Assembly (NCBI GenBank): GCA_024641505.1
Contig: JAHECY010000004.1
Span: forward strand, 37,133 to 101,132
DNA length: 64,000 nt
Source of the DNA: Gammaproteobacteria bacterium
GTDB lineage: Bacteria; Pseudomonadota; Gammaproteobacteria; SG8-11
Direction of reading: 5' to 3'
A program made the translations under genes and the position numbers. Below the pieces are notes generated by a model. It was given only the letters and a program-made list of their open reading frames with translations. It had not been told where the DNA came from and made no database searches. This document shows, piece after piece, positions 1 to 64,000 of the stretch (positions are counted from its first letter, which is position 1; the number at the start of each line of letters is the position of its first letter).

Positions 1-2280
1 TTCTTCTTCTTCCGTGACCGCTTCTTTAAAGTCGCATTCCTTCTGCGGACATTGTTTCTCCGCGCCTTTTCGCTTCGTCACTTTTAACGAAAGAATTGGC
101 CAGCCGCAGGACGGACAGGGCTCGTTGAGTGGTTCATTCCACAGGGCGTAATCGCAATCCGGGTAGCGGGCGCAGGAATAGAATATCTTGCCGCGGCGGG
201 ATTTACGTTTGAGCAGGGTGCCTTGCCGGCACTGGGGGCAGGGGACTTTGGTGTCTTCCGGTGCTTCCAGGGGTTCCATGTGATTGCAGTTGGGATAACC
301 CGAGCAACCAATGAATTTTCCATAGCGGCCATGTTTGACGACGAGTTGGGAGCCACACTGCGGGCATACCCGGCCCTCGATGGTCTGGGGTTGGGCATTG
401 GCGTCTTCATTGACGTTGCGGGTGTAATCGCAATCGGGATAGGCGGTGCAACCGATGAACAGTCCCCGTTTACCCAGGCGTTTGGACAGCGGCTGACCAC
501 ACTTGGGACACGCTTCGTCCAGGGTTTCGTGGGTAACGTCACGCCGGTCCACGTTTTTTTCCGTGTCCTCAACCTGTTGGTGAAACGGCGTCCAGAACGC
601 GTGCATCACCGGCACCCATTCTTTTTCGCCGCGGGAGATGGCATCCAGTTCATCTTCCAGGCGTGCCGTGAAATCATAATCCACGTACTGGGTAAAATAA
701 TTGGTCAGGAATTTATTGACGATACGGCCCACATCCGTGGGGGTGAAGCGCTTTTTCTCCAGTTCCACGTATTCACGCGCCTGCAGGGTAGAAATGATCG
801 AGGCATAGGTTGATGGTCGTCCGATACCGTGTTCTTCGAGGGACTTGACCAGGCTCGCTTCCGTGTAGCGGGGCGGTGGTTCGGTGAAATGCTGTTCCGG
901 GCGAATCTTGTCCAGAGTAATGTATTCACCTTCAATCAAAGGCGGCAGCAGGGTGCCGCCATCATCATCGGGAGAGTCGTCCTTACTTTCCTGGTAGACG
1001 GTAATAAAACCTGCATGGGCGATGGTGGAGCCGTTGGCGCGGAACCTATGCTCCGCTCCCGCAGTCATATCTGCGGCCACGGTGTCGATGGTGGCGTGAA
1101 TCATTTGACAGGCGACGGTACGTTTCCAGATCAGGTCATAGAGCTTGAATTGGTCAGGACTCAGATTGCTCTTGATTTCAGCGGGCACGCGCAGTACGGA
1201 AGTGGGGCGAATCGCCTCATGGGCCTCCTGGGCGTTCTTGGATTTGGTTTTGAAAACGCGCGCTTCTTCCGGCAGGTTATCCGCGCCGTAGCGATCCCGG
1301 ATGAACTGGCGCATTTCTTCCACCGCTTCCTGAGCCAGGCTCACCGAATCGGTACGCATGTAGCTGATCAAACCGGTGGCTTCACCGTCGATTTCGATCC
1401 CTTCATAGAGCTGTTGGGCGATACGCATGGTGCGCTGAGTCGTGAAACCGAGTTTGCGTGACGCCTCTTGTTGCAGCGTGGAGGTAATGAACGGTGGTGC
1501 GGGATTACGCTTGCGCTTTTTCTTTTCAACCTTTTCGACCAGCAATTTGCCGTTGGCGGCGGCATTGAGGGTCTGCTGGGCCTCGGTGGCCAGCGTTTCG
1601 TTATTGATATCGAACTGACTGAGTTTGTTGCCATGGTAATAAGTGAGTTTGGCAACGAATTTTTGGGCTTCTTTATCCAGATCAGCTTCAATGGTCCAGT
1701 ATTCCTGGGCCAGAAATTTTTCGATTTCCTCCTCACGTTCCACGATCAGACGTAACGCGGGGCTTTGTACCCGGCCGGCGGACAAGCCGCGCCGCACTTT
1801 TTTCCAAAGCAGGGGCGACAGGTTGAAACCCACCAGATAGTCCAGGGCACGGCGCGCTTGTTGCGCGTTTACCAGATCCGTGGACAGCTCACGGGGATGC
1901 TCCATGGCTTCCTGGATGGCGCGTTTGGTGATTTCGTGGAACACCACGCGGCCCACGGTTTTGTCCTCAAGCAGGCCTTCATCATTGAGCATTTCATAAA
2001 GATGCCAGGAAATGGCCTCGCCTTCGCGATCGGGGTCAGTCGCCAGGTAGAGGGCGTCGACGCCCTTCAAAGCTTTAACGATAGCGTCGACGTGTTTCTC
2101 ATTCTTTTCGATTACCCGGTACTTCATTTTGAAGTCGTGACCCGGATCCACGGCGCCTTCCTTGGGCAGCAGATCACGGACATGACCGTACGAGGCCAGG
2201 ACTTGAAAGCCCCGTCCCAGGTATTTTTTGATGGTGTTCGCCTTGGCCGGCGACTCGACGATTACCAGTGCTTTGCCCAT
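1..2280 (-). CDS. topA: DNA topoisomerase I (3' end runs off window)
   Basis: Manual translation from ATG at 2280 gives MGKALVIVESPAKANTIKKYLG (Toprim start). The C-terminal zinc-ribbon end ...CPQKECDFKEAVTEEEE lies at the window edge. It is missing from the ORF track because no stop falls inside the window. Confidence 0.96.
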   Translation of the reverse strand, partial: MGKALVIVESPAKANTIKKYLGRGFQVLASYGHVRDLLPKEGAVDPGHDFKMKYRVIEKNEKHVDAIVKALKGVDALYLATDPDREGEAISWHLYEMLNDEGLLEDKTVGRVVFHEITKRAIQEAMEHPRELSTDLVNAQQARRALDYLVGFNLSPLLWKKVRRGLSAGRVQSPALRLIVEREEEIEKFLAQEYWTIEADLDKEAQKFVAKLTYYHGNKLSQFDINNETLATEAQQTLNAAANGKLLVEKVEKKKRKRNPAPPFITSTLQQEASRKLGFTTQRTMRIAQQLYEGIEIDGEATGLISYMRTDSVSLAQEAVEEMRQFIRDRYGADNLPEEARVFKTKSKNAQEAHEAIRPTSVLRVPAEIKSNLSPDQFKLYDLIWKRTVACQMIHATIDTVAADMTAGAEHRFRANGSTIAHAGFITVYQESKDDSPDDDGGTLLPPLIEGEYITLDKIRPEQHFTEPPPRYTEASLVKSLEEHGIGRPSTYASIISTLQAREYVELEKKRFTPTDVGRIVNKFLTNYFTQYVDYDFTARLEDELDAISRGEKEWVPVMHAFWTPFHQQVEDTEKNVDRRDVTHETLDEACPKCGQPLSKRLGKRGLFIGCTAYPDCDYTRNVNEDANAQPQTIEGRVCPQCGSQLVVKHGRYGKFIGCSGYPNCNHMEPLEAPEDTKVPCPQCRQGTLLKRKSRRGKIFYSCARYPDCDYALWNEPLNEPCPSCGWPILSLKVTKRKGAEKQCPQKECDFKEAVTEEEE

Positions 2281-2404
2281 GATGTAATGAACAATCTCTA
2301 TCTTAGTGTAACTGTGAAAATCCGGTTGCAGGCCGAAGTGGTACGTGTGCCGTCGTGTAACGTGCTGTGGTCAACTTATCATTGCACTGGATGTCGCGTC
2401 CGGA

Positions 2405-2884
2405 TCAGTGCAGATTATTGGGCAGTTCGTCCAGCACCATGTCTTCCATCCAGGTCAGGGCTTCTTCCCTGCCGGGTTGGTTGAACAACACCATTAACAC
2501 TACCCACTTGAGTTGGTCGATGTCAAAGTCATCACTGTCCAGGGCCATGGCCCGATCGATGACCAGTTCGCGCGTATCCTGATCCAGCACACCCACTTGT
2601 TCGAGAAACAACAGGAAGCCGCGACAGGTAACGTCCAGCTTCTCCATCTCCTGTGGGGCGTACATACGGATGGAGCGTCCCTGGGTCGGCATGGGTTCCT
2701 GGGTTTGGCCCCGTAATTGGGTCAAACTTTCCAACCAGTCGAACGCCTTGTTGATTTCAGAATGAAGAAATCCCGCTTCCTTCAGTTCCACTTTGAGTGA
2801 CTCGGGATCCGAATACAGATTGGCATCATCATCCATATAGTTCTCAAAGAGATACATCAGTACATCGAACACGTTTTCTTTCAT
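2405..2884 (-). CDS. smg: Smg / DUF494 family protein
   Basis: MKENVFDVLMYLFENY...LKWVVLMVLFNQPG signature; canonical dprA-smg-topA synteny. Confidence 0.93.
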   Translation of the reverse strand: MKENVFDVLMYLFENYMDDDANLYSDPESLKVELKEAGFLHSEINKAFDWLESLTQLRGQTQEPMPTQGRSIRMYAPQEMEKLDVTCRGFLLFLEQVGVLDQDTRELVIDRAMALDSDDFDIDQLKWVVLMVLFNQPGREEALTWMEDMVLDELPNNLH

Positions 2885-2902
2885 TGTCCCAACCTGTCGT
2901 TG

Positions 2903-4027
2903 TTATCGCAGTCTGGTGTAACGCCCGTCAATCCCTGTTACAAAGCCCTGCAATTCTAATACCAAAAGAATGGACGAAACGGCTGCGGGCGTCAATCCAC
3001 TTCGGTTTATTACTTCATCAATAGACACGGAAGTGCTGCTGATATTTTCAAGGAGCTCAGCCTGCTCGGGGGTTAAGCCATTCATTGCGCGAGGTATCTC
3101 AGGCAACGATATTTCATTTGGGGTTGTCATTCCTCTACAGATATCGGTTGTTTGATTAAGTTCACTTAAAATATCCGGGTAACGCTCCACCAGTTTCGCG
3201 CCTTGCTTGATCAGATGGTGGCAACCGCTGGATTTGGGGTCATGAATGGATCCGGGCACCGCAAATACCTCGCGACCCTGCTCCAAAGCCAGCCGGGCGG
3301 TGATCAGGGATCCGCTGCGCAAGGTGGCTTGGACGACAATGATGCCGACTGACAAACCGCTGATAATCCGGTTACGCCGGGGAAAATGCCCCGGGTGGGG
3401 CGCGGTGGCGAGTGGAAACTCGGACACCAGTGCGCCCCGGTCGATAATTGTCTGGGCGAGTACCCGATGACTGTGGGGGTAAACCCGATCCAGGCCGGTA
3501 CCGAGTACCGCCACCGTCGTACCCTCCGGGTGATGCAGGGCGCCACGGTGGGCGGCGGCATCGATACCTTGGGCCAGCCCACTGGTGATGCTGTAGCCCT
3601 GAATGGCCAACTGCCAGGCCAGATTAAATGCGTTCTCCCTGCCGTAAATCGTCGGATTGCGGCTGCCCACCAGTGCCAGTTGGTGCAATTGCAGTAATGT
3701 GGGATCGCCACTGACGAACAACACCGGAGGTGCGTCGCTAAGGTGTTTCAATGGAGCCGGATATCGGGGGTCAAGCAGGGTGATAATATGATTGGTGGGC
3801 GCCTGAGCCCAGTTTAAATGATGCTCCACGCGGTGCCAGTCCGGATTTCTCAGGCAGGCGCTGGTACCGGCGGGCAGTTCCCGTGCCACTCTGTCAGGCT
3901 CTGCAATGATGTCAGCCGGCGTGTGGCGGGAGGCCAGTAGATGCAAGAAGCGGTTCGGGCCGATACCGGGAACGAACAGGAGTGCCAGCCAACAGGCCAG
4001 CTCATTGGTGCTGAGTGCTGTCATCAC
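2903..4027 (-). CDS. dprA: DNA-processing protein DprA
   Basis: Motifs VGSRNPT, ITSGLAQGID, FPRRNRIISGLS, SGSLITA, GREVFAVPG. Confidence 0.96.
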   Translation of the reverse strand: MMTALSTNELACWLALLFVPGIGPNRFLHLLASRHTPADIIAEPDRVARELPAGTSACLRNPDWHRVEHHLNWAQAPTNHIITLLDPRYPAPLKHLSDAPPVLFVSGDPTLLQLHQLALVGSRNPTIYGRENAFNLAWQLAIQGYSITSGLAQGIDAAAHRGALHHPEGTTVAVLGTGLDRVYPHSHRVLAQTIIDRGALVSEFPLATAPHPGHFPRRNRIISGLSVGIIVVQATLRSGSLITARLALEQGREVFAVPGSIHDPKSSGCHHLIKQGAKLVERYPDILSELNQTTDICRGMTTPNEISLPEIPRAMNGLTPEQAELLENISSTSVSIDEVINRSGLTPAAVSSILLVLELQGFVTGIDGRYTRLR

Positions 4028-4078
4028 GACTATCCTTGTCGTTGTTGATCACGTCATTCGGATGACGTTACCCCGGTG

Positions 4079-5257
4079 TTAGGGATTGCGCAAGACATCG
4101 TACAACTGAATGTCCTTGATGGTGTCCATCACCAGGCCAAAACTGACCCGATCAAAAGTCTTAAAAACCATAATCAGTCCAGACCGGGTGTCTGGTAGCT
4201 GTACTGAATCACGTGGATTGGGGCTGATGACATTCCGAATCCGGTGCCCCTTGCGGTACACCGCTAGTACATGGCCCGGTTCAATGCCATCAAATTCCCC
4301 AAGATTGATTACCGCTGTCTGATACAGGCCAATACGGGTTACAGCATCCAGGACTTCGATGATTTGCCCTTCCACCGGAGTCGCCGGTGCGTGGGGCAAA
4401 TAGTTGGCTCTCATTTCATCGTCCAGAATGGGTAACAATTTGTCGCCCAGCAAGGTTTCTCTCTCGGAGTTCACGATTTGTAAAGTCGTGGGATTGCCAA
4501 AACTTCTTACCAGTGTAGTCCCGACATAAATGGCTTCGAAACCTAATATATCGTCTTCATCAGCATCCTGGTTACGGTATACGCGTCCCGTGCGATACAA
4601 GCTGAATCGGTTGGTTTTGCCGGCCTCGATGCCCACGGCATAAAGAGTGTCGCCACTGCCCGAAATCAAGTGATTGTCTTCACCGGACACGACATAACCG
4701 GAACTGTTCAGCTCCTTCTCGCTGATTACCATGGGTTTAGAAAGAAACTGTTCGATAATTTCAATGGGTATTGTGGGGATCGCCCGGTCTTTATGGGTGC
4801 GCCGAATTTTGGGTTCGAGTTTTCCGGTGTTGCTGGCGCTGACGATTTTCACAGTTCTCTTTGTGGATTTTCCTGGCGTGGTGGTGGCCGAGGAGGGGTC
4901 CGCCGACGTCCTGCCGGGGCTGGTCATCTGCTGCTCACCGGTGACCGTCTCCGTTTCCACAACCCGTTCCAAACGGCGCAGCACCGGTTGCCCGTTCTGA
5001 TAGGTCATGACGATGATGTCGCCAGGATAGATCAAATGGGGATTCTCAATTTGCGGATTGAAGTCCCACACATCGGGCCAGCGCCAGGGATCTCGTAGAA
5101 AGCGGGCGGAAATGCCCCACAAGGTATCCCCTTTGACGACGGTATAACGCTCCGGTGCATCCGGGGCCAAAGCGATTTCGTCGCTGCTGGCGCTGGTGCT
5201 GACACCCAGAATCAATATCAGTAAAGTAATGCTGATGAGCCGCATGGCTGTCCTCAT
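4079..5257 (-). CDS. LysM peptidoglycan-binding protein (TsaP-like)
   Basis: Signal peptide, then LysM YTVVKGDTLWGIS...NPQIENPHLIYPGD; conserved position between dprA and def. Start is 5257 or 5245. Confidence 0.88.
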   Translation of the reverse strand: MRTAMRLISITLLILILGVSTSASSDEIALAPDAPERYTVVKGDTLWGISARFLRDPWRWPDVWDFNPQIENPHLIYPGDIIVMTYQNGQPVLRRLERVVETETVTGEQQMTSPGRTSADPSSATTTPGKSTKRTVKIVSASNTGKLEPKIRRTHKDRAIPTIPIEIIEQFLSKPMVISEKELNSSGYVVSGEDNHLISGSGDTLYAVGIEAGKTNRFSLYRTGRVYRNQDADEDDILGFEAIYVGTTLVRSFGNPTTLQIVNSERETLLGDKLLPILDDEMRANYLPHAPATPVEGQIIEVLDAVTRIGLYQTAVINLGEFDGIEPGHVLAVYRKGHRIRNVISPNPRDSVQLPDTRSGLIMVFKTFDRVSFGLVMDTIKDIQLYDVLRNP

Positions 5258-5497
5258 TTTCTTCGTGTTGCTACGGCTGAAACTTTTCCCCCGGAAACGC
5301 GCGTGCAAACTTTTCCAGGGGGGTTAGCGTATCCGGCTGGGAGGAACCGCCAACAACCGGTAGAATATGCACTCTATATCGACCAAACCTATGGATAATT
5401 AAACTGTTAACTAAGGCTTGTCGGTTCGTTTTATCCCTTAGGAAAAATGAGTTCTATCACCTCTCGGCCCACAAAGAAAATTAAGACTGTAAATATT

Positions 5498-6001
5498 ATG
5501 GCTTTATTGAATATACTGCACTACCCGGATCCCCGTTTGCGCAACAATGCCGAACCTGTGGCCACGGTTGGTGCTGAAGAAAAACAATTGGTCGCGGACA
5601 TGTTTGAAACCATGTACAGCGCGCCGGGTATCGGTCTGGCGGCAATTCAAGTCAACGTACCCAAACGCATTATCGTCATCGATATCAGCGAGGATCAGAC
5701 CCAGCCCATGTGTTTTATCAATCCCCAGATCAAGCGCCGGGAAGGGGAAGAGCAGATGGAGGAGGGGTGTTTGTCGGTGCCCGGAATCTACGAACCGGTG
5801 GTGCGTTACCGGAGCATCATGGTACAGGCCCTTGACCGTAAGGGATCGGCGTTCGAGTTGGAAGCCGATGGCTTGCTCAGCGTGTGTATACAGCACGAAA
5901 TCGATCATTTGGATGGCAAATTGTTCGTGGATTATTTATCGGAAATGAAGCGTACCCGCATTCGTAAGAAGCTCGAGAAAATGCGGCGTCAGACCTTATA
6001 G
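5498..6001 (+). CDS. def: Peptide deformylase
   Basis: Motifs [22 protein letters not shown]. Start set at [15 protein letters not shown]. Confidence 0.97.
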
Positions 6002-6003
6002 CC

Positions 6004-6993
6004 ATGTCTACTGCCGCATCGTCCACCGGGACGCCCGAGCACCTTGTCACGCCTTTGTCCATCGTTTTTGCCGGCACTCCGGAATTCGCCGCGACGGTGT
6101 TGCAAGCCTTGCTGCAAACGCCGCATCACATCCGCGCCGTGTATACTCAGCCGGATCGACCGGCGGGTCGTGGCCGCAAGTTGCGGCCGAGTCCGGTGAA
6201 AGAGTGCGCCTTGGAGGCGCAACTGCCCGTGGAGCAGCCGCAGACCCTGCGTGATGCCGAAGTACAGCGGCAACTGCAGGCGTATCAGGCGGATCTGATG
6301 GTGGTGGTAGCTTATGGCCTGATCCTGCCGCCAGCGGTGCTGGCGGCGTTTCCTCTGGGATGTGTCAACGTGCATGCCTCCCTGTTGCCGCGTTGGCGCG
6401 GTGCGGCGCCGATTCAGCGCGCCATTGAGGCCGGTGACGAGACTACCGGTATTACCATTATGCAGATGGATAAGGGCTTGGATACCGGGGCGATGCTCGC
6501 GGTCCAGGAGTGCGCTATTACGGCGGATGATACCGCGCAAACACTGCATGATCGACTGGCAGGGATGGGCGCGTCATTATTATGCGCGACCTTGCCTCGG
6601 TTACGAATCGGCGCTCTCAGTCCGGAACCGCAGGATGATGCGCTGGCAAGTTACGCCGCAAAGATCGTCAAGGATGATGCGCGTATCGATTGGCGACGTT
6701 CGGCGCGCGAGATCGAGCTGCAGATACGCGCCTTCAATCCCTGGCCCGGCGCTTACACCGAATACCGTGATGGGAACCTGAAAATCTGGAGCGCGCAGGC
6801 CGTTGTCGGCGGCAGCGGTGCAGCTCCTGGCACCGTCGTGGCGATCGGCAAAGATGCTATCGATATGAGTACTGGTGCCGAGATTTTGCGCATCACCCGG
6901 CTGCAAGTTCCTGGCGGTAAACCGGTGGCGGCTCGGGATTTTATTAACGCCCATCGTGATCTGCGGGTCGGCGCTGGATTTCAGAATGCATAA
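6004..6993 (+). CDS. fmt: Methionyl-tRNA formyltransferase
   Basis: FAGTPEFA, TQPDRPAGRG, NVHASLLPRWRGAAPI; follows def. Confidence 0.97.
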   Translation: MSTAASSTGTPEHLVTPLSIVFAGTPEFAATVLQALLQTPHHIRAVYTQPDRPAGRGRKLRPSPVKECALEAQLPVEQPQTLRDAEVQRQLQAYQADLMVVVAYGLILPPAVLAAFPLGCVNVHASLLPRWRGAAPIQRAIEAGDETTGITIMQMDKGLDTGAMLAVQECAITADDTAQTLHDRLAGMGASLLCATLPRLRIGALSPEPQDDALASYAAKIVKDDARIDWRRSAREIELQIRAFNPWPGAYTEYRDGNLKIWSAQAVVGGSGAAPGTVVAIGKDAIDMSTGAEILRITRLQVPGGKPVAARDFINAHRDLRVGAGFQNA

Positions 6994-7017
6994 AATTCCC
7001 ATGTTGGAGTTCTTGCC

Positions 7018-8313
7018 ATGAGTGCCCGGGTGGTAGCGGTAGCAATTTTGACGGAGGTGTTTGCGGGTGCTTCGCTCACCAGCGCGTGCCAGCAACGGCT
7101 GCCGACATTGCATGACAGTCGGGATCGTGCGTTCGCGCAGGAATTGGCCTATGGAGTCTGTCGGTGGCACTTGCGTCTGCTGGCGTTGGTGGATGCTCTG
7201 TTGGCGCGCCCAATGCGGCAACGGGATTTCGATCTGAATCTGTTGCTGGCGGTGGGACTGTACCAATTGCTTTATACCCGGGTACCACAACACGCGGCAT
7301 TGGCGGCGACCGTGCAGGGCGCGGTCGCCATGAACAAAGGCTGGGCCAAGGGGCTGGTCAACGGGGTATTACGAAATTTTCTGCGGCGTCGAGATGATTT
7401 GTTGGCGGATCTGGAGCACGATCCGGTAACCCGCTGGTCCATGCCGCGCTGGTTGTTGGACACCTGGCGCCAGGACTGGCCGGACGCTTGGCAACAAATC
7501 GCCCGGTGCGCTAACGACTATCCGCCCCTGGTGCTGCGCATCAACCGGCAGCGAACTACCCGCGACCAGTATCTTGCACTGCTGCAAGCGGCAGGGTTGC
7601 AGGCGGACTCCGTAGCCGGGGCCGAAGATGCCGTTGTGCTGGCGCAGGCCATGCCAGTAGCGGAAATCCCGGGGTTCGCCGATGGCCTGGTGTCGGTACA
7701 AGACGCGGCGGCGCAACTGGCGCTGCCCTTGCTCGAGCTGGCGCCTGGAATGCGGGTGCTCGATGCCTGTGCGGCGCCGGGAGGCAAGTCTTGTCATATT
7801 CTCGAGCGAGAACCGACTTGTCGCCTCTTGTCGCTCGATATCGATGGCGAGCGTGTGGCGCAGATTAGCGACAACTTTCAACGTCTGGGGTTGCAGGGTG
7901 AGGTCCGAGTCGCCGATGCGGCGGAGCCTGATCATTGGTGGGATGGCGAGTTGTTTGATCGCATCCTGCTGGATGCTCCATGTTCGGGTTGCGGTGTGAT
8001 AAGGCGCCATCCGGATATTAAAATATTGAGAAAACAAGGGGATGTGAGCGGGCTTGTGTATCGACAAACACATTTGTTGGGGAATTTATGGCCGCTGCTT
8101 AAAAACCATGGCAAACTCGTTTATGCCACGTGTTCTATATTAAAAGCGGAAAATGCCGAACGTCTGCACGCGTTTGCTGCGCAACATGGGGATGCGCGCT
8201 GCGACCCGATGGACGTGCCCTGGGGAAGGCCGCAGACGCCGGGTCGGCAAATCTTGCCGGGTGACGGCTTAATGGACGGATTTTACTACGGTAGTTTATG
8301 TAAGTCGGTTTGA
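7018..8313 (+). CDS. rsmB: 16S rRNA m5C967 methyltransferase
   Basis: NusB-like N-terminus, SVQD, LDACAAPGGK, DAPCSG, YATCS. Confidence 0.95.
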   Translation: MSARVVAVAILTEVFAGASLTSACQQRLPTLHDSRDRAFAQELAYGVCRWHLRLLALVDALLARPMRQRDFDLNLLLAVGLYQLLYTRVPQHAALAATVQGAVAMNKGWAKGLVNGVLRNFLRRRDDLLADLEHDPVTRWSMPRWLLDTWRQDWPDAWQQIARCANDYPPLVLRINRQRTTRDQYLALLQAAGLQADSVAGAEDAVVLAQAMPVAEIPGFADGLVSVQDAAAQLALPLLELAPGMRVLDACAAPGGKSCHILEREPTCRLLSLDIDGERVAQISDNFQRLGLQGEVRVADAAEPDHWWDGELFDRILLDAPCSGCGVIRRHPDIKILRKQGDVSGLVYRQTHLLGNLWPLLKNHGKLVYATCSILKAENAERLHAFAAQHGDARCDPMDVPWGRPQTPGRQILPGDGLMDGFYYGSLCKSV

Positions 8314-8343
8314 TGAAGGATGATCAGGTGAAAGGCGGAAAAA

Positions 8344-8931
8344 GTGTGTAATTTTCTTACTAATGGATTAAAGCGGCAAGTGGTTACCCCGATCATGTTT
8401 GGTGGTTTTCTACTGGCGGGAAACGCGTTGGCGGAGGAGCCGGGATTTACCGTGGTCAGAGTGCACACAACGGTGGCGGAGGATGGCGTGAAAGTTTCGG
8501 CGCTGCTGAATTTCCAGTTTACGGATACAGTGGCGGAAGCCGTGCGCAACGGCATCCCGGTAACGCTGGAGGTGAAGGTGAAGGTGGAGCGGCCGGAAAA
8601 GTATTGGTGGCCGGAGGAAGTGTCGATGGTCCGCCAGCGCTATCAATTGCGCTACCATGCGTTGTCGCAACAGTATCTGGTGCGCAATCTCAATAATGGC
8701 GTACAAAACCATTTTGCCAATGTCAGACAGGCACTGGCCATGATCGGGCAGGTTGACGGTGTCACCTTGATGAAAGACGCGGATATTTCCGATCTCACCC
8801 AATATCGCTTGCTTGTTCGCACCCGGCTCGATATCGGTGCCCTGCCGGTGCCGTTGCGCCTGTGGGCTTACCTGGATCCCGGTTGGTATTTGAGCAGTGA
8901 CTGGTTTGAGCAACCCTTAAACGGCAAATAA
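8344..8931 (+). CDS. DUF4390-type exported protein
   Basis: Signal-peptide-like N-terminus, LRYHALSQQY and LPVPLR motifs; typical position between rsmB and ntrY-like. Start uncertain. Confidence 0.75.
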   Translation: MCNFLTNGLKRQVVTPIMFGGFLLAGNALAEEPGFTVVRVHTTVAEDGVKVSALLNFQFTDTVAEAVRNGIPVTLEVKVKVERPEKYWWPEEVSMVRQRYQLRYHALSQQYLVRNLNNGVQNHFANVRQALAMIGQVDGVTLMKDADISDLTQYRLLVRTRLDIGALPVPLRLWAYLDPGWYLSSDWFEQPLNGK

Positions 8932-8933
8932 CA

Positions 8934-11138
8934 GTGGAAACCAAGCTGCGCACGTTCAAGTCTGATTATCTGCCGGCGACGATTTTGTTCGTGCTGATGC
9001 TGGGATCGCTGGCGTTGATGAGTGACGCCACTCAGGACAATGTGCGATTTCACAAGCTTTATTCCACGCTGCTGGCCATCAATGTCCTGATTCTGATCCT
9101 GCTGCTCTGGTTGATCCTGGTCAATATGGTGAAACTGGTGCGCCAGCACCGACGCCGTATTGTCGGTTCACGCCTGGCCGCGCGTCTGGTGGTGGTGTTC
9201 GTGGTGCTCACGCTGGCGCCGGTTTCCGCGGTGTACTATTTCTCCATCCAGTTTTTGAGCCAGGGTATCGACAAGTGGTTCGATGTACGCGTGGATCAAG
9301 CGTTGGACAATGCGCTGGACTTGAGCCGTTCCGCACTGGACTTGCGCATGCGCGAGTATAAAAGGGATGTTGAGACGCTGGCGCGGAAGCTGATGGATGT
9401 GGAAGAGAACATGGTGGCTTTTACCTTGAGCGATTATCGAACGGACAGTGACGCCATCGAACTCACCTTGCTCACTTTGTCCGGCAAGTTCATCGCCTCT
9501 GACAGTGCGGATACCACGGCCATTATTCCCGATCGACCCGATGAAGCGATTATTATCGGCTTGCGCCGTGGTCGGTCCTATATCGGTCTGGACCCGATCG
9601 GTGAGCGGGGCCTGCATATCCGGGTGGTGGTGCCGGTGATCAGCTCCGACCCACGCCGCGATAAATACATGCTGCAGGCACTATATCCGGTGGAAGCGCG
9701 CCTCAATGATCTGGCGGCCAGCGTCCAGGAGGCATATGCTCACTACCAGGAGGTGGTGTTTCTCAGGGAGCCACTGAAGAACAGTTTCCTGCTCACCCTG
9801 TCATTGGTGCTGTTGTTGACCCTGCTGGCGGCGGTGTGGGCGGCGTTTATCTCTGCGCAACGCCTGGTGGCGCCGATCAGTGTATTGGCGTCGGGTACCC
9901 AAGCGGTGGCGCAGGGCGATTACACCATGCAATTGCCGTTGCCCGACAGCCGGGATGAAATACAGTCGCTGGTGCAATCCTTCAATGATATGACGCGCAA
10001 GATCGCTTATGCCCGGGATGCGGCTGATCACAGTCAGATGCAGGCGGAAAACGAACGCGCTTATTTGCAGGGCATATTGGAGAGTTTGACATCGGGGGTG
10101 CTCACGCTGGATCGTTTTCACGTGTTGCGCAAAATTAATCCCACCGCCACCCGGATTCTGGGCGCTGATTTGAGTGAATTGCTGGATCGGCGCATGGAAG
10201 CCATGGCGGACAGCTTTCCGCACCTTGAGAACGTGGTAAACATGCTCAAGCCGCATCTGGCGGGTAACTCCGAATGGCGTGAAGAAGTGAGCGTGCTGGG
10301 ACCCGCCGGGCGTCAGGTGCTGATGTTCCGCGGCAAGGCGCTCACCGGCAGCGGCGGTGCGCAGACCGGCTATGTGGTGGTATTTGACGATGTCACCGCC
10401 CTGATCCAGGTGGAACGTGATGCCGCCTGGGGCGAGGTGGCGCGACGCATGGCCCATGAAATCAAGAATCCGCTGACCCCGATTCAGTTGTCCGCGGAAC
10501 GCTTGCGGCACAAATACTTGCCGGGGATGGAGCCGGAATATGCCGATCTCCTGGATCGGGCGACCTATACCATAATTCAGCAGGTGCAGGCGATGAAAGA
10601 GATGGTGAAGGTGTTTTCGGAATACGCGCGCATGCCGAAAATGAATTTGGTGCCGCTTGATCTCAATGGCTTGATCGATGAAGTGCTGGACTTGTACCGT
10701 GGTACGGATTTTGACGTGCAATTCAATTTGTCGCTGGATCATGATCTGCCGATAATCTCGGCTGACGGAGACCGCCTGCGGCAACTGTTGCACAATCTGA
10801 TTCGTAATGCCCTGGATGCCACGCGTGTCGCCGAGCTTTCGGAAGTCACGTTGAAAACACGCTTGATCCAGGATGCGGTGCATGCGTTCGTTGAACTGCG
10901 CGTGGAAGATACGGGTACCGGCATCCCCGAACACATGATTCAGAACCTGTTCGAGCCTTATGTCACCACGAAACCTAAAGGTTCGGGATTGGGCTTGGCG
11001 ATCGTCAAAAAGATCGTCGAGGAACACGGCGGTCTGGTATGGGCGGAAAATCGGGTACATGACGGCGCCTGTATTGTTATAAGATTACCGGTACCGGATG
11101 TTGAAATTCAGGGACTGGCTGCGACGAGCCAGACGTAA
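8934..11138 (+). CDS. NtrY-like sensor histidine kinase (TM-HAMP-PAS-HisKA-HATPase)
   Basis: H-box AWGEVARRMAHEIKNPLTPIQLSAERL; N/G boxes NLIRNA, EDTGTG, GSGLGL. Confidence 0.92.
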   Translation: METKLRTFKSDYLPATILFVLMLGSLALMSDATQDNVRFHKLYSTLLAINVLILILLLWLILVNMVKLVRQHRRRIVGSRLAARLVVVFVVLTLAPVSAVYYFSIQFLSQGIDKWFDVRVDQALDNALDLSRSALDLRMREYKRDVETLARKLMDVEENMVAFTLSDYRTDSDAIELTLLTLSGKFIASDSADTTAIIPDRPDEAIIIGLRRGRSYIGLDPIGERGLHIRVVVPVISSDPRRDKYMLQALYPVEARLNDLAASVQEAYAHYQEVVFLREPLKNSFLLTLSLVLLLTLLAAVWAAFISAQRLVAPISVLASGTQAVAQGDYTMQLPLPDSRDEIQSLVQSFNDMTRKIAYARDAADHSQMQAENERAYLQGILESLTSGVLTLDRFHVLRKINPTATRILGADLSELLDRRMEAMADSFPHLENVVNMLKPHLAGNSEWREEVSVLGPAGRQVLMFRGKALTGSGGAQTGYVVVFDDVTALIQVERDAAWGEVARRMAHEIKNPLTPIQLSAERLRHKYLPGMEPEYADLLDRATYTIIQQVQAMKEMVKVFSEYARMPKMNLVPLDLNGLIDEVLDLYRGTDFDVQFNLSLDHDLPIISADGDRLRQLLHNLIRNALDATRVAELSEVTLKTRLIQDAVHAFVELRVEDTGTGIPEHMIQNLFEPYVTTKPKGSGLGLAIVKKIVEEHGGLVWAENRVHDGACIVIRLPVPDVEIQGLAATSQT

Positions 11139-11173
11139 CTGCGGGCGAAGCTAACGATTGGGCGGGATTGGTC

Positions 11174-12541
11174 ATGAAGCCATACATATTGGTAGTCGAT
11201 GATGAGCCGGATATTCGCCATTTGGTGAAGGATATCCTGGAAGACGAGGGTTATGAAGTTTCGGTGGCGGAAAATGGCACCGCGGCCCGTTTGCAGTTGC
11301 AGGCCCGGACACCGGATCTGACGTTGCTGGATATTTGGATGCCGGATGTGGACGGCATTACCTTGCTGAAAGAATTCACCATGGCAGGACACAATACGCC
11401 TGTGGTCATGATCTCCGGACACGGCACGGTGGAAACCGCCGTCGAAGCGACACGTCTGGGGGCGTTTGATTTTGTCGAAAAGCCCTTGTCCATGGGCAAA
11501 TTGCTGACGACGGTGGAGCGCGCTATCGCCGAGATGCGCAAACCCAAGACCGAAGGCGTGACAGGTCCGGGCAAGGCAGTACCGGAACCGGTCGGTCACA
11601 GTGAGGTGATGCGCACCCTGCGCGCGCGTGCCGCGAAAGTGGCGGAACAGCGCAATACGGTACTGATCTACGGCGAGCCCGGTGCTGGTAAAAGCATGTT
11701 TGCGCGTTATATTCATGGTTTGAGCGATCAGGCAAGTGGCCCGTTTCTCACCGTCAATTTAGCCAGTCTTGAGACCGAACAAATTCATAAAGTGTTGTTT
11801 GGCAATGGCTTGGGGACGGCTGAGGCGTCGGAAAGCGCGTTCGTGCAGGCGCGCGGCGGTACCTTATTTATCAATAACGTCAGTGTCGCCGAATTGTCGG
11901 TGCAGACGCGGTTGGCTGAGATTCTGTCACAGGAAGAAAATGACATCTCGGTGCGCCATGCTGTCGGCACGTTACCGCGTCTCATCGTCGCCACCTCGGA
12001 AGACGTGCGGCCACTGGTGGACGTGGGGCAATTTCGGCGCGATCTGTACTATAAGCTCAATGAAACTCCTTTGTGGATTCCCCCGCTGCGGGATCACCGT
12101 GAAGACGTGCCGGAGTTGCTCGGTTATTTCGTCGATCTGGCAATGGCCGAGAATCAATTGCCTTACCGGAAATTCAGTTTTGCCGCCCAGAACTGGCTGC
12201 GCAATTACAGTTGGCTGGGTAATGCGCTGGAAATGAAGAATCTGGTAAAGAGCCTGCTGGTGTTGGGTAATGAAGCGGACATAGAAGTTGATGAAGTTAA
12301 AGCGATTCTAGGTCATAATTTCGCTGTCGAACCGTCCGGCACGGGGGATGCGCAGCAGGATTTCGAGCTGCCGCTACGCGAAGCCCGCGAACGCTTCGAA
12401 AAAGCCTATCTGGAATTTCATTTGCGTGCCGCCAACGGTAACGTCGGAGTGGTAGCACGCAAAGCCGGTATGGAGCGTACGCATCTGTATCGTAAATTCC
12501 GTGCGCTCGGCATAGACCCTAAGAATATCCGTCACGACTGA
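11174..12541 (+). CDS. NtrX-like response regulator (REC - degenerate AAA+ - Fis HTH)
   Basis: REC VVDDE...LDIWMPD...EKP; Walker A GEPGAGKS; [19 protein letters not shown] is absent. Confidence 0.9.
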
Positions 12542-12594
12542 CGCCGGCATTACCGGCGCCATCGGTTGATGGCAACTGGTATGGACTGCACACA

Positions 12595-13968
12595 ATGAAA
12601 ATAATAATCCTGGGCGCGGGTCAAGTGGGCGCCAGCGTTGCGGAGCATTTGGCCAGCGAAGCCAACGATATTACGGTCGTCGATACCGACACCAAGCGGC
12701 TGCAGGATTTGCAGGACCGGCTCGATATTCGCACGGTTAGCGGTCATGCATCTTATCCTGCAGTGCTGCAAACCGCCGGTGCCGAGGACGCGGACATGAT
12801 CATCGCCGTTACCAATAGCGATGAGATCAACATGGTCGCCTGCCAGATTTCCTATACCATCTTTCACACGCCAACCAAGATCGCACGAGTGCGGGCGTTG
12901 GAGTATCTGGCGTTTCCCAGTCTGTTTGCCCAGGAAGTGTTTCCCGTGGACGTGTTGATCAGCCCGGAACAGTTGATCACTGACTATATTCTGCGTCTGG
13001 TGGAAAACCCCGGGGCGTTACAGGTGCTGGATTTCGCCGATGGCAAAGTGCGCCTGGTTGGTGTCAAGGCTTACTATGGAGGTCCCCTGGTGGGGCAGGA
13101 GCTGCGCACCTTCAAGGACCATTTACCCGGTGTCGACACCCGCGTGGCGGCGATATTTCGCCGTGGCAAAGCCATCCTGCCGGAAGGCAATACCATCATT
13201 GAGGCGGATGACGAAGTATTTTTCCTGGCGGCCACCAAAGATATCCGAACCGTGATGAGCGAGCTGCGCCGTCTGGACAAGCCGTGCAAGCGCATCATGA
13301 TCGCTGGCGGCGGCAATATCGGTGTGCGTCTGGCACGCACTTTGGAGCGTGCCTATCAGGTAAAGCTCATCGATCACAATACGCTGCGCGCGGAAAATAT
13401 TTCCCGTGAGCTGGACCGCACCATCGTACTGCACGGCGATGCGGCGGATGAGGACTTGCTTCTGGAGGAAGGTATCGAACATGCGGATGTGTTTTGCGCC
13501 GTCACCAATGATGATGAAGCCAATATACTCTCGGCGATGCTCGCCAAACGCATGGGGGCGCGCAAGGTCATGTCCTTGATCAATCGCGCCGCCTATGTAG
13601 ACCTGGTGCAGAGCGGTATCATCGACGTCGCGATATCGCCGGAACAAATTACCATCGGCAGCCTGTTGGCGCATATCCGCCGGGGCGATGTCGCGGTGGT
13701 GCATTCCCTGCGGCGCGGTGCCGCTGAAGCCATTGAAGCGATTGCGCATGGCGACAAGAAATCTTCCAAGGTGGTCGGGCGTATGATCGAAGAGATCAAG
13801 TTGCCGCCTGGTACCACTATTGGCGCTATTGTGCGCGGTGAAGAGGTGTTGATCGCGCACCGCGAAATCATGGTGGAAGCGGAAGACCATGTGATCATGT
13901 TTGTGGTGGATAAGAAACGCATTTCGGAAGTGGAGCGGCTATTTCAGGTGGGCGTGACTTTCATGTGA
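12595..13968 (+). CDS. trkA: Trk potassium uptake NAD-binding subunit
   Basis: [12 protein letters not shown] and a second GGGNIG RCK repeat; 457 aa. Confidence 0.97.
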
Positions 13969-14028
13969 ACTCTTGCCCGATCCGGACGCGAACCGGCAGG
14001 CAATTTCCGTTAGGGATCGATAGCATTC

Positions 14029-15480
14029 ATGCGTTACATCGTGATTCAGAAGGTGTTGGGGTCGTTGCTGATGATGTTCAGTTTCACCATGCTCCCCCCG
14101 GCGTTGATATCGTTTATTTATGACGATCATACCGCGTACCCGTTTTTGAGCGCTTTTGCGCTCACCGTGGTGACCGGATTGGTGCTGTGGCTGCCGGTGA
14201 AGCACGTGCACCGGGAGTTGCGTTTGCGCGACGGTTTTGTGATTGTCGTGATGTTCTGGGTGGTGCTCGGCCTGTTTGGCGCCTTGCCGTTCATTCTGGC
14301 GGAATCGTTGCAGATCTCGGTCACCGACTCGGTTTTTGAATCGGTTTCCGGTCTTACCACGACCGGGGCCACTGTCATTACCGGGATCGATGGTTTGCCC
14401 GCGTCGATACTCTACTACCGCCAGCAACTGCAATGGTTGGGCGGCATGGGTATCATCGTGCTGGCGGTGGCCATCATGCCGATGCTGGGTATCGGTGGCA
14501 TGCAGTTGTACCGGGCGGAAACGCCCGGGCCAATGAAGGATTCAAAGCTTACCCCGCGCATTACCGAGACCGCAAAGGCGCTTTGGTACATCTACCTTGG
14601 ACTCACCGTGGTGTGCGCGCTGAGCTATAAATTGGCGGGCATGAATTGGTTCGACGCGGTCGGTCACAGCTTTTCCACCGTGGCGATCGGCGGATTTTCA
14701 ACGCATGACGCCAGCATCGGATATTTTCATAACGCGTTCATCGAAGTGGTGGCTGTGATCTTCATGTTCATATCCGGCGTTAATTTCGCGCTGCACTTCG
14801 TCGCCTGGCGTTCGCTGAGTCCGCGGCCATATTTACTGGATCCGGAGTTTCGCACCTACTTTTTGTTACTGGCCGCGCTGGCGCTGATTTCCAGTACCTA
14901 TCTGTATATTCAGGGGACGTTTGCGAGTGTCTGGTCGGCGTTGCATCATGGGATTTTTCAGGCGGTATCGATCGGCACCACCACGGGGTTTACCACCGCG
15001 GACTACTATTCCTGGCCGGGATTCCTGCCGGTGTTGTTGTTGTTCGCCAGTTTTATCGGCGGTTGCGCCGGCTCCACCGGTGGTGGTATGAAAGTCATTC
15101 GGGTCTTGTTGTTGTACAAACAGGGGATACGGGAAATTCTGCGTTTGATCCACCCCAGCGCCCGGATTCCGGTCAAGGTGGGCAGTAAACCTTTGTCGGA
15201 GACGGTGATCAGCTCCGTATGGGGTTTCTTTTCCCTGTATGTGGCGTCGTTCGTGGTGATTTTGCTGCTGCTGATGGCCACCGGCCTGGATCAGATCACG
15301 GCTTTTTCCGCGGTTGCCGCCTGCATCAATAACCTGGGTCCGGGGCTTGGTGATGTCGGCGCCCATTACGGCACGATCAATAGTATGTCCAAGTGGGTGC
15401 TGTGTCTGGCGATGCTCATGGGGCGTCTGGAGATTTTTACGATCCTGGTTATTATGTCTCCCGCATTTTGGCGCAAGTAG
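14029..15480 (+). CDS. trkH: Trk potassium uptake membrane subunit
   Basis: SGLTTTGAT, QWLGGMG, GGFST, GSTGGGMK, NNLGPG, GRLE pore motifs. Confidence 0.96.
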   Translation: MRYIVIQKVLGSLLMMFSFTMLPPALISFIYDDHTAYPFLSAFALTVVTGLVLWLPVKHVHRELRLRDGFVIVVMFWVVLGLFGALPFILAESLQISVTDSVFESVSGLTTTGATVITGIDGLPASILYYRQQLQWLGGMGIIVLAVAIMPMLGIGGMQLYRAETPGPMKDSKLTPRITETAKALWYIYLGLTVVCALSYKLAGMNWFDAVGHSFSTVAIGGFSTHDASIGYFHNAFIEVVAVIFMFISGVNFALHFVAWRSLSPRPYLLDPEFRTYFLLLAALALISSTYLYIQGTFASVWSALHHGIFQAVSIGTTTGFTTADYYSWPGFLPVLLLFASFIGGCAGSTGGGMKVIRVLLLYKQGIREILRLIHPSARIPVKVGSKPLSETVISSVWGFFSLYVASFVVILLLLMATGLDQITAFSAVAACINNLGPGLGDVGAHYGTINSMSKWVLCLAMLMGRLEIFTILVIMSPAFWRK

Positions 15481-15547
15481 CCCGTCATCCACCTGGTGCT
15501 TGATAGACCAGATCGCACAGGAATCCACTGCCTTGACTTCGTTGCCG

Positions 15548-16129
15548 ATGTCCGAAAAATGGGATCAACGCTATCGACAGCAACTTGCCGATGGTTATCG
15601 TCCGGAGCCGGTGGCGGTGCTGACCGCCAATGCACACTGGTTGCCGCCGGCACCGGCAGCGGCGTTGGACCTGGCTTGTGGCCTCGGTGCCAATGCGCAG
15701 TGGCTGGCGGCCCGGGGCTTTGCGGTGATGGCCACGGATATCTCACCGGTAGCGATCGCCCACTTGCAGGAGGTCGCCGCACGGCACTCGTACGCGATCA
15801 CGGCGCAGGTGAGTGATGTTACGCAGTCGCCGCTTCCGGCGGCATCCTATCTGGTCATTGTGGTCAGCCAGTTTCTGGAGCGCGCGCTGTTTCCCCGGTT
15901 GTGCCACGCGCTGGCGCCGGGAGGCATGCTTTTCTACCAGACCTACACGCGGGAGCGGCCGACGTGTGCAACCGGCCCTGCCAATCCCGCGTATCTGCTG
16001 GCACCCAATGAATTGCTGCATTTGTGTTCTCCGCTGGTGGTGCGTTACTACCAGGAACCCGGCCTTGGCGTGCCGCACGGGTTTGTCTGTCCGGCGGGCT
16101 GCGCGCAAATCGTGGCCCAAAAGCCCTGA
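15548..16129 (+). CDS. Class I SAM-dependent methyltransferase (TehB-like)
   Basis: MSEKWDQRY start, ALDLACGLGAN motif I, LAPGG, NPAYLL. Confidence 0.82.
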   Translation: MSEKWDQRYRQQLADGYRPEPVAVLTANAHWLPPAPAAALDLACGLGANAQWLAARGFAVMATDISPVAIAHLQEVAARHSYAITAQVSDVTQSPLPAASYLVIVVSQFLERALFPRLCHALAPGGMLFYQTYTRERPTCATGPANPAYLLAPNELLHLCSPLVVRYYQEPGLGVPHGFVCPAGCAQIVAQKP

Positions 16130-16165
16130 GTGATAGCGCACAGAGTTGTGTGATATCACTCAGGG
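16124..16165. promoter_or_regulatory. Inverted repeat: candidate bEBP enhancer (UAS) or terminator
   Basis: CCCTGAGTGATA-gcgcaca-gagt-tgtgtga-TATCACTCAGGG has a perfect 12-bp outer stem and no U-tract. It ends about 60 bp upstream of the -24 element. Confidence 0.55.
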
Positions 16166-16227
16166 TAATCTCTGCTCGTCCATCATCATTTCTCTCCAAC
16201 TTAATGTAATTAAACAGTATTTTATGA

Positions 16228-16243
16228 TGGCCCGGGTCTTGCT
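16228..16243 (+). promoter_or_regulatory. sigma54 (-24/-12) promoter
   Basis: TGGCCCGGGTCTTGCT is GG-N10-GC with TTGCT, close to TGGCAC-N5-TTGCW. It is preceded by an AT-rich tract (16200-16225), and a bEBP gene lies downstream in the same cluster. Confidence 0.72.
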
Positions 16244-16341
16244 TAAAGCAGGAACTCGCGGTCTGACGGCGGCGTTTGCGGCTAGTTCAAGGGCAAGTGT
16301 TGACGGGGACCGCCTGGTGTTGATCGATAGGTTGAGAATTT

Positions 16342-16608
16342 ATGATCCAGAATGCCGAAGTTTCATGGCTGCGGCTGCCACGCCACCGGTGCCGCCATGC
16401 AGGCCGGGTATTGGTTGCGTTGCTGTTGGTCAGCGGACAAGGATGTGCGGGCATAGAGCCCTGGGAACATCAGTACCACGCGGACCCGATCATGCAACTG
16501 GTGGATGACGGTGAAGAACTGGCTTATCAGCAACATATGTTTCGAGCTCTGGCGCAGGGACTCACCGGCGCGCCCGTGGGGGGCGGTGGTTGCGGCTGTG
16601 AGCAGTGA
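16342..16608 (+). CDS. DUF4266-type small lipoprotein
   Basis: Lipobox-like LLLVSGQG-C, then IEPWE...ADPIM and C-terminal GGGGCGC. Confidence 0.82.
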   Translation: MIQNAEVSWLRLPRHRCRHAGRVLVALLLVSGQGCAGIEPWEHQYHADPIMQLVDDGEELAYQQHMFRALAQGLTGAPVGGGGCGCEQ

Positions 16609-16691
16609 CGTCGCGGTTTTTTACGTCGATACACGCGCGCCGCGCCATGGGCAAATTTGATTGTTTCAATTTGACGTTAACGGGAGTAGGT

Positions 16692-18242
16692 ATGCAGATG
16701 TGTGCACATACAAAGAAAGTGTTGTTAGCCATGTTGATGGCGACCACGCTAGCGGGTTGTAACAGCGGTTCCGGCAACAACGGAAGTGTTGCGGCCAAAA
16801 TCGACGAGAATCCGGCCAAGTACTACGTGTTCGCGGTGGATCATGAGGGTTATGTCAACATTTATTCAGATGACGGCGGCCTCGGCATCGAGAAATCGTC
16901 GCAATCCTTTCAGCCCAAAAACAAGCAAGGCGGGGCATTGTCACTGGGTGAAATTCACTTCGTCAAGGGTAAAGCCGTGCTGGTGGTGCAAAACGGCTTC
17001 ACCGATGATGCGGGTACCGCTATCGGTGGCGGTATTATCATAGTCGACGTCGCCACGCAGGCCTTGGAGTACATGATTCCCCTGCAATCAAGCAATGGTC
17101 TGGTCACGCGGCTCGTCCACAGCTATCTGGACCCGGACGGGCAGCATTTGTGGATCAATAACGACGGACCGAACGGCAGTTCCGGTTTGACCGTGGAAGA
17201 AATCGCCATGGCGGATTCAGTGTTCCGGGTGAATGTGGATCATGAAGATACCATGGACCTGGATGCCGACGGTTTGGGCGATGATATCTACATTGGCGCT
17301 TTCGTCGATGCCGATGCCGGCCACAACAATAATGCCAATGAAATCATCGTCGGTAACGGTCACAAGAAGAGTACCTTTACCGGTTCTGACGCCGGCGGCA
17401 TGGCCATGAAATATTTCATGACCCACAATATGACCGATAAAACCGTATCCGTCATTGACAATGACCCCGCTGCCGCGAGCTTTCTGACGGTGGTGAAAAC
17501 TATCAGTCTGGGCGACAGCGCGCCGCATGGCATGGATTTTTCGCATCACAGCGGCCATGTCTATACCGGGTTGGTAAGTGGCAGCAATGCGGTAAATATC
17601 ATTGACGCCACCGATATGACTTTGCCGGCGGGCAATATCGCAGCGGGTACCGATGCCGGCCAGATTCCCGCCGGTGGTTACGTGCATACGCATGACGACT
17701 GGGTTTATACCGCGGGTTACAAAAATGGCGTGGGCTACCTGTCCGTGATTGATGCGGCTACCGACACCGTGTTGGAGGTTATTGATCTGGGAAATATTTC
17801 CTCAAGCAGCTTCAATATCAGCCACATGAGCATGACCCACGGCACCATGACCCATGAAATGCTCAAGGTGTATGTGCCGAGTCGCACTTCCGGTACTGCG
17901 GAGAATGATAAAATCGCGGTGGTTGAATTGGATATGACCACCGGCATGCGTAAAGCCGATGTGGCTGTGAAGCACATTCCCGTTGGCGCCGGCAGCGACC
18001 ATCGTAACGGTAAGATTACCCCCGACGGTATGCATGCTTACTACCCTAACGGCGGTGATTGCGGCGTGGACCATGCAAGTCACGGTCCCAACTGCACCAC
18101 GATATCAGTTATCAATACCATGACCGATGAAGTGATCGCCATTCTCAATACCGAAGGCCATGAGCCCGGCTCCATTGGGATTGTTGAGGCCACCGGTAAT
18201 GAATCCATGACCGGTGATCCGGGTCACGAGCACATGCACTAG
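16692..18242 (+). CDS. His/Met-rich YVTN-type beta-propeller lipoprotein
   Basis: RBS GGAG then MQMCAHTKKVLLAMLMATTLAG-C lipobox; repeated VSVID/LSVID/ISVIN and PHGM blade motifs; tail GHEHMH. Confidence 0.8.
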   Translation: MQMCAHTKKVLLAMLMATTLAGCNSGSGNNGSVAAKIDENPAKYYVFAVDHEGYVNIYSDDGGLGIEKSSQSFQPKNKQGGALSLGEIHFVKGKAVLVVQNGFTDDAGTAIGGGIIIVDVATQALEYMIPLQSSNGLVTRLVHSYLDPDGQHLWINNDGPNGSSGLTVEEIAMADSVFRVNVDHEDTMDLDADGLGDDIYIGAFVDADAGHNNNANEIIVGNGHKKSTFTGSDAGGMAMKYFMTHNMTDKTVSVIDNDPAAASFLTVVKTISLGDSAPHGMDFSHHSGHVYTGLVSGSNAVNIIDATDMTLPAGNIAAGTDAGQIPAGGYVHTHDDWVYTAGYKNGVGYLSVIDAATDTVLEVIDLGNISSSSFNISHMSMTHGTMTHEMLKVYVPSRTSGTAENDKIAVVELDMTTGMRKADVAVKHIPVGAGSDHRNGKITPDGMHAYYPNGGDCGVDHASHGPNCTTISVINTMTDEVIAILNTEGHEPGSIGIVEATGNESMTGDPGHEHMH

Positions 18243-18252
18243 GTAACCTCCC

Positions 18253-18305
18253 GCCGGTGTTGTCGGGGCATGTCATTTGCCATGCCCCGGTAATGCCGGT
18301 TTTTT
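18253..18305 (+). terminator. Intrinsic terminator / stabilising hairpin inside the operon
   Basis: 20-bp stem GCCGGTGTTGTCGGGGCATG / CATGCCCCGGTAATGCCGGT, whose 5 non-Watson-Crick positions are all G-U compatible, followed by TTTTT. Confidence 0.75.
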
Positions 18306-18470
18306 GCAATAGTCGCATCCCGACATCAACACAAAATTTCACCAAGACATCAGGTACGCAAATTCATGGCGCAATGTCTTGAAAAGAATTTATCCGTCCG
18401 GTCCTGGCGCCCTGGCGCGATAACCGGAGTTGCATACGGGCGGATGCGAATCATACATCCCTCGGCATAG

Positions 18471-19610
18471 GTGTCCTTGCGTATGTGCAGAAAGCTCTCA
18501 ACAGTGTTGTGGCCCCTGGTGGCGGGTTTGGGTCTGGGCGTGGCGCAGGCGCCCTGGGCGCAAGACGAGTTACAGTTGTTTTTTGGTTATTACGCCGATG
18601 ACAGCGGCTTGACCGTGCAGTCACCGAGCATTCGTTTGGGTAAAATGCTGTCCGAAGCAAATACATTCGGTATTAAATACACCCGTGAAAAATTCAATAA
18701 GGAGGCTCCCGCAAACGCGGTTGACGCGGTGAGCGGCGCCACCACGGTTGCCGGTGGCTCAGGCAGCGGTTTCAGCGAAGTACGCCATGAATGGGTGCTT
18801 ACCGACAGCCATAACTTTGGGGATACCGCTGTGACCGGCGGAGTATTTTTCAGCGAGGAAACTGATTTCAAATCCGAGGGGGTGTCGCTGGCCCTGTCGC
18901 GCCAGATGTTGCGCAACAATCTCACGCTTACCGGCATGTATAACTACACCGGTGATGAAATCGACAAACATGATGCCGTGGCATCAGAAAAATTTCCCAG
19001 AACCAAAGAGGTTAATGGCCTAACATTGGCGGCAACCCAGATCGTCAATCCCGTGCTGGTTGTGGTCGGTGGTTATAGCTATGCAGCGGTGGAGGGTTAT
19101 CAGAGTCAGCCGTTGCGCAAGATTTCCATTGATCAAGAGGTATCCGGTGGCGGTGGCACGGTATCTTATGTCTATGAAGAAAGGCACCCGCGACAACGTG
19201 AACGTCAGACGTTGTTCTTTCGCGCCAAGCAATACTTTCAGACGCGCACCAGCGCGGATGTCAATTTATCCTATTACCGCGATGACTGGGGCGTGGATGC
19301 CTCGGCTGTCGATATCAAGCTGCAGCAATACTTGCATCCGATGTTGATAGTGCGCGGACGCATGCGTTATTACCACCAGAGCGCCGCAGATTTTTATCGG
19401 GAATCCTATGCCATGCCCCAGGACCTGATGACTGCCGATTCCCGGTTGCGACAATTTGACACCTTACTTTCGGGGGTCAAGCTGTTATACGCTTGGGACA
19501 ATCTGGGATGGCGGGGTTGGTCTACGTCCCTGAATTACGAGCGCTATCGGGAAACACGGCAGGGACTTAAGGCGGATATCCTCATGTTGAGTATTAAAGC
19601 TCCGCTTTGA
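18471..19610 (+). CDS. DUF3570-type outer-membrane beta-barrel protein
   Basis: Signal peptide, VDAVSGAT motif, SEETDF-S, ERHPRQR, YYRDDWGV, ADFY, TADSRL; amphipathic strands; near a DUF4266-type gene. Confidence 0.8.
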   Translation: MSLRMCRKLSTVLWPLVAGLGLGVAQAPWAQDELQLFFGYYADDSGLTVQSPSIRLGKMLSEANTFGIKYTREKFNKEAPANAVDAVSGATTVAGGSGSGFSEVRHEWVLTDSHNFGDTAVTGGVFFSEETDFKSEGVSLALSRQMLRNNLTLTGMYNYTGDEIDKHDAVASEKFPRTKEVNGLTLAATQIVNPVLVVVGGYSYAAVEGYQSQPLRKISIDQEVSGGGGTVSYVYEERHPRQRERQTLFFRAKQYFQTRTSADVNLSYYRDDWGVDASAVDIKLQQYLHPMLIVRGRMRYYHQSAADFYRESYAMPQDLMTADSRLRQFDTLLSGVKLLYAWDNLGWRGWSTSLNYERYRETRQGLKADILMLSIKAPL

Positions 19611-19665
19611 GCAAACAAAATCGTATATCGTCAGTTCCCGTCGATAGAGTGTAGACTTCACGATT

Positions 19666-20367
19666 ATGGAATTAACCCTGCCGCTCGCATTTACCATTGG
19701 TCTGTTCAGCACCTTGCATTGTGTAGGTATGTGCGGGGGCGTTATCGGTACCTTGAGCATGAGTCTGGCGCCGCACATACGAAATCACCGGCTAAAGCTG
19801 CTGGGTTTTGTGCTGGTTTACAGTGTGGGGCGTATTTCCAGTTATGCTGTGGCGGGATTTGTCCTGGCATTGGCGGGCAGCGAAATATTTAATGCGCTCA
19901 GCCCCCAGTACGGGCACCATGCCCTCACCTGGTTATCGTCGTTGCTGATCGGCTTGATAGGCGTGTATCTGGCGGGCTGGTTTCCCGGGCTCAATCGTCT
20001 GGAACGCCTGGGGCAGCCTTTGTGGCGGAAAATTGAGCCCATCGGCAGGCGTTTGCTGCCGGTATCGACACTGACTCACGCCTATGTGTTCGGATCGATT
20101 TGGGGTTGGTTGCCTTGTGGTCTGGTGTATACCACCTTGTTATGGGCGGCTTCGGCGGGCAGTGGCATGGAGGGCGCCTTGATGATGCTGGCGTTTGGAT
20201 TGGGGACTTTACCTGTGGTGCTTGCCGCGGGTATGCTCACGAGTGGTTTGCTCAGGTATTTGCGGATGTCGGCAACGCGACGTTATGCGGGCATGGTAAT
20301 GATAGGTTTGGCCGTGCTCAGCGTTTGGTATGAATCGCAAACACATACCGCACACCTGCATCATTAA
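19666..20367 (+). CDS. DsbD_2 / UreH-like (TauE/SafE-annotated) membrane protein
   Basis: LHCVGMCGG, YSVGRISSY, GWLPCGLVY, FGLGTLP motifs; His-rich tail THTAHLHH. Confidence 0.85.
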   Translation: MELTLPLAFTIGLFSTLHCVGMCGGVIGTLSMSLAPHIRNHRLKLLGFVLVYSVGRISSYAVAGFVLALAGSEIFNALSPQYGHHALTWLSSLLIGLIGVYLAGWFPGLNRLERLGQPLWRKIEPIGRRLLPVSTLTHAYVFGSIWGWLPCGLVYTTLLWAASAGSGMEGALMMLAFGLGTLPVVLAAGMLTSGLLRYLRMSATRRYAGMVMIGLAVLSVWYESQTHTAHLHH

Positions 20368-20391
20368 AATAATTGCATAGGGCTCAGGGGC

Positions 20392-31500: not shown

Positions 31501-31811
31501 GGGAATTTTTACGGCTGTACATGAGCAACTATTACAAAGTGACCGGCCTGGATCCGGCCAGGGCCTATGATATTGCCGCGAGCTGGTATCTTTACTTCGC
31601 CAACGTGGATATTTATGTTTACCAGGACGCGGTTTTCACCAACTATGCCCAAGGCTGCGGGTATGCCGTGCATGCCGTCAGCGGTACGGAAACCTGCGCC
31701 GGTGCGCGGCCCAATGCGAGTGGCGAGCTGTATCTGCGCGTCTATAACAATTACATTGAGAATCAGTCATCTAACACGACATATACCTTGACCGTAGCCC
31801 CCAGTCCTTGA
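28542..31811 (+). CDS. Large repeat lipoprotein B, paralog of 25048-28323
   Basis: Lipobox ILAA-C; DDDNDSFGNLDEL; VVSVTPVPD...ARFNS; same module order and nearly identical length; ends TLTVAPSP versus VTVSVAP. Confidence 0.8.
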   Translation: MLRATILYFLITSISLILAACESGGRDKDNSPSRSHSAFTAPLPESVLLALREPEQPMLTLDAVADRAAVPPGIIIGITITDLNLDTGSVAGTFNVPLSPEIHSLELQFYLTYPEIEAPVLVALTAARDFAVGAAARLDFSGVVFDLTLDDDNDSFGNLDELRARADPYSAESVPLRVVSVTPVPDDVAAGVMPKISARFNSAPAPASFADGGFSLTGPDGAVQGAVAVNDMVMVFSPVQALARDATYTVTLAPTVYGENGTMLVQSFIWIFHTVAGALELPAALLPYDGVLEAGTVRGYRITGLAPGAAFIATLGGLSGNIDLAVHADDTFSDANCVATHAGLQAESCGAQVDAGGMLYLQLLGGALESDGAFSLALTPVTGLFTNQQLSGAVGIDSQHFLITGLVPGAPTLVELTGLSGGNADLAVYTDVFNTRSCRSQRGAGRYEGEVQVLMANEGCVATANTQGQLYVEVTGVALDPNDMATEIAFTLSYGAPVTTDAGLSLPVVVADVPRLLDYYLVSGLQPDARYVVDYKPGRVDYDFSPKLYSYRDAGFSTDALSACWDSVSLCTATTNGVGELYLAVDRVLATDAAGYEFNVYPWKAINREQLPYPFVSGNGPEFLVVQGLAKNYVHRGMLRNDDPDAGLTNGLHATVEGVYSADDFASKFCFNNSYDACDSTLDTLQGLPNDAGELYVYITTHSAMVHNHTFTIAPQLGYNSPHPLPFTETVAKGIHDFVVTADVNKLAFILSGMSDNADLRVFYRSLAVSDCDSALMYDVGGKPAVEFCGVHQGSYAAMMPEVFLVRVDASATASGTSFTLDSRSFYPDVSGAVSVMPRGFGAVSPTGTPTSDFDPVFVPERIDPVSTSQRPGIWAGRGYHFYEVYSLHPDAGYTFTLGGTLASAPITLTAYTGAISAGAADCQATTAAPSCAVHADATGTLRVAVMTSPTLITDAPYTLALARAGDAPAVMPLVMDAPGASLSLAGEFLRLYMSNYYKVTGLDPARAYDIAASWYLYFANVDIYVYQDAVFTNYAQGCGYAVHAVSGTETCAGARPNASGELYLRVYNNYIENQSSNTTYTLTVAPSP

Positions 31812-31912
31812 AATTTATACGTGCCATCAGCCGCAAGCGGGTGCCCGGCTTTTGGTGAAAATGCCTGCGTTATGCTAAGCTTGCGGGCTATTTTTGCTGC
31901 AGATGGACGACT

Positions 31913-34900
31913 ATGGATCGGCAACAACGTATTACCGCCCTGAGCGTCGCGCTCAAAGAACGCATTCTTATTCTCGATGGCGCCATGGGTACCATGATTC
32001 AGCGTCATAAGCTGGACGAAGGCGCTTTCCGTGGGGCGCGCTTTCGCGATCACCCTTGTGACTTAAAGGGTAACAATGACTTGCTGGTGCTCACCCAGCC
32101 GGAAATCATCAAGGGTATCCACCGGGCGTATCTCGAGGCCGGCGCCGATATCCTGGAAACCAATACGTTCAACGGTACCGCCGTGGCCCAGGCGGATTAC
32201 CAGTTGGAATCCCTGGTGTATGAATTGAATCTGGAGGCGGCGCGCATCGCTCGGGACGTGGCGGACGAGGTGGAGGCGCAAACGCCGGAACGACCGCGCT
32301 ATGTGGCCGGGGTATTGGGGCCCACCAACCGCACCGCCTCGCTGTCACCCGATGTCAACAATCCGGGATTCCGCAACATCAGTTTTAGCGAGTTGGTAGC
32401 AGCCTATACGGAAGCGACCCGAGGCCTGATCGACGGCGGCGCCGACATTCTGCTGATAGAAACCATTTTTGATACCTTGAACGCCAAAGCGGCGATCTAC
32501 GCCGTGCGCCAGTATCTGGACCAGGTCGGCCTGGAATTGCCGATCATGATTTCCGGCACCATCACCGATGCCAGCGGCCGTACCCTTTCCGGCCAGACCG
32601 ACGTGGCGTTCTACAATTCGCTGCGCCATGCGCAGCCGCTGATGTTCGGATTCAACTGTGCGTTGGGCGCCAAGGAATTACGCCAGTACGTGGATACGCT
32701 CTCCGGTATCGCCGAGTGTTATGTCAGCGCCCATCCCAACGCCGGATTGCCCAATGAATTCGGCGGCTACGATGAAACACCGGCGATGATGGCGGCGCAC
32801 CTCAAGGAATGGGCGCAAAGCGGGTTTCTCAATCTGGTGGGTGGCTGTTGCGGCACCACGCCTGACCATATCCGGGCGGTCGCCGAGGCGGTAGCGGGAA
32901 TCCCCCCACGGGTGCCGCCCAGCATACCCGTGCAGTGCCGGCTGAGTGGATTGGAGCCTTTGAATATCGGTCCCGACTCCCTGTTCGTCAATGTCGGCGA
33001 ACGTACCAATGTCACCGGTTCCGCCCGCTTCAAAAAATTGATCCTCAACGGCGAATACGATGCGGCCTTGGAAGTGGCGCGCGATCAGGTGGCCAATGGC
33101 GCGCAGGTGATCGATATCAACATGGACGAAGGTATGCTCGACGGTGAGCATGCCATGGGACATTTTCTCAACCTCATCGCCGCGGAACCGGAAATCGCCC
33201 GCGTACCGGTAATGGTGGATTCGTCAAAGTGGAGTATTCTGGAAACCGGCATGCAGCGTATCCAGGGTAAGGGCATCGTCAATTCCATCAGTCTCAAGGA
33301 AGGCGAGGCCGCTTTTATCGCTCACGCCCGGGCGGTGCGGCTATATGGTTGCGCGGTCATCGTCATGGCGTTCGACGAGCAGGGTCAGGCGGATAGTTTT
33401 ACGCGTAAAGTCGAAATCTGTACCCGTTCCTATAATATCCTAACCGAACAATTGGGCTTTCCCCCGGAAGATATTATTTTTGATCCCAATATCTTTGCCG
33501 TTGCTACCGGTATCGACGAGCATAACAATTATGCGGTGGATTTCATCGAGGCTACACGTGCCATCAAGCAAGAGCTGCCGCATGCCATGATTTCCGGGGG
33601 CGTGTCCAACGTGTCATTCTCCTTCCGCGGTAACGACACCGTGCGCGAGGCGATTCACGCGGTGTTCCTGTATCACGCCATCAAGGCCGGCATGGACATG
33701 GGTATCGTCAATGCCGGACAACTGGCGGTGTATGACGAGTTGCCCGTTGAGTTGCGTGAGCGCGTGGAAGATGTGGTGCTGAATCGTGGTGCTGACGCGA
33801 CCGATCGTTTGCTGAGTATTGCCGAGCAATACCGGGGCAGTGGCACCGTCGCCGCCCGTGAGCAGGACTTGGCCTGGCGTGAATTGCCAGCGGCGCAACG
33901 CTTGTCGCACGCGCTGGTAAAAGGCATCGACCAGTACGTGGAGCAGGATACCGAAGAGGCGCGCCAGTTATTCGAACGCCCCATTCAGGTGATCGAAGGT
34001 CCGCTCATGGACGGCATGAATACCGTGGGCGATCTGTTTGGTGAAGGCAAGATGTTCCTGCCGCAGGTGGTGAAGTCGGCCCGGGTGATGAAAAAAGCAG
34101 TCGCCTATTTGATTCCGTTTATCGAGCAGGAGAAAGCCGCCGGTGCCAGCAGCAGTAACGGCAAGATTCTGATGGCCACGGTCAAGGGCGACGTGCACGA
34201 CATTGGTAAGAACATCGTGGGCGTAGTGCTGCAATGCAATAATTTTGAAGTCATCGATCTGGGCGTGATGGTGCCGGCGGCCAAGATTCTGGAAGCGGCG
34301 CGCCGGGAACAAGTGGATATCATCGGCCTCTCCGGCTTGATTACCCCGTCCCTGGAAGAAATGGCGCATATGGCCAAGGAGATGCAGCGCGAGGGTTTTA
34401 CCATACCATTGCTCATCGGCGGTGCCACAACTTCACGCGCCCATACCGCCCTCAAGATCGAACCCGGGTACGAGCATCCCGTGGTCTGGGTAAAGGATGC
34501 GTCGCGCGCCGTGGGGGTCGCCCAGAATCTCATCAGCCCCGACCTCAAGGCGCCGTTCGTGGCGAAGATTCGTGACGAATATACCGAATTGCGTGCGCAA
34601 TACGCCCAGAAAGCGGGGCGCATTCAGCTGCTGTCGCTCGCCGAGTCACGCGCCAATAAGGTCGCCATCGATTGGCAATCCTATCAACCGCCGGTGCCGG
34701 TGCATCAGGATCTGCAGGTATTTCATGACTATCCGCTGGAAGAATTGCGCGCCTACATCGACTGGACGCCGTTTTTCCATACCTGGGAAATGAAGGGCAG
34801 TTATCCCAAGATCCTCACGGATGCCGACAAGGGCGTGGAGGCGCAAAAACTGTTCAACGATGCCCAGCACATGCTGGACACCGTCATTCGGGAAAAATGG

Positions 34901-35596
34901 TTGACCGCCCGGGCGGTGCTGCGTTTGTTTCCCGCGAACAGTGTTGGTGACGACGTCGAGATCTATGATGCACCCGGCGGTCGGGTTCAGGCGATCGTAC
35001 ACTTTTTGCGACAGCAGGACGTCAAAGCGGAAGGTGTGCACAATCGCTGTCTGGCGGATTTTGTGGCGCCCCGCGGGTCCGGATTGCAGGATTATTTAGG
35101 CATGTTCGCGGTAACCGCCGGCATCGGTATCGATGCCCATGTGGCCCGGTTCGAGCAGGCCCATGATGATTATCACGCGATCATGTTGAAGGCGCTGGCG
35201 GATCGTCTGGCGGAAGCTTTCGCCGAACGCCTGCACGAACGGGTGCGCAAGGAATTCTGGGCCTATACGGCGGCGGAAAGTCTCGATAATGAGGCGTTGA
35301 TCCGGGAGCGCTACCAGGGAATTCGACCTGCGCCGGGGTATCCCGCATGCCCGGAGCATACGGAGAAAGCCACGATCTGGGAATTGTTGCAGGTGGAAAA
35401 GAATGCTGATATTGCCTTGACCAGCAGCTATGCCATGATGCCGGCGGCGTCCGTGAGCGGCTATTATTTTTCGCATCCGGAATCCAAGTATTTTGCCATC
35501 GGTAAGTTGCAGCGCGATCAGCTCGAAGATTATGCGGCGCGCAAAAGCATGACGGTGCAGGATATGGAATATTGGCTGGCACCCAACTTACTGTGA
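31913..35596 (+). CDS. metH: Cobalamin-dependent methionine synthase
   Basis: [54 protein letters not shown]. Confidence 0.98.
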
Positions 35597-35896
35597 GTAA
35601 TGATTCAAGGAACTGAGTTATTTAACAGTGCTCCAATATACCGCAATAATATAATCGGTAAGATATCTCTGGAATATATGTAATATTAATCGAGAACGAT
35701 GGTCTATCCTGGGCATTGCCCATTTGTTTTGGGCGCGAGAGTCGTTATGATGCAAGACTGGGTGGGGGTGAATATACCGCGCTATAAATAATTTTTTCGA
35801 GAATTATTCTAGCGTGTACAAATTAGACGTAACAGTGTATACATCTTCGACTTATCATTTTTATTTATCGATCGTAGTACATTCAGGAGTGGAGAG

Positions 35897-36331
35897 ATGA
35901 GCAATATGAGAAAAGTAACGATGGGATTGGTTCTGGCCGGCGCCATGATGGCTGCTTTTGGAACTGCCATGGCTGAAGGTAAACACAAAGTCGTAATTCA
36001 AGTCAGCAGCGACGATCCTACGACTCAGAAAATCGCGTTGAATAACGCCGTGAATGTCCAGAAAGATCTGGGCATGGATAATGTTGACATCGAAATCGTC
36101 GCCTACGGTCCTGGTCTGGGTCTGTTGACGGTCAAGAGCGAAGAATCTGCGCGTGTAAAGAGCCTGGCCATGCAGAACATCACTTTCAGCGCTTGTGGCA
36201 ACACCATGAAGAAAGTGGCTGAAAAAACCGGTAAAGAACCGCAACTGACCGAAGGTGTGAAAGTGGTTAGTGCTGGCGTTATCCGTATCATGGAACTGCA
36301 GGAAAGCGGCTACTCCTACGTACGCCCCTAA
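35897..36331 (+). CDS. Periplasmic DsrE/DsrF-like protein
   Basis: Signal peptide (AMA-E), VVIQVS, EIVAYGPGL, FSACGNTM, GYSYVRP. Confidence 0.85.
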   Translation: MSNMRKVTMGLVLAGAMMAAFGTAMAEGKHKVVIQVSSDDPTTQKIALNNAVNVQKDLGMDNVDIEIVAYGPGLGLLTVKSEESARVKSLAMQNITFSACGNTMKKVAEKTGKEPQLTEGVKVVSAGVIRIMELQESGYSYVRP

Positions 36332-36378
36332 TTTGACATAACTGCCGTTAAGGCCGAGATTGTAAAATTAGCTAGATC

Positions 36379-36412
36379 AAAGGCAGGTAACGAGAGTTAC
36401 CTGCCTTTTTTT
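36379..36412 (+). terminator. Rho-independent terminator
   Basis: AAAGGCAGGTAAC-gaga-GTTACCTGCC-TTTTTTT. Confidence 0.9.
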
Positions 36413-36598
36413 ATAAAACCTGATTTATCTAAGTATAATAATTATTAGATTTGAAATTTGAGGTAAAATGTCGGATATTGGGTGTCCTTTGTCGGGGTTA
36501 GGCAAAGGCGGCGATGCCTGTGGGGGAAACAGGATAAGTTCGGACAATTCATTGAGAAATACCATCAAAAAGTATTTTCCGTATTGGAGGAGAGCAAA

Positions 36599-37594
36599 AT
36601 GACAGTTACACGTAATATATTTGCGGCTTTAGTGACTATGGCACTGGCCCCAGTGTTTGTAGGAAACCAGGTTCTTGCTGCCGGGGAAGAAGAAGCGGAT
36701 GCAGGCCATGGGGCTGATTACCGGACTTTCCATGCCGATGGCAATATTGAAATGGGCAATATCGGCGATTCATACAAAGCTGATCTGGTCATGTACCTGG
36801 CCGGTAACCAGTTCATGGTGATGGAAGAACTGATCAAGGATTTTCAGAAAAAGAACCCGGATATCAAAACCGTTTATGTGGAAACCATTCCCCCCGGCCA
36901 GATTCTGAATGCCCAGCTGATGAAGCAGGGTGAGATTGAAGGCCAGAAGACTTCCATGGATCCCGATATCTATGCCAGCGTTAACCTGGGGCACCTGAAG
37001 AAATTGAAGGGTGAAGGCAAAATGGATCAGTTCATGACCTACACCCATAACAAACTGGAATTGATGGTCGCTTCGGGCAACCCCAAGAAAATTGATGGTC
37101 CCAAGGATCTGGCGCGTGACGATATCGTGCAGTCCCATCCCAATCCCATTACCGAAGGCATTTTCAAGTTTTACGGTTCCGAAATGCTGAAGGACCTGGG
37201 TGTGTACGAAAAGGTTACCGGCAACAAAGAATGTAAAGAATGCTGGGCTGTCGATGGCAAAACCTGGTTCACTGCCCGTCACCATCGCGAAACCCCCGAT
37301 CGGATCGAAAAAGGTGAAGCGGACGTGGGTATCGTTTGGACCACTGAAGTGGTGCATGCCAAGAAGGAAGGCCGTAAAGTTGACGGCGTTGCCATTCCAG
37401 AACCTTACAATAAGGTCGATAAAGTAGGTTATGCCATTGGTGCCTACAAAACCGGTAAAAACCAAAAGAACGCACAAGCTTACCTGGCGTATCTGGCTTC
37501 CGCCGATGCCCAGGATATCTATGCGAAATATGGGTTCATCAAGGCCAAGGCCGATGAGCTGAAATTGAAGCCGATTCCTGACGCCAAGAAATAA
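36599..37594 (+). CDS. ModA-like periplasmic oxyanion-binding protein (orphan)
   Basis: RBS GGAG, signal peptide, AGNQFMVM, ETIPPG, GNPKKI..DL, HHRETP, GEADVGIVWTTE, IYAKYGF. Confidence 0.8.
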   Translation: MTVTRNIFAALVTMALAPVFVGNQVLAAGEEEADAGHGADYRTFHADGNIEMGNIGDSYKADLVMYLAGNQFMVMEELIKDFQKKNPDIKTVYVETIPPGQILNAQLMKQGEIEGQKTSMDPDIYASVNLGHLKKLKGEGKMDQFMTYTHNKLELMVASGNPKKIDGPKDLARDDIVQSHPNPITEGIFKFYGSEMLKDLGVYEKVTGNKECKECWAVDGKTWFTARHHRETPDRIEKGEADVGIVWTTEVVHAKKEGRKVDGVAIPEPYNKVDKVGYAIGAYKTGKNQKNAQAYLAYLASADAQDIYAKYGFIKAKADELKLKPIPDAKK

Positions 37595-37619
37595 GTTTTT
37601 TCCTGGTTTTCAGTATTCG

Positions 37620-37648
37620 AGACCGCCCTCTTCGGAGGGCGGTTTTTT
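37620..37648 (+). terminator. Rho-independent terminator
   Basis: AGACCGCCCTC-ttcg-GAGGGCGG-TTTTTT (C-UUCG-G tetraloop). Confidence 0.9.
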
Positions 37649-37748
37649 GTTATTTTAAAGCATTGAAAACCGTTACGGCGCGCTGTTTGCACCGTTGTGA
37701 TTAATAGACCTTAGAAGGACAGGTGTCTAATCCACACCAACATTCAAA

Positions 37749-39575
37749 ATGATCGAGAAAATTCGCAATATCGCTATTATCGCCCACGTTGACCATGGCA
37801 AGACCACATTGGTGGACCAGTTGTTGAGGCAGTCAGGCACTCTTACCGAACGGGGTGATGACTCACGCCGTGAGCGTCTCATGGATTCCAATGCGCTGGA
37901 ACAGGAGCGTGGGATTACCATTCTGGCTAAGAACACCGCCGTGGACTGGCAGGGCTATCATATCAATATCGTGGATACTCCCGGTCACGCGGATTTCGGT
38001 GGCGAGGTAGAGCGCGTGCTTTCCATGGTCGATTCCGTACTTTTGCTGGTTGACGCGGTCGATGGTCCAATGCCACAGACCCGGTTTGTTACCCAAAAGG
38101 CGTTTGCCTTGGGGTTGCATCCGATTGTCGTCATCAACAAAATCGACCGGCCGGGCGCACGTCCAGCCTGGGTGCTGGACCAAACTTTCGATTTATTCGA
38201 CCGTTTGGGGGCCACGGAAGCACAGTTGGATTTTCCGGTAGTGTATGCCTCGGCGCTGCAGGGTTATGCAGGCCTGGCGGCGGACAAGCCTGCCAAAGAT
38301 ATGGCGCCATTGTTCGACACGATTATAAATAAGGTGCCACCGCCTGAAGTAGATCGTAACGGTCCTTTTCAAATGCAGATTTCCACTTTGGACTACAACA
38401 GTTACGTGGGAGTTATCGGCATTGGTCGCATCAAGCGCGGCAGCATCAAACCCAATACCAATGTCGTAGTGCTGGACCGGGAAGGCGGCCGCCGTAATGG
38501 CCGCATTCTGCAGGTGCTTGGTTTCAGAGGGCTGGAACGGTTACAGGTGACTGAAGCCTATGCTGGAAATATTGTGGCCATCAGTGGTATCGATGCGTTG
38601 AACATATCCGACACCCTGTGTGACCCGCTGCAGGCGGAAGTTTTGCCGCCGTTGATGGTGGATGAGCCCACGATCAGCATGACTTTCCAGGTGAACACCT
38701 CGCCATTTGCGGGTAAAGACGGCAAATATGTAACGTCACGCCAAATTCGGGACCGGTTGCAGCGCGAATTGCTGCATAACGTGGCATTACGCGTACAGGA
38801 TACGGCGGATCCGGATAAATTCAGGGTATCGGGACGCGGTGAGTTGCATCTGGCCGTGCTCATTGAGAACATGCGACGCGAAGGGTTTGAGCTGGGCGTG
38901 TCCCGGCCGGAAGTTATCGTCAAGGAAATCGATGGCGTGCGGTGTGAACCCTATGAGCAGGTTACCATTGATGTGGAAGATCAGCACCAGGGCGCGATCA
39001 TGGAAAAAATGGGTACTCGTGGCGCTGAATTGCGCAATATGGTTCCCGATGGCAAGGGCCGGGTACGCCTGGAATATGTGATTCCTTCCCGCGGCCTGAT
39101 CGGTTTTCGTACTGAATTTCTGACATCGACCTCGGGCACTGGATTGCTGTACAGCATTTTCGATCATTACGGTCCGGTAAAGATGGGTGATTACGGTCAA
39201 CGTAACAACGGTGTGCTGATCGCCAATGGCGCCGGCAAGTGTCTGGGATTCGCGTTGTTCAATCTTCAGGAGCGCGGACGTCTGTTTGTCAGCCCTGGCG
39301 TAGAAGTGTACGAGGGCATGATCGTCGGCATTCATTCTCGTGACAATGATCTGGTGGTCAACCCGCTGAAGGGCAAGCAACTGACCAATATGCGTGCTTC
39401 CGGTTCCGACGAAAATATTGTGCTGACCCCGCCGATCGAAATGACTTTGGAAAAGTCGCTCGAATTCATCGATGATGATGAGTTGGTGGAGGTAACGCCG
39501 AAGACCATTCGGATGCGCAAGAAGCGTCTTAAAGAGCATGAACGCAAGAAGGATTCACGACAAAAAGATGCGTAG
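37749..39575 (+). CDS. typA: Translational GTPase TypA/BipA
   Basis: [47 protein letters not shown]. Confidence 0.98.
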
Positions 39576-39813
39576 GGTGTGCGTATTACGCACCGCTTTT
39601 TTAGTGCAAGATAAAAGACCCGATCCCAGGCGTCTCCGTTCAGAATTTCCCACCCGCTTTCCGTAGCGGCGGGGATCTAAGCGGGGACGTGCTTATGTCT
39701 GTCGCCTGAGGGCGGGATGCCCGGAGCGGGGGGCGCTTGCGAGCCCCCAGGGATCGGTTCATGGCGGTCCTGGCAACGGCACCCTCACCGCTACCGCAGG
39801 CGGGAAATGTGGG
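39572..39813. repeat. Composite of REP-like and MITE-like non-coding repeats
   Basis: GTAG plus palindrome GTGCGT-att-ACGCAC at 39572-39594; imperfect inverted arms 39653-39673 and 39784-39804 (16/21 match) flanking a GC-rich core. Only one copy in this window. Confidence 0.5.
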
Positions 39814-40159
39814 GTATCACGTTTGTCTGCACCGCAACCCGACAGCAGGCCGAGCGGGGTGGGTATTGAACATCGGCTTTTTTAACCAGCACCGAGCGAC
39901 TTTGGCTTCGTTCTGCTTTATTCGACACTCCGCGGATGCGCGCCGGACGGATCCAAGACGTAACTATCTTTTGTCTTGCTCCTGCACGAACATCAGGGAG
40001 CCTGGCAAGTACCCTACGGTTTTGAAGACATTTCCCGCAACATTTATCTCTCATTACCTCCATCATGCTGTCGTGAGCACTTCAGCCTCGCCTTAATTTA
40101 TTGTTTTCCCTGTGATACAGTTGCCGTAACTTTACTGGTAGGTTTTTCGGGAGACGTGC

Positions 40160-40714
40160 ATGATCGGTAAGAAGAATGTGGTATTTGGCTTTTTATACTT
40201 GGTGCTGACGGCGGCTCTCGGGCCGTATATGGTGGTCAATCAAGTACCGACCATCGACGAAGCGAAAGCGCAGAAGCAGCAAATCGTCGGCGAGATCCAA
40301 CAACATAAGCTGGACAATTTCGAGAAAGATCTTGAGCCCATGACGGTGGAGGATATCGCCAAGGGCAACACCGGGGGATTGTTGAGCCTTAACAAGCTTT
40401 ACAATGCCGAAGATCCCAAGAACATGATCAAGGCCGGTCCCCATGCCCACGGCAACCTCGAAGCATTACTCAATATCGTGGCTGGCATCGCCCTGTGCTT
40501 TATCGCGGTGGCGCCCAAGCTGAAACAGGCGATTAGTTGGCTTTTTATTCTGGGTGCCGTGTTGCATTCGGGAGTTTTGTACCTGATGATAGTGTTCGAT
40601 CTCTATGCCATCGCACCGATAGCGCCGGCTGGCCCTATCATGTTACTGGCCGCGTTACTCCTGGCCGGAATTGCCGCGCTGCTGGGTTTTAAAGGCGAGC
40701 CGGTTCGTGATTAA
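40160..40714 (+). CDS. Conserved-looking 4-TM membrane protein with HAHGNL motif
   Basis: RBS GGAG, four hydrophobic segments, GPHAHGNLEALLNI and VLHSG. Confidence 0.75.
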   Translation: MIGKKNVVFGFLYLVLTAALGPYMVVNQVPTIDEAKAQKQQIVGEIQQHKLDNFEKDLEPMTVEDIAKGNTGGLLSLNKLYNAEDPKNMIKAGPHAHGNLEALLNIVAGIALCFIAVAPKLKQAISWLFILGAVLHSGVLYLMIVFDLYAIAPIAPAGPIMLLAALLLAGIAALLGFKGEPVRD

Positions 40715-40732
40715 CGGGGCATAAGGAATTTC

Positions 40733-41680
40733 ATGCGCCGACTTTATCCAGAAATTAAACCCTACATCACGCACAGTCTGGCGGTAGAACCGCCTCATTT
40801 GTTGTATGTCGAGGAGTGCGGGATTCCGGATGGCATCCCCGTGTTGTTTGTACACGGTGGACCGGGTGCCGGTTGCGAAACATTTCATCGCCGTTTTTTC
40901 GACCCGGAAAAATACCGAATTATACTGTTTGATCAGCGCGGCAGCGGTAAGTCTTCTCCCCATGCCACGCTGGAAAACAACACCAGCCAGGCGCTGGTGG
41001 CGGATATGGAATATGTGCGGGCGCATCTGGGTGTGGATAAATGGCTGCTGTTTGGTGGTTCCTGGGGTGCCACGTTGAGCCTGCTGTACGCACAGGCACA
41101 CCCCGAGCGTGTTGCGGGAATGGTGCTGCGTGGCATTTTTCTGGGGAGTGACAAGGAGTTGCACTGGTTCTATCAGGAAGGCGCCAGCAGCGTGTTTCCG
41201 GATTTCTGGCAGGATTTTATCCGGCCCATCGCCACCCAGGAACGCAAGGACATATTGTCGGCTTATTATCGGCGTCTTACCGGTAACGATGAAATTGCAC
41301 GTATGGCGGCGGCTAAGGCCTGGTCCATCTGGGAGGGCCGCTGCGCTACTCTCCGGCCGGTGGAGGAGGTCGTAAACCACTTCGGGAATCCTCATACCGC
41401 TCTGAGTCTGGCGCGTATCGAAAGTCATTTCTTTTTGAATAAGTGTTTTCTGGAGCCCAACCAGATTCTCAACAATATGGATAAACTGGCGGATATCCCC
41501 GCGTATATCGTGCATGGACGCTATGACATGATTTGTCCCGTGGAGCAAGCATGGCATCTGCATCAGGCCTGGCCCGGCGCCGAACTGCGAATCATCGCCG
41601 ATGCCGGACATGCAGCGTCGGAGCCCGCCACCACCGATGCGCTGGTGCGCATCATGGATGCGCTTGCGCGCCAGCGATGA
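40733..41680 (+). CDS. pip: Proline iminopeptidase
   Basis: HGGPG, FDQRGSG, FGGSWG, VHGRYD, DAGH catalytic motifs. Confidence 0.95.
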
Positions 41681-42114
41681 TCGCCTTGATCCAACGCGTC
41701 AGTAGCGCCCAGGTAAGCGTCGCCGGGGAGGTTATCGGCAGCATCGGTCGTGGCATACTGGTGTTGCTGGGTGTGGCCCGGGAGGATGACGCCTCGCGTG
41801 CGCAGCGATTGGTGGAGCGGGTGCTGGGTTATCGCATTTTTCCGGACACGGCGGACAAAATGAACCTCTCGGTGCAGGATATCGCCGGCGGCGTGCTGGT
41901 GGTATCGCAGTTTACTCTGGTGGCGGACACCAAAAAAGGCGCGCGCCCGAGTTTTTCCTCAGGCGCAGATCCGGTGCTGGGCGAGCAACTGTACGAATCT
42001 TTTATCGGCCATCTGCGTGCCCGGCATGCCCAGGTCGCGACCGGACGTTTTGGTGCGGACATGCAAGTGGCCCTGGTCAATGACGGACCGGTAACTTTTA
42101 TCCTGAACGGTTAG
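41677..42114 (+). CDS. dtd: D-aminoacyl-tRNA deacylase
   Basis: [31 protein letters not shown]; ATGA overlap with pip. Confidence 0.95.
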
Positions 42115-42118
42115 CGCC

Positions 42119-42949
42119 ATGGCGACCTATGTAATCGGCGATGTGCAGGGCGGATTTACGCCGCTAACGCAGCTGCTGACAGCAATTGATTTTCAAGCTC
42201 GACGTGATGTTCTTTGGTTTGTCGGGGATCTGGTCAATCGTGGTCATGAGTCGCTTGAAGTGCTGCGTTTTGTGCGCGACCTGGGAGATGGGGCGCGCAC
42301 CGTGCTGGGCAATCATGACTTGCACCTGTTGGCGGTAGCGGCGCATGCGGAGCGACAAAAACCCGGCGACACCTTGCAGCCGATTTTACAGGCACCGGAT
42401 CGTGATCAGTTGATCGACTGGCTGCGGACTCGCCCGTTATTGCATCATGATGCGACCATGAATTGCTATATGCTGCATGCCGGAATACCACCACAGTGGA
42501 CCATGCGGCAGGCCGCGGTGTTGGCGGCGGAAGTGGAAGCCCAATTGCGTGCGGCGGACTATCAGGACTATTTCCATCATATGTACGGCAACCAGCCCGA
42601 TGTCTGGCAGGAAGGCTTGACGGGTTGGGAACGCTTGCGTTTTATCACCAATTGTTTCACGCGTCTGCGCTATTGCGATGCCAACGGCAAACTCGCCCTC
42701 AAGGAGAAGGGGGCGCCTGGCACCCAGGCGACGCCTTATCAGCCTTGGTTCCGGGTGTCTGGACGGCAATCGTCCAATGACAGAATATTTTTCGGCCATT
42801 GGTCGACGCTGGGCGTGGTGCAGGAACATAATGTGATCAGCCTGGATTGCGGATGTGTCTGGGGCGGGAGCCTGGCGGCCTATTGTATCGATACCGGCGC
42901 GGTGCACCGCATAGCGTGTGCCGGCACCCTGGTGCCGGGGGCCCTATGA
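42119..42949 (+). CDS. apaH: Symmetrical bis(5'-nucleosyl)-tetraphosphatase
   Basis: IGDVQG, GDLVNRG, LGNHDLHLL, FGHWS, LDCGCVWGG. Confidence 0.95.
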   Translation: MATYVIGDVQGGFTPLTQLLTAIDFQARRDVLWFVGDLVNRGHESLEVLRFVRDLGDGARTVLGNHDLHLLAVAAHAERQKPGDTLQPILQAPDRDQLIDWLRTRPLLHHDATMNCYMLHAGIPPQWTMRQAAVLAAEVEAQLRAADYQDYFHHMYGNQPDVWQEGLTGWERLRFITNCFTRLRYCDANGKLALKEKGAPGTQATPYQPWFRVSGRQSSNDRIFFGHWSTLGVVQEHNVISLDCGCVWGGSLAAYCIDTGAVHRIACAGTLVPGAL

Positions 42950-43438
42950 GTGCCGCCGTTCCCAAACCGTGAAACTGTAGTGATAAGGATTGCGCTCGTC
43001 GGGATCGCAATCGATGCGCTCAATCTCCTGCCACTGCGTGCGTGAAAATTCCGGGAAGTAAGCGTCCCCTTCGATGGTTTCATGAATGAAGGTCAGGTAC
43101 AGACGGTCAGCCTGGGGCAGCAGTTGTTGATAAAACGATGCGCCGCCGATCACCATCACCTCGGGGCAGTCGCCCGCGTGATGCAGGGCCTGGGCAATGG
43201 AAGTGACCACGACGGCGCCGCTGGCCAGATAACCGGAATCTCGGGTGACGACTATATTGGTGCGCTCCGGCAACGGTTTAGCGCCGAACGATTCGAAAGT
43301 CAGGCGGCCCATGATCACGGGTTTGCCCAGGGTATGTTTTCGGAACCAGCGCATGTCCGCCGGCAGTTTCCACGGCAGACGATTCTCGATGCCGATGACG
43401 CCATCGTCGGTCATTGCCGCGATCAGGGATATGATCAC
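42944..43438 (-). CDS. folA: Dihydrofolate reductase
   Basis: ISLIAAM..VIG...LPW.LPAD, IMGR.TFES, VIGG, GDAYFP. Confidence 0.96.
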   Translation of the reverse strand: MIISLIAAMTDDGVIGIENRLPWKLPADMRWFRKHTLGKPVIMGRLTFESFGAKPLPERTNIVVTRDSGYLASGAVVVTSIAQALHHAGDCPEVMVIGGASFYQQLLPQADRLYLTFIHETIEGDAYFPEFSRTQWQEIERIDCDPDERNPYHYSFTVWERRHS

Positions 43439-43440
43439 TG

Positions 43441-44235
43441 TTATACCGCGACCGGCGCTTTAATATGGGGATGGCACTCGTAATCCATCAGAGTGAAATC
43501 TTCGAATCGGAACGCGAAGATGTCCTGTATCCCGTTGGTGATTTTCATTTGTGGCAAGGGTAACGGTTGGCGTTGCAACTGGGTGCGTGCCTGCTCCAGA
43601 TGGTTGGCATACAAATGCGCATCGCCCAGAGTGTGGATGAACTCGCCGGGCTGCAAATCGCAGACCTGGGCGATCATCATCGTCAACAGGGCGTAGGACG
43701 CGATATTAAAGGGTACGCCCAGGAAAATGTCGGCGCTGCGCTGGTACAGCTGGCAGGATAAACGGCCGTCGGCGACGTAAAACTGGAAAAACGCGTGGCA
43801 CGGGGGCAGCGCCATGCGCGGGATCTCGCCAACGTTCCAGGCACTGACGATCAGACGCCGCGAATCGGGGTTGGTTTTAATCTGTTGTACGACCTCACTG
43901 ATCTGATCGATGGCGCGCCCGTCCGCTGTCGGCCAGGAGCGCCATTGCGCACCATACACCGGGCCAAGATCGCCCTGGTCGTCGGCCCATTCATCCCAGA
44001 TGCTGACTTGATTTTCGTGCAGGTAGCGCAGGTTGGTGTCGCCGCGCAGGAACCATAACAGCTCATGGATGATGGAACGCAAGTGCAGTTTTTTGGTGGT
44101 GATCACCGGAAAACCCGCGCTCAGGTCGAAGCGCATCTGGTAGCCGAAAACGCTCAGCGTTCCGGTCCCGGTACGATCCTCCTTGCGAGTCCCGTGGTCA
44201 AGGACGTGCTGCATCAGGTCAAGGTATTGTTTCAC
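43441..44235 (-). CDS. thyA: Thymidylate synthase
   Basis: [26 protein letters not shown]. Confidence 0.98.
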
Positions 44236-44238
44236 GGC

Positions 44239-45033
44239 TCAGCCTCCGGCGTGGCGGGCTTTTTGATAGGCTTTCCAGAGCATGAATCCACCGATGAGTA
44301 CCATGGGCACTGACAGTACCTGACCCATGGTCATCCAATCGAAGGCGATGTACCCCAATTGCTTGTCCGGTTGGCGGAAAAATTCCACGAAAATCCGGTA
44401 ACAACCGAACAGGGTTAAAAACAGGCCGGAGACCGCCATTGTCGGTCGGGGCTTGTTGCTGTAGAGCCAGATGACGATAAATATCGTGATGCCGCCCAGG
44501 AACAGCTGGTACAGTTGCGAGGGATGCCGTGGCTGCGTGTCCACATGCAGAAATACCATGGCCCATGGCACATCGGTCACCCGCCCCCACAGTTCGCCAT
44601 TGATGAAGTTACCGAGGCGGCCGGCGGCGTATCCCAATGGAAACAGGGGTATCATGAAATCGGTGACTTGAAAAAATGAGCGTTGGGTTTTGCGGCCATA
44701 AAGCGCCAGAGCCAGCGCGGTACCGAGAAGTCCGCCATGAAACGACATGCCGCCTTGCCAGATCTTGAACAGATTGAGCGGGTGTTGAATAAAATTACTG
44801 AAGTCATAGAACAGGACATAACCGATGCGGCCGCCAAGAATGACGCCCAGTGCCGCATAAAACATGATATCGGCGACCTCGTCTTCTTTCCAGCCGGAGC
44901 CGGCGCGCCGGGCACGATAACGACCCAGGTACCAGGCGGAAGTAAAGGCGACCAGATACATCAGGCCATACCAATGAATGCCACCGCTGCCAATATGGAT
45001 GGCGATGGGATCGATTTCAGGATATATCAACAT
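44239..45033 (-). CDS. lgt: Prolipoprotein diacylglyceryl transferase
   Basis: WYGLMY, GGRIGY, GGMSFHGG, GRLGNFINGELWGR, RHPSQLY. Confidence 0.96.
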   Translation of the reverse strand: MLIYPEIDPIAIHIGSGGIHWYGLMYLVAFTSAWYLGRYRARRAGSGWKEDEVADIMFYAALGVILGGRIGYVLFYDFSNFIQHPLNLFKIWQGGMSFHGGLLGTALALALYGRKTQRSFFQVTDFMIPLFPLGYAAGRLGNFINGELWGRVTDVPWAMVFLHVDTQPRHPSQLYQLFLGGITIFIVIWLYSNKPRPTMAVSGLFLTLFGCYRIFVEFFRQPDKQLGYIAFDWMTMGQVLSVPMVLIGGFMLWKAYQKARHAGG

Positions 45034-45184
45034 GGGCGCTAGTATACCGTAAGCCGCTGGATCATAGGGCCAGGAAACAGGTGTTATTGCCGGAATTTTT
45101 TTCATCAAATGATCGCAATTCCATGGCGGGTGATCAAATCAGCCCCGGTTCCGGACGGTCGCAGGTCGGCTAAGGGAGGTAAGT

Positions 45185-45787
45185 ATGCAGTTTCGTCAAA
45201 TGTTCGCGGTTGTAGTCATCGGGTGGCTGGTCACCATGGGCGGCTCCGCCGAGGCGCAGCCCCGGCTGCGACCGGATGCCTGGGCCCATTCCATCGTGGG
45301 TGCGCAACTCCGAAATTGGTTTCAGGTGGATAAACTTTTGTATCGCAGTGCGCAGCCGGATACGGAAGGCATGGCTGAGGTCGCGGCGATGGGTGTTCAT
45401 ACCGTTATCAATCTCCGGGAGTACCACAGTGATGATGGCGAAGCGCAAGGTTTGGATTTGACGCTGGTACGAATTCCAATGAATGCGGCCAAGATTCGGG
45501 ATGAGGACGTGATCCATGCTTTGCGCTTGATTAAAGAAGCGACGGCTCCGGTGCTGGTGCACTGTTGGCATGGGTCGGATCGAACCGGTGTGGTGATCGC
45601 CATGTATCGATTGGTCTTCCAGGGATGGACGCGGGCACAAGCGATTGATGAATTGGTCGACGGAGATTATGGCTACCATGCTATATATGGGAATATCACC
45701 GCCTATTTGAACGCGGTGGATATCAATAGCATCTCGAAAAGCGTGGGTGTCGCCGAGGGGGTTGGGGGTCACCTTAATCAGCCATAG
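45185..45787 (+). CDS. Exported Cys-based (CX5R) dual-specificity phosphatase
   Basis: Signal peptide (AEA-Q), LYRSAQP, VINLR, HCWHGSDRTG. Confidence 0.87.
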   Translation: MQFRQMFAVVVIGWLVTMGGSAEAQPRLRPDAWAHSIVGAQLRNWFQVDKLLYRSAQPDTEGMAEVAAMGVHTVINLREYHSDDGEAQGLDLTLVRIPMNAAKIRDEDVIHALRLIKEATAPVLVHCWHGSDRTGVVIAMYRLVFQGWTRAQAIDELVDGDYGYHAIYGNITAYLNAVDINSISKSVGVAEGVGGHLNQP

Positions 45788-45891
45788 CCTTCTCTATGGG
45801 GGTATAAGTCTATCACTTATGAATAGTTGATCATTTTCGTAGGTAATCATAGTATTAGTGCATCATTGAATGCTAATACGGAGGCTTTGCC

Positions 45892-46344
45892 ATGACTGGT
45901 TTTATTCCCGGGTTTCCCCATGATGGTATCGTGACCATCAATCGCGTTATCTTGAAACCGCAATACAGTGTCGAGGATCTCGAAGAGCGTGTCGCCATGT
46001 TGTGCGAGAATGTAAAGACCTATCACTCCGGGACCGGATTTGTCGGGGGTTTCGTGGCTTTGAACAGTGGCCAGATATCCAATGAAGGCAGCACGACGGG
46101 GCAGGTCGTTGAGAGCTCTCTCAAAGGTAAGGAGGCGTTGATTATCACCTTCTGGCGTTCCTTTGAAGAGCATGAAGAATCGCATCGTTCGCGCACGTTC
46201 CAGCCCTTGTTTAAAGACGTTCTTGAATTGTGCGAAAATGGTAATGAAGAAATCGCCTATAACATGCTCTGGTCCGGGGCAGCCTATAATGACGAGCAGG
46301 CCAGAGCGGCCCAGGACGCCAAGGAACGTTACAAAGTCGCATAA
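45892..46344 (+). CDS. Ferredoxin-like (ABM/SOR-type) fold protein; half-size SOR-like
   Basis: RBS GGAGG; VTINRV, MLC, GFVGG, TFWRSFEEHEESH, GNEEIAY. Confidence 0.7.
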   Translation: MTGFIPGFPHDGIVTINRVILKPQYSVEDLEERVAMLCENVKTYHSGTGFVGGFVALNSGQISNEGSTTGQVVESSLKGKEALIITFWRSFEEHEESHRSRTFQPLFKDVLELCENGNEEIAYNMLWSGAAYNDEQARAAQDAKERYKVA

Positions 46345-46459
46345 GTTGCCGATCCGTTTGCGCCAACTGCCGGTCGCTGTTGGGCCGGCAGCGCATCGGC
46401 GGGCGGCATCTTGGCGCCACTGAACTGTCAATCCACCATGCTGGTGTCGAGGAACAGCG

Positions 46460-46951
46460 ATGACGTTACACCGGTTGCGGTCAATGCACCTGGCGCTAAG
46501 CGCGATATGTCTGGCTTTGACGCTGTTGCCGGGATGCGCTAAAACGCCTGATGCGGAAAAAATCGCAGCGTTGATCGATGGCATGGCTGCGCATGCGCGG
46601 GCGCACGAGGTCAGTGCGTTTTTCAAGGCGGTAGCCGACGATTTTGTCGGTGAACCCGTTGCCAGCCCCGCTATCAGCAAAGCGCAGCTGAAAGGACTGT
46701 TAGCGTACTATTTTCTGCGGCACAAAAATATCAATATCGTGATCGTCCATCAGGACATTACCGTTGACGGTGATCAAGCCCGGGTGGAACTCCAGGCGCT
46801 GACCACGGGTTCCCGGACTGTCATACCGGAACAGGCGCAATATTTTTTGATTCAAGGGAAGCTGGCAAAGCGCGCCAACACGTGGTGGGTCACCCATGCG
46901 CGCTGGGAGAAAATGCTGGCACCGCAAAACAACGAACGCGGCGACAATTAA
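46460..46951 (+). CDS. NTF2/SnoaL-like lipoprotein
   Basis: Lipobox LLPG-C; helix-helix start, ADDF, ITVDGDQARV, W-V..A-W terminal strand. Confidence 0.65.
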   Translation: MTLHRLRSMHLALSAICLALTLLPGCAKTPDAEKIAALIDGMAAHARAHEVSAFFKAVADDFVGEPVASPAISKAQLKGLLAYYFLRHKNINIVIVHQDITVDGDQARVELQALTTGSRTVIPEQAQYFLIQGKLAKRANTWWVTHARWEKMLAPQNNERGDN

Positions 46952-47253
46952 GGTTTTGGCTTACCGATGGAATCAATCGGTATCACCACTTCCCTCGGGG
47001 TGGATGCGTTGTTACGCGGCCCCGGCGTTACCGGCCGCAGGGTTGACGGCGTGCCCCTGGCTTCCTGGAACTCCCGTTCCCGTTCCGAAATCAATGTCAG
47101 GCAATGACGGATATCCGTAAGCGTGGTATCCGACAGGGGGTGTTTCACTCCTGGTGCCGTGGCGGTCTCTTTGACAACGCTGACCAGGACGAACTTCACC
47201 GCGTTTAAGATGCGTTCTTCCTTGCTGCGCGTTTCGTTGTCGTTAATGCTCAT
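46948..47253 (-). CDS. Conserved hypothetical small protein
   Basis: SKEERIL...KET.T.PG.KHPLS..T..DIR.CL.LIS.RE pattern, recalled from sulfur-oxidizer hypotheticals. Confidence 0.65.
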   Translation of the reverse strand: MSINDNETRSKEERILNAVKFVLVSVVKETATAPGVKHPLSDTTLTDIRHCLTLISEREREFQEARGTPSTLRPVTPGPRNNASTPREVVIPIDSIGKPKP

Positions 47254-47750
47254 GGCGATGGTTGTATTTTGTAGGTTATGCCGCTGTCATGCAGCCACAC
47301 GCACGCTTTTTCATATTTGAGATCGCAGCCGCGTTGCATAAGCTCCAAGCCTCGGGGCAGATCGGATTGGATAATCCTGCCTTCGAAATAGGCCAGTCCC
47401 ATGGCATAACAATCTGCCGCGATATTGGCATGACAGTTTTGCTCACCCATGCGCGTACCTTTGCGTAGCCAATGCTGCGCCTTGGTATCGTCCTGTTTGA
47501 GTTTGCGGCCTTCCAATTCGCCCTTCAGGTAGGCGGTGCCTAAAGCCAGGCATTGTGTCGTGTCCCCTTTCTCGCAACGATCTTCCATGTCGGTCACCCA
47601 ACCTGCTTCCGCATAGACCGGGGAAACGTTTGTCAGCATCCCCAGACAAAGTGCCAGGTAGAAAAGTTTCTTGGAATTGTCAATCAAGCTATGCGAAAGA
47701 CAGGAATTAGTCGATCTCATCATGATCCTCGCTATTAATGGCTGATCCAA
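47250..47750 (-). CDS. Secreted Cys-rich Sel1-like repeat protein
   Basis: Signal peptide (VYA-E); C..GD...C..LG..Y repeats. Start uncertain. Confidence 0.7.
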   Translation of the reverse strand: MDQPLIARIMMRSTNSCLSHSLIDNSKKLFYLALCLGMLTNVSPVYAEAGWVTDMEDRCEKGDTTQCLALGTAYLKGELEGRKLKQDDTKAQHWLRKGTRMGEQNCHANIAADCYAMGLAYFEGRIIQSDLPRGLELMQRGCDLKYEKACVWLHDSGITYKIQPSP

Positions 47751-47902
47751 AGGTCATCAGGATACCATACCTTGCGATTGAAGCCCTTGTCAGCGGTCCA
47801 TTTTACATAAAAATAGAGTGGCGTGGGCAAATAAAAAATTATTGACTGCAACGATAAAGAAAAATGATAAGGAAAATTTATACAGGTAGTGTGAAAACTC
47901 GC

Positions 47903-47930
47903 TTGAAAATAACCCCCGACAGGCTATGTT
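47903..47930 (+). promoter_or_regulatory. Possible sigma70 promoter for sat-aprBA
   Basis: TTGAAA-N16-TATGTT within an AT-rich intergenic region. Confidence 0.35.
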
Positions 47931-48010
47931 AAGGGCCCGGGTTTTCAGATGTTCTGGCCCAGGTGAGCTATTTCAAAAGAAAAAATCCATAATTAGATGC
48001 GGGAGAGGTT

Positions 48011-49228
48011 ATGACAAGTCTTGTACCACCACATGGAGGGGGGGACCTAAAGCCATTGTTGCTGGCAGGTGCTGCGTTGCAGGCGGAAATCAAGCGTGCG
48101 CAAACGTTAACCCGAATCAATGTAAGTTCCCGTGAAGCCGGCGACATCATTATGATGGGTATCGGCGGATTTACTCCCCTCACCGGTTTCATGACCCGTG
48201 CCGACTGGCAGGGTGTGTGCGACGGCATGAAGATGACCAGCGGGTTATTCTGGCCGATCCCCATTACCCTGTCCACGGACAATGCTGCGGCCGACGGCAT
48301 CAAAGCCGGGCAGGATATTGCTCTCTATGACGATGAGCGCGACGAGATTCTGGCCACCATGACGGTGTCGGAGAAGTACGCTATCGACAAGGCCCATGAA
48401 TGCATGCAGGTGTATAAGACCGTCGATCTTGAACATCCCGGCGTCAAGATGGTTATGGAGCAAGGCGACGTCAACCTGGCCGGTAGCGTCAAAGTGTTGT
48501 CCCTGGGTGGTTTCCCGGAAGAATACGGCAAGCAGTTTTTGACCCCCGCGGAAACACGCGCGGAGTTCACCAAACGCGGCTGGAGTACCATCGCGGCGTT
48601 TCAGACGCGTAATCCGATGCACCGCTCACATGAGTACCTGGCGAAGATCGCCATCGAAATTTGCGACGGGGTCCTGATCCACTCGCTCCTGGGGAAACTC
48701 AAGCCCGGTGATATTCCCGCGGAAACCCGCACTCGGGCCATCGGTACCTTGATAGAAAAATATTTCGTGAATAACACGGTAATTCAGGCGGGCTATCCGC
48801 TGGACATGCGCTATGCGGGTCCCCGTGAGGCATTGCTGCACGCCCTGTTTCGTCAGAACTACGGCTGCTCGCACTTGATCGTGGGCCGTGACCACGCAGG
48901 TGTCGGTGACTACTACGGTCCCTTCGACGCCCATCATATTTTTGATGAAATCCCCGCGGACGCACTGGTAACCAAGCCGCTGAAAATCGACTGGACCTTC
49001 TGGTGCCACAAATGTGGTGGCATGGCTTCCATGAAAACCTGTCCCCACGAAGCCGCGGACCGTTTGTTGCTCTCAGGCACCAAGTTGCGTAAGTCCCTGT
49101 CGGAAGGCACTGAAGTTCCCGACAATTTTAGTCGGCCGGAAGTGCTGGAAATCCTGCGGGAATATTACGGTAGCCTGAAAGATGACGAGAAGGTGGAAGT
49201 GAAATTATCTGGTCATTCAGCCAAGTAA
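48011..49228 (+). CDS. sat: Sulfate adenylyltransferase
   Basis: [41 protein letters not shown]. Confidence 0.98.
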
Positions 49229-49299
49229 ATCTGGTAAGCTTACCCGCTGATAAAAAACAAATAATAGAAATTGAACGTAATAGAAGACGGAGAAAAGAA

Positions 49300-49767
49300 A
49301 TGCCAACATATGTGCGCACTGATAAATGTGATGGCTGCAAGGGCCAGGATAAAACGGCCTGCATGTACATCTGCCCCCACGACCTGATGCGTCTGGACAA
49401 AGACGGTTCGGAAACCGGTCACGCCATGAAGGCCTATAACCAGGAGCCGGAACAATGCTGGGAATGTTATTCCTGCGTTAAGATCTGCCCCCAGCAAGCG
49501 ATCGAATGCCGGCACTACGCGGACATCGTGCCGCTGGGCGGCTCGGTACAGCCTCTGCGCGGTACTGATTCCATTATGTGGACGATCAAGTTCCGCAATG
49601 GCACCATGAAACGCTTCAAGTTCCCCATTCGCACCACTCCCGAAGGCTCCATTGATCCTTACGGCGGCAAGGAAACCGCGGACATCAAGAAGATTTCCGA
49701 TAACGGCTTTTTTACCAAGCAGAACGGTTACCGCGCGGGCAATCCCAGCGAGTTGATCAAAGTCTAA
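49300..49767 (+). CDS. aprB: Adenylylsulfate reductase beta subunit
   Basis: CDGC...CMYICP and CWECYSCVKICP clusters; FKFPIRTTPEGS. Confidence 0.97.
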   Translation: MPTYVRTDKCDGCKGQDKTACMYICPHDLMRLDKDGSETGHAMKAYNQEPEQCWECYSCVKICPQQAIECRHYADIVPLGGSVQPLRGTDSIMWTIKFRNGTMKRFKFPIRTTPEGSIDPYGGKETADIKKISDNGFFTKQNGYRAGNPSELIKV

Positions 49768-49807
49768 AGGTTTCAGGAATTTAAATTAGAACAACGAGGT
49801 AAGAACA

Positions 49808-51808
49808 ATGGCAGGAGAATTTGGTAAACCTGAGGTGGTCCAGGAAGAAGTGGACATCCTCATTATTGGCGGCGGTATGGCGGCGTGTGGCGCGGCCTAT
49901 GAAATTGGTCCGTGGATCAAGGCGTCAGGGCAGAACATCAAGGTCAAGCTGGTGGATAAAGCAGCCATGGACCGTTCCGGCGCGGTAGCGCAAGGTTTGT
50001 CCGCGATCAACACCTATATCGGTACCGAACAGGACCCGGCGGATTATGCCCGCATGGTGTCCAATGACCTGATGGGTATCACCCGTGACGATCTGGCCTA
50101 TGACCTGGGCCGCCACGTGGACGAGTCCGTGCATCTGTTTGAAGAATGGGGTCTGCCCATTTGGAAGACTGACGAAAACGGCGAACGTCACGACGGTTCC
50201 AAGGGCCTGCCCGCGCTGAAAGACGGTGGCAAGCCGGTACGTTCCGGTAAATGGCAGATCATGATCAACGGTGAATCCTATAAGTGGATCGTTGCCGAAG
50301 CGGCCAAGAAAGCTCTGGGCACCGACAACATTCAGGAACGTATTTTCATCGTCAAGCTGGTCAACGACAAGAACGACAAGAACCGCATCGCCGGTGCTGT
50401 TGGCTTCTCAACACGTGACCATAAGGTGTTTGTATACAAGTTCAAGGCTTGCCTGCTGGTGTGCGGTGGTTGCGTCAACATTTTCCGTCCGCGTTCCGTA
50501 GGTGAAGGTACCGGTCGTGCCTGGTACCCGGTATGGAATGCTGGTTCTACCTATGCGATGGCCGCTGAAGCCGGCGCCGAGCTGACCATGATGGAAAACC
50601 GTTTCGTTCCCGCCCGTTTCAAGGACGGTTACGGCCCGGTAGGCGCTTGGTTCCTGCTGTTTAAAGCCAAGGCCACCAATGCGTTTGGTGAAGTTTACAT
50701 GGACAAGAACAAGGAGTTGTTAAATGACTATCCTCCTTATGGCCAGGCTGCAGTGCCGGCGTCTTGCCTGCGTAATCACCTGATGCTCAAGGAAATGAAG
50801 GAAGGTCGCGGTCCCATCTATATGGATACCGTTACTGCGTTGGCTGCATTGCGTGAAACCTTGTCGGCTCGCGAAGTGAAGCATCTGGAAGCCGAGGCCT
50901 GGGAAGACTTTCTGGACATGTGTATCGGTCAGTGCGGTATCTGGGTTGGTGAAAACATCGAGCCGGAGAAGAAGAACTCCGAATTGATGCCCACCGAGCC
51001 CTACCTGTTGGGTTCGCACTCCGGTTGCTGCGGTATCTGGGTATCCGGCCCAACCGACCTTGGTGCACCCACCAGCGAAGCGCTGCCTGGCGCCCCCGCG
51101 CACCTGCCCAAGGGTTGGAATTGGGGCTATCGCTCCATGACCACCGTACAGGGTCTGTTCACCGCCGCCGACGGCGTAGGCGCTTCCGGTCACAAGTTCT
51201 CGTCCGGTTCCCATGCGGAAGGTCGTATGTGTGCCAAGTCCATGGTCAAGTTCGTGATGGACAACAAGGATCACAAGCCCGAGCTTGATACGTCGGTAGA
51301 CCAATTGGTGGCTGATATTTATCAACCGGTGCGGACTTATCTCGAGCACAAGGATTACACCACTGCGATTGATGTCAACCCGAACTACATCACGCCCAAG
51401 ATGCTGCAGTTCCGCTTGCAGAAGATCATGGACGAGTACGTCGCCGGTGTTGCCACCTACTACACCACCAACGCCAAGATGCTGGCCCTGGCGGAAGAAA
51501 AGCTGGAAATGTTGAAGGAAGACGCCCTCAAGATGCGCGCCAAGGACCTGCATGAATTGCTGCGGGCCTGGGAAAACTACCATCGCATCCTGACCGCGGA
51601 AGCCCATATGAAGCACATTCAGTTCCGTGAAGAATCCCGTTATCCGGGTTTCTACTACCGCGCCGATAAGAACTTTGTCGATGAGAAAAACTGGAAGTGT
51701 TTCGTTAACTCGATCTATGACAAGACCACCCATAAGTGGACCGTGTTCAAGCGCGCCCACGTGGATCTGGTTGACAAGTCCAAGCTGTTCAAGGCGGCAG
51801 CGCACTAA
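49808..51808 (+). CDS. aprA: Adenylylsulfate reductase alpha subunit
   Basis: IIGGGMAACG, RSGAVAQGLSAINTY, GKWQIMINGESYK, GHKFSSGS, EESRYPG. Confidence 0.98.
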   Translation: MAGEFGKPEVVQEEVDILIIGGGMAACGAAYEIGPWIKASGQNIKVKLVDKAAMDRSGAVAQGLSAINTYIGTEQDPADYARMVSNDLMGITRDDLAYDLGRHVDESVHLFEEWGLPIWKTDENGERHDGSKGLPALKDGGKPVRSGKWQIMINGESYKWIVAEAAKKALGTDNIQERIFIVKLVNDKNDKNRIAGAVGFSTRDHKVFVYKFKACLLVCGGCVNIFRPRSVGEGTGRAWYPVWNAGSTYAMAAEAGAELTMMENRFVPARFKDGYGPVGAWFLLFKAKATNAFGEVYMDKNKELLNDYPPYGQAAVPASCLRNHLMLKEMKEGRGPIYMDTVTALAALRETLSAREVKHLEAEAWEDFLDMCIGQCGIWVGENIEPEKKNSELMPTEPYLLGSHSGCCGIWVSGPTDLGAPTSEALPGAPAHLPKGWNWGYRSMTTVQGLFTAADGVGASGHKFSSGSHAEGRMCAKSMVKFVMDNKDHKPELDTSVDQLVADIYQPVRTYLEHKDYTTAIDVNPNYITPKMLQFRLQKIMDEYVAGVATYYTTNAKMLALAEEKLEMLKEDALKMRAKDLHELLRAWENYHRILTAEAHMKHIQFREESRYPGFYYRADKNFVDEKNWKCFVNSIYDKTTHKWTVFKRAHVDLVDKSKLFKAAAH

Positions 51809-51831
51809 GATCGAGCGTTAGCAGTACACAG

Positions 51832-51861
51832 AAGTCCGGGCACGCAGGTGCCCGGACTTTT
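51832..51861 (+). terminator. Terminator after aprA
   Basis: AAGTCCGGGCAC-gcag-GTGCCCGGACTT-TT. Confidence 0.8.
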
Positions 51862-51907
51862 GCTTTCAATGCAGGCAAGAAATTATTGAGTTACCCGGAG
51901 TCGTGTT

Positions 51908-52801
51908 ATGAACAAGAAACCTGAAATCCCCGTCAAGAGTCCGATTGAGCCGCGTCAGCTGGAATTGACCAGCCGTATTCAATTCAATTGCCATCCGGGT
52001 ATCTCCTGTTTCAACGCCTGCTGCCGTCAGGCGGACATTACCCTGGCACCCTATGATATTCTTCGTCTCAAGCAACGTCTGGGCATGACGTCCACGGAAT
52101 TCCTTAAAGCCCATACCGTTCCTTTCGAAATTGATGCACATGGCACGCCCGGTGTGAAAATGCGCACCCGAGACCATGAGCCGGTCTGCTTGTTCATGGA
52201 TGAGAAAAGCGGTTGCACCGTCTATGAGGATCGGCCGTCGGCCTGTCGTTATTACCCTGTGGCCTTGATGTCGTCGCGTCGTTCTGACGAGTACACCGAC
52301 CGCCAGCATTACGCGCTGGTGCAGGAAGAGCATTGCATGGGACACAAGGAAGCCCGCGAAATCACCGTCACCGATTACCGCAAGGAGCAGCAAGTCGAGC
52401 AATTTGACGAGTTGAACCGTGAATACTATCAATTAATCCTGAAGAAGAAATCCGCAGGGCCGGCGATCGGCAAGCCGACACCCACCAGTTTTCAGTTTTT
52501 TTTCCTGGCCTGTTACGATATTGACCGCTTCCGTGAATTTCTCGCCTCGTCCAGTTTCCGTAACGTGTATCGGATGGATGATGCTGAGTTCGACGTCTTG
52601 TTGACCGATGACCTGGCACGCTTGAAATTCGCGTATCGTTTGCTGCGGCAAGTGTTGTTTGGCGAAATGACCATCCCCATGATTGACGATATATTTGAAA
52701 AACGCATGGCAGAGCGCGGTGAGATCCTTGCCAAGCGGAAGGAAATGGAAATCGAGATCGCCAAGCAGCAAGAACCGATTGAACGCTTCATCGACGATTA
52801 A
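51908..52801 (+). CDS. YkgJ / CxxCxxCC family cysteine-cluster protein
   Basis: FNCHPGISCFNACC, CLFM...GCTVYEDRPSACRYYP, HCMG. Confidence 0.87.
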   Translation: MNKKPEIPVKSPIEPRQLELTSRIQFNCHPGISCFNACCRQADITLAPYDILRLKQRLGMTSTEFLKAHTVPFEIDAHGTPGVKMRTRDHEPVCLFMDEKSGCTVYEDRPSACRYYPVALMSSRRSDEYTDRQHYALVQEEHCMGHKEAREITVTDYRKEQQVEQFDELNREYYQLILKKKSAGPAIGKPTPTSFQFFFLACYDIDRFREFLASSSFRNVYRMDDAEFDVLLTDDLARLKFAYRLLRQVLFGEMTIPMIDDIFEKRMAERGEILAKRKEMEIEIAKQQEPIERFIDD

Positions 52802-53058
52802 TCCTGTTTGCTGATCCCCTCCCGAGCTCCCGTCCACCTTCCGGGCTATATTCGGCGTTGGATTTTAGCGATTATTTCGCTTCTTGAATCGCTGTAATCG
52901 CGCGCAGGACCACTGCTGCTCCGCTATATTCACTCCTTTGCTGCACCTGAGGATAATTATTCTGTGGTTTAATTATGGGCAGCCGATATCCAGTTGTCAG
53001 AAAATTGATAAATAAGTTTAAGTAGCTGGATTTTTCCATGCATTAGGTGTGTTTTCGT

Positions 53059-54444
53059 ATGACCGACGACTTTTCTTCCGCGGTACCGCAATCAATTCTT
53101 GTCGCGTGTGACAATGGTTATCTGCTGCTCGACGCTGAATGGCGTGTGCTTTATGCCAATCCTGCCGCCTGGCGGTATCTGGGTGTCACGGATCAAGGGT
53201 CCCATATCGGTGAAGAGCTCTGGGATATCGTACCGGAGCTTGCGTCTTCCTTTTTCCCTCAGTTTCAAAAAGCCCGGACCCGATCGGGTCGGGTGGACTA
53301 TACCGGCTATTATCCACCGTTGGATCGTTGGTTTGATATCAAGATCATTTGTCAGGACCAGAATCTATTGGTAACCCTGGTGGATGTCACTGAACGCCTG
53401 CGGATGATGGAAATGCTGGGCCAAGGTGAAATGTACTGGAACAAGTTATTTGAAAGTCTCACAGAGGTTGTGATCGTAACCGATGAGCTGGGTACCGTGC
53501 TGCGCGCGAATCCTGCGGTGAATAAGGTGTTTGGCCTGCAACCTCAAGATATATTGGGTAAGAATCTCACGCTCTTGATGACCGGCAACGACCAGCAGCA
53601 TCACGCCGACTACATGCGCCAGTATCTCAAGACGTCGCGTTCCAAAATCATCGGTGTCGGTCGGGAGGTCAAGGGTCGACATGTCAGTGGCCGGGAACTG
53701 TACCTGGATCTTGCGATCAATGAAATTCTGTTTGCCGACAAACGTTATTTTGTCGGAGTGTTGCGCGACATAACGGCGCGTAAACAACAGGACGAGCAAA
53801 TTCGTAAGTTGAACGAAGAGTTGGAGCTACGCGTTTCCGAACGCACCCGGCAGTTGCAGGAAGCTAATGCCGAATTGGAGCGCCTGGCCATGATCGACAT
53901 CCTCACCGGCCTCGCCAATCGGGGTCGCTTCCAGCAAACTTTGCAGCACATTGCCAAGGACGCCGTGGATCAACAGTTGGCGTATTCGATATTGATGATC
54001 GATTTAAATGACTTCAAGAAGGTTAATGATACCTTGGGGCACCATGTGGGTGATCTGCTGCTCAAGGAAGTGGCCAGACGAGTGTTGGGAAATACCCGGG
54101 AAACGGATGTCGTGGCGCGCATCGGGGGTGATGAATTCGCGGTAGTGATGCCAAAGACCACGTTACGGGGTGCCGAAGCGGTGGCGAAAAAACTTGCGAA
54201 AAGTTTCCACGAGCCGTTTGAGCTCGATATGCGTTATGTGACGTGCGCTTGCAGTATCGGCGTTGCGGTATTCCCCATTCACGGTACCGATGCCATGGAG
54301 TTATGTAAATTTGCGGATGCTGCCATGTATCATGCAAAACACACGAAGATAGAATACACGATTTACAGTCCGGGATTAATGGAAAGTTTGCGCGAGCCAA
54401 GCAGTTCCCGTGGCATAGTGACCATGATTAAGCGCAAAGAATGA
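53059..54444 (+). CDS. PAS-PAS(FixL-like)-GGDEF diguanylate cyclase
   Basis: Second [16 protein letters not shown]...IIGVGREV; DILTGLANR; RETD I-site plus GGDEF. Confidence 0.9.
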
Positions 54445-54559
54445 TTCCAGCAGATGTGCGCTGCGCAAGAGTTGTCACACTCATGGAAAAGCCGTTACAG
54501 TAGGCATAATAGCCGCGGATGGCACGGTGCGCCAGGCGGCGGTTAGCGTGAGATCGCCA

Positions 54560-55423
54560 ATGACAGTCAGCCAGCGGACGCATCCGGTCCAGCCCAAAAA
54601 AATCGCCTACTGTGGGTACGATTTCTTCCACGCCTGTCTGCGTGACTTGCTCGAACGCAGTTTCGAGATCGGTTGTGTATTCAGTTTTGAATGTGACAAT
54701 CGTTACAACTATAACGAGTACCTGCGTGAAATTTGCCGTAACCGAGGGATTCCCCTGTATCTGACGCCAGTGGATGCGAGCTGCGTGCAAGATCTTGCCC
54801 GGCAAGGCTATGAGCTGTTGATTAGCGCCGGCTACAAACACAAGCTTCCGGACCTGGCGCCCTTCGGTATTAAAGGCATAAATGTTCATCCCACGTTGTT
54901 GCCCCTCGGTCGCGGCGTCTGGCCGTTGCCATGGACTCTGCTAAGCCAACAACCCAGATCCGGCGTTACCGTGCACAAGTTGTCTCCCGTGTTTGATGGC
55001 GGCGATATTCTGGCGCAACGTGATTTTGCCGTGTCGCCCGCTGAAGATCTGGAAACGTTGTCGGCAAAGCTGCAAATGCTGGCGGTGGAAGTGTTGGCCG
55101 CGGTGGTCGCCAATCTGCAGGACTCGTGGGATAACGCCACGCCCCAGACACACCGTGTCAGCGCGGTTCCGATGTACAGTCAACAACAGCGTACCCTGGA
55201 TTGGCGCAACCGCGTAGCCGATATCGAACGCATCTGTCGGGCTTTTGGCAAGTTTGGAAGTTATGCGCGATTTGAAGGTCAGGACTGGCTGGTGACCAAG
55301 CTCTCGGTCTGGTCGCAAGCGCATGGATTTACACCCGGTACGGTGGTGCACAAAACCAATACTGAAATGATTGTCGCGGCCGGTGACGGTATGGTTTGCC
55401 TGCAGTATTTTCAGCCTTTGTAA
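54560..55423 (+). CDS. Stand-alone formyltransferase-family protein
   Basis: INVHPTLLPLGRG, GVTVH, FDGGDILAQ; Fmt-like C-terminal domain. Start uncertain. Confidence 0.82.
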   Translation: MTVSQRTHPVQPKKIAYCGYDFFHACLRDLLERSFEIGCVFSFECDNRYNYNEYLREICRNRGIPLYLTPVDASCVQDLARQGYELLISAGYKHKLPDLAPFGIKGINVHPTLLPLGRGVWPLPWTLLSQQPRSGVTVHKLSPVFDGGDILAQRDFAVSPAEDLETLSAKLQMLAVEVLAAVVANLQDSWDNATPQTHRVSAVPMYSQQQRTLDWRNRVADIERICRAFGKFGSYARFEGQDWLVTKLSVWSQAHGFTPGTVVHKTNTEMIVAAGDGMVCLQYFQPL

Positions 55424-55825
55424 TAGCGACATTGAGCAACCGGCTTGTCGGATCAGGCGATGGGCGTGGTGTCGGAAAGGGTGGCGTTATCTACCAACAA
55501 TCACCGGAATACCGTCGATGGTCGGGTGCTCGATACCGCACTGAAGATTGTTGCAGCGCGGGGTCTCTTCAAGGCGTTGATCAAGATCAATAATAATATG
55601 GCGAATCTATCGCTGATCCCCGTAATCACTGAGCATGATATGTAAATCAGTAATTATAATAAAACTAAATAGCTGATATCACCCCAGCGTTAACTCGGCA
55701 CTGGCATATACTAAATAAATACTAAAGTTAAGGTAGTCAGCGGACGACTTAATACCAAATGACTTCCTGTCAGGTTAGTGACTCCATCTCGGTCATCAGG
55801 TAACGAATAGTTCGGAGAAAGACTT

Positions 55826-58459
55826 GTGAAAGCTAATCATGGTATGTGGATACTGGTAGCGTCTGTTGTTACGCTGTCGGCCACATGGATGGTGATGCCC
55901 TGGGTTTACGGGGTATTGCTTGCCGGTATCGTGGCGGTTTCCGTTTATGCATGGGAATTACGCGCAAGGCTCAAAGTTATCCAGAACCAACAGGAATGGA
56001 CGCACTATGCCTGGGCCCAGGCCATGGAATTTCTGCCCGATCCCATGTATGTGGTGGACTTGAATGACAAACTGGTTCTTGCCAATGCGGCATTCTATCG
56101 GCAGGTCGGCCGGACCAAAGAGTCCTGCCTTGGGCGAGACGTGAAGACCTTGCTGCACCTGAAACCGGAAGACAAGCCGTGTCCGGGATGTCTTGCGCGT
56201 TTGGAGCGTCGTGATGCGTTCTTTACCAAGGAAAGATTTGATCACACCAATCCTACCGGCAAACCGATAGAGGTGACAATACGGGTAATCCGTGATAATC
56301 GTGACGCGCCCATTGGCATCCTGTCAGGCATACGCGACTTATCTCATTTGCGCGCGGCTGAGGAAGTACTGCGCATCAGTAAAGAACGTCTTAACAGCGC
56401 ACAACAGTTGGCGCATATAGGCAGCTGGGAGTTGGATTTGGGGGGGCACCAGTTGCATGTATCAGACGAGATGAGCCGATTGCTTGGGTTGCCGTCGGAC
56501 GCGTCCTGCGTCGATCTGGATACCTATCGTTCGTTTGTGCATGAGGGTGATCTGGCACGCTTCGACCACACCCTGGAGGAAAGTATCGCCAACGAATCCG
56601 AGATCCACTTGGACTACCGTTTGCTGATGACCGATGGTGCCTTGCGTATTGTGCATCAGCACACGGCGGCCATGCTGACGCCCGCCGGGAAAGTGCAGGG
56701 GGTTGCCTGTACCGTTCAGGATGTAACGGAGCATAAGCAGTACGAGAACGCTTTGTTTGAGCAGAAAGAACGCGCCCAGGTCACCCTGAAATCTATCGGC
56801 GACGCGGTGATAACGACCGACGTCAATGGCTTTGTTGATTATATGAATCCCAGCGCCGAGAGAATATCCGGTGTTAGTATCGATCACGCCATGGGCAAGC
56901 ATTGCCGCAATGTGTTTCAGGTCTCTGATGAGCGGACCAATGCGCCGATCAAGGATATCGTGCTGCGTTGCCTGAATACCCGGTCCGACTGCCTGCATTT
57001 GGATCATAATCTGTTACTGCGGCCCGATGGCAGTGAGGTGGCGGTAAAAATCACCGCCGCGCCCATGCACGACAAACAGCGACAAGTCACTGGGGTTGTC
57101 ATTGTCTTTCATGACGTCACCGAAATGCGTACCATGGCGCGCAAACTCAACTATCAGGCATCCCATGATTCACTTACCGGGTTGATCAACCGGCGGGAGT
57201 TTGAGGTGCGCCTCGCCGAAGCGGTGGATAGGTCAACCATTGATCGTTCTGAGAACGTATTGATTTATATGGATCTCGACCAGTTCAAGATTGTTAATGA
57301 CAGTTGTGGTCACGCTGCCGGCGATGAATTGTTGAAGCAGGTAGCGACACTGTTTCAGTCCCGGGTCCGCGAGTCCGACACGCTGGCGCGCATCGGTGGC
57401 GACGAGTTCGCGGTTTTGCTGCATCATTGTCCGGTGACCAAGGCACAGCTTATCGCGAACGCCTTTCTGGCGGATATTCAGGATCATAAGTTTTTCTGGG
57501 ATAACCGCCACTTCGGTATCGGCGTGAGTATCGGTATGGTGGTTATTGACGGCGCCACGGTGAGTGACCGGGATGTGCTGGGAAAAGCAGATGCGGCTTG
57601 CTATGTGGCCAAGGATCGAGGCCGGAACAGAATTCAGTTATTTAAGGATACCGATGGTGAGATGCTGGAGCACCGCGGTAATATGCGCTGGGTCAATGAG
57701 ATCAACGCCGCTTTTGACGAGCATCGATTCGTGCTGTTTATTCAGGAGATTGCGCCCCTGCTGGCCGGCACAACGTGTTCCCACGCGGAATTTCTCATTC
57801 GTATGCGTGATCGCGATGGCAGCATAATATTACCGGGGCAATTCCTGCCCGCAGCTGAGCGCTACGGCCTGATGCGCGCCATCGATAAATGGGTGGTGCA
57901 AACCGTGTTCACGGAACTGGCTGTGTTAGCGCGCCAGAAATTACTGGGCAGGAAAATCTATTCCATCAATTTGTCCGGTGACACCTTGTCCGACCCGGCA
58001 ATGTTGCAATTTATTACGGATCAGGTTGGTGCCGGCGACTTCCCGGCTGAAAATATCTGTTTCGAGATCACCGAAACCGCAGCAATTTCCAATCTCGGCG
58101 ACGTCACCCGGTTCATGTCCCGGTTGCAGGCGCAGGGCGTGAAATTCGCGTTGGACGATTTTGGCAGTGGCTTGAGTTCGTTCGCTTATCTCAAGGAATT
58201 GAAAGTGGATTTCCTGAAAATCGATGGCAGTTTCGTGCGCGATATCGTGGATGATCCGGTGGATTACGAACTGGTGAGCACGATTCACCAGATTGGCAAG
58301 CTCATGAATATACAAACTATTGCTGAATTTGTGGAATCCGCCGCAATTTTTGATAAACTGGCAAGTATCGGTGTCGACTATGTGCAGGGTTATCACGTGA
58401 GTAAGCCGTTTCTTTATGACGAGACTCGGATCGTTTCGGATAAAGGCCTAACGGCTTGA
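55826..58459 (+). CDS. Membrane-anchored PAS x3-GGDEF-EAL protein
   Basis: N-terminal TM, PAS domains, HDSLTGLINR, GGDEF, EFLIR, EITET, DDFGSG, LKIDGSF, IAEFVE, QGY. Confidence 0.92.
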   Translation: MKANHGMWILVASVVTLSATWMVMPWVYGVLLAGIVAVSVYAWELRARLKVIQNQQEWTHYAWAQAMEFLPDPMYVVDLNDKLVLANAAFYRQVGRTKESCLGRDVKTLLHLKPEDKPCPGCLARLERRDAFFTKERFDHTNPTGKPIEVTIRVIRDNRDAPIGILSGIRDLSHLRAAEEVLRISKERLNSAQQLAHIGSWELDLGGHQLHVSDEMSRLLGLPSDASCVDLDTYRSFVHEGDLARFDHTLEESIANESEIHLDYRLLMTDGALRIVHQHTAAMLTPAGKVQGVACTVQDVTEHKQYENALFEQKERAQVTLKSIGDAVITTDVNGFVDYMNPSAERISGVSIDHAMGKHCRNVFQVSDERTNAPIKDIVLRCLNTRSDCLHLDHNLLLRPDGSEVAVKITAAPMHDKQRQVTGVVIVFHDVTEMRTMARKLNYQASHDSLTGLINRREFEVRLAEAVDRSTIDRSENVLIYMDLDQFKIVNDSCGHAAGDELLKQVATLFQSRVRESDTLARIGGDEFAVLLHHCPVTKAQLIANAFLADIQDHKFFWDNRHFGIGVSIGMVVIDGATVSDRDVLGKADAACYVAKDRGRNRIQLFKDTDGEMLEHRGNMRWVNEINAAFDEHRFVLFIQEIAPLLAGTTCSHAEFLIRMRDRDGSIILPGQFLPAAERYGLMRAIDKWVVQTVFTELAVLARQKLLGRKIYSINLSGDTLSDPAMLQFITDQVGAGDFPAENICFEITETAAISNLGDVTRFMSRLQAQGVKFALDDFGSGLSSFAYLKELKVDFLKIDGSFVRDIVDDPVDYELVSTIHQIGKLMNIQTIAEFVESAAIFDKLASIGVDYVQGYHVSKPFLYDETRIVSDKGLTA

Positions 58460-58639
58460 CGATGCGTTCGCACCGGTCGGATCATGTCCGGTTTGTGTTG
58501 CCCTCGTATCACCCGGGTGGTCTGGGAACGAGGATTTCGCGCTTGCCGCACGCTGCGGTTTAAAGCGTGGTAACAAGGGTCGTTGAACCCGGGGGATTCC
58601 CGTCAAGGCGGGACTGTGCGTAGATGGTTGAGTTGTAAA

Positions 58640-59869
58640 GTGAATTCCAACGACCCCGACAAATTGATACCCATCAAGAACCTGATTCAGGGAGTGCCGG
58701 CGTCGGCGGGTTTTGACCTGTCATCGGTTGGTTTCCGGCCGTTTTTTTTGCTGGCGTGCCTGGCCGCGGTGATCATGCCGGCGCTCTGGATGTTTTCCTA
58801 TAAGAATTTTCTGACCCTGCCGAGCTACTACACGGCCATCGGCTGGCATACCCATGAAATGATCTTTGGTTATGCCGCGGCGGTGATCGCCGGATTTCTG
58901 CTGACGTCGATACGTATCTGGACGGGGCGCCACACGCTGACCGGCTGGCCGTTGTTGTGGTTGGCCATGTGGTGGCTGGCGGCGCGCTTGTTGCCGTTTG
59001 CGCCGGGATTGTCTCCCATGGTGCTGGCGGTGGTGGACCTGCTGTTTCTGCCGATTCTCGCCCTGGTAGTGCTGGGTCCGGTAATGGCCGTCCGGCAGTG
59101 GCACAATACCGTATTTTCGGCCATTCTGCTGCTGATGGCGGGCGCTAATCTGATGATCCACCTGGAAGCGCTGGCCGTGGCCAAATCAGCCGGTATCGGC
59201 ATGAAGGTCGGCTTATACAGTGTGCTGCTGTTTATCATCATTATGGGCGGCCGTGTCATACCCTTTTTCATCAGTCACCGGGCTTTTGGCATCAAGCCGC
59301 GTTCCTGGCGCGTCATTGAGTATGCCAGCGCGCCCAGTCTTGTGGTATTGGCGCTGGCGGATATCCTGGAATGGCGGGGCTTGCTTTTGGGCCTATGCGC
59401 CGGCGTGCTCGCCCTGGTGCAAGCCATCCGACTCAGCGGCTGGTTGAACCGGAAAATATGGGCTGTGCCCCTGTTGTGGATTCTGGTGGTGGCGTACTTC
59501 TGGCTGGTCGTGGGATTTGGCCTGTTGGCATTATCCTGCCTGGGATGGGAAAAACAATTTCTGGCGATGCATGCGCTGACCACCGGTGGTATTGGTGTGA
59601 TGACGCTCGGATTGATGGCGCGTGTGGCGCTGGGTCATAGTGGACGCATGTTGCATGCCCATTGGCTGACGGTCTGCGCATTTGTGCTGGTGAATCTTGC
59701 CGTGGTCGTGCGCGTAGTGGTTCCGGCGCTTATGCCCAGCTACTATGTGCTGTTGTTGACCATGTCAACGTTAATATGGATGGCGGGATTCCTGGCCTTT
59801 CTGCTGGTGTATGCGCCGATCTTGCTGACTACCGCGAGTACTACCGGTTCCGGTCAGTCCCGAGGCTAG
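58640..59869 (+). CDS. nnrS: NnrS family membrane protein
   Basis: GFRPFFL, WHTHEMIFG, GGRVIPFF, HALTTG, RVALGHSGR. Start uncertain. Confidence 0.9.
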   Translation: MNSNDPDKLIPIKNLIQGVPASAGFDLSSVGFRPFFLLACLAAVIMPALWMFSYKNFLTLPSYYTAIGWHTHEMIFGYAAAVIAGFLLTSIRIWTGRHTLTGWPLLWLAMWWLAARLLPFAPGLSPMVLAVVDLLFLPILALVVLGPVMAVRQWHNTVFSAILLLMAGANLMIHLEALAVAKSAGIGMKVGLYSVLLFIIIMGGRVIPFFISHRAFGIKPRSWRVIEYASAPSLVVLALADILEWRGLLLGLCAGVLALVQAIRLSGWLNRKIWAVPLLWILVVAYFWLVVGFGLLALSCLGWEKQFLAMHALTTGGIGVMTLGLMARVALGHSGRMLHAHWLTVCAFVLVNLAVVVRVVVPALMPSYYVLLLTMSTLIWMAGFLAFLLVYAPILLTTASTTGSGQSRG

Positions 59870-60157
59870 AGAGTTCAAATTCCATGTGACGCTATCCGTG
59901 TGAGGATATTATTGTTTTGTCATAGCAGACATCATAAGATAACCCAAAGCTTCGGTTGCTAAGCTGCGCTGGATCGCAAGTACCCGGCGATATCAGTTTC
60001 CTGCCGGCCTTGGATGGCCCGGTAGACCGGTGGGCGTTCATCGAGGTGAACGTACCCGGAGTGGCTCCTGTACAATTCCCGCACTATCAAGTGTCTGTTG
60101 CAGGGATGCGCGGAAACGGAACACTGTGGTGGCGCGATCTCTACTACGGAGACGACT

Positions 60158-61003
60158 ATGCATAGGCGTGTGGCTGCTATTTTGGGCGCACTGTCGTTGC
60201 TGATGCTGTGCGGCGCATCCAATGGCGATCCAGAGGCCGATCGCATGGCCTTTCAACAGTACTTCAAAAACCGGTTTCCCGATGTTCCCATGGCGAGCTT
60301 CATCACCGGGATTTACGCCATTGATGGCACGCTGCGCATGCAGTGGGAGGAAAGTGAGGAATTTCCTCCCTACGAACTTGCCATTGCGGAGGGCCGGCGT
60401 TTCTTTGATACGCCGTTGGTCAACGGTAAACATCTGGGAGACTGTTTTCCCAATGGCGGCGTAGGAGTAGCGGATCGCTATCCCTATTTTGACGGCGCCC
60501 GTGGTGAAGTGATGACGCTGGAGCTGGCCATCAATGAGTGTCTGGCGGCCAACAATATGAAACCGTTGCCCCCGAATAAAGGCATGCTGGCGTCAGTGGA
60601 GGCCTACATGACCTTTACCACACGCGGCAAACGGATCGCGGTACTCATCCCCGATGATCCACGCGCCCGGGCGGCCTACGAACAGGGTAAAACGTTTTAC
60701 TATGCCCGGCGTGGGCAGTTGAATATGGCATGCGCCCATTGTCATGTGGATCATGCCGGGCGGCGCCTGCGCTTCGAGCGTATCAGTCCCGCCCTGGGGC
60801 AGGTCAGTCATTATCCAGTGTTTCTTTCGGAATGGGGCGGCGTGGGTACCTTGCATCGGCGATTCGGTCAGTGTACGGAGCGCGTCCGTGCGCGGGCTTT
60901 CGCCAGCCAGAGTATCGAATACCGGAATCTGGAATATTTCCTGGCCTATATGAGCAACGGCCTGGTATGGAACGGTCCGGGTACGCGCCTGGCGCAACGG
61001 TAG
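60158..61003 (+). CDS. soxA: Sulfur oxidation c-type cytochrome SoxA (single CxxCH, orphan)
   Basis: Signal peptide, EEFPPYE, YPYFD...TLELAINEC, RRGQLNMACAHCH, LHRRFGQC, YRNLEYFLAYMSNG. Confidence 0.88.
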   Translation: MHRRVAAILGALSLLMLCGASNGDPEADRMAFQQYFKNRFPDVPMASFITGIYAIDGTLRMQWEESEEFPPYELAIAEGRRFFDTPLVNGKHLGDCFPNGGVGVADRYPYFDGARGEVMTLELAINECLAANNMKPLPPNKGMLASVEAYMTFTTRGKRIAVLIPDDPRARAAYEQGKTFYYARRGQLNMACAHCHVDHAGRRLRFERISPALGQVSHYPVFLSEWGGVGTLHRRFGQCTERVRARAFASQSIEYRNLEYFLAYMSNGLVWNGPGTRLAQR

Positions 61004-61014
61004 GGAGCACTTAC

Positions 61015-62052
61015 ATGGATTTTCGACAGTTGGGACGCACGGATTTGCGCGTCAGCGCCGTTGGTTTGGGCACCATGACCTGGGGGTTTCAGAATACCCA
61101 GGAAGACGGGTTCGCACAGATGGACTATGCGCTGGAACGCGGCATCAATTTCTTCGATACCGCCGAGATGTACGCCATTCCGCCCAGCGCCGACACCTAT
61201 GGCACCACGGAAACTATTATCGGTAACTGGTTCGCCGCGCGGCGTAACCGCGACCAGGTGATTCTGGCGACGAAAATGACCGGGCCGGGTCAATCCTGGA
61301 CCCGGGACGGCAGCGACATTGACGGCCGTAACCTGCTGCTCGCTGTGGACGACAGCTTGCGGCGGCTGCAAACCGACTACATCGACCTGTATCAGTTGCA
61401 CTGGCCCAACCGGGGCTCCTACCACTTCGGCAGGACTTGGCACTATGCGCCGCGATTCGACGTGCGCGCGGTGACGGAAAATTTTCTCGACGTGCTGGAG
61501 ACCGTGCAGAGTTTGGTCCGCGCCGGCAAGATCCGCCACTTCGGCGTGTCCAATGAAACCGCCTGGGGGCTCGCCAAATGGCTGCAATTGGCCGATCACA
61601 ATCTGCTGCCACGCGCCGTGTCGATCCAGAACGAATATTCGCTGCTGTGCCGCCACTTCGAGCCCGACCTCAGTGAAATCACGCTCAACGAAGACTGCGG
61701 CCTGGTCGCCTGGTCGCCCTTGTGCCGGGGTATGATCAGCGGCAAATATCTTGATGGTGTCCGACCGCCCGGCGCCCGGCTCACCATCGAGACGCGCGTC
61801 GAGCATCGCATCCATCCCATGACCGACGCGGCAATTCGTCGCTATATTGGATTGGCGCAGCGGCACGGACTCGATGTGTGTCAAATGGCCATAGCCTTCG
61901 TCCTGGGCAAGCCGTTCGTTACCTCGGCGCTGGTTGGCGCCACCACGCTGGACCAGTTGCAAACCGATATCGACGCCATTTCGCTTACACTGACCGAAGA
62001 AGTGATTGCGGAAATAGAATCCATCAGGCGTGAATACCCCATGCCTTTTTGA
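61015..62052 (+). CDS. Aldo/keto reductase (Tas-like)
   Basis: GLGTMTWG, NFFDTAEMY, LQTDYIDLYQLHWP, GVSNET, SIQNEYSLL. Confidence 0.92.
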   Translation: MDFRQLGRTDLRVSAVGLGTMTWGFQNTQEDGFAQMDYALERGINFFDTAEMYAIPPSADTYGTTETIIGNWFAARRNRDQVILATKMTGPGQSWTRDGSDIDGRNLLLAVDDSLRRLQTDYIDLYQLHWPNRGSYHFGRTWHYAPRFDVRAVTENFLDVLETVQSLVRAGKIRHFGVSNETAWGLAKWLQLADHNLLPRAVSIQNEYSLLCRHFEPDLSEITLNEDCGLVAWSPLCRGMISGKYLDGVRPPGARLTIETRVEHRIHPMTDAAIRRYIGLAQRHGLDVCQMAIAFVLGKPFVTSALVGATTLDQLQTDIDAISLTLTEEVIAEIESIRREYPMPF

Positions 62053-62162
62053 TGGTGGCATGTTATCCCGGGATGGCGGAGTTCAAACCGGGACGATGGC
62101 GTACGGCCCGATAACAATCCTTACCCGCGTCATGACTGGGTACCCCGGTATTTCGATATCTT

Positions 62163-62954
62163 TCAGAGGGCATGCGCTTCAACCTCAAGGCGCATCATGC
62201 CGACATGACTGTTACCGTGCGCGTCAAGCGGACAGGCGGCGATATAAGTGTCGAGCACATCGGCAAAAAATACGTCACGCGTAGCTACGGGCAGGCGGTC
62301 GGTATAGGGAAACCAGGTGGTGCGCAGCCAGCCCAGTATACCCTTAACGCTTTCATGAAGCATATCCTTTGGCACCAGTTCTATGCGCACTGGACGAAAA
62401 CCGCATTCCGGCAACCACTGCCGGTAATCTTCCGTTCCGTAAAAATAATAGGGTGGCGTGAAACGGTGAAAATAGCCGTGCCACTGCGGGCGCGCTGTGA
62501 CCTCCCGAATTGCTGCGAACACGGCGGCGGCATTGCCCCGGCCACCCATTTGTAACAGCATCTTGCCGCCAGGCTTGAGCACCGCATGTGTTGCGCGCAG
62601 TACCGCGCAGTGGTCTTTTATCCAGTGTAAAACAGCGTTCGAAAACACGATATCGAATTCACGAGGCAACTGGACGGCTGTTGCGTCCATGCACATAAAC
62701 GACAGATTCGGGTGTTGCTCGGCGGTAAAGCGGGTTGATGCGAGACGAATCATGTCAGCGGATAGATCAATGCCCAGTACACGCCCCGCGGATACCAGCG
62801 ATGCCAGTTGTGCGCTGATCTTGCCGTCGCCACAGCCGATATCCAGTACCGATTCGGTGCCACGCAAGGCGAGTTTGGCGAGCAGTTCTTGCGCCCACTG
62901 CAGCTGTGCCGACGAGTTGGTAGCGTAGTCCTGTGCGTTCCAGTTGTGTTGCAT
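62163..62954 (-). CDS. SAM-dependent methyltransferase (Tam-like)
   Basis: WNAQDY, VLDIGCGDG, FSNAVLHW, LKPGG. Confidence 0.87.
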   Translation of the reverse strand: MQHNWNAQDYATNSSAQLQWAQELLAKLALRGTESVLDIGCGDGKISAQLASLVSAGRVLGIDLSADMIRLASTRFTAEQHPNLSFMCMDATAVQLPREFDIVFSNAVLHWIKDHCAVLRATHAVLKPGGKMLLQMGGRGNAAAVFAAIREVTARPQWHGYFHRFTPPYYFYGTEDYRQWLPECGFRPVRIELVPKDMLHESVKGILGWLRTTWFPYTDRLPVATRDVFFADVLDTYIAACPLDAHGNSHVGMMRLEVEAHAL

Positions 62955-63333
62955 CGGAATCCTCAATTTGCATTCTTTTATAGCCGTATCGCTACCAATC
63001 AGCATTATGAATATATCCTGAATATTAAAACACGAAACCCATAAAAAATATGTAAAAGTCGGAGAGTGGCCCACAGTAGTAAGAAATCCGGGACTGTTTC
63101 AATATTTTCCTTAGACCTGTTTGTCGGAAAAGAAACTATTGCTGCCTATAAGGTTACAGTCATCTATTGCCGACACCCGCTGTCGCGCCTCGGTTTCCAG
63201 ACCGTGCGCGCCGGTACCGTAAGGAAACGGTAAGGTATTAGTCATGTTCAAATCAGATGTGTCTGGTTTAATGGCCTCAAGGTTGAAGAAAACATCAACC
63301 AACAAAATGCCAACTTGAAACAGGAGCAACGCC

Positions 63334-63873
63334 ATGACTAACACCAACATATATATCAGCAGCCCTCGCAATCTGGACCGCAGCCAACAACTGAGCCGCG
63401 TTGTTTTAGCCGCCGCTTTGCTCGGCATCACTATCAGCGCGCCGGCTGGTGCCCTGGGATGGCTTAGCGTGTTACCGCTGGTTGCCATCTACCCTCTGGT
63501 GACCGGTCTGCTCGGCTGGGACCCGGTATATGATGTGTTCGGTATCGAACACCGACACCAGGATGGCAAGCTGCACGGCAGCAGCCGGATGGAGCTGGCA
63601 GTTACCGGTGTTGCATTAATCGGTAGTGTGTTCGTGCTGCCGGAAGTGGTGCATCCGATTTTCTCGGTACTCGCCCTGGCCGGTATTTACCCCGCAGTGT
63701 CCGCTCTGACCGGTGAAGATCTGTTGCAGAGCACTGGCACCCGTGAAGTCCATATTGGGGAGCTGCAGTTAGGTGCGCAACCGCGGACAGCAGAAGGCAC
63801 CCACAGAGCGATGACCGCTATCGATCAAATCCGCAAGGCACGTAACGCCGGGGATCAGAAAAAGGTCGCGTAA
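63334..63873 (+). CDS. Tandem DUF2892/YgaP-like membrane protein
   Basis: RBS AGGAG; two copies of the R..L...LI.....IYP...L.G.D hairpin module. Confidence 0.7.
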   Translation: MTNTNIYISSPRNLDRSQQLSRVVLAAALLGITISAPAGALGWLSVLPLVAIYPLVTGLLGWDPVYDVFGIEHRHQDGKLHGSSRMELAVTGVALIGSVFVLPEVVHPIFSVLALAGIYPAVSALTGEDLLQSTGTREVHIGELQLGAQPRTAEGTHRAMTAIDQIRKARNAGDQKKVA

Positions 63874-63916
63874 TACCCGGTAGTCTGATTCCCGCCTGCA
63901 AAGATTCAACCTTCCC

Positions 63917-63944
63917 TGCGCAGCTAACCACTGCGCATTTTTTT
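63917..63944 (+). terminator. Rho-independent terminator
   Basis: TGCGCAG-ctaacca-CTGCGCA-TTTTTTT. Confidence 0.65.
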
Positions 63945-64000
63945 ATGGCTGACGCCGGTTAATTACGGTTTCAGTATGCCCAACACCGTTGTGACAATGC

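Follow-up and report, generated by a model that had tools for sequence, protein, structure and literature searches.

A 150-residue single-domain protein with a residue pattern like that of sulfur oxygenase reductase, a candidate sulfur enzyme of sulfur-oxidising bacteria

The gene locus and the predicted protein structure

The window (the whole stretch of DNA analysed, 64,000 nucleotides in length) contains a candidate gene on the forward strand at positions 45892..46344. It codes for a 150-aa single-domain protein resembling sulfur oxygenase reductase (SOR), with the predicted dimeric alpha+beta barrel (ABM) fold. The gene is real, as seen from its open reading frame, its homologues and the structural model of its product. 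A ribosome-binding site on the same strand (GGAGG, 45880..45884) can be read from the sequence 8 bases 5' of the ATG. A scan for promoters and terminators around the gene yielded nothing beyond chance, and the longer antisense ORF that overlaps it (45847..46680, 277 aa) was rejected as a shadow ORF. The protein has no signal peptide.

In the window, the gene has a secreted phosphatase-fold gene (45185-45787) on one side and a lipoprotein-like ORF on the other, and the genes sat-aprB-aprA (48011-51808) follow 1.7 kb downstream. Comparison with 80 related loci showed sat downstream in eight of them, directly in six, and aprB in four. None of the upstream genes of the window recurs in these 80 loci, and the commonest neighbour is a DegP/HtrA-like protease, located upstream in 17. 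A conserved operon was rejected on the basis of this mostly unconserved neighbourhood, and the half-size gene thus behaves as a free-standing unit. In metatranscriptomes of two studies, the contigs X5 (664 bases) and X6 carry short fragments of relatives of the gene, and X5 additionally includes 209 bases identical to part of the upstream gene. The window copy itself is covered by none of the RNA contigs. Since RNA libraries can hold DNA, these pieces are regarded as a weak hint of expression.

The translation features the motifs V14-T15-I16-N17, C38, G49-F50-V51-G52, T86-F87-W88, H94-x3-H98, C114 and G117-x-x-E120-x-x-Y123. C38 and H94 are 56 residues apart, and H98 is separated from E120 by 21 residues. 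All motif residues listed in the preliminary description were found at their positions, the key codons could be matched to the DNA, and the translation gave the same Cys-His and His-x21-Glu spacings. All of the following features are encoded on the forward strand. Asn17 (codon 45940..45942) belongs to strand 1, Cys38 (tgc, 46003..46005) to helix 1 and the His94-x3-His98 motif (46171..46185) to helix 2, with both histidines encoded by cat (46171-46173 and 46183-46185). Cys114 is encoded by tgc at 46231..46233, and Glu120 (gaa, 46249..46251) is part of the last core strand.

The AlphaFold2 model, obtained with 43 sequences, has a pLDDT of 90.1 and a pTM of 0.80. Its ferredoxin-like beta-alpha-beta-beta-alpha-beta core is extended by an arm at the N-terminus, an inserted hairpin (61-74) and a helix at the C-terminus (residues 134-149, 46291..46341). 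The extra hairpin, assigned to residues 58-80 (46063..46131) from DSSP analysis of the model and hhalign, lies between core strands 2 and 3, and its strands span residues 61-63 and 72-74 according to DSSP.

Prediction with two copies of the chain yielded an ipSAE of 0.80 in each of three runs, compared to 0.00 for the best control, with a partner pLDDT of 85. The runs gave 233-241 contacts, of which at least 87% were in common. Of 30 proteins solved as pairs, 20 attained the mark applied to the dimer score, compared to 1 of 23 with a single-chain structure. In the predicted dimer, residues 50-57 are placed against residues 122-131 of the partner, and the interface near the C-terminus, to which the C-terminal helix contributes, consists of residues 119-134, 136-137, 140-141 and 144. 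Pairing of strand 2 with strand 4 is the type-1 packing of ABM homodimers (PMC4835899). The protein, assumed at the outset to be probably oligomeric, is hence predicted to form a homodimer via strands 2 and 4. Since solved structures include many ABM dimers, the dimer score may only reflect this likeness. A dimer of this kind would yield the same barrel as a single SOR subunit, though with two putative sites.

Relationship to sulfur oxygenase reductase and to ABM proteins

When compared with the PDB using Foldseek, the best matches of the model were ABM proteins, namely FasU (E 1.9e-6), TT1380, IsdI (rank 4) and SnoaB. IsdI and IsdG chains occupy ranks 4, 10, 14 and 17 (18-21% identity), and SOR (2cb2) appears at rank 39 (E 1.2e-4). 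Taking Foldseek and VIA-align together, SnoaB, RslO4, FasU and other ABM proteins are the best structural matches, and the 50 best by Z include no chain of IsdG or IsdI. Comparison with SOR structures, suggested in the preliminary description as a check, confirmed the ABM fold and did not single out SOR. Since neither Foldseek nor VIA-align singles out SOR, structure was dropped as support for a link to this enzyme. A better match to heme-degrading ABM proteins, named there as evidence against the SOR relationship, is present in the Foldseek ranking, but not by Z.

Profile searches with the 150-aa protein yielded SOR as the only match in both collections used. The Pfam scan returned the SOR family PF07682 as its sole entry at E ≤ 10 (E 0.0038; 16.6 bits, with the cut-off at 25), with residues 15-119 matching profile positions 5-104 of 300; there was no match to the Pfam ABM family PF03992 within this limit. 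In NCBIfam, the SOR model NF047630 was found (E 0.0053; 15.8 bits, with the cut-off at 400). The top PDB sequence match is the SOR 6m35 (E 0.053). A profile of 21 family members searched against the PDB gave SORs as the first nine of 13 matches (E 0.006-0.07), and in its alignment to 6m35 Glu114 falls on the Glu of the half-size family.

Individual members differ in their Pfam scores. SOR was matched at E ≤ 1 by 9 of the 21 members and ABM by 4 of the 21. For core members, SOR is the top or only match at 13-22 bits, always below the threshold. The divergent member P0165 is above both cut-offs (ABM 35.3 bits, SOR 28.2 bits) and is the only one of the 21 to exceed that for ABM. A second subfamily leans to ABM and af470-like families in these per-member scans.

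In SOR, iron is bound by His86, His90 and Glu114, Cys31 is essential, and mutation of Cys101 or Cys104 lowers the activity about tenfold (excerpt of PMC7398979). The numbering of Cys31, His86, His90 and Glu114 used when the gene was first described matches that excerpt. For a direct comparison of families, an SOR profile was built from 12 SOR genes of 13 SOR-positive genomes, out of 401 sampled in the class. Alignment of 43 half-size family members to these 12 SORs with hhalign resulted in a match at 92.4% (P and E both 5.2e-7, score 50.1) over 107 columns with 25% identity. It pairs N17, C38, the GF motif and W88 with the invariant Asn (of the SOR 'AIN' motif), Cys31, GF and Trp of SOR, and H94, H98, C114 and E120 with His86, His90, the non-essential Cys101 and Glu114, respectively. 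A counterpart of Cys104 is absent from the 150-aa protein, which has no second Cys to complete Cys101-x-x-Cys104. With a profile-profile E of 5.2e-7 and four catalytic positions aligned, the motif agreement with SOR appears to be more than chance. The two proposals made initially, a single-domain relative of the N-terminal catalytic half of SOR and a conserved Cys plus 2-His-1-Glu pattern, are both in line with this alignment.

As a control, 24 generic ABM proteins, taken from 21 related genomes, were combined into a profile in the same way as the SORs. This profile matched the half-size family at 93.2% (E 2.9e-7, score 44.4) over 91 columns with 15% identity. The proposed specific link to SOR, a purely sequence-based one, is therefore not stronger than the generic ABM link. 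Two features separate the comparisons. The stretch of residues 58-80 shows a single two-residue gap against SOR and is mostly gap against the ABM profile, and both His residues are present in 12/12 SORs versus 0/24 generic ABM proteins when aligned to the family HMM with hmmalign. The generic ABM profile, when compared to SOR, finds its C-terminal half only (83%, 41 columns). Overall, these comparisons place the half-size family within the ABM superfamily, and its residue pattern and shared insertion bring it closest to the N-terminal half of SOR. As the ABM profile scores equally well and the predicted fold is nearer to plain ABM proteins, we conclude that it is a separate single-domain family and not a member of the SOR family.

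SOR (EC 1.13.11.55; PF07682, NF047630; PDB 2cb2, 6m35, 6qjc, 6qpa, 7x9w, 9rdn) is the closest known system. This large enzyme of 24 two-domain subunits is known mostly from thermoacidophilic archaea, along with a few bacteria, and disproportionates S0 in an O2-dependent manner, giving sulfite, thiosulfate and sulfide. Shared with the half-size protein are the superfamily fold, the hairpin between strands 2 and 3, the lack of a signal peptide, the occurrence in sulfur oxidisers and the aligned, conserved Asn, Cys31 and Cys101 equivalents, Trp, two His and Glu. In contrast to SOR, with its approximately 300-310 aa and two fused ferredoxin-like halves, the half-size protein has 150 aa and no C-terminal domain, stays below all curated cut-offs and lacks an equivalent of Cys104. 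Its barrel must come from a homodimer, which would provide two putative sites per barrel compared to one in SOR. In SOR, 24 subunits assemble into a hollow sphere, whereas for the half-size protein a dimer is predicted.

Generic ABM proteins (PF03992; SnoaB 3kg0, TT1380 1iuj, YgiN 1r6y) have in common with it the ferredoxin-like core of about 100 residues, the predicted strand 2-strand 4 homodimer and the profile match mentioned above. The half-size family differs from them by its N-terminal arm, hairpin insertion and C-terminal helix, and by the set of Cys, His-x3-His and Glu, which none of the 24 ABM proteins tested possesses. IsdG, IsdI and HmuQ (NF053649, NF009838, NF009841) share the fold, the homodimer and the strand-1 Asn. 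The catalytic triad of the IsdG type consists of Asn6, Trp66 and His76 (PMC4835899). Among the ABM set, L095 and L109 were identified as HmuQ/IsdG-type proteins. In the ABM alignment headed by L095, E96 and L106 occupy the columns of the presumed triad Trp and heme-ligand His, so that both are replaced in the 150-aa protein.

Family size, conservation and distribution

A word-indexed search for homologues gave 4389 candidates, of which 4369 clusters (90% identity) passed E ≤ 0.01. The best 120 of these 4369 clusters are 147-155 aa in length and 76-89% identical to the 150-aa protein. In the source records they are called 'hypothetical protein' or, strangely, 'ligand-binding protein SH3', and no precomputed Pfam domain is recorded for the homologue clusters. 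Automated annotation was expected to leave the protein unnamed, which is the case. A search with one genome per species matched 599 stretches, 569 of which encode a relative. The top 80 of these 569 loci, with 73-85% identity, all belong to Gamma- or Betaproteobacteria of sulfur-oxidiser type, as named, and include Thioalkalivibrio, Sedimenticola, Thiohalomonas, Thiogranum, Thiobacillus, Sulfuricella, Chromatiaceae and Candidatus Thiodiazotropha.

An exhaustive search of 1.84 billion representatives (50% identity) yielded 161 matches at E ≤ 0.001, many of them fragments. No protein of SOR size (~300 aa) was found among the best 150 of the 161. The second subfamily is also represented among the 161 matches; its members are about 125-137 aa long, share 32-40% identity with the 150-aa protein and have the same Cys, His-x3-His and Glu. 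When proteins of 264-2000 aa were searched for a fused or full-length form, the single match was P0121 (305 aa), a run-on gene call that was rejected as a fusion, since its tail is unrelated read-through sequence. The ESM Atlas search returned only clusters of the half-size family itself, plus one of ABM proteins that scored 0.90.

Conservation was counted in the best 150 of the 161 representatives at 50% identity, each scored only where the sequence covers the column. C38 is kept in 70/75, H94 in 77/82, H98 in 75/82 and E120 in 83/88 representatives; the values for N17 and C114 are 59/66 and 77/88, with A or V replacing C114 in divergent members. Retention of C38, H94, H98 and E120, put forward earlier as a check, is hence seen in most representatives. 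Of the 19 that cover all four columns, 15 keep the complete set. The four exceptions are the divergent lineages P0146, P0208 and P0262, which have lost His residues, and P0225, which has a frameshifted tail. The half-size family is thus a large one, and its tight conservation resembles that of Sat and AprBA.

The distribution was determined in 401 evenly drawn genomes of the class, with the family scored at E ≤ 1e-8. It is present in 73 of the 401, about 55 with the main type, 16 with the second subfamily only and 2 with fragments; four of the 401 genomes have both types. Among the 73 carriers, SoxZ was found in 68, AprB in 56 and DsrA in 65. Non-carriers have SoxZ in 126 of 328 and AprB in 56 of 327 scored genomes, and the overall values are 194/401 for SoxZ (including one genome flagged as unpublished) and 112/400 scored for AprB. 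At least one of SoxZ, AprB and DsrA is encoded by 72 of the 73 carriers, and the sole exception is a genome of 93% completeness (G338). The genomes are related and not independent, which is why no significance level is given for the association. DsrA is present in 59 of 129 tested Sox- or Apr-positive genomes without the family and absent from 8 of the 73 carriers; the family is thus neither required for nor tied to Dsr. The half-size family is nearly confined to sulfur oxidisers and enriched in those of the Dsr type, without being universal there. The preliminary description placed the gene in a Sox/Apr sulfur oxidiser, which can be extended to Sox/Apr/Dsr, and its restriction of homologues to sulfur oxidisers largely holds. 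The family is also kept in two genomes of 1.1 Mb.

Full-length SOR was detected in 13 of the 401 sampled genomes. Eight of these 13 also carry the half-size gene, indicating that it is no stand-in for SOR. In the genome to which the window belongs, no SOR was found above the threshold.

A T4-like phage carries the half-size gene together with a DsrC-family gene. Both are located on a 257-kb IMG/VR record (CheckV completeness 78%), on which a T4-type major capsid gene (150 bits) was also identified. The copy of the half-size gene shows 72% identity and is flanked by genes for dCTP deaminase, parts of DNA polymerase, thymidylate kinase and HNH and homing endonucleases. The DsrC-family gene (87 bits) codes for 97 aa ending in TGCV. 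Genes of the DsrC type are known as auxiliary sulfur genes of phages. A second IMG/VR match (L120, 31% identity) sits among sugar and LPS-type genes and was not counted as phage-borne, and no match was found in the INPHARED phage collection.

Proposed function and alternative explanations

Since the residues that bind iron in SOR and its key Cys are kept, the 150-aa protein is a good candidate for a new sulfur enzyme. Its iron binding, substrate and chemistry are inferred from the aligned residues. The best explanation, which we put forward tentatively, is a cytoplasmic homodimeric iron enzyme of the ABM fold that acts on sulfane sulfur held by Cys38 beside the Dsr, Apr and Sox systems. Two 150-aa chains would pair in the cytoplasm via strands 2 and 4 to give a barrel like that of one SOR subunit. 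Each chain would hold a mononuclear non-heme iron with His94, His98 and Glu120, and Cys38 may carry the substrate sulfur as persulfide, polysulfide or S0. By analogy to SOR or persulfide dioxygenase, the product could be sulfite, with or without sulfide. The enzyme would work beside the Dsr/Apr/Sox machinery of mesophilic sulfur oxidisers. A strictly O2-dependent reaction is doubtful, because several carriers are denitrifiers or anoxygenic phototrophs (Thiohalomonas denitrificans, Sedimenticola, Chromatiaceae). Other points that speak against this explanation are the scores below the curated thresholds, the equally good match to the generic ABM profile, the missing Cys104 counterpart, the loose tie to Dsr, the mostly variable gene neighbourhood and the loss of His residues in three divergent lineages.

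Persulfide dioxygenase (ETHE1/PDO) provides a functional analogy for what the half-size protein may do. This small enzyme of the cytoplasm has a mononuclear non-heme iron in a 2-His-1-carboxylate site and converts sulfane sulfur to sulfite. Its metallo-beta-lactamase fold is unrelated to that of the half-size protein, and none of the searches made revealed a sequence relation between the two.

A more far-reaching version is possible, but rather unlikely. According to it, the protein would be a minimal, unfused SOR, i.e. a homodimeric or higher-order non-heme-iron enzyme oxidising or disproportionating cytoplasmic sulfane sulfur in mesophilic Dsr/Apr/Sox oxidisers, including lineages with reduced genomes. 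Its gene would also serve phages as an auxiliary gene of sulfur metabolism, and the protein would resemble the single-domain form whose duplication and fusion may have produced SOR. Should the enzyme be active in anaerobes, its SOR-like chemistry would proceed without O2.

We consider it unlikely that the protein handles sulfur or metal without catalysis, either as a Cys38 persulfide relay comparable to TusA, DsrE and DsrC or as an iron or sulfide sensor, store or chaperone for Dsr/Apr, with no turnover of sulfur. Such a role would be compatible with the association with Dsr, Apr and Sox genomes, with the DsrC-family sulfur-relay gene on the phage record and with the presence of the family in taxa often living without O2. 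The very high conservation in the top 80 of 569 loci also fits a protein with several partners. However, the full 2-His-1-Glu and Cys set is conserved, which is the catalytic combination in SOR (excerpt of PMC7398979), and no conserved neighbour or fusion partner points to a relay.

An ordinary cofactor-independent ABM oxygenase, isomerase or cyclase acting on an organic small molecule, with the likeness to SOR as superfamily heritage or convergence, is improbable. The structural ranking headed by SnoaB, RslO4 and FasU, the generic ABM profile match and the four members matched by Pfam ABM, one of them above the cut-off, are what would be expected of such a protein. This explanation is at odds with the His pair, which the generic ABM proteins lack, with the coincidence and conservation of the four SOR catalytic positions and with the hairpin insertion common to SOR and the half-size family. 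A distribution that follows sulfur oxidation in all but one of the 73 carriers, as well as a phage copy accompanied by a DsrC-family gene, is likewise difficult to reconcile with it. Despite the high Foldseek ranks of IsdI and IsdG and the shared strand-1 Asn, a heme-degrading or heme-binding protein of the IsdG/HmuQ type is very improbable, given E96 and L106 at the presumed triad Trp and heme-ligand His (triad from PMC4835899), the absence of IsdG and IsdI chains from the 50 best by Z and the lack of heme-uptake or heme-related genes nearby in the window.

A full-text literature search found no description of a half-size SOR homologue, and Sor is mentioned in PMC12998232 only to be set aside. 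Pfam and NCBIfam are without a model for the half-size family. If it is an enzyme, a widespread cytoplasmic step of sulfur oxidation would be missing from pathway schemes and metagenome annotation, and the family would illustrate a possible evolutionary path from a homodimer to SOR. With 73 compared to 13 of the 401 genomes, and at least 569 species genomes in total, the half-size family is far commoner than SOR.

Gene calling at the family gene

The gene for the SOR-like protein (150 aa, window 45892..46344, plus strand) is overlapped on the minus strand by an antisense shadow ORF of 277 aa (window 45847-46680). This shadow ORF exceeds the real gene in length and would be chosen by gene calling based on the longest ORF. 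The related loci analysed were the top 80 of 569 from a search of one genome per species; in over 20 of them, similar antisense ORFs displaced the real family gene during our own ORF picking.

Genomic neighbourhood of the family gene

Upstream in the window, on the plus strand (45185-45787), a secreted protein of 200 aa is encoded, which has a dual-specificity phosphatase fold, with matches to Pfam phosphatase families, and carries a C-x5-R motif (HCWHGSDRTG). The protein also matches, weakly and below threshold, the TIGR01244 sulfur-transferase family (E 5.5e-7) as well as the bifunctional sulfur transferase/dioxygenase Blh, within the N-terminal part of the latter (E 8e-6). This phosphatase-fold gene was found beside the family gene in none of the 80 related loci (L003-L082). 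In 17 of these loci, a gene coding for a DegP/HtrA-like serine protease is located 5' of the family gene on the same strand. Farther upstream, Hsp20-like genes were observed in eight and DnaJ/CbpA-like genes in seven of the 80 loci. Taken together, these upstream genes may hint at a stress-gene neighbourhood.

Downstream, a 7-bp inverted repeat (CTGCCGG ... CCGGCAG, window 46368-46391, plus strand) lies 24 bases past the stop codon of the family gene. It lacks a T-run, and the terminator scan made no call at this position. The following ORF of 163 aa (window 46460-46951, plus strand) has a lipoprotein-like N-terminus. Its sole family match is a weak one to an alanine-zipper lipoprotein (E 0.001), and the ORF was found again in only two of the 80 related loci. 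The genes sat, aprB and aprA, followed by a gene for a CxxCxxCC-domain protein, occupy window 48011-52801 on the plus strand; this sat-aprB-aprA cluster constitutes the organism's branch from sulfite to sulfate. The genome additionally harbours soxZ and dsrA, both on other contigs.

Divergent full-length SORs and a phage-encoded family member

Full-length SORs include a second clade, divergent from the canonical one, which comprises the genes L090-L094 (from the sampled genomes G165, G173, G275, G019 and G215) and a member from genome G057. The clade matches the Pfam SOR family with E values of about 1e-60, shares 31-33% identity with canonical bacterial SORs and retains the Cys, both His, the Cys-x-x-Cys pair and the Glu.

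A family copy was also found on the T4-like phage record G410 (IMG/VR, 257 kb; loci L119 and L124), together with a DsrC-family gene of 97 aa, the product of which ends in TGCV. The position of the second Cys in bona fide DsrC is apparently occupied by Ser, and the phage protein may therefore be of the TusE type.
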